Below, in pieces: positions 1 to 64,000 of a stretch of 64,000 nucleotides of DNA. Made by a program: the position numbers and the translations under genes. Position 1 is the stretch's first letter. The number at the start of each line of letters is the position of its first letter. This DNA is from Squalus acanthias. Its lineage: Eukaryota. The DNA is taken from NCBI GenBank assembly GCA_030390025.1, contig CM059432.1:8494001-8558000 (forward strand). The letters are read 5' to 3'. The notes below the pieces were generated by a model that was given only the letters and a program-made list of their open reading frames with translations, made no database searches and was not told the DNA's origin.

Positions 1-1095
1 ACCAGATGGGTTTTTAACAACGATCTGGTAATTTCACGGTCATCATTACTGATACTAGCTTTTTATTCCAGATTTATTTAATTAACTGAATTTAAATTTC
101 CCCAGCCACCATGGTGGGATTTAAACTCATAGGGGGAAAAATTCAGTATCGCCCCGTTTGGGGCGCAATTATCGGCCGGGCGCAAAGATTAGCGCCTGGC
201 GCTAATTATCGCCTCCAACTGCAAACTTGACTTTTATCGCCCCTGGAGGTGATTGGAGCGCTAAATCAGGCGCTACACATCTGTCTTAAGGCGCAAAGGC
301 CGAGGAGTGAGGTGCTACCTCAGAGCGCTGGCGAAGCTCATGTGATGTCAGTCAGCAATGGAACACAGACACAATGGCGCCGGCCAGTTCTTAAAGGGGA
401 GGGTTGATCTTGCTTTCCATCCACATCCTGCTCATTGCAGCCTTGAATCTCGGCCTGGAGAGACCTGCACATCAAATCTGCTGGAAAGAACAATGGAGAA
501 GCCCAGGGAAAGAGCTCAGAGTGCAGCCCCCACAGTCTCTTCTAAATCGATACAAGGAAGGGCAAATCAAAATGAACCTGCAAAGTCCTGCTCAGTGCCC
601 AAAACTCCTTCACACAGCGTTGAATCTCTCCAGAAGTCTCTCTCTCTCTCTCTCTCAGAATGCGTGGTTTAAAAATGTCACCAAGAAAAAAAGGCAGGAA
701 GCAGTCGCCTTTAAATAGCGCTCCCCCAGTCCCTTCCTGACTGCAAAACGCTCCCCTCAACCTGTCGTTGCTAGCGGCAGGCGGTAAGGCAGGGGGCGCC
801 ACTCAATATCCGCTCCGGGGTGCTACCGGGGCATTGCGCACTCGACTGACGTCACGATCTGCCGGCACAGTAGACCACGGCGGTAGTGTTTAGCGCCGCC
901 GCAAAATGTCTAGTTAATTTCGCGAGCGGCGCAAACATCGCCGCGCCCGGGCGCTAGTTGCTTTGCGCCCCATTAGCGCCCTCTTAAGGGGCTAACGGGA
1001 GGCGCAACCAACTGAATTTTTCCCCCCATTTACTCCAGATTATCAGTTCAGGCCTCTGGATTGCTAGTCCAGTAACAAAATCGCCACGCTGCCAT
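1..1095 (-). mobile_element. tRNA-derived shark SINE (same family as 43948-45085), split by the MITE at 132-1026
   Basis: 1-131 and 1027-1095 are the reverse complement of the SINE head at 43950-44150 (B-box GAGTTTAAATCCC on minus; aaaacccatctggt motif) and join across the MITE. Confidence 0.8.
132..1026 (+). mobile_element. PIF/Harbinger-type MITE, family A, copy 1 (~895 bp)
   Basis: TIRs GGGGGAAAAATTCAGT...ACTGAATTTTTCCCCC; highly similar copies at 9034, 45816 and 62806; internal (CT)n; many GGCGC[T/A]A motifs; interrupts a SINE. Confidence 0.9.
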
Positions 1096-1944
1096 TCCCT
1101 TTCCCATTGTGTGAAACCCACTTGCTTTTGTTTTACAGCTTTATCCATTTGTCCTCCCACTTTTAAAGGTTTAAGTATCTGAACTCTTAAGTCTCACTGC
1201 TCCTTTACTGATTTTAGAGTTTGTCGCATCACTAAGTTTTAATTGGAGCGCTCTCCTCGCCAAGACTGGCCAAATTGACATTTTTTATTCGCTGACATAA
1301 AAGATTTACTCTTGTGTTTAACCTACATTGAAACTTCCAAACTGATACCAATATTGCCCCAACAAAACCGATGTCTAAGCTGCCCATTATCCACACTGCA
1401 ATGAGACAGTAAAAACTGTTGATTGTTAAGGTAGGCCCTCCCCGTCCTCTCCCAATATGTTTATTAGAAAACTCACTCTGCACGGGTATAGAGCAAAGAT
1501 GGTCACTTACTTTGACATTTATGTCCTGCGAATGTTGGTGCCTTTGACGTATTTTGACTTGAAAGCACAGTTTGGAAGCTAATTGCAAATGGGATTTGTC
1601 AGTGAGACTGGAGGACGTGTTGGATGCTGGATGTGGGGTTTGTTGTGTGATTATTCACGAGTGTCTATTTAAGCACTGTGTTGTCATATTTCTACCGTCA
1701 CATTTACATAAGATGTCTCACAGGTATTCTGATGAATGAAACTTTATTGCGTGCATACAAATCATTATTTACATAATGAATGATGGTGTCACTGGCCTAC
1801 ACTGCTCGCAGTGGAAATCACTTGCTCATTTCCAGCAAGTATTATAGCTTCAGTCTATACATCTATCTCCCTGTGAACTGAAGATTAGTTTATTTATTAT
1901 ATAAACTTACCCTCTGATAAGTTATCCTAACGCGATATTCAAAT

Positions 1945-2567
1945 TCTGCTGCTGAAACCCTCATCCATGCCTTTGTTACCTCCAGACTCAACTATTCCAA
2001 CGCTCTCCAGGCCGGCCTCCCATCTTCCACCCTCCACAAACTTGAGCTCATCCAAATCTCTGCTGCCCGTATCTTAACTCGCACCAAGTCCCGTTCACCC
2101 ATCACCCCCTGTGGTTGCTGATCTACATTGGCTCCCAGTCCAGCAACGCCTCGATTTAAAAAATTCTCATCCTTGTTTTCAAATCCCTTCATGGCCTCGC
2201 CCCCCCACCCCCTCCCTATCTCTTCAAACTCTTTCAGCCCTGCAACCCTCCAAGATCTTCGCCTTCCTCCAATTCTGGCCTCTTGTGCATCCCCGATTTT
2301 AAATCGCTCCACCATTGGCGGCCGTGCCTTCAGCTGCCAAGGCCCTAAGCTCTGGAATTCCCTCCCTAAACCTCTCCGCCTCTCTACCTCTCTCTCCTCC
2401 TTTAAGACGCTCCTTGAAACCTCCCTCTTTGACCGAGCTTTTGGTCACCTGACCTAATATCTCCTTATGTGGCTCGGTGTCACATTTTGTTTGATAATCG
2501 CTGCTGTGAAGCGTCTTGGGATGACTTATTACAGTAAAGACGCTATATAAATGCAAGTTGCTGTTGT
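1945..2567 (+). mobile_element. L2-clade LINE 3' fragment
   Basis: Encodes degenerate ETLIHAFVTSRLNYSNALQAGLP..LHKLELIQ and GRAFSCQGPKLWNSLP; tail cgctatataaatgcaagttg(ttg)n. Confidence 0.9.
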
Positions 2568-3569
2568 GACTGTTGCATACAGAGGTAAAATTCTAAAACT
2601 GCCGCAGATACCATCAGTGAACCCATTGAAACATCACTCAAGAATCTTTGCCTGATTATATTCATTCTTTAAGATCAACCATTACTTAAACTAACAAGGA
2701 AAACAGCAGATGCAGCAAGAAAGTAATGGGCTGTGAGCATCATTGATGGGTGATGAACGGTTTAGAGTTTAGCACTGCAACAGGCCAAATCTGTGCGGGC
2801 TGCATCATCCCCTGTTGGTAAAAGCATTAAGACTGCAGTGCAGATGTCTTTTACCCGAAGGACATCTACAACCTGTGAAAAGCATCTATATAATCGAATG
2901 ACAAACATCTTACATAACAACTGCCAGCTTAATTAAAGATGAGCGAGTAGGAGAACTGAATTGGCTGCAGATTTCAAGTCAAAGGGAACCTTCTAATTGA
3001 ATCATCATAAAACTGTCACAATCACCCAGATCAAAGTGACGAGGAGAACACATTTAATTGTCCCGTGTTCTTTTACATAATGTATGTACATCATTCGTGT
3101 GAATCAGTTTTTTTGACAATTAATGCTTCAGTGATTTTCTTTTTCATTTAATCACTTAAAGTGGAACACGCTCGATGAAGAAAAGCTCTCTCGTACAAAG
3201 GCCCATTCTTTCCAGCCTGAGAGTTTTATTCCCTCATGGTGATTTTAAGCACTGAGAGCTTTTGTGTTCAGATATGCAAATGATGCTCCATTGTATTAAT
3301 TAGTAATTACTTTTGTAATCAGCAAGGTTTCCATTTCGCCGGTTAATTTTATGGGACTTTGGCACTGGCACTCAACGCAGCTACTGAATCTTTATGTATT
3401 GAGAGGCTCGGAGACTTCGAAGGTGGGGCGTTTGGGTAGGGGCCAGAGGGCAGTCAGCACCTGAGGAACCATACCCGAGCATGAGCCAGAGATTTAGGCC
3501 AGGAGAGAAGAACGTTGGAGGCAGACAAGCTAAGGAAACAAGTTAGGAGAGTCCACAGATAGGAGGTTG

Positions 3570-4102
3570 AGGGGATGGTTCAAAACGATGAAGAGTAGAC
3601 ACAGAGAAACCATTTCCTCTGGTGGGGGAATCCAGAACAAGAGGGCTCAATCTTAAAATGAGAGCTCATCCATTTAAGAAAGAAAGAAAGAACTTGCATT
3701 TAAATAGCAAATTTCACAACCTCAGGACATCCCAAAGCGCTTTACAGCCAATGAAGTACTTTTTGAAGTGTGGTCACCGTTGTAATGTAGGAAACGCGGC
3801 AGCCAATTTTGCGCACAGCAAGATCCACTAACGGCAATGACCAGATAATCTGCTTTCGTGATCTTGGTCGACGGAAAGACTTTTTTACACAAAGGGTAGT
3901 GGAAATCTGGAACTCTCTCCCCCAGAAAGTCTGCAGATGCTGGGTTAATTGATATGTTCAAGACTGAGATCAATAGATTTTTGTTAGGTATCAGGAGGTA
4001 TGGTACCTCAATGGACTTGAGGTACAGATCAATCATGATCTGATTGAATGCCAGAACAGGCTCAAGGAGCTGAATGGCCTACTTTTGTTCCTATGTTTCT
4101 AT
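3570..4102 (+). mobile_element. CR1 LINE 3' end interrupted by a minus-strand DeuSINE fragment (3678-3872)
   Basis: GESRTRG..LK and FFTQRVVEIWNSLP motifs plus ctatgtt tail; the middle is the DeuSINE 3' half with its (aaag)n tail. Confidence 0.8.
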
Positions 4103-4364
4103 AACAACCGGGGTAGTTTGACTCCATATTTAGTTGTAAGAGAGCATAATACTGAGAATAATGCTAATGTAAGACATGTAAAAATCCAGGTGTTACCTAA
4201 AGTCTAAAGGACTCTCAGCATATTTTACAATTTGATGAAGTATAAAAATCTGAAAGTCTCTAATGAATATGAAAATATGGGTAAATAAGGACAGTATATT
4301 TATGGCTATTATAAAAGTATTGCTATATATCATCCTTAAGAGCTAATGTTGATATAGATTTATT

Positions 4365-4625
4365 CATCACTAATAAATCCAATAAAGAATTCAGGAGGAA
4401 CTTCTTTACCCAGAGAGTGGTGAGGATGTGGACCTCGCTACCACAGGGAATAGTTGAGGCGAATAGCAGATGCATTTAAGCGGAAGCGAGATAAGTACAT
4501 GAGGGAGAAAGGAATGGAAGAGTATGCTGATAGGGTGAGATGAAGAGGGGTGGGAGGAGGCTCGTATGGAGCATAAACGGCGATTAGACCAGTTGGGCTG
4601 AATGACCTGTTTCCGTGCTGTAGAC
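4365..4625 (+). mobile_element. CR1 LINE 3' fragment
   Basis: RRNFFTQRVVRMW motif followed by CR1 3' UTR. Confidence 0.8.
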
Positions 4626-4646
4626 GCGAAGTAAGCTTAAATCAAA

Positions 4647-5055
4647 CCTTAAACATTCACTCCCTCCACCACCGGCGCACCGTGGCTGCAGTGTGTACCA
4701 TCTACAAGATGCACTGCAGCAACTCGCCAAGGCTTCTTCGGCAGCACCTCCCAAACCCGCCACCTCTTCCACCTAGAAGGACAAGGGCAGCAGGCGCATG
4801 GGAACACCACCACCTCCAAGTTCCCCTCCAAGTCACACACCATCCTGACTTGGAAATATATCGCCGATCCTTCATCATCGCTGGGTCAAAGTCCTGGAAC
4901 TCCCTCCCTAGCAGCACTGTGGGAGCACCTTCACCACACGGACTGCAGCGGTTCAAGAAGGCGGCTCACTACCACCTTCTCAAGGGCAATTAGGGATGGG
5001 AAATAAATGCTGGCCTTGCCAGCGACACCCACATCCCATGAATGAATTTTTAAAA
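4647..5055 (+). mobile_element. Second LINE family (CR1/L2 group, here 'LINE-X') 3' end
   Basis: HSLHHRRTVAAVCTIYKMH...KSWNSLP...FKKAAH; 3' tail tagggatggg.aataaatgctggccttgccagcgac; repeated several times in the window. Exact clade not resolved. Confidence 0.8.
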
Positions 5056-5469
5056 AGCCCACTATAAAGCTGCACATTCAGAAAGAATTGAACTGTTTGA
5101 ACAAAAGGACTTCAAAAATTGCTGAGCTGCAGTGAATGGTAATTAATCCACTTATCGTTAGTTTGTTTTACTGGTGTCCATGTGCGTTTAATGCTGTTTA
5201 CATGAATAAAGTTCGATAAAGGGGAATAATTGGCTTGGTAATTTCTCGAACACTCGCTTAAATGAATTTTACCAAGAGTTACATTTCTTTCCCAAGTTAG
5301 GATTGAAATTCTAAATTACATCAACAACTGGTGGCCTAAGAGTGATGGGAAATACCACATTTGGGTTAAGTTTTTGAAGGGTCGGAGAAGAGAAAAAGAA
5401 CGAAGGCGCAAGTTTCACGTTCTCAGCTCATCGCAAAGTGCTTCACAGCCAATGAAGTACTTTTGAAGC

Positions 5470-5891
5470 GCAGTTGCCCACTCTACCACTTGTGCTCAGG
5501 AGTCTCCTGGACTTGGCTGTTCGTCTCCCGGGTGCTGCTGCGGGCAAACCCGGGAGGAAAGTTTGTTTTACGTGCAGTTTGCCGCTTGAGCCAATCAGCT
5601 GTTCTCCCCTCCTCCCCCGCAAACCCCCCCCCCACCCTCCTCCCCACCGACACTTGCCGCACTTTCAGTGAAGTTGCGTTGACATTGCTCCAAGCGCGAT
5701 TGTCCCCGGCCTGATCTTAATGGGGTCCGTTCTGTCATGATTTTGGACCCTAACGGCAGATATCCCTACCGAGAATGCACTGCATACCAGAATATGCCCG
5801 AAACATTCTGGTGGATGCTCACGAACGTCACATGATCAGATGTCAGATGATCAGGCCTCCAGGAATATGTCAAACCAGAGTTGGCAACCCT
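5470..5891. mobile_element. Old non-autonomous DNA transposon, hAT-like termini
   Basis: Imperfect TIRs gttgcccactct...agagttggcaaccct (AGGGTTGCCAAC type); no clear TSD. Confidence 0.45.
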
Positions 5892-6083
5892 AGTGCCACC
5901 AGAACCTAGAACTCTTCCCTAACCTCAAGGAGACTCCAGCGCTGCCAAACCCTAATGTCCCCTTCCCCAGTGCGGCTAATACCCAGGACTTCCCCACCAG
6001 TGCTACCAAACTCTCGACCCTCCTGGCTATCAAACTCCAGCCCCCTCTTCCTGGTGCTGCCAGAGCTCAGGAACTCACATTGT

Positions 6084-6462
6084 TCATTCTTGTTTTCAAA
6101 TCCCTCCACGGCCTCACCCCGTCCCTATCTCTGTAATCTCCGCCAGCCCCCACAACCCTTTGAGATCTCTGCGCTCCTCGAATTCTGGCCTCTTGCGCAA
6201 CCCCCGATTTTAATCGCTCCACCATTGGCGGCCGTGCCTTCAGCTGCCTGGGCCCTAAGCTCTGGAATTCCCTCACTAAACCTCTCCGCCTCTCTACTTC
6301 TCTTTCCTCCTTTAAGACGCTCCTTAAAGCTTACCTCTTTGACCAATCTGTCCTAATATCTCTTTATGCGGCTCGGTGTCAAACTTGCTTGATAACGCTC
6401 CTGTGAAGTGCCTTGGGACGTTCTGCTATGTTAAAGGCGCCGTATAAATGCAAGTTGTTGTT
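6084..6462 (+). mobile_element. L2 LINE 3' fragment
   Basis: Same sequence family and tail as 1945-2567. Confidence 0.85.
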
Positions 6463-6514
6463 TTTGCTCCTGCATCTTCTGAGCATTCTCAGACCACTGT
6501 GCTTCTAATCCTTA

Positions 6515-6887
6515 TGATGTGGAGATGCCGGTGTTGGACTGGGGTGGACAAATGTGAGAAGTCGCACGACACCAGGTTATAGTCCAACAGCTTTATTTGA
6601 AATCACAAGCTTTCGGAGCGCTGCTATCGTCTTTGATGTAATGTCTTCCTGACTGACCTGGTTGGACACCATCCACACCTTTGATTGCCGTGATTGTCTC
6701 TCTGCCGAGGTGTGATAAAGGGCAGTTAGAAAGATTAACTGTAATCATCTGGCAGTGTTCTCTGACTATATATGCTGTGCCTATATGCATCTCTTCACTT
6801 CACCTGACGAAGGAGCAGCGCTCTGAAAGCTTGTGATTTCAAATAAAGCTGTTGGACTATAACCTGGTGTTGTGCGACTTCTCACTT
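6515..6887. mobile_element. Penelope-like element terminus with an inverted (fold-back) structure
   Basis: 6515-6630 is the minus-strand pLTR end and 6630-6887 the plus-strand copy; flanked by direct repeat ctaatcct[t/c]a (6505-6514 / 6888-6897). Confidence 0.85.
6800..6836 (+). ncRNA. Minimal type I hammerhead ribozyme (PLE-associated)
   Basis: TCAC-CTGACGA-A-GGAGC-agc-GCTCT-GAAA-GCTT-GTGA: CUGANGA and GAAA cores, stem II, palindromic AAGCTT at stem III, stem I TCAC/GTGA. Confidence 0.75.
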
Positions 6888-7709
6888 CTAATCCTCAGCA
6901 CTGCAGTGCTCCCGCATTGCCCCTTTCTTCCCCACAGAATACTGACAGACCCCATTCTCTAGCCCCCTCCACTCCCTTGCATTACGTTTCTCTTCCTCGT
7001 GCCTCCTAGCCATGGGGATTATCTCCACACTTTCTCTCAGCTGCATCACTTCCCGGACAGTCCTTCCTTAACTGTATCTCCCTCCAGATTGGTACACTCG
7101 ATTTACAAGCTTGCACTTTATTCTGGGTCTTTAAGAAAGACATAAGACATATTAAGTGGCTACATAGGCAAAAAGGAATTTATAATAAATCAAGGCCGCT
7201 GAGTTACAGTTTTCAGGGAAAAATGCCCAGAATCATCGAATTAGATCTCAAAATATTGATTAAAAATGTCAGAAAATGCAATTTCACTTATCCAGTCAGA
7301 GTAAATCACTGTTTATGCTAATATATTGTGCATTATGTAATATAACAGTCCGATCATTAGAAAATGGCACATCCTCGGACTTACTATGAGCAATAACATG
7401 GAGGTCCTCAGGAGTTGGGCCAGGATTTGCTGTCCAAAATAACGGCAAGGCCAATGGCGTTCGCTGAAAGACTGGCAAACACATCGCTTGAATGTATCAA
7501 TAAGTGCAAGTATAAATTCAAGGTTCCCAGAGTTGCAATGTAGCTAACGTAAGAGGTTGATATCAAGCAACACAGACACACATTTGTTTAAGAACTCATG
7601 AACCTTTGAATGTTCCCTATATATCATATAACGAAAATCTTGTGCTTTGTGATATAATTAATTCAAAGGCACCTTCAGTCTTTTCTCGAGCCTATACAAT
7701 ACATTTACT

Positions 7710-7933
7710 TAGAATCATAGAATGATTACAGCACAGAAGGAGGCCATTCGGCCCGTCATACCCATGCCAACTCTCTGCAAGAGCACCTCAGCTAGTCCCA
7801 CTCCCCCGCCCTTTCCCCGTAGCCCTGCAAATTTTTTTCCATCAGGTACTTATCCAATTCCCTGTTGAAAGCCACGATTGAATCTGCCTCCACCACCCTC
7901 TCAGGCAGTGAATTCCAGATCCTAACCACTCGA
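7710..7933 (-). mobile_element. CR1 LINE 3' fragment
   Basis: Reverse complement of RVVRIWNSLPERVVEA and the ctatgattct tail. Confidence 0.85.
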
Positions 7934-8129
7934 CAATGCATAGGAGTATTCTTGAGTCAGAAGGTTGTGGGTTCAAGTCCCACTCCAGAGAGTTGAGCAC
8001 ATAAATCTAGGCTGACACTCCAGTGCAGTACTGAGGGAGTGCTACACTGTTGGAGGTGCCGTCTTTCGAATGGTGCCATCTGTCCTCTCGGGTGGACGTA
8101 ACGGATCCCACAACATTTTTCGCAGAAGA

Positions 8130-8269
8130 CTGGATAGGCACTTGAGGTAAATAAACTTGCAGGGCTACAGGGAGAGAGCAGGGGAATGGGACTGACTGGA
8201 TTGCTCTGCAGAGAGCCGGCACGGACTCGATGGGCCGAATGGCCTCTTTCTGTGCCGTTATGACTATAT
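8130..8269 (+). mobile_element. CR1 3' end inserted in the DeuSINE; its tail continues at 9023-9033 and 9926-9935
   Basis: ggataggcacttg...gggccgaatggcct...tatgact microsatellite tail. Confidence 0.8.
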
Positions 8270-9022
8270 GGGGGAAAAGTTCCGTTGGTTGCGCCTCCCG
8301 TTAGCGCCTTAAGAGGGCGCTAATGGGGCGCAAAGCAACTAGCGCCCGGGTGCGGTGCCGCCCACGTCTCCCGCGAAATTGAGCGGGAGGTTAGTGGCGG
8401 CGCTAACTGGTAGCGCCCTGTGGCGCTGCGCTGCCGGCGATGACGTCATCACCATGTGCAGCGCCCCGCTCGCGCTCCACCGTGATCTTCGGTAGCGCCC
8501 CTTGACTTACCGGCGGATGCTATTTCCGACGGGGTCAGGGGGGCCTACCTGCGGCCGGGGCGGCGCTAGTTAAAGGGGAGGTGGCGGGCGGCCATTTTTG
8601 TTGCTGGCCACCTGCCAGCACCTGCCCCCGTTGCTGTCCCCGGACCCCGTGAAGCCCCCCCACCTCCCCCCCCGCGAAGTGCCGGCTGCGCTCCAAGAGT
8701 TTTGCCAGTAGTTCTGAACCCCGGGATCCCAGCTGGGCCCCAGTTCGTGCTGCGCAAGGCCCCTCCCCTTTAAGCAGGGGAGGAAGGCCTGCAATACCGC
8801 GGTGCGATGTGCCTCATCGCCTGGCGCTGCAGCACGTAGCGCCACGATACTGACTCGCAGCGCCCCAAGAGGGATGTGCGGCGCTTCCAGTAGCGCCCCG
8901 CTTCCCTCTTGGGGCGCAACCACTCAATTTCCGGTGCGGGGGCGCTAATTTTTATGGGGCGCTAAAAGTAGCGCCCCGGTGAAGTTAGCGCCCCAAAGGG
9001 GGCGTGACTCAATTTTTCCCCC
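8270..9022 (-). mobile_element. Harbinger-type MITE, family B (753 bp, GC-rich), termini shared with family A
   Basis: GGGGGAAAAGTT...AATTTTTCCCCC; perfect TSD TAT/TAT; first ~80 bp are the reverse complement of the family A right end. Confidence 0.85.
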
Positions 9023-9033
9023 TATGACTCTAT

Positions 9034-9925
9034 GGGGGAAATATTCAGTATCGCCCCGTTTGGGGCACGATTATCGACCGTGCGCAAAGATTCGCGCCTG
9101 GAGCTAATTATCGCCTCCAACTGCAAACTTGACTTTTATCGCCCCTGGAGATGATTGCAGTGCTAAATCAGGCCCTACACACCTGTCTTAAGGCGCAAAG
9201 GCCAAGGAGCGAGGCGCTAACTCAGAGCACTGGCGAAGCTCATGTGATGTCAGTCAGCAATGGAACAGAGACACAATGGCGCCGGCCAGTTCTTAAAGGG
9301 GAGGGTCGATCTTGCTCTCCATCCACACCCTGCTCATTGCAGCCTTGAATCTCGGCCTGGAGAGACCTGTACATCAAATCTGTTGGAAAGAACAATGGAG
9401 AGAACCAGGGAAAGAGCTCAGAGTGCAGCCCCCATATTCTCTTCTAAATCGATGCAGGGACGATCAAAAGAAAAAGAACCTGCAAAGTGCTGCTCAGTGC
9501 CCAAAACTCCTCAACACAGCGTTGAATATCTCCAGAAGTCTCTCTCTCTCACTCAGAATGCGTGGTGAAAAAATTTCGCCGACAAAGAAAGGCAGGAAGC
9601 GGTCACCTTTAAGTAGTGCTCCCCCAGTCCCTTCCCAACTGCAAAACGCTCCCCTCAACCTGTCGTTGCTAGCGGCAGGCGTTAAGACAGGGGGCTTCAC
9701 TCAATATCTGGTTCGGGGTGCTACCGGGGTGTTGCACGCTCGACTAACGTCACGATCTGCGGGCGCAGGTGATCGTGGCGGTAGTGTTTAGCGCCGCCGC
9801 AAAATGTCCGGTCAATTTCGTGAGCGGTGCAAACATCGCCGCGCACGGGCGCTAGATGCTTTGCGCCCTATTAGCGCCCTCTTAAGGCGCTAACGGGAGG
9901 CGTAAACCAACTGAATTTTCCCCCC
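9034..9925 (+). mobile_element. Harbinger-type MITE, family A, copy 2
   Basis: TIRs as in copy 1; TSD TAT/CAT within the CR1 tail repeat. Confidence 0.9.
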
Positions 9926-10004
9926 CATGACTCTAAGAACACGAGAGATATCCCCGGTGTCCTGGCCAATATTTACCCCTCAAACTACATCACTACAACA
10001 GATT

Positions 10005-10766
10005 GGACCAAAATTTGTGGTCGGAGGCCTCCCGCGGGCGGATGCCTACAAAACGCAAAAAATCTACGAATTTACCTGGTGGTCCGGGAGGTATGGAGAC
10101 TTGCGATCCTGGGCCTCGCCGGGTACCCGTGGGTAGAGGCCAACGTATCCCAGGGGCGCATGCGGTTCGCAAGCGCCCCTGGGATCACGTGGGTCAGCCC
10201 AACCAATAAAAGAAGGGAATCCCCATTCATACTTGTGGGGAATTCCGTACGTATGTAACTGTCATAAGTATGAATGGGGATCACTTAAAAAATACATGGA
10301 CACATGAAATAAATTTTAAAAATTACACATTTAACATGAATTAAATTGCCATTTAATTAAATATTTTAAACAAAAAATATTGATTTTTTTTTAATATGTT
10401 TTAACGGGGCTAAAAATAAACTTACCTTATTGGACAGGGTTTTTAATGTATCAATGAGTGATAAAATTTTGTTTTTCTATTTTTTAAAACTCTTACGCTG
10501 GTGAAAAGCAAGCCCTACCCCTGCTTTTACCAGGCGTAAGAATTTCACGGGCATTGGCCGGGCAGAAGTTGGGCAAATAGCGCAACTCTCCGCCTGCGGA
10601 GGCCCTTCTCCCAGGGATGCGGATCCTCTGTCCAGCGAATTCTTGACAGATCGCGAGTTCCGGGTTTTCGCGCATGCGCTTCGCATGCCTATCCCCGGAA
10701 CTTGCGCGGCCCCTACGGGCGCGCGGGCACCTCGTATGCACCCGTAAGGGTCGCAAATTACGGCCC
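10005..10766 (+). mobile_element. Harbinger-type MITE, family C (762 bp, GC-rich arms, AT-rich core)
   Basis: Termini GGACCAAAATTT...AAATTACGGCCC; TSD ATT/ATT restores the SINE sequence acagATTatctg; related copy at 51181-51943. Confidence 0.85.
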
Positions 10767-11219
10767 ATTATCTGTTCATTTATCACATTGCTGTTGGTGG
10801 GAGCTTGCTGTGCGCAAATTGGCTGCCGCGCTTCCTACATTACAACAGTGACTGCACTTCAAAAAGTGCTTCATTGGCTGCAAAGCGCTTTGAGAAGTCC
10901 TGAGGTCGTGAAAGGCGCTACACAAATGCAAGTTCTGTCTTTCTTTCTCAAGAGCATGGTTGAAGTGATGCCATAATCTTAGTCTGAAATGGGAAGGTCA
11001 GATTGACTGCTGGACCTTTGGTTTGAAGATTCCGTTTCATTCCTGAAAAGGAATCAGGATTCCGGTCAGACCCCAAGGTAAAGTCAAGATGAAATTAAGT
11101 AAGCGGTGAAAAGATCCTTGATAATAGAAACACCACCTTTTAAATATTCACTATTAAATATTTTCTTCACTCTGGCCACTCAGACAAATGGGAAGGAAAG
11201 AAAAAACATTGTTCTCAAA

Positions 11220-11366
11220 ATGACTTTCGATGCATTTAAGGGGAAGAATAAGTACATGAGGGAGAAAGGAATAGAAGGATATGCTGGCAGGGTGTGAGAA
11301 GTAGGGTGGGAGGAGGCCCATGTGGAGCGTAAACACCGGCACGGACCAGTTGGGCCGAATGGCCTG
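11220..11366 (+). mobile_element. CR1 3' fragment
   Basis: DAFKGKNKYMREKGIEGY followed by CR1 3' UTR. Confidence 0.75.
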
Positions 11367-11856
11367 ACAAGAAAATCAAAGGAGGGCAAACCGCAGAAAA
11401 GCTCTGAAGGTCAAGCCAAGTCGTCCCTTCCTCAATGCATTGTTGAAGCAAAGGAAAGAAGTTCTGACGCAGATGATGTGATCAAAGCGCCACAACCAGC
11501 AGCCTGGCTGAATACGGCGAGCGTTGTGAACCGAATCTTTGTGCCGCGGGATTTAAAGTTGAAATGACGTAGTTTTCCTCGGATAATTCCCAAAGTTGAG
11601 CAGAGACCCTTTTGAAGTTCTGCAATAGTTTACAGAGATGCGGTTCCAACATTCTCCCAAACAAATGTCATTGCCGCACATTGCTACACTGTTGGAGGTG
11701 CTGCCTTTCGGATGAGACGTTAAACTGAGGTGCCGTCTGTCCTCCCTTTGTTTTAAATTGCCTGTTCGATATTTCTGCTCACCAATGCCACTTTAGCAAG
11801 TTTATTTTTTATAAAAGATAGCCTGAGTGATTATGGTAGAATTACTTTGCATTTAA

Positions 11857-12315
11857 AGAAAGAAAGACTTGCATTTATATAGCGCCTTTCACGACCACCG
11901 GACGTCCCAAAGTGCTTTACAGACAATGAAGTACTTTTGAAGTGGAGTCACTGTTGTAATGTGGGAAACGCGGCAGCCAATTTGCGCACAGCAAGCTCCC
12001 ACAAACAGCAATGTGATAATGACCAGATCATCTGTTTTTGTTATGTTGGTTGAGGGATAAATATTAGCCCCAGGACACCAGGGATAAATCCCCTGCTCTT
12101 CTTCGAAAATAGTGCCATGGGATCATTTACGTCCACCTGAGAGATCAGACAGGGTCTCTGTTTAACGTCTCATCCGAAAGAGAGTGCAGCACTCCCTCAG
12201 TACTGCACTGGAGTGTCAGCCTAGATTTATGTGCTCGATTCCCAGGAGTGGGATTTGAATCCACAACCTTCTGACTCAGAGGCGAGTGTGCTACCCACTG
12301 AGCCACGGCTGGCAC
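11857..12315 (-). mobile_element. DeuSINE, full length
   Basis: Reverse complement reads gccagccgtggctcagtgggtagca (A-box), ggattcaaatccc (B-box), Deu core and ctttcttt tail. Confidence 0.9.
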
Positions 12316-12317
12316 AT

Positions 12318-12520
12318 ATTTACAGCACAGAAACAGGAAATTCAGCCCAACTGGTCCGTGCCAGTGTTTATGCTCCACACGAGCCTCCTCTCGCCTTACT
12401 TCATCTCACTTATCAGCATATCCTTCTATCCCTTTCACCCTCATGTGCTTATCTAGCTTCCCCTTGAATGGACCCATGCTGTTCGCCTCAATTACTCCTC
12501 GTGGTAGCGAGTTCCACCTG
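12318..12520 (-). mobile_element. CR1 3' fragment
   Basis: Reverse complement of WNSLPRGVIEANS and 3' UTR. Confidence 0.75.
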
Positions 12521-12898
12521 ATTTGAGATATTTGCAGAATTTGCATATTCACAAAAAATCAAATGGCAAAATTAAGTAACTGCTAAGATCAGTGTATAAA
12601 GCATTATTTGTACAGCTGTCCTGGTAATTGCCTTAATGCAGCATTCCTAACAGACTATAAAGGATTGGAATAATACAATAGAAATAAATGCGGTCCTACG
12701 AATTTTTTCATCTGTTATTTGAACGGGATGAATGAAACTGTTCATTTTAATTAACTTTTTTTTACAGATGCAACTATGCAAGCAAGACGCTTCTTTAGTG
12801 GGAGTCTTAATTTTCATCTGTGTCTGGGATTTATTGGAGCTTAAAGTCCCAAACCTGGCTAGTGCAAAGTTATTACTGAACAATGTGGCATCATCATC

Positions 12899-13325
12899 AG
12901 GGCCTATACTCTCTGGAGTTTAGAAGAATGAGAGGTGATCTCGTTGAAACATATAAGATTCTGAGGGGGATTGACAGGGTAGATGCTGAGAGGTTGTTTC
13001 CCCTGGCTGGAGAGTCTAGAACAAGGGGGCATAGTCTCAGGATAAGGGGTCGGCCATTTAAGACTGAGATGAGGAGGAATTTCTTCACTCAGAGGGTTGT
13101 GAATCTTTGGAATTCTCTGCCCCAGGGGGCTGTGGATGCTGAATCATTGAGTATATTCACGGCTGAGATCGATAGATTTTTGGACTCTAGGGGAATCAAA
13201 GGATATGGGGATCGGGCGGGAAAGTGAAGTTGAGGTGGAAGATCAGCCATGATCTTATTGAATGGCGGAGCAGGCTCGAGGGGCCGTATGGCCGACTCCT
13301 GCTCCTAATTCTTATGTTCTTATGT
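12899..13325 (+). mobile_element. CR1 3' end
   Basis: GLYSLEFRRMRGDLVETYKI...FFTQRVVNLWNSLP; (ttcttatg)n tail. Confidence 0.9.
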
Positions 13326-13784
13326 AAAAGACAGCTAATGCTTTCCTCAAAGATGGAAATGGCTGCGCTCAGTAACTGAAAATCAGTCACTTTGAAACTT
13401 GCTTTTCCTACGGAGATGAAATGGCAAAAAAATAAAATAATTCGTTCTGGGAGATAGAGAGTGGAGAAGCAGTCTGTGTATTAAGCATAAGCTGTTTGTT
13501 GTCTCAGTTTTCTTTGTTAATGGCTGTATTGATGAAAACAGATATTGCCAACTCCTAAAATTCAAAAGCCCAGTATGCTGAGCGTCATGGTATATTTAAC
13601 ACAGCCAATTTATCTCCTCCAGTGCAACCTTTGTGATATCAGTTTATCTTTGACAATTTAGATGCCTTAATCACAAAGGTTTATTCTCATTTTGAAATGT
13701 TCCTAGAATTCTACACATTACAGACCTGGTCTAATGGGCCAGTGTCAGTTTCAGTGCCAGTACTTGCTCGTCAATTGGAAAGGA

Positions 13785-14650
13785 AGAAAGAACTCGCAAT
13801 TATATGTCACCTTTCATGACCTCAGGACTTCCCAAGGCGCTTTACACTCAATGAAGTACTTTTTGAAGTGACTGTACTGTTGTAATGTAGGAAATATGAC
13901 CAGAAACTTAACCGGCACCCGCCACATAAATACTGTGGCTACAAGAGCAGGTCAGAGGCTAGGTATTCTGCGGTGAGTGACTCACTCCTGACTCCCCAAA
14001 GCCTTTCCACCATCTACAAGGCACAAGTCAGGAGTGTGATGGAATACTCTCCACTCGCCTGGATGAGTGCAGCTCCAACAACACTCAAGAAGCTCGACAC
14101 CATCCAGGACAAAGCAGCTCGCTTGTTTGGCACCCCATCTACCACCTTATACATTCACTCCCTCCACCACCGGCACACCGTGGCTGCAGTGTGTACCATC
14201 TACAAGATGCACTGCAGCAACTCGCCAAGGCTTCTTTGACAGCACCTCCCAAACCCGCGACCTCTTCCACCTAGAAGGACAAGGGCAGCAGGCGCATGGG
14301 AACACCACCACCTCCAAGTTCCCCTCCAAGTCACACACCACCCTGACTTGAAAGTATATCGCCGATCCTTCATTGTCGCTGGGTCAAAATCCTGGAACTC
14401 CCACCCTAACAGCACTGTGGGAGTACCTTCACCTCACGAACTGCAGCGGTTCAACGGTTCAAGAAGGCGGCTCACCACCACCTTCTCAAAGGCAATTTGG
14501 GATGGGCAATAAATGCTGGCCTTGCCAACGACGTCCACATCCCATGAATGAATAAAAAAAAGCCAATTTGCACACATTAAGGTTCCACTAACAGCAATGA
14601 ACTAAATGACCAGATCATCCATTTCAGCTTTTGGTTGAGGGATAAATGTT
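13785..14650. mobile_element. Minus-strand DeuSINE 3' half interrupted by plus-strand LINE-X (13897-14560)
   Basis: The SINE breaks at gtaggaaat and resumes at agccaatttg; the LINE encodes TIYKAQVRSVMEYSPLAW and ends in an A-tail. Confidence 0.85.
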
Positions 14651-14670
14651 CTCTGTGATACAAAAACATA

Positions 14671-15010
14671 ATTGAGAGGTCGCACAACACCAGGTTATAG
14701 TCCAACAGTTTTATTTGAAATCACAAGCTTTCGGAGCTATCGATCGCCCCTTCCTCAGGTGAAGTAGTAAAGAAATACAGACTCGCCAAAGCATATATAG
14801 ATAGAGAACAATGCATGTGTACCTTACAATTGCAGACAACTAAATTAAATCATCCTGACTATCTGCCGAGGTGTGATAAAGTTAATCAGGTTAGCCAGGA
14901 AGGTACCACATCAAAGACATAGCAAGATACAACTGAGACAATGAGGTGGAGTCGCAGGGGGTCTAACGTGTCAAAAGCTGCCGTCTGTATGTAAAACGAT
15001 AAGCTGTAAA
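14671..15010 (-). mobile_element. Penelope-like pLTR fragment (subfamily 2) with hammerhead at 14721-14762
   Basis: Minus strand reads TCAC-CTGAGGA-A-GGGGC-gatcgata-GCTCC-GAAA-GCTT-GTGA; near-identical to 60630-60965. Confidence 0.8.
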
Positions 15011-15099
15011 AAAAATTTGAATAAAAACATTGTCATCCTTCTACCAGTCTGTGTTCACTATTTATTCTCTTTACATTTTTCATATTATTAAAAATCTAT

Positions 15100-15920
15100 T
15101 AGATCCCCATTAGTGTTCCATTAAAAAAATATTTTGTAAACCTTTCTTTATAACTATATTATCTGCTTATTCCTGGCATCATTGTACTGAATCTTCATTG
15201 TATCCTTTCTATCGCTATAATCTTTCCTATAAAAGAGATTTCCACAACTTTAACACAACCTTCTTTCTTTTATATTCAATGCCCCTATATATAAAAGCTA
15301 GAAACTTCTAATTTTCTGTGTCATTTCCTACCTGCAGCCCCCCCCCCACTCCCTCAGTATTTCCACCTCTACATCTCTTTCTCTACTCTTAAGGATCTGA
15401 CCCATTTACTGCACGTTTCTTTTCAGTATTCCTTTTCTCAAAATAGACTACTGCACATCTAGCTGAGTGCAATGGCATCTGCCCACTCCACCGGCCTCTC
15501 CATGTCCTCCTGCATTTTTTCACTCAGTTGGTCACTTCTCCTACTTTGGCGTCGTCTGCCAACTCCAGTTTTATTCCTCTTGCGTTTGATGTCCAAATTA
15601 TTTGTATTGATAGAAGCCAGAAGAAGTCCCAGCACAGATCCCGAGGGGAAACCATGGGCTGCGTCCTGCCAATCTGAAAAGTTTCCATTTCTGTCACCTC
15701 GCCATTTCTCTGTCAATGTGGCTACATTCTCCAGCAACTTGAATGCCTCGTGCGTGCCTTGATTTTCATGACACGTCTATTACGTGTTACCCTTGACAAA
15801 ACTGAAGCGTTGTCTCAAATATATCTTGGTACTGGCTTCTTCTTTCCTTTGTCATGGTACGCATAGGGTTAAAAAATAGAGGTTCCCTCACAGAAACTAG
15901 CCTAGCTTGTATTCATGCAA
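15100..15920 (-). mobile_element. Ancient, highly diverged CR1 RT fragment
   Basis: ORF 15459-15737 GNFSDWQDAAHGFPSGSVLGLLL..NTNNLD resembles CR1 [28 protein letters not shown]. Confidence 0.7.
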
Positions 15921-15979
15921 ACATCCCAGAATATAAATGTGGTGTCTGACCAGGAGTTTGAGGGAGGGGCCATTTCATT

Positions 15980-16598
15980 CAAACAACAACAACTTGTATT
16001 TATATAACAACTTTAACATAGTAAAACGTCCCAGGGGGCTTCACAGGAGTGATTATCAAACAAAATTTGACACCGAGCCACAGAAGGAGATATTAGGACA
16101 GGTGACCAAAAGCTTGGTCAAAGAGGTAGGCTTTAAGGAGTGTCAGAAAGGAGGAGAGAGAGCTCGAGAGGTTTAGGGCGGAAATTCCAGAGTTTAGGGC
16201 CTAGGCATCTGAAGGCGTGGCCGCCAATGGTGGAGCGATTAAAATCGGAGATGCGCAATAGGCCAGAATTGAAGGAGTACAGAGATCTCAGAGGGTTGTA
16301 GGGCTGGAGCAGGTTACAGAGATAAGGAGAGGCAAGGCCGTGGAAGGATTTGAAAACAAGGATGAAAATTTAAAAATTGAGGCTTTGCCGGTTCGGGAGC
16401 CAATGTAAGTTGGCGAGTACAGGGGTGATGGGTGAGCGGAACTTGGTTCGAGTTAGGCTACGGGCAGTAGAGTTTTGGATGAGCTCAAGTTTATGGAAGG
16501 TGAATAAAGGGAGGCCGGCCAGGAGTGTGTTGGAATAGTCAAGTCCAGAGGTAACAAAGGCATGGATGAGGGTTTCAGCAGCAGATGTGCTGAGGCAG
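15980..16598 (-). mobile_element. L2 LINE 3' fragment
   Basis: LSTSAAETLIHAFVTSGLDYSNTLLAGLP; (aac)n tail. Confidence 0.9.
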
Positions 16599-16682
16599 GT
16601 TTTGTTCAATTTAAGTATAAGCACCTTGTGGGTTTTGTATGTATTTATCTTCGATTGGTAGCTTTGTGTTAAGAAACATTTA

Positions 16683-17429
16683 GGGCTGGATTTTTGATAC
16701 TGGGGCGGGTTGGGGTCGTGTCATCCGCATTTCGTGTTATCCACCCGACTGCAATTGGATGTGGGAGATTGATGCAATTTTCACCTAATTGGGCAATTGA
16801 GTTCCAGCATGTGAGAACCCATGAACCAATTAGTGGTTTCAGTCTGAAAGTCGCCTCTGATGATGTCATCATTACTGCTGCATTGAAGGTCCTCAGAGAC
16901 TGCCTGGCTTTTGCTGTGAGAGGACCTGGATGCAAAATGAGCAGCATCTCTATCTAGAGAGAGAGAGAGAGAGAGAATTTTTTTTGCATCAAGGTCCTCT
17001 CACAGCAAAGGCCAGGCAGACTCTGAAGACATTCAATGCAGCAGCATCAGAGGCGACTTTCAGACCTAATACTACTACTACCTTCATCACATCTCCGTTG
17101 TAATAGTGGACCTGCAGCTGATAGTCAGCTATCCACTTGTGCTCCCGCCAGGTTTCACTGGCGTGTTTCAGATCAGGCGTGCTTCACGTGGGAAAAGGGT
17201 TAAACTAGCTAAAACTTTTCAAAATGGTATTACAGAGCCAATTTAGGGCTTGTTAAGGGCTTTAATGGCCTCTTGGAGGCGGGTCGGAGACGGGACCACC
17301 ACACACGATTTCATCAAAATTGCGTGGAGGCGGAATGGAGGCGGGATTGGGTCCGCCCGCCACTTTTCGCAATTTTAACCCCCCACACGCCTCCAAACCC
17401 GCCTCCACGGGTCTTTGAAAATCCAACCC
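16683..17429 (+). mobile_element. Non-autonomous Harbinger, deletion-type relative of the 25014-29218 element
   Basis: TIRs GGGCTGGATTTT...AAAATCCAACCC; TSD TTA/ATA; both subterminal regions align by eye to the ends of the 4.2-kb element. Confidence 0.8.
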
Positions 17430-17713
17430 ATATGACTCTAAAGATCAATATTCATCTATGTGCGATCAAGTTAATATTGCAGTTCAGTACAACAGATGAG
17501 ACTGTTACTTTTCAATCTTTTGAGGATGTGCAGTGAAGTAAATCTAGAGTATGCCATGGCTTTGTTCATTTATCCAGTTACAGTTTAATAAATCTATTTG
17601 GCAGTTTATAACCTACACCATGGTCTAGCACCTACCCGCTATTATCCTGCCACCCTAATATATCGGACCCATAGGACTGTTTTGTTTTCTCAGAGAAGAA
17701 ATGCATTCAATAC

Positions 17714-18245
17714 AGGCTGACACTCCATTGCAGTACTGAGGGAGCGCTGCACTGTCGGAGGATGAGACGTTAAACCAAGGCCCCGTCTGCTCTTTCAGGT
17801 GGACGTAAAAAGATCCCTTGGCGCTATTTCAAAGAAGAGCAGGGGAGTTATCTATTTCATTTCCTGCTTTTTTTCCAGTTCTGACAAAGGGTCTTCGACC
17901 TGAAACGTTAACTCTGTTTCTCTCTCCACGGATGCTGCCTGGCCTGCTGAGTTTTTCCAGCGTTTTCTGTTGTTATTTCGGATTTCCAGCATCCGCAGTA
18001 TTTTGCTATCGAGTTATCTCCCCGATGTCCTGGCCAATATTTATCCCTTAATCAAATCACTAATAAGCAGATTATCTGGTCTTTATCACATTGCCGTTTG
18101 TGGAAGCTTGCTGTGCGCAAATTGGCTGCCGCGTTTCCTACATTACAACAGGGACTACACTTCAAAAAGTGCTTCATTGGCTGTAAAGCGCTTTTGGACA
18201 TCCTGAGGTCGTGAAAGGCGCGATAGAAATGCGAGTCTTTCTTTT
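17714..18245 (+). mobile_element. DeuSINE interrupted by a PLE fragment
   Basis: Matches 34993-35465 apart from the insert at 17854-18010. Confidence 0.85.
17854..18010 (+). mobile_element. Second Penelope-like family 3' terminus with a mutated hammerhead (17877-17913)
   Basis: Perfect 9-bp TSD GAGTTATCT; AGTT-CTGACAA-AGGGTC-ttc-GACCT-GAAA-CGTT-AACT (core G8 changed to A). Confidence 0.7.
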
Positions 18246-18815
18246 TTTCAAAGTTTTTTAGTCACCAACGACAGAGCTGTGAGGGCCTGCGCCCCAGATC
18301 CAGGGCAGACGCGAGACTGCCAGTGAAATTAAGGTAACAACCATCGAGAACCTTTTGCGCCTCAGGCTCTTTCTGAGGGGCAAGTAGAAACTTCAGCAAC
18401 ATCGGTCGATCTGCACTGCGCCGTTGGATAAAACAGGTGATTGATGACTTGTTTGCCAGAGGAAAACCAACAACATCACTTTCCCTACAGCCACCAGAGA
18501 GGCGCAGGCTTAAGTCGCTATCAAATGGCAGGATTGAAAGTGTCATTAATGGCATCTAAATAGCTTTTCAAGCTCCTGCATTGCAGGAGTGCCACATATA
18601 TGAACTGCAGAAGCTTCTATTTAATCAATGTTCACATTTTGTGTGAGCACTACACCAGGTACTTCAGATCAATGCCCGGTTCCTAGGCAGCAGTAGTGAT
18701 TCATTCACTTCACATAGTGTTACATAGTATTTACAGCACAGAAACAGGCCATTTGGCCCATCAGGTCTATGCTGGTGTTTATGCTCCACACGAGCCTCAT
18801 CTCACCCTTCTTCAT

Positions 18816-19142
18816 TTTAAAGAAGGGGAGAGAGGTACAGAGGGAGAGAGGTTTAGGGAGGTAATTCCAGACCTTAGAATCTAGGCAGCTGAAGGCACGG
18901 CCGCCAATGGTGGAGCGATGAAAATCAGGGATGCGCAAAAGGCCAGAATTGGAGGAGCGCAGAGATCTCTGGGGGGGTTGTAGGGTTGGAGGAGGTTACA
19001 GGGATAGGGAGGGGCGAGGCCATGGAGGGATTTGAACACAAGGATGAGAATTTTGAAATCGAGGTGTTGCCAGACCGGGAGCCAATGTAGGTCAGCGAGC
19101 ACAGGAGGTGATGGGTGAACGGGACTTGGTGCGAGTTATAGG
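18816..19142 (-). mobile_element. L2 fragment, preceded by a minus-strand CR1 tail at 18720-18815
   Basis: LADLHWLPVWQHLDFKILILVFKSLHGLAPPY. Confidence 0.85.
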
Positions 19143-19144
19143 AA

Positions 19145-19530
19145 CTACTGCATCAGCACCTCCTTAGCTATGACCTGGAATGGTGCCATTTTGCCCTGTG
19201 CCTGTGTGCCTGCTCCCATTTGTCCCCCGCAGCGGCAGGACAATTTTAAGCAGGATCGATGATCCTTTAGGATTTCCTGGTGCCCCTTGACCCTGGGGTA
19301 TGCTCCGAGTGTGGATAATGCAGCAGACCATGTAATTTGAGAAGTTTTGCCTGGGTTATACTGGTCGGTAGCCTCTGACTTATCAAGATACAAGAAGCAT
19401 GCCAATCGTGTGCTCGATGATGCATCTGGTGGAGGCATGCGTCTCATTGTATCTGTGCTTGGCTGAGATGTGAGGATGCCACACAGGGGTCATCGGCAAG
19501 GGCAGTAGCAGCTATCCTCAGTCGCATAGC
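19145..19530 (-). pseudogene. Harbinger (HARBI1-like) DDE transposase C-terminal remnant
   Basis: My translation of the minus strand gives LPMTPVWHPHISAKHRYNETHASTRCIIEHTIGML, then after frameshifts YLDKSEATDQYNPGKTSQI and VCCIIH, matching the Harbinger transposase third-catalytic-Glu region. Confidence 0.8.
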
Positions 19531-19599
19531 ATCTTAATTTGCTGGGCTAATTGCAATTAATGATGGCGCAGTGGACTGGAGGAGACCAGAATGAGGGGC

Positions 19600-22483
19600 C
19601 ATAAATATAAGATGGCTCACAAAAGGGGAGGATTGGATGCTTAATATTCCTGAGCGCAAGGTATTCAGAAAAGATAGCGAAGGAAAAAAAAAATGAGGGG
19701 TAGCAGTTTTGATTGAAGAAAATATTACAGTGCTAGAAGGCGAGAATGTTCTTGAGGGATCAGAGACAGAATCTATTTGGTTGGAGTTGAGAAACAATAA
19801 AGGAGCTATTACGCTACTTGGTGTATTTTATAGGCCACCAAATAGTGGGAAGGAGATAAGGAATTGATTTACAAAGAAATTACTGAGAGGTGCAAGAACT
19901 ATAGAGTAATGATAATGGGAGGCTTTAACTACCCCAATATTGAATGGGGCAGTGATTGTGTTCAGGGCAGAAAAGGGGAGGAATTTCTGAAGTGTGTTCA
20001 GGAGAATGTTCTTGATCAGTATGTTTCCTGCCCAACGAGGAAGGAGGCATTGCTGGATCCAGTCCTGGGGAATGAACAGGGTCAAGTGGAGAATGTCACA
20101 GTTGGAGAGCATTTTGGGAATAGTAATCATAGTATTGTAAGGTTTAGATTAATTATGGAGAAGGACAAGGAGCAAGCTAGAATAAAAATACTTTACTGGA
20201 GGAGGGCTAATTCCAGCGAATTGAGGAGAGATGTGGTCCGGGTAAATTGGAGTCAAAGACTGTCAGGTAGAAATGTAATGGAGCACTGGGCGGCCTTTAA
20301 AGAAGAGATAGTTCGGGTACAGTCTCGGTACATTCCTACAAGGAGGAGAGGGAGGGCAACCAAAGCCAGCGCTCCCTGGATGACGAAGGAGTTGGAGAGT
20401 AGGATGAAGCAGAAAAAGAGCGCGTATGACATATGTCAGCTTGATAATACAAGGGAGAATCAGGCTGTGTATAGAAAGTTCAGAGGAGAAGTGAAAAAGC
20501 AAATAAGAAGGGCATAGAAACATAGAAACATAGAAACTCGGAGCAGGAGTAGGCCATTCGGCCCGTCGAGCCTGCTCCACCATTCAATATGATCATGGCT
20601 GATCATCCAAATCCAGTACCCTATCCCTGCTTCCTCACACAGAATCCCCATCGAGCCTGCACCGACACATATCCCACCCTATCCCCGTAACCCCACGTAT
20701 TTAATTCCCCCTAACATATCCCATCCTATCCCCGTAACCCCACATATTTAACACTAACACTAAGGGTCAATTTATCATAGCCAAATCAACCTAACCCGCA
20801 CATTTTTGGACTGTGGGAGGCAAAGAGACAGTACGAGAATAGATTGGCAGCATATTTAAAGGGGAATCCAAAAGTCTTCTATAGGCATATTAACAGTAAA
20901 AGGGTTGTCAGAGGAGCGGTGGGGCCGATTAGGGACCAAAATGGAGATCTATTGGTGGAGGCAGAAGGCATGGCTGAGGTACTAAATGAGTACTTTGCAT
21001 CGGTGTTTACCACTTAGATACAGGGGTGGTGCCAAAGGACTGGGGGACTGCGAATGTTGCATCCTTATTCAAAAAAGGGGAGAAGGATAAACTTGGCAAT
21101 TACAGGCCAGTCAGATTAACATCGGTGGTGGGGAAGCTTTTAGAAACAATAATCCGGGAGAAAATTAACAACCACTTGGACAAGCATGTACTAATAAAGG
21201 AGAGCCAGCACGGATTTGTTAAGGGCAAATCGTGTTTGACTGACTTGATTGAGTTTTTTTGATGAAGTAACACAGAGGGTGGATGAGGGTAGTGCGGTTG
21301 ATGTTGTGTATAAGGGCTTTCAAAAGTCGTTTGATAAAGTACTATGTAATAGGCTTGTTAGCAAAATTGAATCCCGTGGAATAAAAGGAGCAGCAGCAGC
21401 ATGGATACAAAATTGGCGAAGGGATAGAAAACAGAGAGCTGTGGTGAACGGCTGTTTTTTCAGAGTGGAGGAGGTATACAGTGGTGTTCCCCAGGGTTCA
21501 GTATCAGGATCACTGCTCTTTTTGATATACATTAATGACTTGGACTTGGGGGTACAGGGCACAATTTCAAAATTAGCAGATGACACGGAACTTGGAAATG
21601 TAGTAACCAGTGAGGAGGATAGTGATAGACTTTAAGAGGACATAGACAGGCTGGTAGAATGGCCGGACACATGGGAGATGAAATTCAATGCAGAAAAGTG
21701 TAAGGTGATACAATTTGGTAGGAAGAATGAGGAGAGGCAATACAAGCTAAATAGTATAATTTTAAAGTGGGTGTAAGAACAGAGAGACCTGGGAGTGTTT
21801 GTGCACAAATCTTTGAAAGTGGCAGGACAAGTTAACAAAGCAGTTAATAAAGCAGGTGGGATCCTGGGCTTTATAAATAGAGGCATAGAGTACCTATATA
21901 AAACATTAGCTCGCCCCCTAGCTGGAGTATTGTGTCCAATTCTGGGCACCACACTTTAGGAAGGACGTGAAGGCTTTGCAGAGGATGCAGAAGAGATTTA
22001 CTAGAGTGGTTCCAGGGATGAGGGATTACAGTCACGTGGATAGACTGGAGAAGCTGGGGTTGTTCCCCTTGGAGCAGAGAAGGCCAAGAGGAGATTTGAT
22101 AGAGGTGTTTAAAATCATGAAGGGTTTAGATAGAGTAAATAAAGAGAAACTGTTTCCAGTGGCTGAAGGGTCGATAACCGGAGGGCACAGATTTAAGGTG
22201 ATTGGCAAAAGAACCAGAGGCGACATGAGGAAAAACTTTTTTACGCAACGAGTGGTTAGGATTTGGAATGCGCTGCCTGATAGGGTGGTAGATACAGATT
22301 TAATAGTAGCCTTCAAAAGGGAATTGGATAAATATTTGAAGGAGAAAAAAAATTGCAGGGATATGGGGAAAGAGCGGGGTCGGGGGGAGTGGGACTAACT
22401 GGATTGCTCTTCGAATGAGCCGGCGCAGACTCGATGGGCCGATTGGCCTCCTTCTGTGCTGTAATATTCTATGATTCTATGAT
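19600..22483 (+). mobile_element. CR1 LINE ORF2 (APE endonuclease + RT), frameshifted, with an internal deletion near 21010
   Basis: [52 protein letters not shown] motifs; ctatgatt tail. Confidence 0.9.
20517..20817 (-). mobile_element. Chimeric retroposon: HE1/V-SINE fragment fused to a CR1 3' tail, inserted in the CR1
   Basis: (tagaaaca)n tail and CR1 UTR at 20517-20640; V-SINE body at 20650-20817 matching 32300-32425; ggca duplicated at the junctions. Confidence 0.7.
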
Positions 22484-22544
22484 TGTCAGTAAGAGTGAGG
22501 TGATGTGTTCTGATATAAATTAATGATGCTCATAGAATGTATAC

Positions 22545-24215
22545 AGTGGTATACAGTGGTGTTCCCCAGGGGTCGGTACTGGGACCACTGCTTTTCTTGA
22601 TATATATTAATGACTTGGACGTGGGTGTACAAGGCACAATTTCAAAATTTGCAGATGACACAAAACTTGGAAGTATAGTGAACAGTGAGGAGGATAGTGA
22701 TAGACTTCAGGAGGACATAGACAAGCTGGCGGAATGGGCGGACACGTGGCAGATGAAATTTAACGTGGAAAAGTGTTAAGTGATGCATTTTGGTAGAAAA
22801 ATTGAGGAGAGGAAATATAAACTAAAGGGTACAATCCTAAAGGGGGTACATGAACAGAGAGACCTGGGGGTATATGTGCACAAATCATTGAAGGTGGCAG
22901 GGCAGGTTGAGAAAGCAGTTAAAAAAGCATACGGGATCCTGGGCTTCATAAATAGAGGCATAGAGTACAAAAGCAAGGAAGTTATGATGAACCTCTATAA
23001 AACACTGGTTCGGCCTCAACTGGAGTATTGGGGGCGATTTTCCCACTGGAGGCGAGATGGAGGTGGGTTTCGCTTTCGGTGGTTTTGAAATCCGCCTCCA
23101 CTGATAGTTTTAAAAAAATTGAGATTTTCCCATGATTGGCCATTTGATTTCAGAGGTGTGGGATGCCCTTGGTTAATTAGTGTTTTGGGACTGAAACCCG
23201 CCTCTGTTGACAACACTTTTCCAGTCTGATTTTATGGCATCTTGCTCCCTTGGCTCATTCCACAGGATTTCTGCCGATGCTGCACCACCTGCAACATATT
23301 TTGAGAAACCACTATGTCCAATTCCAAGGCAAGGGCCTCCCCGAGGCTCTCGGATGAGGCGCTGCAAATGTTGTTTGAGGGGGTGACAGCTAGCATGGAG
23401 GTGATCTTCCACTCATCTGGGAGGAAGAGGCCTGCCAAAGAAACCTGTGTGGGTACGGCTGGCAAGGGATATAACCTCCAGATCTGTGTGCAGATTGGGA
23501 GAATGTTAATGTGTATTGATGAAATGCCATCCCTGTTGGAAAGCATTAAAATGTTGAAGCCAAAATGTTGGCGTTATGGCATCTGAACCTGACCTCTTTG
23601 AATCCGATTTTCCCGCCTTTCCCGCCTCCAAACCCGTCTCCTCTGACAGCAGAAAATCGCCCCCGTTGTGTCCAATTCTGGGCACCGCACTTTAGGAAGA
23701 ATGTGAAGGGCTTAGAGAGGGTGCAGAAAAGATTTACGAGCATGATTCCAGGGATGAGGGACTTCAGTTACGTGGATAGACTGGAGAATCTGCGGTTGTT
23801 CTCCTTGGAGCAGAGAAGATTGAGAGGAGATTTGATAGAGGTGTTCAAATCATGAGGGGTCTGGACAGAGTAGAGAGAGAGAAACTGTTCCCATTGGCAG
23901 ATGGGTCGAGAACCAGAGGACACAGATTTAAGGTGATTGGCAAAAGAATCAAAGGCGACATGAGGAAAAACATTTTTACACAGCGAGTGGTTAGGATCTG
24001 GATTGCACTGCCTGAAAGGGTGGTGGAGGCAGATTTAATCGTGGCTTTCAAAAGGGAATTGGATAAGTACCTGAAGGAAAAAAATTTGCAGGGCTACAGG
24101 GAAAGAGCGGGGGAGTGGGACTAGCTGAAGTGCTCTTGCAGAGAGCCGGCACGGGCTCGACGGGCCGAATGGCCTCCTTCTGTGCTGTAACCATTCTATG
24201 ATTCTATGACTCTAT
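22545..24215 (+). mobile_element. 5'-truncated CR1 LINE (RT), interrupted by a Harbinger element
   Basis: [40 protein letters not shown] is split by the insert at 23030-23664. Confidence 0.9.
23030..23664 (+). mobile_element. Non-autonomous Harbinger retaining the Myb/SANT gene start
   Basis: TIRs GGGGGCGATTTTC...GAAAATCGCCCCC; TSD ATT/GTT; ORF 23314 MSNSKARASPRLSDEALQMLFEGV..VIFHSSGRKRP is homologous to the 25294 ORF. Confidence 0.85.
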
Positions 24216-25670
24216 ATATCATACTGTAAAAAAAAACACTGGATATACGGAAATGAGAGCAAGGCTAGCAGTTCATTTCTGGATTAGGTTGATGATTTCT
24301 GAATCAAAGATCGATTTACTATCCAGTAATCACAACCATATACCCATTAGCTTTTCTTTTGACAGACACAGCTTGTTATCTCTAAGTACCTTATGGTGTT
24401 AAGTAATATCTGCGTAACGTTATTTTTTTTTTTAAAAAAGCTTGTATCCTGAAGGGTCGCCTTCAAGAGATGCAATGTGACTCCAGTGTTATATTTTACA
24501 GCCTTTGTGCCTCATCATTGGAGGATAATAAGAACCGGGAGTCTCTGAGCAGAGTCTGTTTCACTCCCGTTGGGTAATTATTGGATGTTATTCAGCACTT
24601 CTGCAAAAAAGATCATATTTTCTCTGCTCATTATTACTTAATATAGCTTGTGAAAATTTGATTCTGTGAAAGAGCAAAGAAGTTATTTAAAAGGTCACGT
24701 CAGAGCTGCTTAGTTCCATTTTAAAATGTCGTGCACTACCATAAACTGAAATGTTCAACTTCCTGAAGAGCGCTTGTAATACTATTTCACGAGGTGTGCT
24801 GTTGCACCAGTCAGCAGCTGATCCCTTGTTATCCCAGGTAACTATCTCGTTATCAGATGATATGATCAGCACAGTGCCACGAATGCAATTCCTGGCACTT
24901 GTAACACTGATGCACACTGGTTTCTGGTTAAGGTACAGATCAGCCATGATCTAATTGAATGGTGGAGCAGGCTCGAGGGGCTGAATTGTCCAGCATGCTC
25001 CTAGGTAGATTTCAGGCTGGATTTTGTCAGTGTGGGCGGGCTGGGGCGTGTCAGGTGGAAATTGTGCCAGGACCCCGACTCCGAAGAGATGTGTTGAAAA
25101 AGTGGGATTTTCCCCTAATTGGGCAATTGATTTCCTGCGTGTGGGAACCACTGGCCCAATGAGTCTTTTCATACAGAAAGTCGCCTCCGATGACGTCATC
25201 AATGCTGTTGGATTTAAGGCCTGCAAGCAGCCTTGATTCTTCTGGAGACTGGAAACGCTTTGGACATTTTATGAAGGACTTCATTTACCGACCATGTCCA
25301 CCAGCAAGCAAAAGTGTGCACCTCGCTTTGATGAGCCCTCCCTCCAAGCTCTGCTTGAGGGAGCAAGATCTAATAAGGAGGTGCTCTTCCCTTCCTCAGG
25401 GAGAAAAAAGCCACCACAACAGACTAAAGCTGTGTGGCTGCAAGTGGCCCAGGAGGTCAATGCCATCTCTATGTGCCGCAGAACCTGGCTGCAGTGCAGG
25501 AAGAGGTTTCATGACCTTCTCCACACAGGAAAAGTGAGTATGACTTTCCCATCACCCTCAATCTGATCCCCATCGCCTCTCCTCACCAGCACTCAGCTTT
25601 GGCAACCTCTTCCTCCACATCCCACTTTACACTGACATCCCTGCACCCTTACCCATTCCCTCTCTCTCTA

Positions 25671-26129
25671 TGTGAGAAGTCGCACAACACCAGGTTATAG
25701 TCCAACAGTTTTATTTGAAATCACAAGCTTTCGGAGCGCTGCTCCATCGTCAGGTGAAGTGAAGAGATGCATATAGGCACAGCATATATAGTCAGAGAAC
25801 ACTGCCAGATGATTACAGTTAATCTTTCTAACTGTCCTTTATCACACCTCGGCAGAGAGATAATCACGACAATCAAAGGTGTGGATGGTGTCCAAACAGG
25901 TCAGACAGGAAAACATTACATCAAAGACAATGAGGTGGGGTCACAAGGGGTCAATGTGGCAGATGCTGGGGTCTGTATGGAAAACAAAAAACTTTTTTTG
26001 CTGGAAATCACAGCCGGTCCGGCCGCATCTGTGTCGAGAGAACAAGCCAATGACGACTCGAGTCTGGATGACTCTACGTCAGGTGGGGTTACATGTAGCG
26101 TGACATGAACCCAAGATCCCGGTTGAGGC
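25671..26129 (-). mobile_element. Penelope-like element 3' end in intron 1 of the Myb gene; hammerhead at 25721-25757
   Basis: Minus strand encodes GLNRDLGFMSRYM* (GIY-YIG C-terminus) followed by the pLTR with CTGACGA..GAAAGCTT; TSD ctctctatg. Confidence 0.85.
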
Positions 26130-27589
26130 CTCTCTATGGTCACATTTACTTAACTATTCGACCATGCAGCCCTCACACTCCCTATCACTGTGACGCAATG
26201 ACAACAACTTACAACACACAGGGAGGGCCCTTTGTCTCCTTCTAAGCATCTATGCTATGGATTCTCTACACTCACTCCTTCATTCGCACTCAAACTCCAC
26301 TTGTGTCCCTCATTGCAGGAAAAGAGAGCCCACAATAAGAGGGAAAGAGCAAGGACAGGAGGAGGGCTACCCTCAGTAGCCCAGCTCACCACCTCGGAGG
26401 AGGCGGCCCTGGAAATTGCCGGGATCGAGGAGGATTCCCAAGTGGGGGACGGACAGGCGGGCGCATCACAGCAAGCTGGTGACAGAATAGTTTGGCATCT
26501 GTCTCATTGACATTGCATGAGTGACGGATAATGATTCTGATGCGCTAACAGATTGACTTATGATTATCTGCTCAATTCAATGTGCATGCAACCTTTACCT
26601 CACATCTCTAACTCTTTCCTTCACTCCCCCACAGGACCATCGAAAGCCCCCATCCCCACTGTCCAGGAGGAAGAGCCTGAGCTTCCAGACTCCTCAGAGG
26701 AAGCTGCAACCTCTGAGGGCGCTCCGTCAGCGGAATTAAGCACACCCTTCACCAGCGCAGACACTCACACCTCGGTGGGGCCTTCGGGACATAGAGTAGT
26801 GTTGTCACCTGGTGTATCACAGCTCACAAATGAGCATCAGCAGATGGTGGAGACAGGGACAGCAGTGGAGAAGATGCTCCCAGCTCAGCTCGCAATTCCC
26901 CCTAACATATCCCAGCTACTCGTAAGACCGGCTCCCCCATTGAAGATGGAGGACTTACAGACCTGAGGCTCCCTGAGCTGCTCAAGGCCTTGCAACAACT
27001 CTTCAAGAGGTTAGGAAGGTTTGCCTACTCTGCCTATTTCCGGGGTTACTCGGCCAGTCGTTTAGACAACACCGCGGTGTTGCCCGGTGGGACCTCGTGG
27101 AGGTACGACTCACTGTGATATAGAACTCACCGAAGATTATCACAGCTACGTTGTAACCCTAAACTCAACTCATGGGAGCCCAAGAGAGTCCTCAACTCAG
27201 TAGAACCCCAAGCTGACTCTCGCCTCAATAGAACATTGAGGGAGTCCTTCGCCTGGTAGAACCATGAAAGAGTCCCCAACCTGAGCCGCTCGAGGTAGTG
27301 TTGCCCATACCACCAAGCCCATCCTATCCCCATAACCCCACATATTTAATCCCCCCTAACACTAAGGGTCAATTTATCATAGCCAAATCAACCTAACCCA
27401 CATCATGTCGACCCTGTGCCTCTGGGTCCATCCAGAAGGAGAGCGGTGTTGGAACTCCAGGAAGAGGTGCAGAAGTCTCTGGCAGGTTTTGTCTCCAGGG
27501 TCGCTGTGAGTGTGGAGCGAATGGAGGAGTTCATCGCTAACATGAGCAGATCCTTTGTGGAGGTGTTTGCGCATGAACACATCACCACG

Positions 27590-27694
27590 GAAAGGATGGC
27601 AACATCCTTAGAAAGGATGGCTACCTCCATGGTAAGGCTGGCTACCGTAGAGGAGAGGATGGCTACAGTAGAGGAGAGGTTGGCTACGTCCATG
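27590..27694 (+). repeat. Five 21-nt coding tandem repeats (heptads)
   Basis: ERMATSL/ERMATSM/VRLATVE/ERMATVE/ERLATSM. Confidence 0.85.
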
Positions 27695-29362
27695 GAGGAG
27701 CTTAGTCGCCAGGGTATGGAAAACATGGTAATTGTTCAGAATAGACTGACATCTCTTGAGGAGCGATGTTCAGCTATTGAGCAAACAAACCAGACCTTCA
27801 TGCAAGTCCTCTGGAGTAGGACTTCCAGTGCAGAAACGGGTCCTCATGGCCCCCCTGCAGTGCAGCAAGGTGCTGTCCAGCCACTTGCTAGCTCTGAAGT
27901 GGGGCTGACCCATGAGAGGGATGTTGGTGGCAGACAACAAGGAAGTGGGGGCTCCTCTCCAAGCGCTCACATGACCATGCCACTGCAGAGCCCTTGGTCA
28001 GAGCCCCACCAGAGTCCCCACCCAACTGCAGGAGCAGCAGACTGTTGCCGAGCCCTCACAGGTTCGCAACCCCAGAGGACACCCGCCAAAGGTGTCGAGA
28101 CAGGAGCAGCAAGAAAGTGAGCAAGGGGCCTCCACATCTGCTGAAGCCACAGGGGAAGCACCACGTAGGAACATGCGTAAGAGGAAGATAATTCACAAGT
28201 AGTCACAAGGGTAGTCACTTGGGTGTAATGTTGTGTTTAATTTTGAAAAACCATCAGTTGCTTATTGTCATAAAAAATTCTGATGGCAAACTGTTGCAGT
28301 TGTGGCGTGTGTCATTTCGCTAATGGGACTTCCACATTGAGGGCTTAGGGCGACTTGAAATTGTCAGTATGGTGGTCAGAGTGATAGGAATCTGCAGGTT
28401 CTTGGCCATTGTCGATGGTCTGATAAGAAGGTGCGAGGCAAAAGTGTTTGATTGAGCAGGCTAAGCAAATCTGGCCAAGATAAGTGCGTCCTTTGCAACC
28501 CGGGCAGCAATGTGGTCGCGTGCTGGTGCCTTCTGGCCTGTGCAGCTTCAGGTGGGTGAGCAGCAGCTTGGCGCTCCTGTTGTTGCTGCTGCTGTTGGTG
28601 GTGCTGTTGTTCATGGTTCTGCTGCTGCCACGGCTGGTCTTCGTCCGAATGTGATGTCCAGGAGGAAAGGAAATAAATGGTTCCCATGCTTCTGGTATAT
28701 GCCTCAGTTGAGGAAGCGCTCAGTCAAGTTGGCGAGAGGGGTTTCCCAGGAGGTCACACTGGAGATGGTTGTCAGGCTCCAAACTTCCACAACAATGTGT
28801 AGGCCTGCTAAAAGTTTCCCCAGACCTGAGACAACAAAGTTCTGCCACCTGCAAATGATGATTGCTGAAAACTCCTTTTTAATGGTGGAGCTGCAGCTGT
28901 TAGTAAGCAGTCCACTTGTGAGGCCCCCAGGATTCACTGGCGTGTTCCAGAGGAGACGTGCAGGACGTGGGAAAAGTGGTAATTTCAGAAAGGCCTCTCA
29001 AAATGGGTTTATAGAGACACTTAACTGGTTGTTAAGGGCCTTAATGGCCTATCCCGCCTCTTGGAGGCAGGATGGAAACGGGGTCAGAAAACACGCATTT
29101 GGGAAAATTGCTCGGAGGCGGGATGGAGGTGGGATCGGGCCTGCCCGCCATTTTTTTGCAATTTTACTACCTCACACGCCTCCAATCCCGCCTCCTCGGG
29201 CCTGGTAAAATCGAGCCCGTAGTGTCTGAAGGGCAGCACGTCTGGACTGGAACTTCTCTATCCTCCACTGTGTGCTCAGGTCCTCCCACAACCCAAAAAA
29301 TGAGGAGGGGGCCACCCATACCCACACCCAACTCCATGTTCACCCAGAATTCAGGGACCAAC

Positions 29363-29912
29363 TTCCCACCATCTACAAGGCACAAGTAAGGAGTGTCATG
29401 GAATACTCTCCACTTGCCTGGATGAGTGCAGCTCCAACAACACTCAAGAAGCTCGACACCATCCAGGACAAAGCAGCCCGTTTGATTGGCACCCCATCCA
29501 CCACCTTAAACATTCACTCCCTCCACCACCGGCGTACCGTGGCTGCAGTGTGTACCATCTACAAGATGCACTGCAGCAACTCGCCAAGGCTTCTTCGGCA
29601 GCACGTCCCAAATCCGCGACCTCTTTCACCTAGAAAGACAAGGGCAGCAGGCGCATGGGAACACCACCACCTCCAAGTTCCCCTCCAAGTCACACACCAT
29701 CCTGACTTAGAAGTACATCGCCGATCCTTCATCGTCGCTGGGTCAAAATCCTGGAACTCCCTCCCTAACAGCACTGTGGGAGCACCTTCACCACACGGAC
29801 TGCAGCGGTTCAAGAAAGCAGCTCACCACCACCTTCTCAAGGGCAACTAGGGATGGGCAATAAATGCTGGCCTTGCCAGCGACGCCCATATCCCATAAGC
29901 GAATAAAAAAAA
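29363..29912 (+). mobile_element. LINE-X 3' end
   Basis: TIYKAQVRSVMEYSPLAW...FKKAAHHHLLKGN*; A-tail. Confidence 0.85.
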
Positions 29913-30571
29913 TACTTGCGAGGACTGCGTGGAGCATCGTTTGAACCTTGCATCTCCTGACTTCAAGGTGGGAATGCTACCACTAGTTCAAAGGCTCACT
30001 CCTGAGTTGAAGGCGTCGGGGTGGGAGAAGAGAAGGGACATTGCATGTTGCAAGCACAGTGCAAACCTGATAGTTGGTCACTTTATTTGTAAGTTTCTTT
30101 CTGAAGCAAGAAACAAATGAAAAAGGTTATCTTTCATCAACTGCAAAAACCGGCAGCTAAACCTCATCTCTCACATTCTGCTGAACATATATTTGTGCTG
30201 AGTACTTGGGCTCTTAGTTATGAGGAGAGATTCACAGAAATAAGGAAGAAAGATTTGCATTTATATAGTGCAGTTCCCAAAATGTCTCACAGCCAATGAA
30301 GTGTAGTCACTGTTGTAATGTAGGAAATGCAGCATCCAATTTGCGCACAGCAAGCTCCCACAAACAGCAATGTGATAATTGCCAGATCATCTGTTTTATT
30401 GCTGTTGGTTGAGGGATAAATATTGGCCAGGACACCAGGGGAGAACTCCCCTGCTCTTCTTCCTACTGTGCTATGATCTATTATGATGCGGAGATGCCGG
30501 TGTTGGACTGGGGTGGACAAAAGTGAGAAGTCGCACAACACCAGGTTATAGTCCAACAGTTTTATTTGAAA

Positions 30572-30608
30572 TCACAAGCTTTCGGAGCGCTGCTCCTTCG
30601 TCAGGTGA
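30572..30608 (-). ncRNA. Minimal hammerhead ribozyme
   Basis: Minus strand reads TCACCTGACGAAGGAGCAGCGCTCCGAAAGCTTGTGA. Confidence 0.8.
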
Positions 30609-30639
30609 AGTGAAGAAAATCTTCACTTTTTTCTTCACT

Positions 30640-30676
30640 TCACCTGACGAAGGAGCAGCGCTCCGAAAGCTTGTGA
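30640..30676 (+). ncRNA. Minimal hammerhead ribozyme
   Basis: TCACCTGACGAAGGAGCAGCGCTCCGAAAGCTTGTGA with intact cores and stems. Confidence 0.8.
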
Positions 30677-31374
30677 TTTCAAATAAAGCTGTTGGACTAT
30701 AACCTGGTGTTGTGCGGCTTCTCACTTATGATCTATTATGTCCACCTGAAAGGGCAGACAGGGTCTTGGTTCAACATCTCATCCGAAAGACGGTGCAGTT
30801 CTCCCTGAGTAAGGCACTGGATTACGTACTCAAGTCTCTGGAGTGCGACTCTGAACCCACAACCTTCTGATTCAGAGGCAAGAGTGCTACCAACTGAGCC
30901 ACGGCTGACACTTTGACCTGAATTTCATTGGAGAAAAAAAAAATGAAAGGAGGCATAATCCAAGTCTTGAAAACATTGATGCAGAGGTAATCAAGGGTTT
31001 ATTCAGCGCTCCAGTGCTCCCAGGAGATAGTCTTGCTTGATGGGAGAGCGAGTCAGTGAATTGGCACCACAGTGGTGTAGCCCTATCTTTGAGGCAAGCT
31101 TCCATCAAGGAGGCTTGGCAAGGGGAGCGCTGGATCATTGAATTTACCACACAGGCTGTGACCATAGAATGGGAGGGCACAATTAACAAACCTCAAAAGA
31201 GAGTAGAAATTAAACAAAACTTTTTTCCCCCACATAATACTGGATGATTACAATCAACTCTCAGCAAAAGGACTGACTTCAACTCGATTAATTGCTTCAA
31301 AAAGGAACTGAATCAATATCTGGGGGGAAAATTGCTCCGTTGCTATGTGTATTGACATCATAAATGTGTTGATT

Positions 31375-32716
31375 AAATTTTTTTTTTCCGTTCCTGAGAT
31401 GTGGGCGTCGCTGGCAAGGCCAGCATTTATTGCCCATTCATAATTGCCCTTGAGAAGGTGGTGGTGAGCCGCCTTCTTGAACCGCTGCAGTCCGTGTGGT
31501 GAAGGTACTCCCACAGTGCTGTTAGGGAGGGAGTTCCAGGATTTTGACCCAGCGACGATGAAGGATCGGCAATATATTTCCAAGTCAGGATGGTGTGTGA
31601 CTTGGAGGGGGTGATGTTCCCATGTGCCTGCTCCCCTTGTCCTCGGTGGTAGAGGTTGTGGGTTTTGGAGGTGTTGTCGAAGAAGCCTTGGCGAGTTGCT
31701 GCAATGCATCTTGTAGATGGTACACACTGCAGCCACGGTACACCGGTGCTGAAGGGAGTGAATGTTTAAGGTGGTGGATGGGGTGCCGATCAAGCGGGCT
31801 GCTTTGTCCTTTGTCGAGCTTCTTGAGTGTTGTTGGAGCTGCACTGATCCAGGCAAGTGGAGAGTATTCCATCACACTCCTTACTTGTGCCTTGTAGATG
31901 GTGGAAAGGCTTTGGGGAGTCAGGAGGTGAGACACTCGCCGCAGAATACCCAGCCTCTGACCTGCTCTTGTAGCCACAGTAATTATGTGGTTGGTCCAGT
32001 TAGGTTTCTGGTCAATGGTGACCCCCAGGATGTTGATGGTGGGGGATTCAATGATGGTAATGCCATTGAATGTCAAGGGGATGTGGTTAGAATTCTTCTT
32101 GTGGGAAATGGTCATTGCCTGGCACTTGTGTGGCGTGAATGTTACTTGTTACGTATCAGCCCAAGCCTGAATGTCGTCCAGGTCTTGCTGCATGCGGGCA
32201 TGGACTGCTTCATTATCTGAGGAGTACGAATGGAACTGAATACTGTGCAGTCACAGAACAGAAGAATCCCCACAATGCAGATAGAGGCCATTTCGGCCCA
32301 TCAAGCCTGCACCGACACTTATCCCACCCTATCCCCGTAACCCCACGTATTTAATCCCCCTAACACTAAGGGTCAATTTATCATAGCCAAATCAACCTAA
32401 CCCGCACATCTTTGGACTGTGGGAGGAAACCGGAGCACCCGGAGGAAACCCACGCTGACACGGGGAGAATGTGCAAACTCCACACAGACAGTCACCCGAG
32501 GCCGGATTCGAACCCGGGTCCCTGGCGCTGTGCGGCAACAGTGCTAACCACAATGCCACCGTGTTGTCATCAGCGAACATCCCCATTTATGACCTTATGA
32601 TGGAGGGAAGGTCATTGATGAAGCAGCTGAAGATTTTTGGGCCTAGGCCACTGCTCTGAGGAACCACTGCAGCAATGTCCTGGGGCTGAGATGATTGACC
32701 TCCAACAACCACAACT
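31375..32716 (-). mobile_element. LINE-X RT fragment interrupted by an HE1 SINE
   Basis: GMFADD at the 32563-32586 junction; INILGVTIDQKPNW; TIYKAQVRSVMEY. Confidence 0.85.
32254..32566 (-). mobile_element. HE1-like V-SINE, full length
   Basis: A-box tggcattgtggttagc, B-box ggttcgaatcc, V-domain gtgtggagtttgcacattctccccgtg...gggtttcctccgggtgctccggtttcctccca. Confidence 0.9.
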
Positions 32717-32744
32717 ATTGGTATTTCTAATCGTTGGCATTTCT

Positions 32745-33243
32745 AAAGACTCGGCTACCCATGTCCTAACTCGCACCAAGTCCCGTTCGCCCATCACCCC
32801 TGTGCTCCCGGTTAAGCAGTGTCTCGATTTCAAAATTCTCATCCTTGTTTTCAAATCCCTCCATGGCCTCGCCCCTCCCTATCGCTGTAATCTCCTTCAG
32901 CCCCAAAACCCCCCGAGATATCTGCGCTCTTCTAATTCTGCCCTCTTGAGCATCCCTGATTATAATCGCTCAACCATTGGTGGTCGTGCCTTCAGCTGCC
33001 TAGGCCCTAAGCTCTGGAATTCCCTGCCTAAACCTCTCCGCCTCGCTACCTCTCTTTCCTCCTTTAAGACACTCCTTAAAACCTACCTCTTTGACCAAGC
33101 TTTTGGTCACCTGCCCTAATTTATCCTTATGTGGATCGGTGTCAAATATTTTTTGTCTTAAAAATACTCCTGTGACGCGCCTTGGGACGTTTTACTACGT
33201 TAAAGGTGCTATATAAATACAAGTTGTTGTTGTTGTTGTTGTT
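32745..33243 (+). mobile_element. L2 3' fragment
   Basis: FKILILVFKSLHGLAPPY...FKTLLKTYLF; (gtt)n tail. Confidence 0.9.
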
Positions 33244-33374
33244 TGAATCCATTGATTATTCCACTAGAGATACTGACCAATCGTGATCTTTCTCAACATA
33301 CTTACCATGTCGCAACACCTGATGGCCAGAGCAATTCTGCATCCCTGGATACAAATGGGATTGGAAGATACAAG

Positions 33375-34742
33375 AATAGGGGTCTGGAACTCACTGCCTG
33401 AAAGGATGGTAGAGGCAGAAACCCTCATCACATTTAAAAAGTACTTGGATATGCACTTGAAGTGCCGGAACCTACAGAGCTACGGACCAAGAGCTGGGAA
33501 GTGGGATTAGACTGGATAGCTCTTTTTCAGCTGGCACGGACACAATGGGCCGAATGGCCTCCTTCTGTGCCGTAAATTTCTATGATCCTATGATTCTATG
33601 GTGTTCATCTGCCCGGTGGAGAGACTCATCAATGGGGGTATTGTTGAAAGTCGTGGGGTGATGGCTGGCTTTTCCTTACTGCTGAATGAACAGGAAGACC
33701 CTTCGCTGAGGTAACGTTTGCTAGAAGCGCAACAGGTCTGAGTTAAAAAGTGAAGGTGTGAAGATGAAGGAGTATTCTGGAGATTTGCTCGGCTACCTTC
33801 AGGCAACTGGGAGGAGCTAGCTTGAACTTTCTCTCAGGAGAATAAATTAGTGCGGTAAAGTCCATCGCAGAGAAACAGTGCTGTTTTTGCTCAGTCCTTT
33901 TTTCTGGCTCTATGTAACAAAAATTAAATTTCTGAGGGATAGTTGATTCAAATTTGCTCTGAAAGGTTAAACGGTGACTGCCTCTGATTTTCCCTTCTAT
34001 AAATTAGAGCCAGGCCTTTCAGGAGTGAAGTTAGGAAACACTTCTACACACAAAGGGTGGTAGAAGTTTGGAACTCTCTTCCACAATCGGCAGTTGATGC
34101 TAGATCGATTGTTAATTTTAACTCTGAGATTGATAGATTTTTGTTAACCAAAGGTATTAAGGGATAGGGGCCAAAGGCGGGTATATGGAGTTAGGTCGCA
34201 GGTCAGCCGTGATCTCATTGAATGGCAGAACAGGCTCGAGGGGCTAAGTGGCCTCCTCCTGCTCCTATGTTCCCTTCTCCTGTATTGCAAAGCTCCTTGC
34301 CTCTGATTGGTATCCCACAGTAGAATGGCTGCAATTGAAATTCGGAGTGTGAGGGGATGGTGTGTGCAAATCCCGGATTTCCTGTTGCGCAGAAGCTTGT
34401 AAGAATTTTAATCTTTTTAGAGATGAACGGAATTGCCACAGCAAAACGAGAGGCCATCAATACAAGATAGTCACCAAGAAATCAAATAGGGAATGCAGAA
34501 GAAACTCTTTTACCCAGAGAGTGGTGAGAATGTGGAACTCGCTACCACAGGGAGTGGTTGAAGTGAATAGTATAGATGCAGTTAATGGGAGGCTAGATAA
34601 GCAAATGAGGGAGAAGGGACTAGAGGATTATGCTGATAGAGTTAGATGAGGAAAGGCAGGAGGAGGCTCGAGTGGAGCATAAACGCCGGCATAGACTGGT
34701 TGGGCTGAATGGCCTGTTTCTGTGCTGTATATCCTATGTAAT
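33375..34742 (+). mobile_element. Three short CR1 3' ends (33375-33600, 33998-34272, 34435-34742)
   Basis: Each has WNSLP and a CR1 3' UTR hairpin/tail. Confidence 0.8.
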
Positions 34743-34992
34743 TCTGGTCTGCTAGTTTGTTACAAGGCAGGAATATACCTCGGTGGGCTGAATAGCCTCC
34801 TTATTCCATGCTCTCATTCCTGTACAAAATATTGACACCATGGATTGTATTTTGGTTAAAACTTTAGCAGTCTGTGCAATTGTATTTAATCTCACTTCGG
34901 AGGTTCGTAACCGATTCATTCATCAATGTGACATTGGGATGAAGAACTGTTTTATAAAAAATATCAATCAAGACGCATACTGCATTCTCTTT

Positions 34993-35465
34993 GTCAGCTG
35001 TGGCTCGTTGGTTAGCCCTCTGCCCTCTGAGTCAGAAGGTCGTGGGTTCGTGGCCCCCCCTCCAAGAAACTTGAGCACAAAAATCTAGGCTGACACTCCA
35101 GTGCAGTGCTGAGGGAGAGCTGCACTGTCGGAGGTGCCGTCTTTCAGATGAGATGTTAAACCGAGGCCCCCGTCTGCTCTCTCAGGTGGACGTAAAAGAT
35201 CCCGTGGCACTATTTTGAAGAGCAGGGGAGTTCTCCCCGGTGTCCTGGCCAATATTTATCCCTCAACCAACATCACTAAAAAAAAGATTGCCTGGTCATT
35301 ACCACATTGCTGTTTGTGGGAGCTTGCTGTGTGCAAATTGGCTGCTGCGTTTCCTACACTACTACAGTGACTACACTTAAAAAGTACTTCATTGGCTGTA
35401 AAGCGCTTTGTGATGTCCGGTGGTCGTGAAAGGCGCTATAGAAATGCAAGACTTTCTTTCTTTTT
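34993..35465 (+). mobile_element. DeuSINE (SacSINE1/AmnSINE1-like), full length
   Basis: tRNA-like head; core gtaaaagatcccgtggcactat..gaagagcaggggagttctccccggtgtcctggccaat; L2-like tail aaaggcgctata.aaatgcaag. Confidence 0.9.
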
Positions 35466-35891
35466 CTTTATTAAAGTTGCTTACTGCCCTCATCCTGACC
35501 TCCTGCTGAGAAATTCAAAAAAAAGTACAGTTCCAACATAATTAATTCTGTCAGATAAATTTACCAAGTTTAATGAGGCTGTCTTTGAGATATACAAACA
35601 GGCATTTAAAACTTCCTTTTTCTAGGTTAGCAAATGCCTGGGCACATATAACTACTATGACGGGTGGCTTTTCCTTAATAGACTACATTATTAAAAATCA
35701 TACTTAAAGGTTCAGTATTCCTCTTGGGTTGAAACCAACCCGGGGCCTATTTATAACTTCTGAGAAAGAATCCGCATTATCTTCCTTCTAATATAGGTCA
35801 ACCTTAAGCAAATTGTAATTTAATGAGGAGACAATTTAAAACAATTCTTAAAATCTATTTATTTTCTCCTCTTTCAGTCACTGCATGCCTC

Positions 35892-36365
35892 AACAACAAC
35901 TTGCATTTGTACAGCGCCTTTAATGTAGTAAGTCCCAAGGCGCGTCACAGGAGCGATTATCGAACCAACTTTGACACCGAACCACGTAAGGAGTTATTTG
36001 GACAGGTGACCCAAAGCTTGGTCAAAGAGGGAGGTTTTAAGGAGCATCTTAAAGGAGGAGAGAGAGAGAGGTGGAGATGCGGAGAGGTTTAGGGAGGGAA
36101 TTCCAGAGCTTAGGGCCCCAGGCAGCTGAAGGCACGGCCGCCAATGGTGGAGCGGCGAAAATCAGGGATACTCAAAAAAGCCAGAATTGGAGGAACACAG
36201 GTTTCTCGGAGGGTTGTCGGGCTTACACCAAAGTGATTGGCACGTGACCCATTCCTGGGCTACATTACAACAGTGACTACACTTCAAAAGAGCCTAATTG
36301 GCTGTAAAGCGCCTTGGGACATTCTGAGGTCGTGAAAGGCGCTGTATAAATACAAGTCTTTTTTT
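35892..36365. mobile_element. Minus-strand L2 3' end (35892-36225) and plus-strand DeuSINE tail (36260-36365)
   Basis: Match to other copies in the window. Confidence 0.8.
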
Positions 36366-37107
36366 TTTCCTGCCAGTGCGAATCTGTAACCCAATCATTC
36401 AGAAGAAATGCTGCAAATTTAAACTTTTACACAAAATAAATGATCTGTATCAAAGACTAATGTATGATAAAAAAAATATTTACGGGGTTAATGGCTCTCT
36501 TTAAATAGCGGGCAAAGGTAGTTCAGGCGAGTGAGGTAAGTGTTTGAATGGTAATCATTGCACAGCGTAAATAATGTACTGATTGAAGGACAACTTCTGA
36601 ATTAATAGAAAATACAAACACCAGGAAATAATTAAAAAGGCTGGGCCATTGGGAATTAACGCAATAGAAAAAGGTGCAAAGGAGCAAAATGGGAGGTGCA
36701 AATGCAGCAGGTTTGTAATTCAATAAATCATGAATAGAAAGGCCTTATTTAAAATTCAGGAGTAGCCATTGTCACCTTGCTTTGTATGTGTTTCTTAGTG
36801 TAGGTTTGCTGTGAAAATGTCATTATAATATTACTGGAGTTGGTTGTACTTTGCATACAAATCAGGGTGTTCAAATGTAGACAAATGCAAATTTCTGTAT
36901 TTTAACGACCGAATAATTTATAACAGATCATTAGAGCTCACGAGATTGGGGTCTTCTTCTCACTTCCATTGCCCCCAGGAGAGTAATGGAATGAGTTAAT
37001 TATTCCATTCTAAAAATGAATACTGCACTGAAGTGCATTTATATTATCTGCAAGAAAAAGAGAGACTATTGGTTATAAGTCTACATTTGACACCAGGGTT
37101 GTTCATG

Positions 37108-37442
37108 TTAGAATCACAGAATGATACCGAACATGAAGGAGGCCATTCGGCCCATCGTGCCTGTGCCGGCTCTTTGAAAGAGTTGCCCGATTAGTCCCAC
37201 TCTCTCCCTGCTCTTTCCCCATAGCCCTGCAAATTTCTCCTTTTCAAGTACATTTCATAGAATTTCCAGCACAGAAACAGACCCTTCGGCCGAACTGGTC
37301 CGTGCCGGTGTTTCTGCTCCACACCAGCCTCCTCCCCTCCCTCTTCATCTCACCCTATCATCACATCTCCGGTTCCCCTTTTGAAAGCTACTATTGGACC
37401 TGCTTCCACCGCCCTTTCAGGCAGCGCGTTCCAGATCACAAA
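37108..37442 (-). mobile_element. Nested CR1 3' fragments
   Basis: Two CR1 tails, one (37255-37365) inserted within the other. Confidence 0.7.
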
Positions 37443-37508
37443 TGTTGTTGAGATTAAAATTTCAACAGGAGGTTTCTATCTGTACAGATGTGATAAAATG
37501 ACACCACG

Positions 37509-39600
37509 AGGCCCGATTTTAACCCAGTCCGCCTGCCACGAACGGGGAGGGTGGGAAGTTAGAATTGCAGTCGATTTTTTTACTAACCAAAGGGTTTGTT
37601 CGGGTTGGGGCTCTGCCCCAGACAGGCGGAGGCCAACTCGTCAGTCTAAAGTCATGGCCCGGTGATGTCATCGGCACTGCGACGCAATTTTAACTCGCTG
37701 AAGTGGGTGGCCCGCCCAGCTTAAAACCCACCCGTAAAACGTGGCGGGAATGGTGGTTCACAGACCCACCGACACTGTATATAACAGCGGCAAGCAACGG
37801 CAATGCATTGAGTCATTGGATCTTCTGGTATTCCAGGAGATTCACTTTCTTCCAGATCGCTTCTCCCATGTATTACTTTACCTCAGGCACCCTTTCTCTC
37901 ATCATCATGTGTGCTACTTTTGGATGGATGAAGGAAACGTTGGAGGAAGAAGAGGTGCAGCAGCAGCCTCAGGAGCTTCAGCGAGCAGAAGACACCAGGT
38001 GATGGTAGGAGGCCGCACCCAACACACAAGGTGCACAGGCCCAGTGTAACTGTCCTGGGCCTGTCTGAGTATCAGGGCCTCAGGAGGCTTTGCCTTGCCA
38101 GGCAGGCTGCCTCAGCCATCTGCAACCTCCTGCAAGGGGACTTGCTGCCAGCGGCTCTCAGTCACCACAGCTCTCAACCTCTTCACCACTGGCTCTTTCC
38201 AGTCTGCCGCTGGGGGCATCACTTGCATCTCCCAGTCCGCAGTACAAAGCTGCATCAAGCGGGTCACCATTGCCCCCTTCGTCAGGACTAACCAATGCTT
38301 CATCTTCCCCATTGACCTCAGCAGTCAGCAGGGGATTGGCAGCAGTGGCTGGCTTCCTCCGCACACAAGACGTCATTGACTGCACACACCTTGCCACCAG
38401 GGCACGCGATCACCAGATCACCAGCCTGCAGCATTCGTCAATAGAAAAGGACACCACTCCATATATGTGCAGCTAATGGCCGATCACAGAAACAGGGTCA
38501 TGCAAGCATTGCAGACTGGGAGATGCGAATCATGTCCCCTGCAGCAAAGTATTACAAAGTATTTACAGCACAGAAACAGGCCATTCGGCCCAACAGGTCC
38601 ATGCTCCACACGAGCCTCCTCCCACCCATCTTCATCTCACCCCATCAACATATCCTTCTATTCCTTTCTCCCTCATGTACTTATCTAGCTTCCCCTTAAA
38701 TGCATCTGTGCCATTTCGCCTCAACTACAACTTGTGGTAGCGAGTTCCACATTCTCACCACTCTCTGGGTAAAGAAGTTTCTCCTGAATTCCCTATTGGA
38801 TTTATTAGTGACTATCTTATATTCATGGCCCCTCGTTTTGGCCTCGCCCACAAGTGGAAACATCTTCTCTACGTCTACCCTATCGAACCCCTTTCATAAT
38901 TTAAAAGACCTCTATCAGGTCACCCCTCAGCCTTCTCTTTTCTAGAGAAAAGAGCCCCAGCCTGTTCAGTCTTTCCTGATAGGTAGAACCTCTCAGTTGT
39001 GGTATCTGGTAGCAGACTGGAAAGAGCCAGTGGTGAAGAGGTGGAGGGCTGTGGTGACTGAAAGCCATTGGCAAAGCATGGCTCCCTGGCCCAACAATCA
39101 GCAGGTCCCCTTGCAGGAGCTTGCAAAGTACCCAGGCAGCTGTCAGGATGGATTTTTCCTGAGACACACTAACAAACACTCTCAGTATTTGACCCTGCCA
39201 GGAACGTGGCAGGATGGCTGCTGGGGGACAAGCGATAGCCACCCCCCACCCTCAAACGTGGCCTGTGACGCCCCTCCTTAACCCCAGCACCCCCGAGCAA
39301 CACAGATATAACAGAAGCCCTGGGACCAGTAGGATCGTCATTGAGCACAGCATAGGGATGCTGAACAGGAGGTTCAGGTGTCTCAAAAGGTCTGGTGGCC
39401 CCTGAAGAGTCTTCTTCATAGTCATTGTGTGTTGCATACTTCACAACCTTGCCTGCATATGGAGGAGCTGGAGTAGCAGCAACAGACCTCGTCAGAAGAG
39501 GAGGAAGCAGCAGCATATGAAGGACGGCCACCTCAACGCCTTACAGCAAGAGATGTGAAGGTGCAGCTCATTGCTCAGCACTTCCGATAACCTGCTCACA
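37509..39600 (+). pseudogene. Harbinger transposon left end and HARBI1-like DDE transposase pseudogene (~37907-39560)
   Basis: Starts aggcccgattttaac; across frames: LSEYQGLRRLCL, TTALNLFTTGSFQ..ISQSAV..CIKRVT, VIDCTH (D1), FVNRKGHHSIYVQL, KYPGSCQDGF, GWLLGDK (D2), RYN..RIVIEHSIGML.RRFRCL (E), VCCILHNLA. Confidence 0.9.
38547..39008 (-). mobile_element. CR1 3' end inserted within the transposase pseudogene
   Basis: YQERLNRLGLFSLEKRRLRGDLIEVF; flanked by g[c/t]agca. Confidence 0.85.
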
Positions 39601-39617
39601 GACAACTCCTGTATCAG

Positions 39618-40060
39618 TGTCAGCTGCGGCTCAGTGGGTAGCGCACTCGCCTCTGAGTCAGAAGGTTGTGGGTTCATAGTCCCACTCCAGAGACTTGAGC
39701 ACATAAAGCTAGGCTGACGCCCCAGTGCAGTACTGAAGGAGTGCCGCGCTGTTGGAGGTGCCGTCTTTCGGCTGAGATGTTAAACAGAGGTCCCGTCTGC
39801 CCTCTCAGGTGGATGTTAAAGATCACATGGCACTATTTCGAAGAAGAGCAGGGGAGTTATCCCTGGTGTCCTGGCCAATATTTACCCCTCAACCAATGCA
39901 ACAAAAAAAAACAAATTATCTGGTCATTATCACATTGCTGTTTGTGCGTTTCCCACATTACAACAGTGACTCCACTTCAAAAAGTACTTCATTAGCTGTA
40001 AAGTGCTTTGAGACATCTGGTGGTTATGAAAGGCGCTACACATAAATGCAAGTCTTTCTG
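39618..40060 (+). mobile_element. DeuSINE, near full length
   Basis: Matches 34993-35465. Confidence 0.9.
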
Positions 40061-40477
40061 TTATACTAGGAGGCTGCTATGAGACTACACTGTCGACCAA
40101 AATGCCCAATGTGATGAATTTTAGGCCAAATATAGCACTTGCCTTGAATTCCTCTGTCACCCAAGTGCTTTTACATAGGAATAGGAGTAGGCCATTCAGC
40201 CCCTCGAGTCTGTTCTGCCATTCAATGAGATCATGGCTGATCTGTAGTTCAGCTTCATTTACCTGCCTTTGATCTATAATCCCTTGATACCCTTACCTAA
40301 CAAAAATCTATTGCTTTCAGTTTTTTCTTAAAAGGTTTCCTGAGTCTATTAACCCACTAATGTTCTCCCCTAGTGATCTCAGCAAAGCTGGTGGAAGGCT
40401 GTTGTTCACCATGTTGGAATCCTTCAGAAGTTGGCGGCCGGTGACCTCAGCATGACTGAGCCAGTAAAGGCCTAGCA

Positions 40478-42232
40478 AGAACTTAAGAACATAAGAAATA
40501 GGAGCAGGAGTAGGCCATTCGGCCCTTCGAGTCTGCTCCGCCATTCAATGAGATCATGGCTGATCTTCTGCCTCAACTCCATTCACTGGCCCTATCGCCA
40601 TATCCCTTGATGCCCTTACTAGTCAGAAATCTATCGACTTCTGTTTTGAATATACCCAATGACTGAGCCTCCACAGCCCTCTGGGGTAGAGAATTCCAAA
40701 GATTCATCACCCTCTGTGTGAAGAAATTTCTTCTCATCTCAGTCCTGAATGGCCTACCCTTTATCCTGAGGCTGTGGCCCCTGGTTCTAGACTCCCCAGC
40801 CAAGGGAAACATTCTCCCAGCATCCACCCTATCAAGCCCTGTAATAATTTTGTATGCTTCAATGAGATTCCCTCTCATTCTTCTGAATTCAAGAGAATAC
40901 AGGCCTAGTTTACTCAATCTCTTCTCATACGACAGTCCTGCCATCCCAGGAATCAATCTCGTGAACCTTCGTTGCACTCCCTCTGTGGCAAGTATATCCT
41001 TCCTTAGGTAAGGAGACCAAAATTATACACAGTACTCCAGGTGTGGTCTCACCAAGGCCCTATATAATTGGAGTAAAACTTCTTTACTCCTGTACTCAAA
41101 TCCTCTTGTAATGAAGGCCAGCATACCATTTGCCTTCCTAATGGCTTGCTGCACCTGCACATTCACTTTCAGTGACTCATGTACAAGGACACCCAGGTCC
41201 CTTTGAGCATCTGCATTCCCCAATCTTTCACCATTTAGGAAATACTCTGCCTTTCTGTTTTTATCTACCAAAGTGGATAACTTCACATTTATCCACATTA
41301 TAATCCATCTGCCATGTTCTCGCCCACTCACTGAGCCTGTCGAGATCCCTTGAAGCCTCTTCACATCCTCTTCGCAACTGAAACTGCCACCTAGCTTTGT
41401 GTCATCAGCAAATTTGAAAATGTTACATTTAGTCCACTCATCCAAATCATTGATATAGATTGTGAATAGCTGGGGCCCAAGCATCGATCCTTGCGGTACC
41501 CCACTAGTCACAGCCTGCCATCCTGAAAAAGACCCGTTTATCCCTACTCTTTGTTTTCTGTCTGTTAACCAATTTTCAATCCATGTTAGTATATTACCAC
41601 CAATTCCATGTGCCCTAATTTTGTTCACCAACCTCTTGTGTGGGACCTTATCGAAGGCCTTCTGAAAATCCAAATACGCCACATTTACCGGTTCCCCTTT
41701 GTCTACTCCACTAGTTACATCCTCAAAGAACTCCAATAGGCTTGTCAAACAGGACTTCCCTTTCATAAATCCATGTTGACTCTTCCCAATATTACTATTA
41801 GTTTCTAAGTGCCCAGTTATTGCATCCTTTATAAAAGATTCCAGCATTTTCCCAACTACTGATGTGAGGCTAACAGGTCTGTAGTTCCCCGTTTTCTCTC
41901 TCCCTCCTTTCTTAAATAGCAGGGTTACATTTGCTATCCTCCAATCTGCAGGAACCGTTCCAGAATCTATAGAATTTTGGAAGATGACAACCAATGCGTA
42001 CGCTATCCCAATTGTCACCTCTTTCAAAACCCTAGGATGTAGATCATCCGGTCCTTGGGATTTATCGACTTTTAGTCCCATTAATTTTGCTAGTGCTGTT
42101 TTTTTACTAATAATAATTTCTTTAAGTTTCTCATTCTCGCCACACCCTTGGTTTTCTCATATTTCTGGGAGGTTTTTTGTATCTTCCTCCGTGAAGACAG
42201 AAACAAAGTATTTATTTAATTTCTCCCCCATG
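40478..42232 (-). mobile_element. 5'-truncated CR1 LINE (RT); a further CR1 tail lies at 40172-40325
   Basis: ORFs 41023-42081 and 40573-40977: YLDFQKAFDKV, GVPQGSMLGP, FADDTKL. Confidence 0.95.
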
Positions 42233-42457
42233 ATTACCGTAGAGATTGCTGTTACTCCTTGGCTGCTGTCGGGGAAGCCTGCTGGCCCAGCTGACTGGCT
42301 GGCACCATGAATGGAATTGGTTATGGGTTGGGGGGGCGGTGGGGGTGAGGTGGAGTGGAGCAAAGAGCCGGCGTGCTGATTTTCCGGGATAGTGCCTCAG
42401 GTGCTGCTCCCATGGTGTCACGGCCATTGTCACGGGACTGGGGCTTATTACCTCCAC

Positions 42458-42824
42458 TTTTTTTTAATTCATTCACGGGATGTGGGCGTCGCTGGCAAGG
42501 CCAGCATTTATTGCCCATCCCTAGTTGCCCTTGAGAAGGTGGTGGTGAGCCACCTTCTTGAACCGCTGCAATCCGTGTGGTGAAGGTACTCCCAGAGTGC
42601 TGTTAGGGAGGGAGTTCCAGGATTTTGACCCAGCGACGATGAAGGATCAGCGATATACTTCTAAGTCAGTATGGTGTGTGACTTGGAGGGGAACTTGGAG
42701 GTGGTGGTGTTCCCATGCGCCTGCTGCCCTTGTCCTTCTAGATGGAGGAGGTCGCGGGTTTGGGAGGTGCTGCCGAAGAAGCCTTGGCGAGTTGCTGCAG
42801 TGCATCTTGTAGATGGTACACACT
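42458..42824 (-). mobile_element. LINE-X 3' end
   Basis: VCTIYKMHCSNSPRLL and family tail. Confidence 0.85.
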
Positions 42825-43137
42825 GATCTATGGGAGCCCAGACTGCAGAAGATGAGTGCTTCCTTCAAGGCCCCTTGTCCATTTGGTCTACCACTCCGCT
42901 CCAGGGTGGTGGGCTGTACGATCGTGAATTCAATGGAAATTAAAATGGGAAGAGAGATATAACGAGCAGCTGATCCAATATCTCCCGATTTACACTAAAG
43001 TCAAAACTATCCCCATTGCTTCCAGTCAGTGTCAGGAGGGGAGGATCACTCCCAGCTTCTCAAACTATCGCACAAGTTTACATGTCACAAGTAGCCAACG
43101 TTAGCATGACAGGCACATGTTCCTATCTTTATCCTAT

Positions 43138-43435
43138 TTAGAAACTTAGGAACAGGAGGAGGTCATTCAGCCCCTTCGAGCCTGTTCCGCATTCAACTCG
43201 CTCATGGCTGTTCTGTATCTTAACTCCATCGACCCGTCGTGGTTCTGTAGCCCTTAATACCCTTGTCTAACAAAAAGCCATCAATCTCAGTTTTAAAACT
43301 TTCAGTTGATTTTCAGCCTCAATAGCTTTTTGGCTGAGAGAGTTCCAGATCTCCACTGCCCTTTGTGTGAAGAAGTGCTTCCTGACGTCGCCCCTGAACA
43401 GCCTAGCTCTAATTTTCAGGTAATGTCCCTTATTT
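43138..43435 (-). mobile_element. CR1 3' fragment
   Basis: KGHYLKIRARLFRGDVRKHFFTQRAVEIWNSL. Confidence 0.8.
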
Positions 43436-43947
43436 AATAAGAGTAAAACCAAATATACATGATAAGCAGAAATCTGACAGGTACAACACAGACCTTCAAG
43501 CCATTTTATCAAGTATCAATCCAAAAAAAAAAATGTTTTTCTGCTATTTCCGAGTCTGTCCACGAGTTATACGCCACCCATATCTTTGGTACAATAAGTG
43601 CAGCATCCTTCACCAGCAAGCAATATAGTTTATCTGAAGGAACTTCTCGCCACAGAAAATATTAAGGCTGTAAGATCATCAGGTCTGTCAGTTCATCTCA
43701 GACTCTTACGATGCAGCTAATAGAGAACAGTCAGGGTGGATGGTTTTCCAAACCGCCTCTGAATTGAATAGGTTTCGGCCAACAACCTTGTTCATAAATG
43801 AAGCAGACCAAACTCGCCGGGGCAAATTTTTGTTTTCTCGGCATGGGACTGTAATCGGGAGGCCGCCCGTTCTGGAATCAGCCCGATTTTAGTTCCAGTG
43901 TTGTGAAGATGAAAGTCTACTCCACTGTTACAATTCTACATATAAGG

Positions 43948-45085
43948 GGTATGGTTGTACAGTGGTTATGTTACTGGACTAGTTAATCCAGAAGCCTGGA
44001 CTAATGATCCCAGTAGTATGTGAGTTCAAATCCCATCACTAGCAGCTGGGGAATTTAAATTCAGTTAAATAAATCTGGAATAAACATCTAATATGAATAA
44101 TGATGGCCATGAAACTAATGGATTGTCATATAAAACCCATCTGGTTCACTAATGTTGTTTAGGGAAGGAAATCTGCCGTCCTTACCCAGTCTGGCCTACA
44201 TGTGACTCCAGACCCACAGAAATTTGGAAGCAAATGATATATTGACCTTTATTACAAGAGGTTTTGAGAATAACAGTAAAGATGTCTTACTGCAATTACA
44301 TAGGGCCTTGGTGAGACCACACCCTGGAGTATTTGTGTACAGTTTTGGTCTCCTTACCTAAGGAAGGATATACTTGCCATAGAGGGAGTGCAACGAAGGT
44401 TCACCAGACTGGTTCCTGGGATGGGGGGATTGTCCTATGAGGAGAGATTGAGGAAACTAGGCCTATATTCTCTAGAGTTTAGAAGAATGAGAGGTGATCT
44501 CATTGAAGCATACAAAATTCTTACAGGGCTTGACAGGGTAGATGCAGGGAGGATGTTTCCCCTGGCTGGAGAGTCTAGAACCAGGAGTCACAGTCTCAGA
44601 ATAAGGGGTCGGCCATTTAGGACTGAGATGAGGAGAAATTTCTTCACTCAGAGGGTGCTGAACTTTTAAAATTCTCTAGCCCAGAGCGCTGTGGAGGCTC
44701 AGTTGTTGTGTATATTCAAGACAGAGATCGATAGATTTTTGGATATTAAGGGAATCAAGGGATATGAGGATAGTGCAGGAAAGTGGAGTTGAGGTAGAAG
44801 ATCAGCCATGATCTTATTGAATGGCGGAGCAGGCTCGAGGGCCAAATGGTCTACTCCTGCTTCTATTTCTTATGTTCTTATGTTCTTAATGTGGTTGACT
44901 TTTAACTGCCCTCTGAAATGGCCTAGCAAGCCACTCAGTTTTACCAAACCACTACGAAAAACAATACATGGACTGCAGCGGTTCAAGAAGGCGGCTCACC
45001 ACCACCTTCTCAAAGGGCAATTAGGGATGGGCAATAAATGCTGGCCTTGACAGCGACGCCCACATCCCAGGAACGAATTTTAAAA
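43948..45085 (+). mobile_element. tRNA-derived SINE with a LINE-X 3' tail, interrupted by a plus-strand CR1 (44225-44887)
   Basis: B-box gagttcaaatccc; the body resumes at aatgtggttgact after the CR1; the last ~115 nt match the LINE-X end. Confidence 0.8.
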
Positions 45086-45086
45086 A

Positions 45087-45522
45087 TCGTACAGCACAGA
45101 AGGAGGCCATTTGGCCCTTCGTGCCTGTGCCGGCTGTTTGAAAGAGCTCTCCAATTAGTCCTCTTCCCCTGCTCTTTCCCCGTAGCCCTGTAAATTTTTC
45201 CTTTTCAAGTGTATATCTACTTCCCTTTTGAAAGTTATGATTGAATCCGCTTTCACCATCCTTTCGGGCAGTGCATTCCATATCATAACAATTCACTGCG
45301 TAAAACTATTTGTCCTCATCTTCCCCCCACCCCCGACTTTCTTGCCAATTATCTTAGATCTGTATCCCCTGTTTTTTTAATTAATTCACGGGATGTGGGC
45401 GTCACTGGCAAGGCCAGCATTTATTGTCCATCCCGAATTGCTCTTGAGAAGGTGGTGGTGAGCCGCCTTCTTGAACTGCTGCAGTCCGTGGGGTGAAGGT
45501 ACTCCCACAGTGCTGTTAGGGA
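45087..45522 (-). mobile_element. CR1 3' fragment (45087-45370) and LINE-X tail (45372-45522)
   Basis: Match to other copies in the window. Confidence 0.75.
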
Positions 45523-45527
45523 GCGTT

Positions 45528-46857
45528 ACTGAGTAGGTTGGGCCTATACTCTCTGGACTTTAGAAGAATGAGAGATGATCTCATTGAAACATATAAGACT
45601 CTGAGGGGCATTGACAGGGTAGATGCTGAGAGGTTGTTTCCCCTGGCTGGAGAGTCTAGAACTAGGGGGGCAAAGTCTCTGGATAAGCGGTTGGTCATTT
45701 AAGACTGAGATGAGGAGGAAATACTTCACTCAGAGAGTTGTGAATCATTGGAATACTCTACCCCAGAGGGCTGTGGATGCTGAGTATAATCAAGGCTGAG
45801 ATAGATAGATTTTTTGGGGGGGAAGTTCAGTTGCTTTGCGCCTCCTGTTACTGCCCTAAGAGGGCGCTAATGGGGCACAAAGCAACTAGCGCCTGGGCGC
45901 GGCGTTGTTTGCGCCGCTCGTGAAATTGACCAGTCATTGTGTGGCGGCGCTAAACACTACCGCCACGATCTCCTGTGCCGGCAGATCGTGACGTCAGTTG
46001 AGCGTGCAATGCCCCGGTAGCGCCCCGGAGCGGATATTGAGTGGCGCCCCCTGCCTTACCGTCTGCCGCTAGCAACGACAGGTTGAGGGGAGCGTTTTGC
46101 AGTCAGGAAGGGACTGGGGGAGCGCTATTTAAAGGCGACCGCTTCCTGACTTTTTTTGTCGGCGACATTTTTGCGCCATGCATTCTGAGAGAGAGAGAGA
46201 GAGACTTCTGGAGAGATTCAACGCTGTGTGAAGGAGTTTTGGGTACTGAGCAGCACTTTGCAGGTTCATTTTGATTTGACCTTCCTTGTATCGATTTAGA
46301 AGAGTCTGTGGGGGCTCCACTCTGAGCTCTTTCCCTGGGCCTCTCCATTGTTCTTTCCAGCACATTTGATGTACAGGTCTCTCCAGGCCGAGATTCAAGG
46401 CTGCAATGAGCAGGGTGTGGATGGAAAGCAAGATTGACCCTCCCCTTTAAGAACTGGCCGGCACCAGTGTGTCTGTGTTCCATTGCTGACTGACATCACA
46501 TGAGCTTCGTCAGCGCTCTGAGGTAGCGCCTCGCTCCTCGGCGTTAGCACCTTAAGAGGGGTGCGTAGCACCTAATTTAGCGCTCCAATCACCTCCAGGG
46601 GCGATAGAAGCCAAGTTTGCAGTCGGAGGCGATAACTTGCGCCAGGCACTAAACTTTGCGCCCGGCCGATAATTGCACCCCAAACGGGGCGATACCGAAT
46701 TTCTCCCCCATGGACTCTAGGGGAATCAAGGCTCTTTGAAAGGGCGGGAAGGTGGAGTGAGGTCGAAGATCAGCCATGATCTTATTAAATGGTAGAGCAG
46801 GCTCAAGGGACCATATGGCCTACTCCTGCTCCTATTTCTTATGTTCTTATGTTCTTA
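45528..46857 (+). mobile_element. CR1 3' end split by a family A MITE
   Basis: gatagattttt|ggactctagggg is interrupted at 45816-46709. Confidence 0.85.
45816..46709 (-). mobile_element. Harbinger-type MITE, family A, copy 3
   Basis: Reverse complement of 132-1026; TSD degenerate. Confidence 0.9.
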
Positions 46858-47346
46858 GGATTTTGACCCAGTGAAAATGGAAGAACGGCGATATATTTCC
46901 AAGTCAGGATGGTGTGTAACTTGTAGGGGAACTTGCAGCTGATGGTGTCTCCATGTGCCTGCTGCCCTTGTCCTTCTAGGTGGAAGAGGCCACGGGTTTG
47001 GGAGGTGTTGTCAAAGAAGCCTTGGCGAGTTGCTGCAGTGCATCTTGTAGATGGTACACACTGCAGCCATGGTACGCTGGTGGTGGAGGGAGTGAATGTT
47101 TAAGGTGGTGGATGGGGTGCCGATCAAGCGGGCTGCTTTGTCCTGGATGGTGTCGAGCTTCTTGAGTGTTGTTGGAGCTGTTCTCATCCAGGCAAGTGGA
47201 GAGTATTCCATCACACTCCTTACTTGTGCCTTGTAGATGGTGGAAAGGCTTTGCGGAATCAGGAGGTGAGATACTCGCCACAGAATACCCAGCCTCTGAC
47301 CTGCTCTTGTAGCCACAGTATTTATGTGGCTGGTCCAGTTAAGCTT
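46858..47346 (-). mobile_element. LINE-X fragment
   Basis: ATRAGQRLGILWRVSHLL...TIYKAQVRSVMEY. Confidence 0.85.
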
Positions 47347-48009
47347 CCCTTTTAAGATTCTCTCAGATCACTGCCCCATAAAGTGAATGAATGTATCCAA
47401 TTAATAATTTATCAATATCCATATTCTGTTTTTTTTTAACTGTATGCTTTATTTTGTTGAGATTTACATTGTATTTGAGGTAAATTAACTATTGATTAGT
47501 CTAATAACTTGCTGTATCCTGGTGAACTATGTCACCACCTAGAATCACAAACATTTAGATTACCACCGAGCTTAATAGCCAAGCAATCTAAGAGTAAATG
47601 AGGCCTTTCAAGGCTAACAAAATGTTTTAACTGGTTGCTTTTCCTGTATCATTTCCAACTCACCAGACAACCAGCATTCTGCAATGAGACCACACTTCAT
47701 TACTCTCAAATACTAAGCATAACGTGCAAGCTAATTCAAACACAGCGTGGAAAATAACAAATATTTTTGCCAAGCCAATGGAAATAAAGCATTTCTAGTC
47801 CACCTGAAGAGCATAATACCTCACTTCTGATATCTGAAAAGGGTGCTGGGTGATACAGTGGTTTACCTCACTGCATTACAGAAGATGCCTCAAATATCTG
47901 TCCAATTCTCCCTTAAATGTTCTTGCACTATCTGCCTCCATTGCCTTGCTAGGCAGTCCATTCCACACATTCGCCACCTGCTGCACAAAGTGTTTTGAAT
48001 AGAATTTCC

Positions 48010-49620
48010 ATGGTATCCTCCTGATCTCCCACCGTAACTTTGGCAGAAGATTGGTGCAAAGCCTGGAGAATTGGCATAAATGGCAGGGTTGCCGCTGATC
48101 TTCCGCAGAGGTTAGGGCAGGAGATCGGGAGAGCCCCCACGGAAATATCTCGGTAACTGAATTTAAACTGCCCGTGCATCATCTTGGAGGGATAATTACT
48201 AGTCCTAGCCCCTTTAGGGCTACCCCGGATCAGGCGTATTCCCCAGACGTTCACCTTCAACTAAAGTTAGAGGTAGCCGAATCCTAAAGACGCTTAATTG
48301 GGTCTAAAGGTCCAGACTATCTCTCCCTAAAGGAAAGGAATGACCTGAAGATGTTACCGTCCGCCAGATAGCACTTTTAATAAGTTTAGCTAGAGTGTAA
48401 CCTTCCGGATATTATGAGGGTCCAGAAAACTCCCCCAGAATTCTGCAACTCCTCACCAAAGAGCGTACAGAGATTGAGTTTGCGAGTTTGATACAGAAGT
48501 ATTATGTGAGACAATTCTAAAAATATATAGATTTATTAAAGATCCGACATGTAATTACAGTTGGTGTTTCAATCGCAACTTTAACAATTCCAAAAAGAGT
48601 AAGCTTTACAATCTTATTATCAGAGATCCTTATTCTCAAATCTTAACTTCGTTACATTTTTACATTTCTTCGTCTTATTCCAGGATATCCACCAAAATCA
48701 AATACAAGTACCTTGATCCCCGAGATACAAAGAGTTGTAGACTTACAGAGTTTGCCTCTGAAGCCTGAGAATCGCTTTGCCCCTTTACAGCGAATCTGTC
48801 TTCCCATTTGAAAGTCCAATTTTTATACCCTTTCTCAATGGTATTTCCTTTGAAGTTTTCTGCTGATGTAAGTTAATTATCTCCAGTCATTTTTCTGTTG
48901 ACTCCTTCTATTCTTACAGTCAGTTCAGCTGGTAGCAAGCAGACTTGTGTCTCCTAGGTGTTCCAAGTTCAACACAAAAACAATGTGATGGCTGGTGCTT
49001 CCCCCACTTGATGCCATTCTTACGAAGGTCTTCTGTTTGTATCTTTTGCATTTAGAACACCTTGACCGGATGCACCATTGTCTTCTTAGTTACCTCAACT
49101 GGTTGCATTAAGAATTATGTCTCCACCCTAGGTGTTCGAAGCTCATCATAAAAAACAGTGTAACAGCAGTGGTTCTATTTGATGTCATTTTTACGAAGGC
49201 ATATGTTTCTTTATCTTTCTGTGTTTCATTTCAAAGTGTTGGTTTAAGACATCTTAACTGGGTATACCATTGTGTTCTTTCCAAGCTTCAGACTTTTAGG
49301 AACCTCCAACCTTCTGTTTCAACGAGGCTATTGTTTCAGTGTCAACAACTTATCTTACCTCAAAAGCCTGTATGCTGTTCACAGCTTTTGATTGTTGAGG
49401 CTTCCAGATTTTCAAACCTAGTATGTCATGTTACAAAGGCCAGAATATTTCATAGAATGGTGTATTTTTCTGAATATGGTATATTCCTTCACAGTCTCTC
49501 TTCTGAGCTAGAATCCGTGTCCTCCTCCTAGTTCTCAGGTTTGTGGTAATCTTCAGCATATTATCAGGCTTCAGTTTATCTGCAGCATTCTCGTGAGAAT
49601 CTTGAATATTTGAACGCTAT
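48010..49620 (-). other. Possible LTR-like sequence with leader (unclassified)
   Basis: On minus: duplicated ~150-bp units (48945-49090, 49118-49280), then GGGTATAAAA (48821-48830), then AATAAA (48532-48537). No clear TG..CA ends. Confidence 0.35.
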
Positions 49621-49705
49621 CTACCCCTGAGCCTTCTCGTCTATGCTCTTGTCCTCGTGATTGGTGTGGAGAACTGCATACTTACTGGACAAATTCTGAT
49701 CCACA

Positions 49706-49841
49706 GGAGTGGATCTTGACGGTAGTGTAAAACAGGCGATAGCGAGGCTTCAATGGAAATAAAAATCGGGGGAGATGTAAAACGGGCTTCTGACTCACTG
49801 TTGCCCGTTTTACACCATCTCACAAAGTCATGATTTACCCC
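49706..49841. mobile_element. Mini-MITE (136 bp), Harbinger-like
   Basis: Imperfect TIRs GGAGTGGATCTTGAC...GTCATGATTTACCCC; TSD ACA/ACA; internal inverted gtgtaaaac..gttttacac; partial relative at ~42920-43015. Confidence 0.65.
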
Positions 49842-49949
49842 ACAGAGTTTTCCTGGACTGGTTCCTCCACCTCCCACTATTGGTGGTCATGTACTTCTGC
49901 TCCTCTTCAATATCTTCCATATCTATGGGAAATCACCTGCTATAATACG

Positions 49950-50545
49950 GTGTTAGCCGTGGCTCAGTGGGTAGCACTCTCGCCTCTGAGTCCCAAGGTT
50001 GTGGGTTCCAAGTTTCACTCCAGAGACTTGAGCACAGAAACCCAGGCTGACACTCCCAGTGCAGTACTGAGGGAGTGCCGCACTGTTGGTAGGTGCCGTC
50101 TTTCAGATGAGACGTTAAACTGAGGCTCCGCCTGCCCTCTCAGGTGACCTGAAGGAAAAAAGTTTGCAGGGCTACGGGGAAGTGGGACGAGCTGAAGTGC
50201 TCTTGCAGAGAGCCGGCACAGGCTCGACGGCCCGAATGGCCTCCTTCTGTGCTTTAACCATTCTATGATTCTCTATAAAAGATCCCCATGGCACTATTTC
50301 GAAGAAGAGCAGGGTGAGTCCTGGCCAACATTTATCCCTCAATTCAACATCACTAAAAAAAACAGATGATCTGGTCATTATCACGTTGCAGTTTGTGGGA
50401 GCTTGCTGTGCGCAAATTGGCGGCTGTGTTTCCTACATTACAACTGCGACCACACTTCAAAAGTACTTCATTGGCTGGAAAGCGCTTTGGGACGTCCTGA
50501 GGTCACAAAAGGCGCTATAGAGATGCAAGTCTTTCTTTTTCTTTA
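49950..50545 (+). mobile_element. DeuSINE interrupted by a CR1 tail (50147-50273)
   Basis: The SINE breaks at ctctcaggtg and resumes at taaaagatcccc. Confidence 0.85.
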
Positions 50546-50849
50546 TACGTCCTGACACCTTTCGTCCACCTATGATGCGGAATGTAGTCAGCTGATCCTC
50601 AAGCTCAGCATTCTTCAGCATGGGCAGCTGAACTCTCTGACAATTCATGCCTCTCCCAGGAGATGTCATGGCTGCAGGGGTGGGTGGGAGGTAGGATGGA
50701 AGGAAGAAGTGTTCAGGCCATCATGAGGTGTGGGACAGGCTTGATGGACCAGCTGGTCTTTTCCTGTCCGTCAATTTTCTATGTTTGCACACATTTATCC
50801 ATTTTCCTTCATTATGTCCCTTACTCTGGCACCTGAGAAAAAACATATC

Positions 50850-51075
50850 GAGGTAGGTTTTAAAGAGCGTCTTAAAGGAGGAAAGAGAGGTCGTGAGGCG
50901 GAGAGGTTTAGGGAGGGAGTGCCAGAGCTTAGGGCCTTGGCAGCTGAAGGCACGGCCGCCAATGGTGGAGCGATTAAAATCGGGGATGCTCAAGAGGCCA
51001 GAATTGGAGGAGCGCAGAGATCTCGGAGGGTTGTAGGGCTGGGGGAGATTACCGAGATAGGGAGGTTACAGAGAT
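50850..51075 (-). mobile_element. L2 fragment
   Basis: RSTIGGRAFSCQGPKLWHSLPKPLRL. Confidence 0.85.
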
Positions 51076-51180
51076 TCCTAAGAGAAGACAAGCTTAGGAT
51101 CAGGAGATAGACCAATGATGCATGCAGCATGTATAACGTGGGATGATCTGGACCTGCAAACTATTCTGGAGGAGAATATT

Positions 51181-51943
51181 GGGGCAGAAATTCGGGTCTC
51201 CACGGGTGAGTACGTGCTGTGTACTCACCCGTAGACCCAACGAAAGTGCCGGTTTCGCACATGCACTGTGCATGCGCTGGAAACCGGAACTTCCGTTCCC
51301 TTGAAGGAAGGGGTTCGGAGGTCAAACGTGTGCGCCGGAGAGGCAGCGCGCACGCAGCGAACTTCGGTTTTTTTGCAGGTTTTGAAGTGAGGGTAAGTCC
51401 CTGGCAGCTGCGCGGGGAAAAAGCAGGCGCAAGGCCTGCTTTTAACAAGGTAAGTGGTGAATTAAGTGAAATTTAAACATTTTTTCCACAGGTTTATCTT
51501 TTTTAAATACTTTAAAGAAAGGTAAGTTTACTTTTAGCCCCGTTAAAAACTGTAAATAATTTTTTCAAAAATTTTAAATTTTTGTTTAAAATAGTTAATT
51601 TATGTAATTTATAGTTATTTTAAAAATGTGATGTTTTTTTAAAATTTATTTGAAGTTTTAGTGAGGTTTTGCGGGGTGATCTCTATTCATAGATTTGACA
51701 GGAATCCTGTCAAATCTATGAATGGAGATTCCCTGCTCCGATGGCTCTCCATGGCCCACGTGATCCCAGGGGACGCTTCGAACTAACTGCGCCCCTGGGA
51801 CATGCAAGCACTGTGCGCCGGCAGCTGGTGAAGGCCCAGGACCGGAATCCCACGCAGGCCCACAGCACAATGGCAGGCACGCTAGGTAAGTGAAGGTCGG
51901 GGGCTTGCACCCGCGGGAAGCCTCCGACCCGAATTTCTGGCCC
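51181..51943 (-). mobile_element. Harbinger-type MITE, family C relative (763 bp)
   Basis: TIRs GGGGCAGAAATTCGGGTC...GACCCGAATTTCTGGCCC; TSD ATT/AAT; shares ggtcggaggc.tcccgcggg with 10005-10766. Confidence 0.85.
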
Positions 51944-51979
51944 AATATAATCAGGCTTGTGTAATTTTTTTCTAGTTAA

Positions 51980-52365
51980 AAGAAAGAAAAGCTTACATTT
52001 ATATAGCACCTTTCACGACCTCTGGACATCCCAAAGTGCTTTACAGCTTTACTTTTGAAGTGTAGTTACTGCTGGAATGTAGGAAACACGGCACCTTGTT
52101 AGCGATGTTGTTTGAGGAATAAATGTTGCCTTACTTCCCTTCGAAATAAGGCCATGGGATCTTTTACGTCCAGCTGAGTGAGCAGACGGGGCCTCGGTTT
52201 AAAGTCTCATCCGAAAAACAGCACCTCCGACAGTGCAGCACTCCCTCGTTACTACACTGGGAGTGTCAGCCTAGATTTTTGTGCTCAAGTCTCTGGAGTG
52301 GAACGTGAACCCACAACCTTCTGACTCAGAGGCGAGAGAGCTGCCCACTGAGCCACAGCTGACAC
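51980..52365 (-). mobile_element. DeuSINE with internal deletions
   Basis: Head gtcagctgtggctcagtggg on minus; family tail. Confidence 0.85.
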
Positions 52366-52560
52366 TTGCACGTAAAACTTATGTTTAGATTAGGTGCTTT
52401 TAACATATAACACATATAAACCACTCACTTTTAGGTTAGACATTTTGATACATAAGCTAACATTTATAGATATTACATTGAGCATTAACACATAAACAGC
52501 TAGAAAGACAGAAATGGTCATGTTAAAACTACCCTGAATGAAATCAGTATTTGTAGTGAA

Positions 52561-54087
52561 ATGGTGTTAGGGAAATTGACGGGATTGAAGGCCGATAAAT
52601 CCCCAGGGCCTGATAATCTACATCCTAGGGTACTTAAGGAAGTGGCCCTAGAAATAGTAGATGCATTGCTGGTCATCTTCCAAAATTCTATAGACTCTGG
52701 AACAGTTCCCATGGATTGGAGGGTAGCTAATGTAACCCCACTATTTAAAAAAGGTGGGAGAGAGAAAATGGGGAATTATAGATCGGTAAGCCTGACATCG
52801 GTAGTGGGGAAAATGCTAGAGTCCATTATAAAGGATGTAATAGCAGAGCACTTGGAAAACAGTGACAGGATCGGACAAAGTCAACATGGATTTACAAAAG
52901 GTAAATCATGCTTGACTAATCTACTGGAATTTTTTGAGGATGTAACTGGTAGAATAGATAAGGGAGAACCAGTGGATGTGGTGTATTTGGACTTTCAGAA
53001 GGCTTTCGATAAGGTCCCGCATAAGAGATTAGCGTGCAAAGTTAAAGCACATGGGATTGGGGGTAAGGTACTGACTTGGATAGAGAACTGGTTGGCAGAC
53101 AGGAAGCAAAGAGTTGGAATAAATGGGTCTTTTTCCGAGTGGCAGGCAGTGACTAGTGGGGTACCGCAGGCATCGGTGCTAGGACCCCAGTTATTCACAA
53201 TATATATTAATGATCTAGACGAGGGAACTAGATGTAATATCTCCAAGTTTGCAGATGACACAAAGCTGGGTGGGCGTGTGTGTTGTGAGGAGGATGCAGA
53301 GAAACTCCAGTATGATTTGGACAAGTTGGGTGATTGGGCAGCTGCATGGCAGATGCAGTATAATGTGGATAAATGCGAGGTTATCCACTTTGGTGGCAAA
53401 AACAGGAAGGCAGCTTATTATCTGAACGGCAATAGATTGGGAAAAGGGGAAGTACAACGAGACCTGGGAGTCCTTGTGCACCAGTCGTTGAAGGTAAGCA
53501 TGCAGGTGCAGCAGGCGGTTAAGAAGGCAAATGGTATGTTGGCCTTCATAGCGAGAAGATTCGAGTACAGGAGCAAGGATGTCTTGCTGCAGTTGTATAG
53601 GGCCTTGGTGAGACCACACCTTGAGTATTGTGTGCAGTTTTGGTCACCTTATCTGAGGAAGGATGTTCTTGCCATGGAGGGAGTGCAGCGAAGATTCACC
53701 AGACTGATACCTGGGATGGCAGGAATGACGTATGAAGAGAGATTGAGTCGATTAGACTTATATTCGCTAGAGTTTAGAAGAATGAGAGGGGAACTCATTG
53801 AAACTTATAAAATTCTAACAGGACTAGACAGACTAGATGCAGGAAGGATGTTCCCGATAGCGGGGGAGTCCAGAACCAGGGGTCACAGTCTAAGGATAAG
53901 GGGTAAGCCATTTAGGACTGAGATGAGGAGGAATTTCTTCACCCAGAGAGTGGTGAACCTGTGGAATTCTCTACCACAGAAGGCAGTTGAGGCCAATTCA
54001 TTAAATATATTCAAGAAGGAGTTAGATATATTTCTTAAGGCTAAAGGGATCAAGGGATATGGGGAGAAAGCAGGGACAGGGTACTGA
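52561..54087 (+). CDS. CR1 ORF2 reverse transcriptase, uninterrupted 508-aa C-terminal part of a 5'-truncated copy (element 52541-54188)
   Basis: KSPGPD, NYRSVSLTS, QHGF, YLDFQKAFDKV, GVPQASVLGP, FADD; tail (ttctatgt)n; TSD taccct[g/t]aatg. Confidence 0.95.
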   Translation: MVLGKLTGLKADKSPGPDNLHPRVLKEVALEIVDALLVIFQNSIDSGTVPMDWRVANVTPLFKKGGREKMGNYRSVSLTSVVGKMLESIIKDVIAEHLENSDRIGQSQHGFTKGKSCLTNLLEFFEDVTGRIDKGEPVDVVYLDFQKAFDKVPHKRLACKVKAHGIGGKVLTWIENWLADRKQRVGINGSFSEWQAVTSGVPQASVLGPQLFTIYINDLDEGTRCNISKFADDTKLGGRVCCEEDAEKLQYDLDKLGDWAAAWQMQYNVDKCEVIHFGGKNRKAAYYLNGNRLGKGEVQRDLGVLVHQSLKVSMQVQQAVKKANGMLAFIARRFEYRSKDVLLQLYRALVRPHLEYCVQFWSPYLRKDVLAMEGVQRRFTRLIPGMAGMTYEERLSRLDLYSLEFRRMRGELIETYKILTGLDRLDAGRMFPIAGESRTRGHSLRIRGKPFRTEMRRNFFTQRVVNLWNSLPQKAVEANSLNIFKKELDIFLKAKGIKGYGEKAGTGY

Positions 54088-55013
54088 ATTCGGATGATCA
54101 GCCATGATCTCATTAAATGGCGGAGCAGGCTCGAGGGACCGAATGGCCTACTCCTGCTCCTATCTTCCATGTTTCTATGTTTCTATGTTACCCTTAATGC
54201 AAAAAGCTATAGCTAACCAAAGATGCCCCCAAAGTTGTTTATTCAACAGTCTGATTCAAGGCTTGGAAGGAGGCACTGAGAAAGTTAAGACCTCGAAAAG
54301 GGAGGCCTACACATTCCGTTGTGCGGAGCAAGTGAGATTGGAGCAGGCAGCTGAGAACGACAAACTCCAACGTATGACAGCCTCTCTACAAGACAGGGAG
54401 GAGAGGGGGGGGGGGGGCGTTTAAACTCTTGTAGAAGACCAGGACAAGTGATGATCCATGAGGTTACAACTTCTACCCAAGGAAGGAACGGGGGTAATAT
54501 TGTTTCTTTTCTTGGGTGCTATTGCTCGAACATTACGTGTAGTATACTCCAGGGAATTCGACTCAAATCCTATTGGATGCAATGAAACTTTATTTAAGAC
54601 TTGTAAAACTTAACACATGACAGTACGTGAGCGATAGTTTACAGAACCAAGCAGGAAGTGTATCACCCTGGATAGAAGTGTGCCTCTTGATGTTATGCGA
54701 TAGGTCTGTTCCCCTCATCTTAGATAGTTCGCCTCTCGGCTCGAAATGCTTCAACACGGAACAGCCTGAAGTGTTGTCCTTTACACATCAGAAAATGGAA
54801 CTACACACAGCCTAATTCAACCAGCAGGTACCACCCTTACTTCCCTTGTTTTCCTTAATGTTCCTGCTCTGATCACACCATATGCCTGCACCAATCAGAT
54901 TGCTGATCATGTCCTGCCTTCCGAGCATTGTAACGTACGTTTGTTCCGCCTTCAACAACAGGATACAGTTTGCTGACTCTATTGTTCTCTACACAATAGC
55001 TGTTAACTAGGTT

Positions 55014-55596
55014 CTCTTCTTCTTAGGCAGTCCCTCGGAACCGAGGATGACTTGCTTCCACATTAAAAATGAGTTCTCAGGTGACTGATGAGTCCAATGC
55101 GGGACCTACAGTCTCTGTCACAGGTGGGGCAGACGGTGGTTGAAGGGGCGGGTGGGTGGGTGGGGTGCTTGGGTTGACGTGCGCTCCTTCCGCTGTTTGC
55201 GCTTGGCTTCCGCTTGCTCCCGGCGAAGAGACTCGAGGTATTCGGCGCCTTCGCGGATGCTTCTCCTCCGCTTTGTACGGTCTTGGGCCAGGGATTCCCA
55301 GGTGTCGGTGGGGATGTTGCACTTTTTCAAGGAGGCTTTGAGGGTGTCCTTGAAACGTTTCCTCTGCCCACCTGGGGCTCTCTTGCGGTGTCGGAGCTCT
55401 GAGTGGAGCGCTTGTTTTGGGAGTCTCATATCGGGCATGCGGACGATGTGACCCGTCCATCGGAGCTGATCGAGCGTGGTCAAAGCTTCGATGCTGAGGA
55501 TGTTGGCCTGAGCGAGAACACTGACGTTGGTGCCCCTATCCTGCCAATGGATTTGCAGGATCTTGCGGAGGCAGCATTGGTGGTACCTCTCCAGTG
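55014..55596 (-). mobile_element. RTE-clade LINE 3' end
   Basis: QLRWTGHIVRMPDMRLPKQALHSEL..GGQRKRFKDTLK; (aag)n tail; perfect TSD CTAGGTT. Confidence 0.9.
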
Positions 55597-55769
55597 CTAG
55601 GTTAATTAGTTAGTTACTTACTTATCAATGCTATTGCCAAGCTTACAAGCAAATTAACCCTTTCTTACGATACCTATGTTAAGACTTGTTGTCACACAAT
55701 AAATGGACAAGTTGCAACCAAAACGGTGTCAGATTCGAATTTTCTGACACATGTTACCAAAAAAAAATC

Positions 55770-56600
55770 AGGATCATGGTATAAAATGAAATGTAGCAGC
55801 ATGGACTGAAAGTTGTCTAACGGTGAAGAAACATAAAGTGGAGAAGTGCTGAAAGTTATGGCCATCAGAGGTCAGTCTATCTTTGGCCTTGATTCAACGT
55901 ATACGATTCTGGTTTGGGCACAAAGAGAATTGTATTTACATTTGTTGTCGACAACAAAGTTTTGGGGGGTTGAACAAACGGTGAAGAGGACTGTAAAAGA
56001 CTTCAGGGGGACATCGGTTAGCAGAATGGGCAGGCAGGAGGTAGATGAAAGTTAATGTGGATAAGTATGAGGTTAACAAGTACTTGGATATGCACTTGAA
56101 GTGCTGTAACCTGCAAAGCTACGGACCAAGAGCTGGGATTAGGGTGGATAGCTCTTTTTCCACCGACGCAGAAAAGATAGGCCAAATGGCCTCCTTCTGT
56201 GCTGTGAATTTCTATGATTCTATGATTCTAAACATTTTTGAAGGAAAACCAAGGATTGGGAGCATACATTGAATGGAAAAACACTGAAGAGTGTGGAGCA
56301 ACAGAGAGACCTCGGGATTTATGTACATAATTCCTTAAAGTTGCAAGTTCAGGTTCATAAAGCCATTAAAATAGTCAATAGGACTTTGTTTTTATAAATA
56401 GGGGAATAAGGTACAAGCAAAGAAATAATGATAAATGTGTCCAAGGCAATGGTTAGGCTACAGTTAGAATGCTCTGTGCTATTTGGGGCACACCATTAAA
56501 GAAAGGACATTAAAGCCTTGAAGAGTGTACAGTGTAGATTCAGGATGACACCAGGAACTACACTTGCGAGGAGAGACTTGAGATCCTGGGACTACTTTAC
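55770..56600 (+). mobile_element. Ancient degraded CR1 RT fragment with a younger CR1 tail inside (56075-56230)
   Basis: Remnants such as EQQRDLGIYVH, VRLQLECSVLF and the ctatgatt tail. Confidence 0.65.
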
Positions 56601-56709
56601 ATATTACATAGAATTTAAAGTGCAGAAACAGGCCATTCAGTGTTTATGCCCCACACGAGCCTCCTCCCACCCTAATTCATCCCACTCTATTAGCATATCC
56701 TTCTATTCC

Positions 56710-59700
56710 TTGGAGAAGAACTTGGAGTGGGAGGGGGAGGATCCAGTTGTCGTGGTCCACATAGGTACCAACGACATAGCTAGGACAAAGAAAGAGGTTC
56801 TGCTGAGAGAGTTTGAGCAGCTAGGGACTAAATTAAAAAGCAGAACCACAAAGGTAATAATCCCTGGATTATTACCTGAGCCACAAGCAAATTGGCATAA
56901 GGTCAATAGGATCAGGGAGATGAATGCGTGGCTCAAAGATTGGTGTGAGAGAAGTGGGTTTCGATTCGTGGGGCACTGGCACCAGTACTGGGGAAAGAGA
57001 GAGCTGTTCCGTTGGGACGGACTACACCTGAACCATGCTGGGACCAGAGTTCTAGCGAATTGAATAACTAGGGAGGTAGATAGGGCTTTAAACTAAATAA
57101 GTGGGTGGGGGGGGGGGGTCCCGGTGGCGAGAAATTTAGAATGCTAAAGAGAAAAGACAAGGAAGCAGTGCAGGAAAGTGACTGGGGTAAGGATAATCAG
57201 ATTGTGTCAGGAAGGGACAGAGTGTACAAACAAAAGAGTGCACTAACAAATAGGGTCCGGGTAAGAAAAAATGGTAATACGACAAACAGGGCCATAGTAC
57301 AAAAAAATGTTAAGATGTCTAAAAATGTTAAAAAGACAAATCTAAAGGTACTGTATCTGAATGCACGAAGCATTCGTTATAAGGTAAACAAATTAACAGC
57401 ACAAATAGATGTAAATGGATAAGATATAATTGCAATTACGGAGACATGGCTGCAGGGTGACCAGGGCTGGGAGCTGAATATCCAAGGATATTCGATATTA
57501 GGAAGGACAGGCAAAAAGGAAAAGGAGGTGGGGTGGCGTTGTTAGTAAGGATGAAATCAGAGCAATAGTGAGAAAGGATTTTGACTCAGAAAATCAAGAT
57601 GTAGAATCAGTCTGGGTGGAGATAAGAAGCACCAAGGGGCAGAAAACTTTGGTGGGAGTTGTCTATAGGCCTCCAAACAGTAGTGGTAATGTAGGGGATG
57701 GCATCAAACAGGAAATTAGAGAAGCATATAACAAGGGTAGTCCAGTAACCACGGGAGACTTTAATCTACATTTGGACTGGCCAAACCAAATTAGCAATAA
57801 TACTGTGGAGGATGAATTCCTGGAGTGTGTACGAGATGGTTTTTTAGACCAGTACATTGAGGAGCAAACTAGGGAACAGGCTATCCTAGATTGGGTATTG
57901 TGCAATGAGAAGGGGTTAATTAATAATCTTGTGCGGGGTCCTTTAGGGAAGAGTGACCATAACATGATAGAATTCTTCATTAAGATGGAAAGTGAAGAAG
58001 TCAAATCCGAAACTAGGGTCCTAAATCTAAACAAAGGAAACTACAATGGTATGAGGAGTGAGTTGGCTACGATAGATTGGGGAGCTTCATTAAAAGGCAT
58101 GATGGTGGCTAACATTTAAGGAACAAATGCATGAATTGCAGCAGTTATACATTCCTTTCTGGTGCAAAAATACAAAAGGAAAAGCGGCCCAACCATAGCT
58201 AACAAAATAAATTAAGGATAGTATTAGATCCAAAGAGGAGTTATATAAAGTTGCCAGAAAAAGTAGCAAGCCTGAGGATTGGGAGCAGTTTAGAGTTCAG
58301 CAAAAAAGGACCAAGAGATTGATTAAGGGGGGGGGGGGGGGAATAGAGTATGAGAGTAAACTTGCAAGGAACATAAAAGTGGACTGTAAAAGCTTCTACA
58401 AGTATGTAAAAAGAAAAAGATTAGTGAAGACAAATGTAGGTCCCTTACAATCAGAAACGGGAGAATTTATAATGGGGAACAAGGAAATGGCTGAGCAATT
58501 AAACAAATACTTTGGTTCTGTCTTCACGGAAGAGGACACAAATAACTTCCCAGAAATGCGAGGGAACCAAGGGTCTAGTGAGAAGGAGAAATTAAAGGAG
58601 ATTAGTCTTAGTAAAAAAATAGTGCTGGAGAAATTAATGGGACTGAAAGCTGATAAATCCCCAGGGCCTGATAATCTACATCCCAGAGTACTAAAAGAGG
58701 TAGCCGTGGAAATAGTGGATGCATTGGTTGTCATCTTCCAAAATTCTATAGATTATGGAACAGTTCCGGCAGATTGGAGGGTGGCAAATGTAACCCCACT
58801 ATTTAAAAAAAGAGGGAGAGAGAAAACCGGGAACTACAGACCAGTTAGCCTAACATCAGTAGTAGGGAAAATGCTAGAGTCTATTATAAAGGATGTGATA
58901 ACAGGACACTTAGAAAATATCAACAGGATTAGACAAAGTCAACATGGATTTATGAAAGGGAAATCGTGTTTGACAAACCTACTGGAGTTTTTTGAGGATG
59001 TAACTGGTAGAATAGATAAGGGAGAACCAGTGGATGTGGTGTATTTGGATTTTCAGAAGGCCTTTGATAAAGTCCCACATAAGAGGTTAGTGTGCAAAAT
59101 TAAAGCACATGGGATTGGAGGTAATATACTGGCATGGATTGAAAACTGGTTAACAGACAGGAAACAGAGAGTAGGAATAAATGGGTCTTTTTCGGGGTGG
59201 CAGGTGGTGACTAGTACTCCCGAGCTATTCACAATATATATCAATGATTTGGATGAGGGAACCAAATGTAATATTTCCAAGTTTGCTGGCGACACAAAAC
59301 TAGGTGGGATTGTGAGTTGTGAGGAGGATGCAAAGAGGCCTCAAGGCAATTTAGACAAGTTGAGTGAGTGGGCAAATACATAGAAACATAGAAGATAGGA
59401 ACAGGAGTAGGCCATTCGGCCCCTCGAGCCTGCTCCGCCATTCGATGAGATCATGGCTGATCATCCAAACTCAGTACCCTGTACCTGCCTTCTCCCCATA
59501 TCCCTTGATGACAGATGAAGTATAACATGGATAAATGTGAAGTTATCCACTTCGGTAGGAAAAACAGAAAGGTAGAGTATTATTTAAATGGTGATAGATT
59601 GGGAAATGCTGATGTACAAAGGGACCTGGGTGTCCTTGTACACCAGTCACTGAAAGCAAACATGCAGGTGCAGCAAGCAGTTAGGAAGGCAAATGGTATG

Positions 59701-60338
59701 TTGGCCTTCATTGCAAGAGGATTTGAGTACAGGAGCAAGGATGTCTTACTACAGTTGTACAGGGCCTTGGTGAGACCTGGAGTACTGTGTGCAGTTTTGG
59801 TCTCCTTACCTAAGAAAGGATATACTTGCCACAGAGGGAGTGCAGCGAAGGTTCACCAGACTGATTCCTGGGATGGCAGGACTGTCGTATGAGGAGAGAT
59901 TGGGTCGACTAGGCCTGTATTCACTAGAGTTTAGAAGAATGAGAGGGGATCTCATTGAAACGTATAAAATTCTGACAGGGCTAGACAGACTGGATGCAGG
60001 GGGGATGTTTCCCCTGGCTGGGGGGTCTAGAAAGAGGGGTCACAGTCTCAGGATACGGGGTAGGACATTTAGGACTGAGATGAGGAGAAATTTCTTCACT
60101 CAGAGGGTGGCGAACCTGTGGAATTCTCTATCACAGAAGGTTGTGGCGGCCAAGTCACTGAATATATTTAAGAAGGAGATAGATAGATTTCTAGACACAA
60201 AAGGCGTCAAGGGGTATGGGGAGAGAGCGGGAATATGGTGTTGAGATAGAGGATCAGCCATGATCATATTGAATGGCGGAACAGGCTCGAAGGGCCGAAT
60301 GGCCGACTGCTGCTCCTATTTTTCTATGTTTCTATGTT
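56710..60338 (+). mobile_element. Near-full-length CR1 LINE: ORF1 SGNH/GDSL esterase domain (56710-57090) and ORF2 APE endonuclease + RT, frameshifted
   Basis: VVVHIGTNDI...DGLHLN; YLNARSI, IAITETW, VYRPP, GDFN, SDH; RT motifs with GVPQ deleted and FAGD; a minus-strand CR1 tail is inserted at 59381-59507. Confidence 0.95.
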
Positions 60339-60496
60339 TTAATTGTTAATTTGAAATGATAGCTTTCTGTTAACCAAAGTTATTAAGGGATATGGGTCAA
60401 AGGCAGGTATATGGAGTTAGGTCACAGATCAGCCATGATCTCATTGAATGGTGGAACAGGCTTGAGGTGCTGAATGGCCTCCTCCTGTTCCTATGT

Positions 60497-61195
60497 GATG
60501 ATGACCAGATAATCTGCTTTAGATTTTGATTGATGGTTAAACATTGGCCAGGACACCGGGGATAACTCCCCTGCTCTTCAAAATAGTGGTCATGATGCGG
60601 AGATGCCGGTGTTGGACTGGGGTGGACAAAATTGAGAGGTCGCACAACACCAGGTTATAGTCCAACAGTTTTATTTGAAATCACAAGCTTTCGGAGCTAT
60701 CGATTGCTCCTTCCTCAGGTGAAGTAAATTAGATACAGAATCGCCAAAGCATATATAGATAGAAAACAAAGCATGTGTACCTTACAATTGCAGACCACTA
60801 AATTAAATCATCCTGACTATCTGCCGAGGTGTGATAAAGTTAATTAAGTCAGCCAGGAAGGTACCACATCAAAGACATAGCAAGATACAACTGAGACAAT
60901 GAGGTGTAGTCGCAGGGGTTCTAACGTGTCAAAAGCTGCCGTCTGTATGTAAAACGAAAAGCTTTAAAATTTTTACTTTTTTACTGGGAGTGCCATAGGA
61001 TCTTTTACAACCACAGACGGGACCGCGGTTTAACATCTCATTCGAAAGACGGCACCTCCGACAGTGCAGCACTCCCTCAGTACTGCACTGGAGTGTCAGC
61101 CTAGATTTTTGTGATCAAGTCTCTGGAGTGGGACTTGAACCCACAATATTCTGACTCAGAGGCGAGGGTGCTACCTGCTGATCCATGGCTGACAC
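60497..61195 (-). mobile_element. DeuSINE interrupted by a PLE (preceded by a CR1 tail at 60340-60496)
   Basis: The SINE breaks at aaatagtggtca and resumes at agtgccataggatc. Confidence 0.85.
60593..60988 (-). mobile_element. Penelope-like pLTR (subfamily 2) with 3' extension; hammerhead at 60681-60722
   Basis: Minus strand reads TCAC-CTGAGGA-A-GGAGC-aatcgata-GCTCC-GAAA-GCTT-GTGA. Confidence 0.85.
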
Positions 61196-61377
61196 ATATG
61201 GCAGTGAGTTCCACATTCTCACCTCTGAGTGAAGATGTCTCTAAAATAAAATAAAATTCCCACTGTAACAGCGAAGATTTGATTGTGTTTTTTTTGAAAT
61301 ATGAAGATTGTTGAGAGGTAAATAAGGAAAGTCTATTTCCTCTGGGAGACAATACTGAAGGGTTTTCAATTTAGAAT

Positions 61378-62133
61378 TTTTTAAAAATTCGTTAATGGGA
61401 TGTGGGCATCGCTGGCAAGGCCAGCCTTTATTGCCCATCCCTAATTGCCCTTGAGAAGGTGGTGGTGAGCCGCCTTCTTGAACCGCTGCAGTCCGTGTGG
61501 TGAAGGTACTCCCACAGCGCTGTTAGGGAGGGAGTTCCAGGATTTTGACCCAGCGACGATGAAGGATCGGCCCGATATACTTCTAAGTCAGGATGGTGTG
61601 TGACTTGGAGGTGGAACTTGGAGGTGGTGGTGTTCCCATGCGCCTTCTGCCCTTGTCCTTCTAGGTGGAAGAGGTCGCGGGTTGGGGAGGTGCTGCCAAA
61701 GAAGCCTTGGCGAGTTGCTGCAGTGCATCTTGTAGATGGTACACACTGCAGCCACGGTACGCCGGTGGTGGAGGGAGTGAATGTTTGAGGTGGTGGATGG
61801 GGTGCCAATCAAGTGGGCTGCTTTGTCCTGGATTGTGTCGAGCTTCTTGAGTGTTGTTGGAGCTGCACTCATCCAGGCAAGTGGAGAATATTCCATCACA
61901 TTCCTGACTTGTGCCTTGTAGATGGTGGAAAGGCTTTGGGGAGTCAGGAGGGGAGACACTCACCACAGAATACCCAGCCTCTGACCTGCTCTTGTAGCCA
62001 CAGTATTTATGTGGCTGATCCAGTTAAGTTTCTGGTCAATGGTGACCCCCAGGATGTAGATGGGGGGGGGATTCGGTGATGGTAATGCCATTGAATGTCA
62101 AGGGGCGGTGGGTAGACTCCCGCTTGTTGGAGA
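61378..62133 (-). mobile_element. LINE-X 3' fragment
   Basis: LLTPQSLSTIYKAQVRNVMEYSPLAW. Confidence 0.85.
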
Positions 62134-62139
62134 CTAACT

Positions 62140-62805
62140 AATGGCAGGACAGGTAGATAAGGCGGTTAAAAAGGCATATGGGATACTTGCCTTCATTAGC
62201 AGAGGCATAGAATAGAAGAGCAGAGAGGTTATGATGGAGCTGTATAAAACGTTGGTTAGGCCACAGCTGGAATACTGTGTGCAGTTCTGGTCACCACACT
62301 ATAGGAAGGATGTGATTGCATTGGAGATGGTGCAGAGGAGATTCACCAGGATGTTACCTGGGCTGGAGCGCTTCAGCTATGAAGAGAGACTGGACAGGCT
62401 GGGGTTGTTTTCCTTAGAGCAGAGAAGGCTGAGGGGGGACCTGATTGAGGTGTACAAAATTATGAGGGGCATAGATAGGGTAGATAGAAAGGAACATTTC
62501 CCCTTAGTAGAGGGGTCAATAACCAGGGGGCATAGTTTCAAGGTAAGGGGCAGGAGGTTTAGAGGGGATTTGAGGAACAACTTTTTCACCCAGAGGGTGG
62601 TTGCAATCTGGAACTCACTGCCTGAAAGGGTGGTAGAGGCAGGAACCCTCACAACATTCAAGAAGCATTTAGATGAGCACTTGAAGCGCCATAGCATAGA
62701 AGGCTACGGACCAAGTGTGAAAAATGGGATTAGAATAGACAGGGCTTGATGGCCGGCGCGGACACGATGGGCCGAATGGCCTCTTTCTGTGCTGTATAAC
62801 TCTAT
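62140..62805 (+). mobile_element. CR1 3' end
   Basis: LYKTLVRPQLEYCVQFWSP...FFTQRVVAIWNSLP; its tail is interrupted by the MITE. Confidence 0.9.
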
Positions 62806-63705
62806 GGGGGAAAAAATTCAGTATCGCCCCGTTTGGGGCGCAATTATCGGCCGGGCACAAAGATTAGCGCCTGGCGCTAATTATCGCCTCTGACTGCAAA
62901 CTTGACTTTTATCGCCCCTGGAGGTGATTGGAGCGCTAAATCAGGCGCTACACATCTGTCTTAAGGCGCAAAGGCCGAGGAGCGAGGCGCTAACTCAGAG
63001 CACTGGCGAAGCTCATGTGATGTCAGTCAGCAATGGAAAACAGACACAATGGCGCCAGCCAGTTCTTAAAGGGGTGGGTTGATCTTGCTTTCCATTCACA
63101 TCCTGCTCATTGCAGCCTTGAATCTTGGCCTGGAGAGACCTGTACATCAAATCTGCTGGAAAGAACAATGGAGAGGCCCAGGGAAAGAGCTCAGAGTGCA
63201 ACCCCCACAGACTCTTCTAAATCGATACAAGGAAGGGCAAATCAAAATGAACCTGCAAAGTGCTGCTCAGTACCCAAAACTCCTTCACACAGCGTTGAAT
63301 CTCTCCAGAAGTCTCTCTCTCTCTCTCTCTCTCTCAGAATGCGTGGTTCAAAAATGTCACCAACAAAAAAAGGCAGGAAGCGGTCGCCTTTAAATAGTGC
63401 TCCCCCAGTCCCTTCCTGACTGCAAAACGCTCCCCTCAACCTGTCGTTGCTAGCGGCAGGCGGTAAGGCAGGGGACGCCACTCAATATCCACTCCGGGGC
63501 GCTGCCGGGGCGTTGCGCACTCGACTGACGTCACGATCTGCCGGCGCAGGAGATCGTGGCGGTAGTGTTTAGCGCCGCCGCAAAATGTCTCGTTAATTTT
63601 GTGGGCGGCGCAAACATCGCCGCGCCCGGGTGCTAGTTGCTTTGTGCCCCAGTAGCGCCCTGTTAAGGCGCTAACAGGAGGCGCAACCAACTGAATTTTT
63701 CCCCC
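62806..63705 (+). mobile_element. Harbinger-type MITE, family A, copy 4
   Basis: TIRs GGGGGAAAAA..TTTTTCCCCC; perfect TSD TAT/TAT in the CR1 tail. Confidence 0.9.
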
Positions 63706-64000
63706 TATGATTCTAATTGTCACTAACAGAGTGAGGTAAAAGGTTCGGAGGAATTTATTAGAGCATGCAATGCTTTGCCACATATAATAGTTGAAGCAGA
63801 GAACTTTGCACCTTTTAAGATGAAAGTGGATAAACATTTGAAGTGAAGGAAGATACAGAGGACTGAGCGGGGTAGTGGGATTCGCTGTGAATCGTTCCAG
63901 CAGAGAGCTGGCACAGACATGGTGAGTCAAATGGCCTCCTTCAATGCTGTGAAGTTCTCTGGTTCCATGACTTAACCTATAAGAAGTGGTCAGATTTCAA

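Follow-up and report, generated by a model that had tools for sequence, protein, structure and literature searches.

Two truncated Penelope-like ends joined head to head form a hairpin insertion with a putative hammerhead motif in each arm in Squalus acanthias

Introduction

What is a short, nearly self-complementary insert that carries the same hammerhead motif on both strands: an element that replicates as a hairpin, a structure retained for some function, or the residue of another element's integration? The question is raised by a locus, here named copy A (30483-30726), that lies within 64,000 nucleotides of Squalus acanthias DNA, the whole of which is referred to as the window. The analysis identifies copy A as two short, heavily 5'-truncated Penelope-like pLTR ends joined head to head in one insertion. 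It is in all likelihood a dead-on-arrival by-product of integration by an endonuclease-bearing Penelope-like element (EN+ PLE), with no replication or function of its own. Every element of this picture, including the possibility that the hairpin gives rise to siRNAs, has published precedent. Among the papers listed by a literature search on Penelope elements and ribozymes in sharks, none concerned this particular family; Repbase, Dfam and the supplements of the papers cited here may list it.

Anatomy of the insertion

The left arm (30521-30619, sense on the minus strand) and the inverted right arm (30629-30727, plus strand) are both 5'-truncated pLTR ends and pair over 99 bp with two mismatches, 30531/30717 and 30560/30688, each of which is a G-U pair in the plus-strand RNA. 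The near-perfect inverted arms of ~99 bp around a 9-nt loop, as given in the preliminary description of the locus, are thereby confirmed. Each arm comprises the same 37-nt minimal type-I hammerhead motif, as also claimed at the outset, the plus-strand motif of the right arm (30640-30676) being the reverse complement of 30572-30608; the latter, on the minus strand, is recognised both by this identity and by a descriptor scan. The 9-nt loop (30620-30628) is an exact duplicate of 30632-30640, the nine bases with which the family sequence begins in the right arm, and the reverse complement of 30608-30616; it is a templated junction insert.

The hairpin is real, and the palindrome comprises 207 of the 244 bp rather than the entire insert as first described: the remaining 38-39 bp on the left (30483-30521, minus strand) have no partner and correspond to the Penelope 'tail', an A/C-rich (64%) 3' extension present in this arm only, with the terminus found in copies B and E described below. 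Because of this unpaired, one-sided tail, copy A is regarded as an ordinary inverted-pLTR insertion. The predicted fold of the plus-strand RNA of 30484-30727 reaches -198 kcal/mol, against a mean of -67 kcal/mol for shuffled sequences (z -27), and none of 200 shuffles was as good.

A perfect 14-bp direct repeat flanks the insert (30472-30485 and 30727-30740), 3 bp of which are microhomology with the element end. With the terminus common to copies B and E, the insert occupies 30483-30726 (244 bp) between 11-bp target-site duplications (TSDs) at 30472-30482 and 30727-30737, the match of the left copy continuing to 30485 through the microhomology. The 11-bp perfect TSD proposed earlier is upheld in length, its register (30484..30727) being one base off. 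Matches of at least 14 bp occurred 13 times among up to 20,000 random pairs of search windows of equal size. In addition, the two flanks rejoin as one dispersed repeat, matching paralogue positions 89-255 and 272-466. Since the TSD is longer than expected by chance and the flanks rejoin into one repeat, copy A is a real, single insertion, and the proposal that it integrated as one unit stands.

The host repeat split by copy A spans 30297-30911, and its family makes up ~7% of the window. The repeat is tentatively labelled SINE-like; ARAGORN returned no tRNA genes. Further out, two LINE fragments (29362-29913 and 31377-31908), inverted to each other and 89% alike over 552 bp, enclose the hairpin, and a read-through RNA across them could form a larger, nested duplex.

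Family copies within the window

BLAST of the copy A insert against the 64-kb window revealed four further loci. Copy B (6513-6884, with an 11-bp TSD at 6502-6512 and 6885-6895) is a second head-to-head insertion, displaying a tail arm of ~112 bp that ends inside stem II, a tail-less arm of 260 bp, and a centre that differs from that of copy A. The others are single pLTRs on the minus strand, comprising (i) copy C (14670-15022), tail-less, of a sister subfamily, with a probable 8-bp TSD; (ii) copy D (25670-25995), tail-less, for which no TSD was found; and (iii) copy E (60592-60969), tail-bearing, of the sister subfamily, for which no exact TSD was found.

Alignment of the seven arms discloses two fixed outer boundaries. 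The tail-bearing ends (A-left, B-left and E) share one common terminus (3/3), and the tail-less ends (A-right, B-right, C and D) all stop within ~3 nt of a single boundary located 38-39 nt further in (4/4). The minimal-hammerhead descriptor matches six times in the 64 kb, both strands included, and all six matches fall within family copies. Copy A alone has two arms truncated at a common point, a little beyond the hammerhead. One of its two arm differences, 30560/30688, lies at a site that splits the seven family arms 3 to 4.

No PLE open reading frame was recognised by eye among the 21 frames of at least 150 aa in the window, and six-frame reading of the upstream parts of copies B to E revealed no open frame. 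A 26-nt arm motif gave no match in metagenome contigs and none in viral contigs, and no full-length element with an ORF was recovered. Because no PLE ORF is seen in the window, the link of the family to a reverse transcriptase and endonuclease rests on the cis anatomy. The long open frames at 41023-42156, 52504-54087 and 58211-59383 are presumably, from their translations, CR1-type LINE reverse transcriptases.

Several further observations concern these copies and their surroundings. In the hammerhead of the sister subfamily (14721-14762 and 60681-60722), position 7 is G and loop II is longer and palindromic, with core and stem I unchanged. Copies C, D and E represent two subfamilies; their 5' starts (~15000, 25985 and 60955) lie behind T-rich runs and nearly coincide, pointing to a defined start of the pLTR ~330-380 bp from its end. 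A weakly self-complementary stretch, possibly a decayed inverted junction, is reached at the upstream end of copy D (25955-26035). The dispersed repeat that hosts copy A, and that occupies ~7% of the window, contains or borders three of the five copies (A, C and E), and copies A and E fall within ~10-15 bp of the same position in it, where a joint seen in public contigs (30459-30524) adds further tail-less ends; the repeat is a possible insertion hot spot, a post hoc suggestion from small numbers. Two palindromes are unrelated to the family: an imperfect one of ~240 bp around an (AG)n run (16823-17065, 75% self-complementary), possibly a decayed MITE, and a near-perfect one of 51 bp (51679-51729, 94%).

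Comparison with known systems

The anatomy of copy A agrees with that of published EN+ PLE insertions. The typical PLE insertion described by Craig et al. (2021, PMC8557442) is 5'-truncated, often with an inverted truncated copy at its 5' end and with a 30-40-bp tail that is often found at one end only; those described by Arkhipova et al. (2013, PMC3846280) comprise inverted pLTRs with the tail, TSDs of 8-10 bp and head-to-head palindromes at the junction. The same set of characters is found here: (i) a tail of 38-39 bp at one end only, with fixed boundaries at seven of seven ends; (ii) an inverted, 5'-truncated copy joined head to head in copies A and B, with a palindromic junction; (iii) a short TSD at an AT-rich site, of 11 bp in A and B and probably 8 bp in C, none being found for D and E; and (iv) a hammerhead motif in the pLTR. 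The one-sided tail, inverted pLTR, TSD and hammerhead motif together support the Penelope-like origin originally suggested. Unlike the insertions described in those two papers, copy A consists of two pLTR ends without an ORF, and its equal arms give a near-perfect hairpin of 207 nt.

Poseidon PAc of Anolis carolinensis (Frangieh et al. 2024, PMC11167929) resembles the family in its AT-rich target, its A/C-rich tail, described there as 30-40 bp long, its two fixed 3' boundaries a tail apart, and a hammerhead located upstream of the tail; PAc is a full element tested in vitro. Animal non-LTR retrozymes (bioRxiv 10.64898/2026.07.22.740005) are likewise short, non-coding, hammerhead-bearing and PLE-related. 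They are described as head-to-tail tandems, an arrangement that permits dimer cleavage, whereas the head-to-head arrangement of copy A blocks it. With one sense motif per strand and no head-to-tail tandem units, copy A is not a retrozyme. A viroid-like ambisense circle does not fit either, the computed hammerhead fold being disfavoured by ~69 kcal/mol on both strands and no terminal redundancy being found besides the TSD.

The hammerhead motif and its predicted trapping

The motif comprises a 4-bp stem I, the core, one extra base, a 5-bp stem II and a 2-nt palindromic remnant of stem III, so that the minimal hammerhead with a palindromic stem III named in the preliminary description is recovered as a reading of the motif. 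Its cleavage triplet ends in U, which makes it one of the weaker triplets. At gathering score, Rfam returned no match in the whole window and hence no hammerhead model; the 13 matches in 29500-31800 were all miRNA-precursor models below their gathering scores and were set aside as generic hairpin matches. The ribozyme of copy A, read from the motif only, is therefore putative.

Compared to the minimal hammerhead ribozymes (min-HHRs) of metazoan PLEs defined by Cervera and De la Peña (2014, PMC4209133), the motif is of the same type I and shares the 4-bp stem I, the core, the extra base before stem II and the palindromic stem III. It differs in its stem II, 5 bp against 7-8 bp in the Schistosoma min-HHR, and in the C at position 7 and the final U of the cleavage triplet. 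Dual motifs on opposite strands were already reported in that work, ~100-700 bp apart, whereas those of copy A are only 31 bp apart. As for activity, the same source gives no cleavage of the monomer and low cleavage of the dimer; a review (PMC6765202) relays the results of Lunse et al. on dimer cleavage; and the hammerhead of Anolis PAc is reported to cleave only in the presence of the protein, cleavage not being needed for insertion in vitro (PMC11167929).

Within the hairpin, the putative ribozyme is predicted to be sequestered. Imposing the hammerhead fold (stems I and II) on the full RNA of either strand takes 68.9 kcal/mol, and on an RNA ending at the last base of the ribozyme still ~61-62 kcal/mol, the isolated motif being worth only ~-10 kcal/mol; every hammerhead base has an unpaired probability of at most 0.003. 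In both directions of transcription across copy A the antisense precedes the sense motif, and it is this order, together with the ~69 kcal/mol cost, that argues for sequestration. Moreover, since there is one sense motif per strand, no partner for dimer cleavage is available in cis. An in-silico dimer had its energy minimum in a form paired through stem II and not stem III, a result that weighs neither for nor against dimer cleavage. According to the hairpin folds, the ribozyme is probably trapped and inactive, as a passive result of the inversion. The earlier notion of a self-inhibited ribozyme is borne out as far as folding is concerned, the motif being held by its own antisense in either strand; what falls away is the implied function, of which no sign was found, the trapping being a consequence of the inversion.

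An RNA from copy A would at most be a 99-bp dsRNA substrate, and its role as a dsRNA or siRNA source is plausible by analogy with Penelope in transgenic Drosophila, in which siRNAs map to inverted regions of its copies (PMC3681739). Both the near-perfect 99-bp duplex and this precedent fit a locus that the host has kept, either as an siRNA source that silences the family or as a switch that gates the ribozyme. Such selection is nevertheless very unlikely: the hairpin sits inside a dispersed repeat between LINE fragments, its arms are only 2% apart, as for a young insertion, and similar stumps are numerous.

Junctions in public contigs

Four public contig runs (of 24 listed, all of them contigs), from four studies and three organisms, were aligned to 29950-31250 at 88% likeness. 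Across these runs, the arms reach depths of 10^5 to 10^6, against 2-19 in the unique flanks, and the family is accordingly extremely abundant, contig depth not being equivalent to copy number. Among the 15 joints listed, of 1,272, 14 connect the left arm with the right, no two of them at the same pair of positions, the frame of the alignment showing only junctions shorter than that of copy A; 13 of these 14 recur in at least two studies and seven in a second organism. In the fifteenth, the host repeat leads straight into a tail-less end (30459-30524). Head-to-head joining is common in the family, and its centres are variable. The joint sides are short (18-29 letters), and some joints could be chimeras, arising for example from library fold-back. 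The predicted cleavage position, 30673, is where one of the 14 arm-to-arm junctions restarts; given a 4-letter microhomology there, this was not counted as evidence that truncation occurs at the ribozyme cut.

Long palindromes can be chimeric, and for copy A itself neither the centre nor the empty site is spanned by any of the 32 contig pieces listed, of ~268,000. An assembly or sequencing fold-back artefact is hardly credible even so, as it would have to reproduce a TSD on both sides, flanks that rejoin, a tail on one side, two differences between the arms, and a second example in copy B. The right border (30703-30846) is also present in a contig of flank-level depth (6), which shows 4 differences and includes only 25 letters of the arm; it lends weak support to the assembled structure. 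Flanks orthologous to those of copy A are present in one further organism at ~93-97% identity, in contig pieces that do not bridge them.

The variable centres bear on the proposal that copy A belongs to a distinct palindromic element, a minimal replicating parasite. As the outer ends are fixed and the centres differ between copies A and B and among the contig joints, the inverted half was most likely built at each insertion. A self-contained, non-autonomous hairpin, MITE-like or retrozyme-like and copied as a unit by PLE proteins, would agree with the clean TSD and the intact motifs. Several other arm-to-arm junctions also display summed contig depths of 100-1,200, against ~5.5-19 in unique flanks, and recur across studies and organisms; such depths leave room for junction types present in many copies, with the same proviso that depth is not copy number. 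Non-autonomous PLE derivatives are described (bioRxiv 10.64898/2026.07.22.740005), and in a rotifer pLTRs suffice in trans (PMC3846280). Against such an element, the copy A junction occurs once in the 64 kb, the sole other inverted copy has a different centre, and the 14 arm-to-arm junctions listed are all different. Furthermore, only one side regains the unpaired tail, as happens in fresh insertions, and the PAc template, as reported, needed RNA well past the start sites (the first 172 nt of the ORF; PMC11167929), which a copy ending at the tail lacks. The proposal is on these grounds not sustained, a hairpin element of this kind being quite improbable. Equally slim is the chance of a broader version, in which some arm-to-arm junctions, possibly including that of copy A, have been amplified as units, as minimal hairpin PLE derivatives mobilised in trans that bring their own antisense with them and also supply dsRNA against the parent family throughout the genome.

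Proposed mechanism of integration

Within the by-product reading, priming from both sides of the target is the probable route, and copying of a folded-back cDNA a possible, lesser one. By analogy with Anolis PAc, an element protein would nick both strands of the AT-rich site ~11 nt apart, and each nick would prime reverse transcription, one at the outer start site, keeping the tail, and the other at a start site ~39 nt further in, producing the tail-less end. The two cDNAs of copy A would both stop a few bases past the hammerhead and, once truncated, would be joined with a short templated slip, the 9-nt loop, leaving the hairpin as a by-product. In the PAc system, both target strands are reported to be cut and extended, and the tail lies between two reverse transcription start sites; the later steps of PLE integration are described there as still unvalidated (PMC11167929). 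Two-sided priming is favoured because it explains the TSD, the restriction of the tail to one side and the shifting position of the centre.

Several features of copy A would also follow if a single cDNA had folded back on itself, slipped once to give the 9-nt loop, and been copied up to the tail boundary, where the endonuclease would resolve the product. The complementarity of the loop to 30608-30616 allows a local 10-bp snap-back (-10.5 kcal/mol), the two arms have the same length and a common starting base, and beside the loop they share three bases that are absent from copies B and D. The shared bases and the snap-back loop suit fold-back at least as well as two-sided priming; in addition, self-priming has been proposed for head-to-head PLE palindromes (PMC3846280). 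Such fold-back cannot, however, generate copy B, where neither arm contains the other, the left arm having the tail and the right arm ~190 bp more of upstream sequence. Neither is therefore a simple copy of the other, and copy B requires two primings or something like them. Moreover, the arms of copy A differ at a family-polymorphic site, albeit one site only. Fold-back copying is, for copy A, possible and the less probable of the two routes.

The same difference, 30560/30688, suggests that copy A may derive from two templates, as judged from a single site where the arms carry different family variants. ADAR editing was considered as the origin of both arm differences, which read as A-to-G on the plus strand of the right arm, and was rejected: the sites are only two, and one of them is a family variant. 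More generally, there is about an even chance that stumps whose arms disagree by subfamily preserve a record of two RNA templates used in one integration, and this is likelier than amplification of the junctions as units.

Implications

As a single locus, copy A matters little, since truncated Penelope-like insertions are very numerous; its modest value, as a mechanistic snapshot, is that of a sample from a large natural data set. If transcribed inside introns, such hairpins would readily supply dsRNA against the family, as for Penelope in Drosophila (PMC3681739). In short inverted stumps the outer ends are fixed, the centres vary and the arms sometimes differ, so that such stumps can separate two-sided priming from fold-back by sequence alone, and the two-template record, if true, would have a direct bearing on the second-strand step, as yet unresolved, of PLE transposition.
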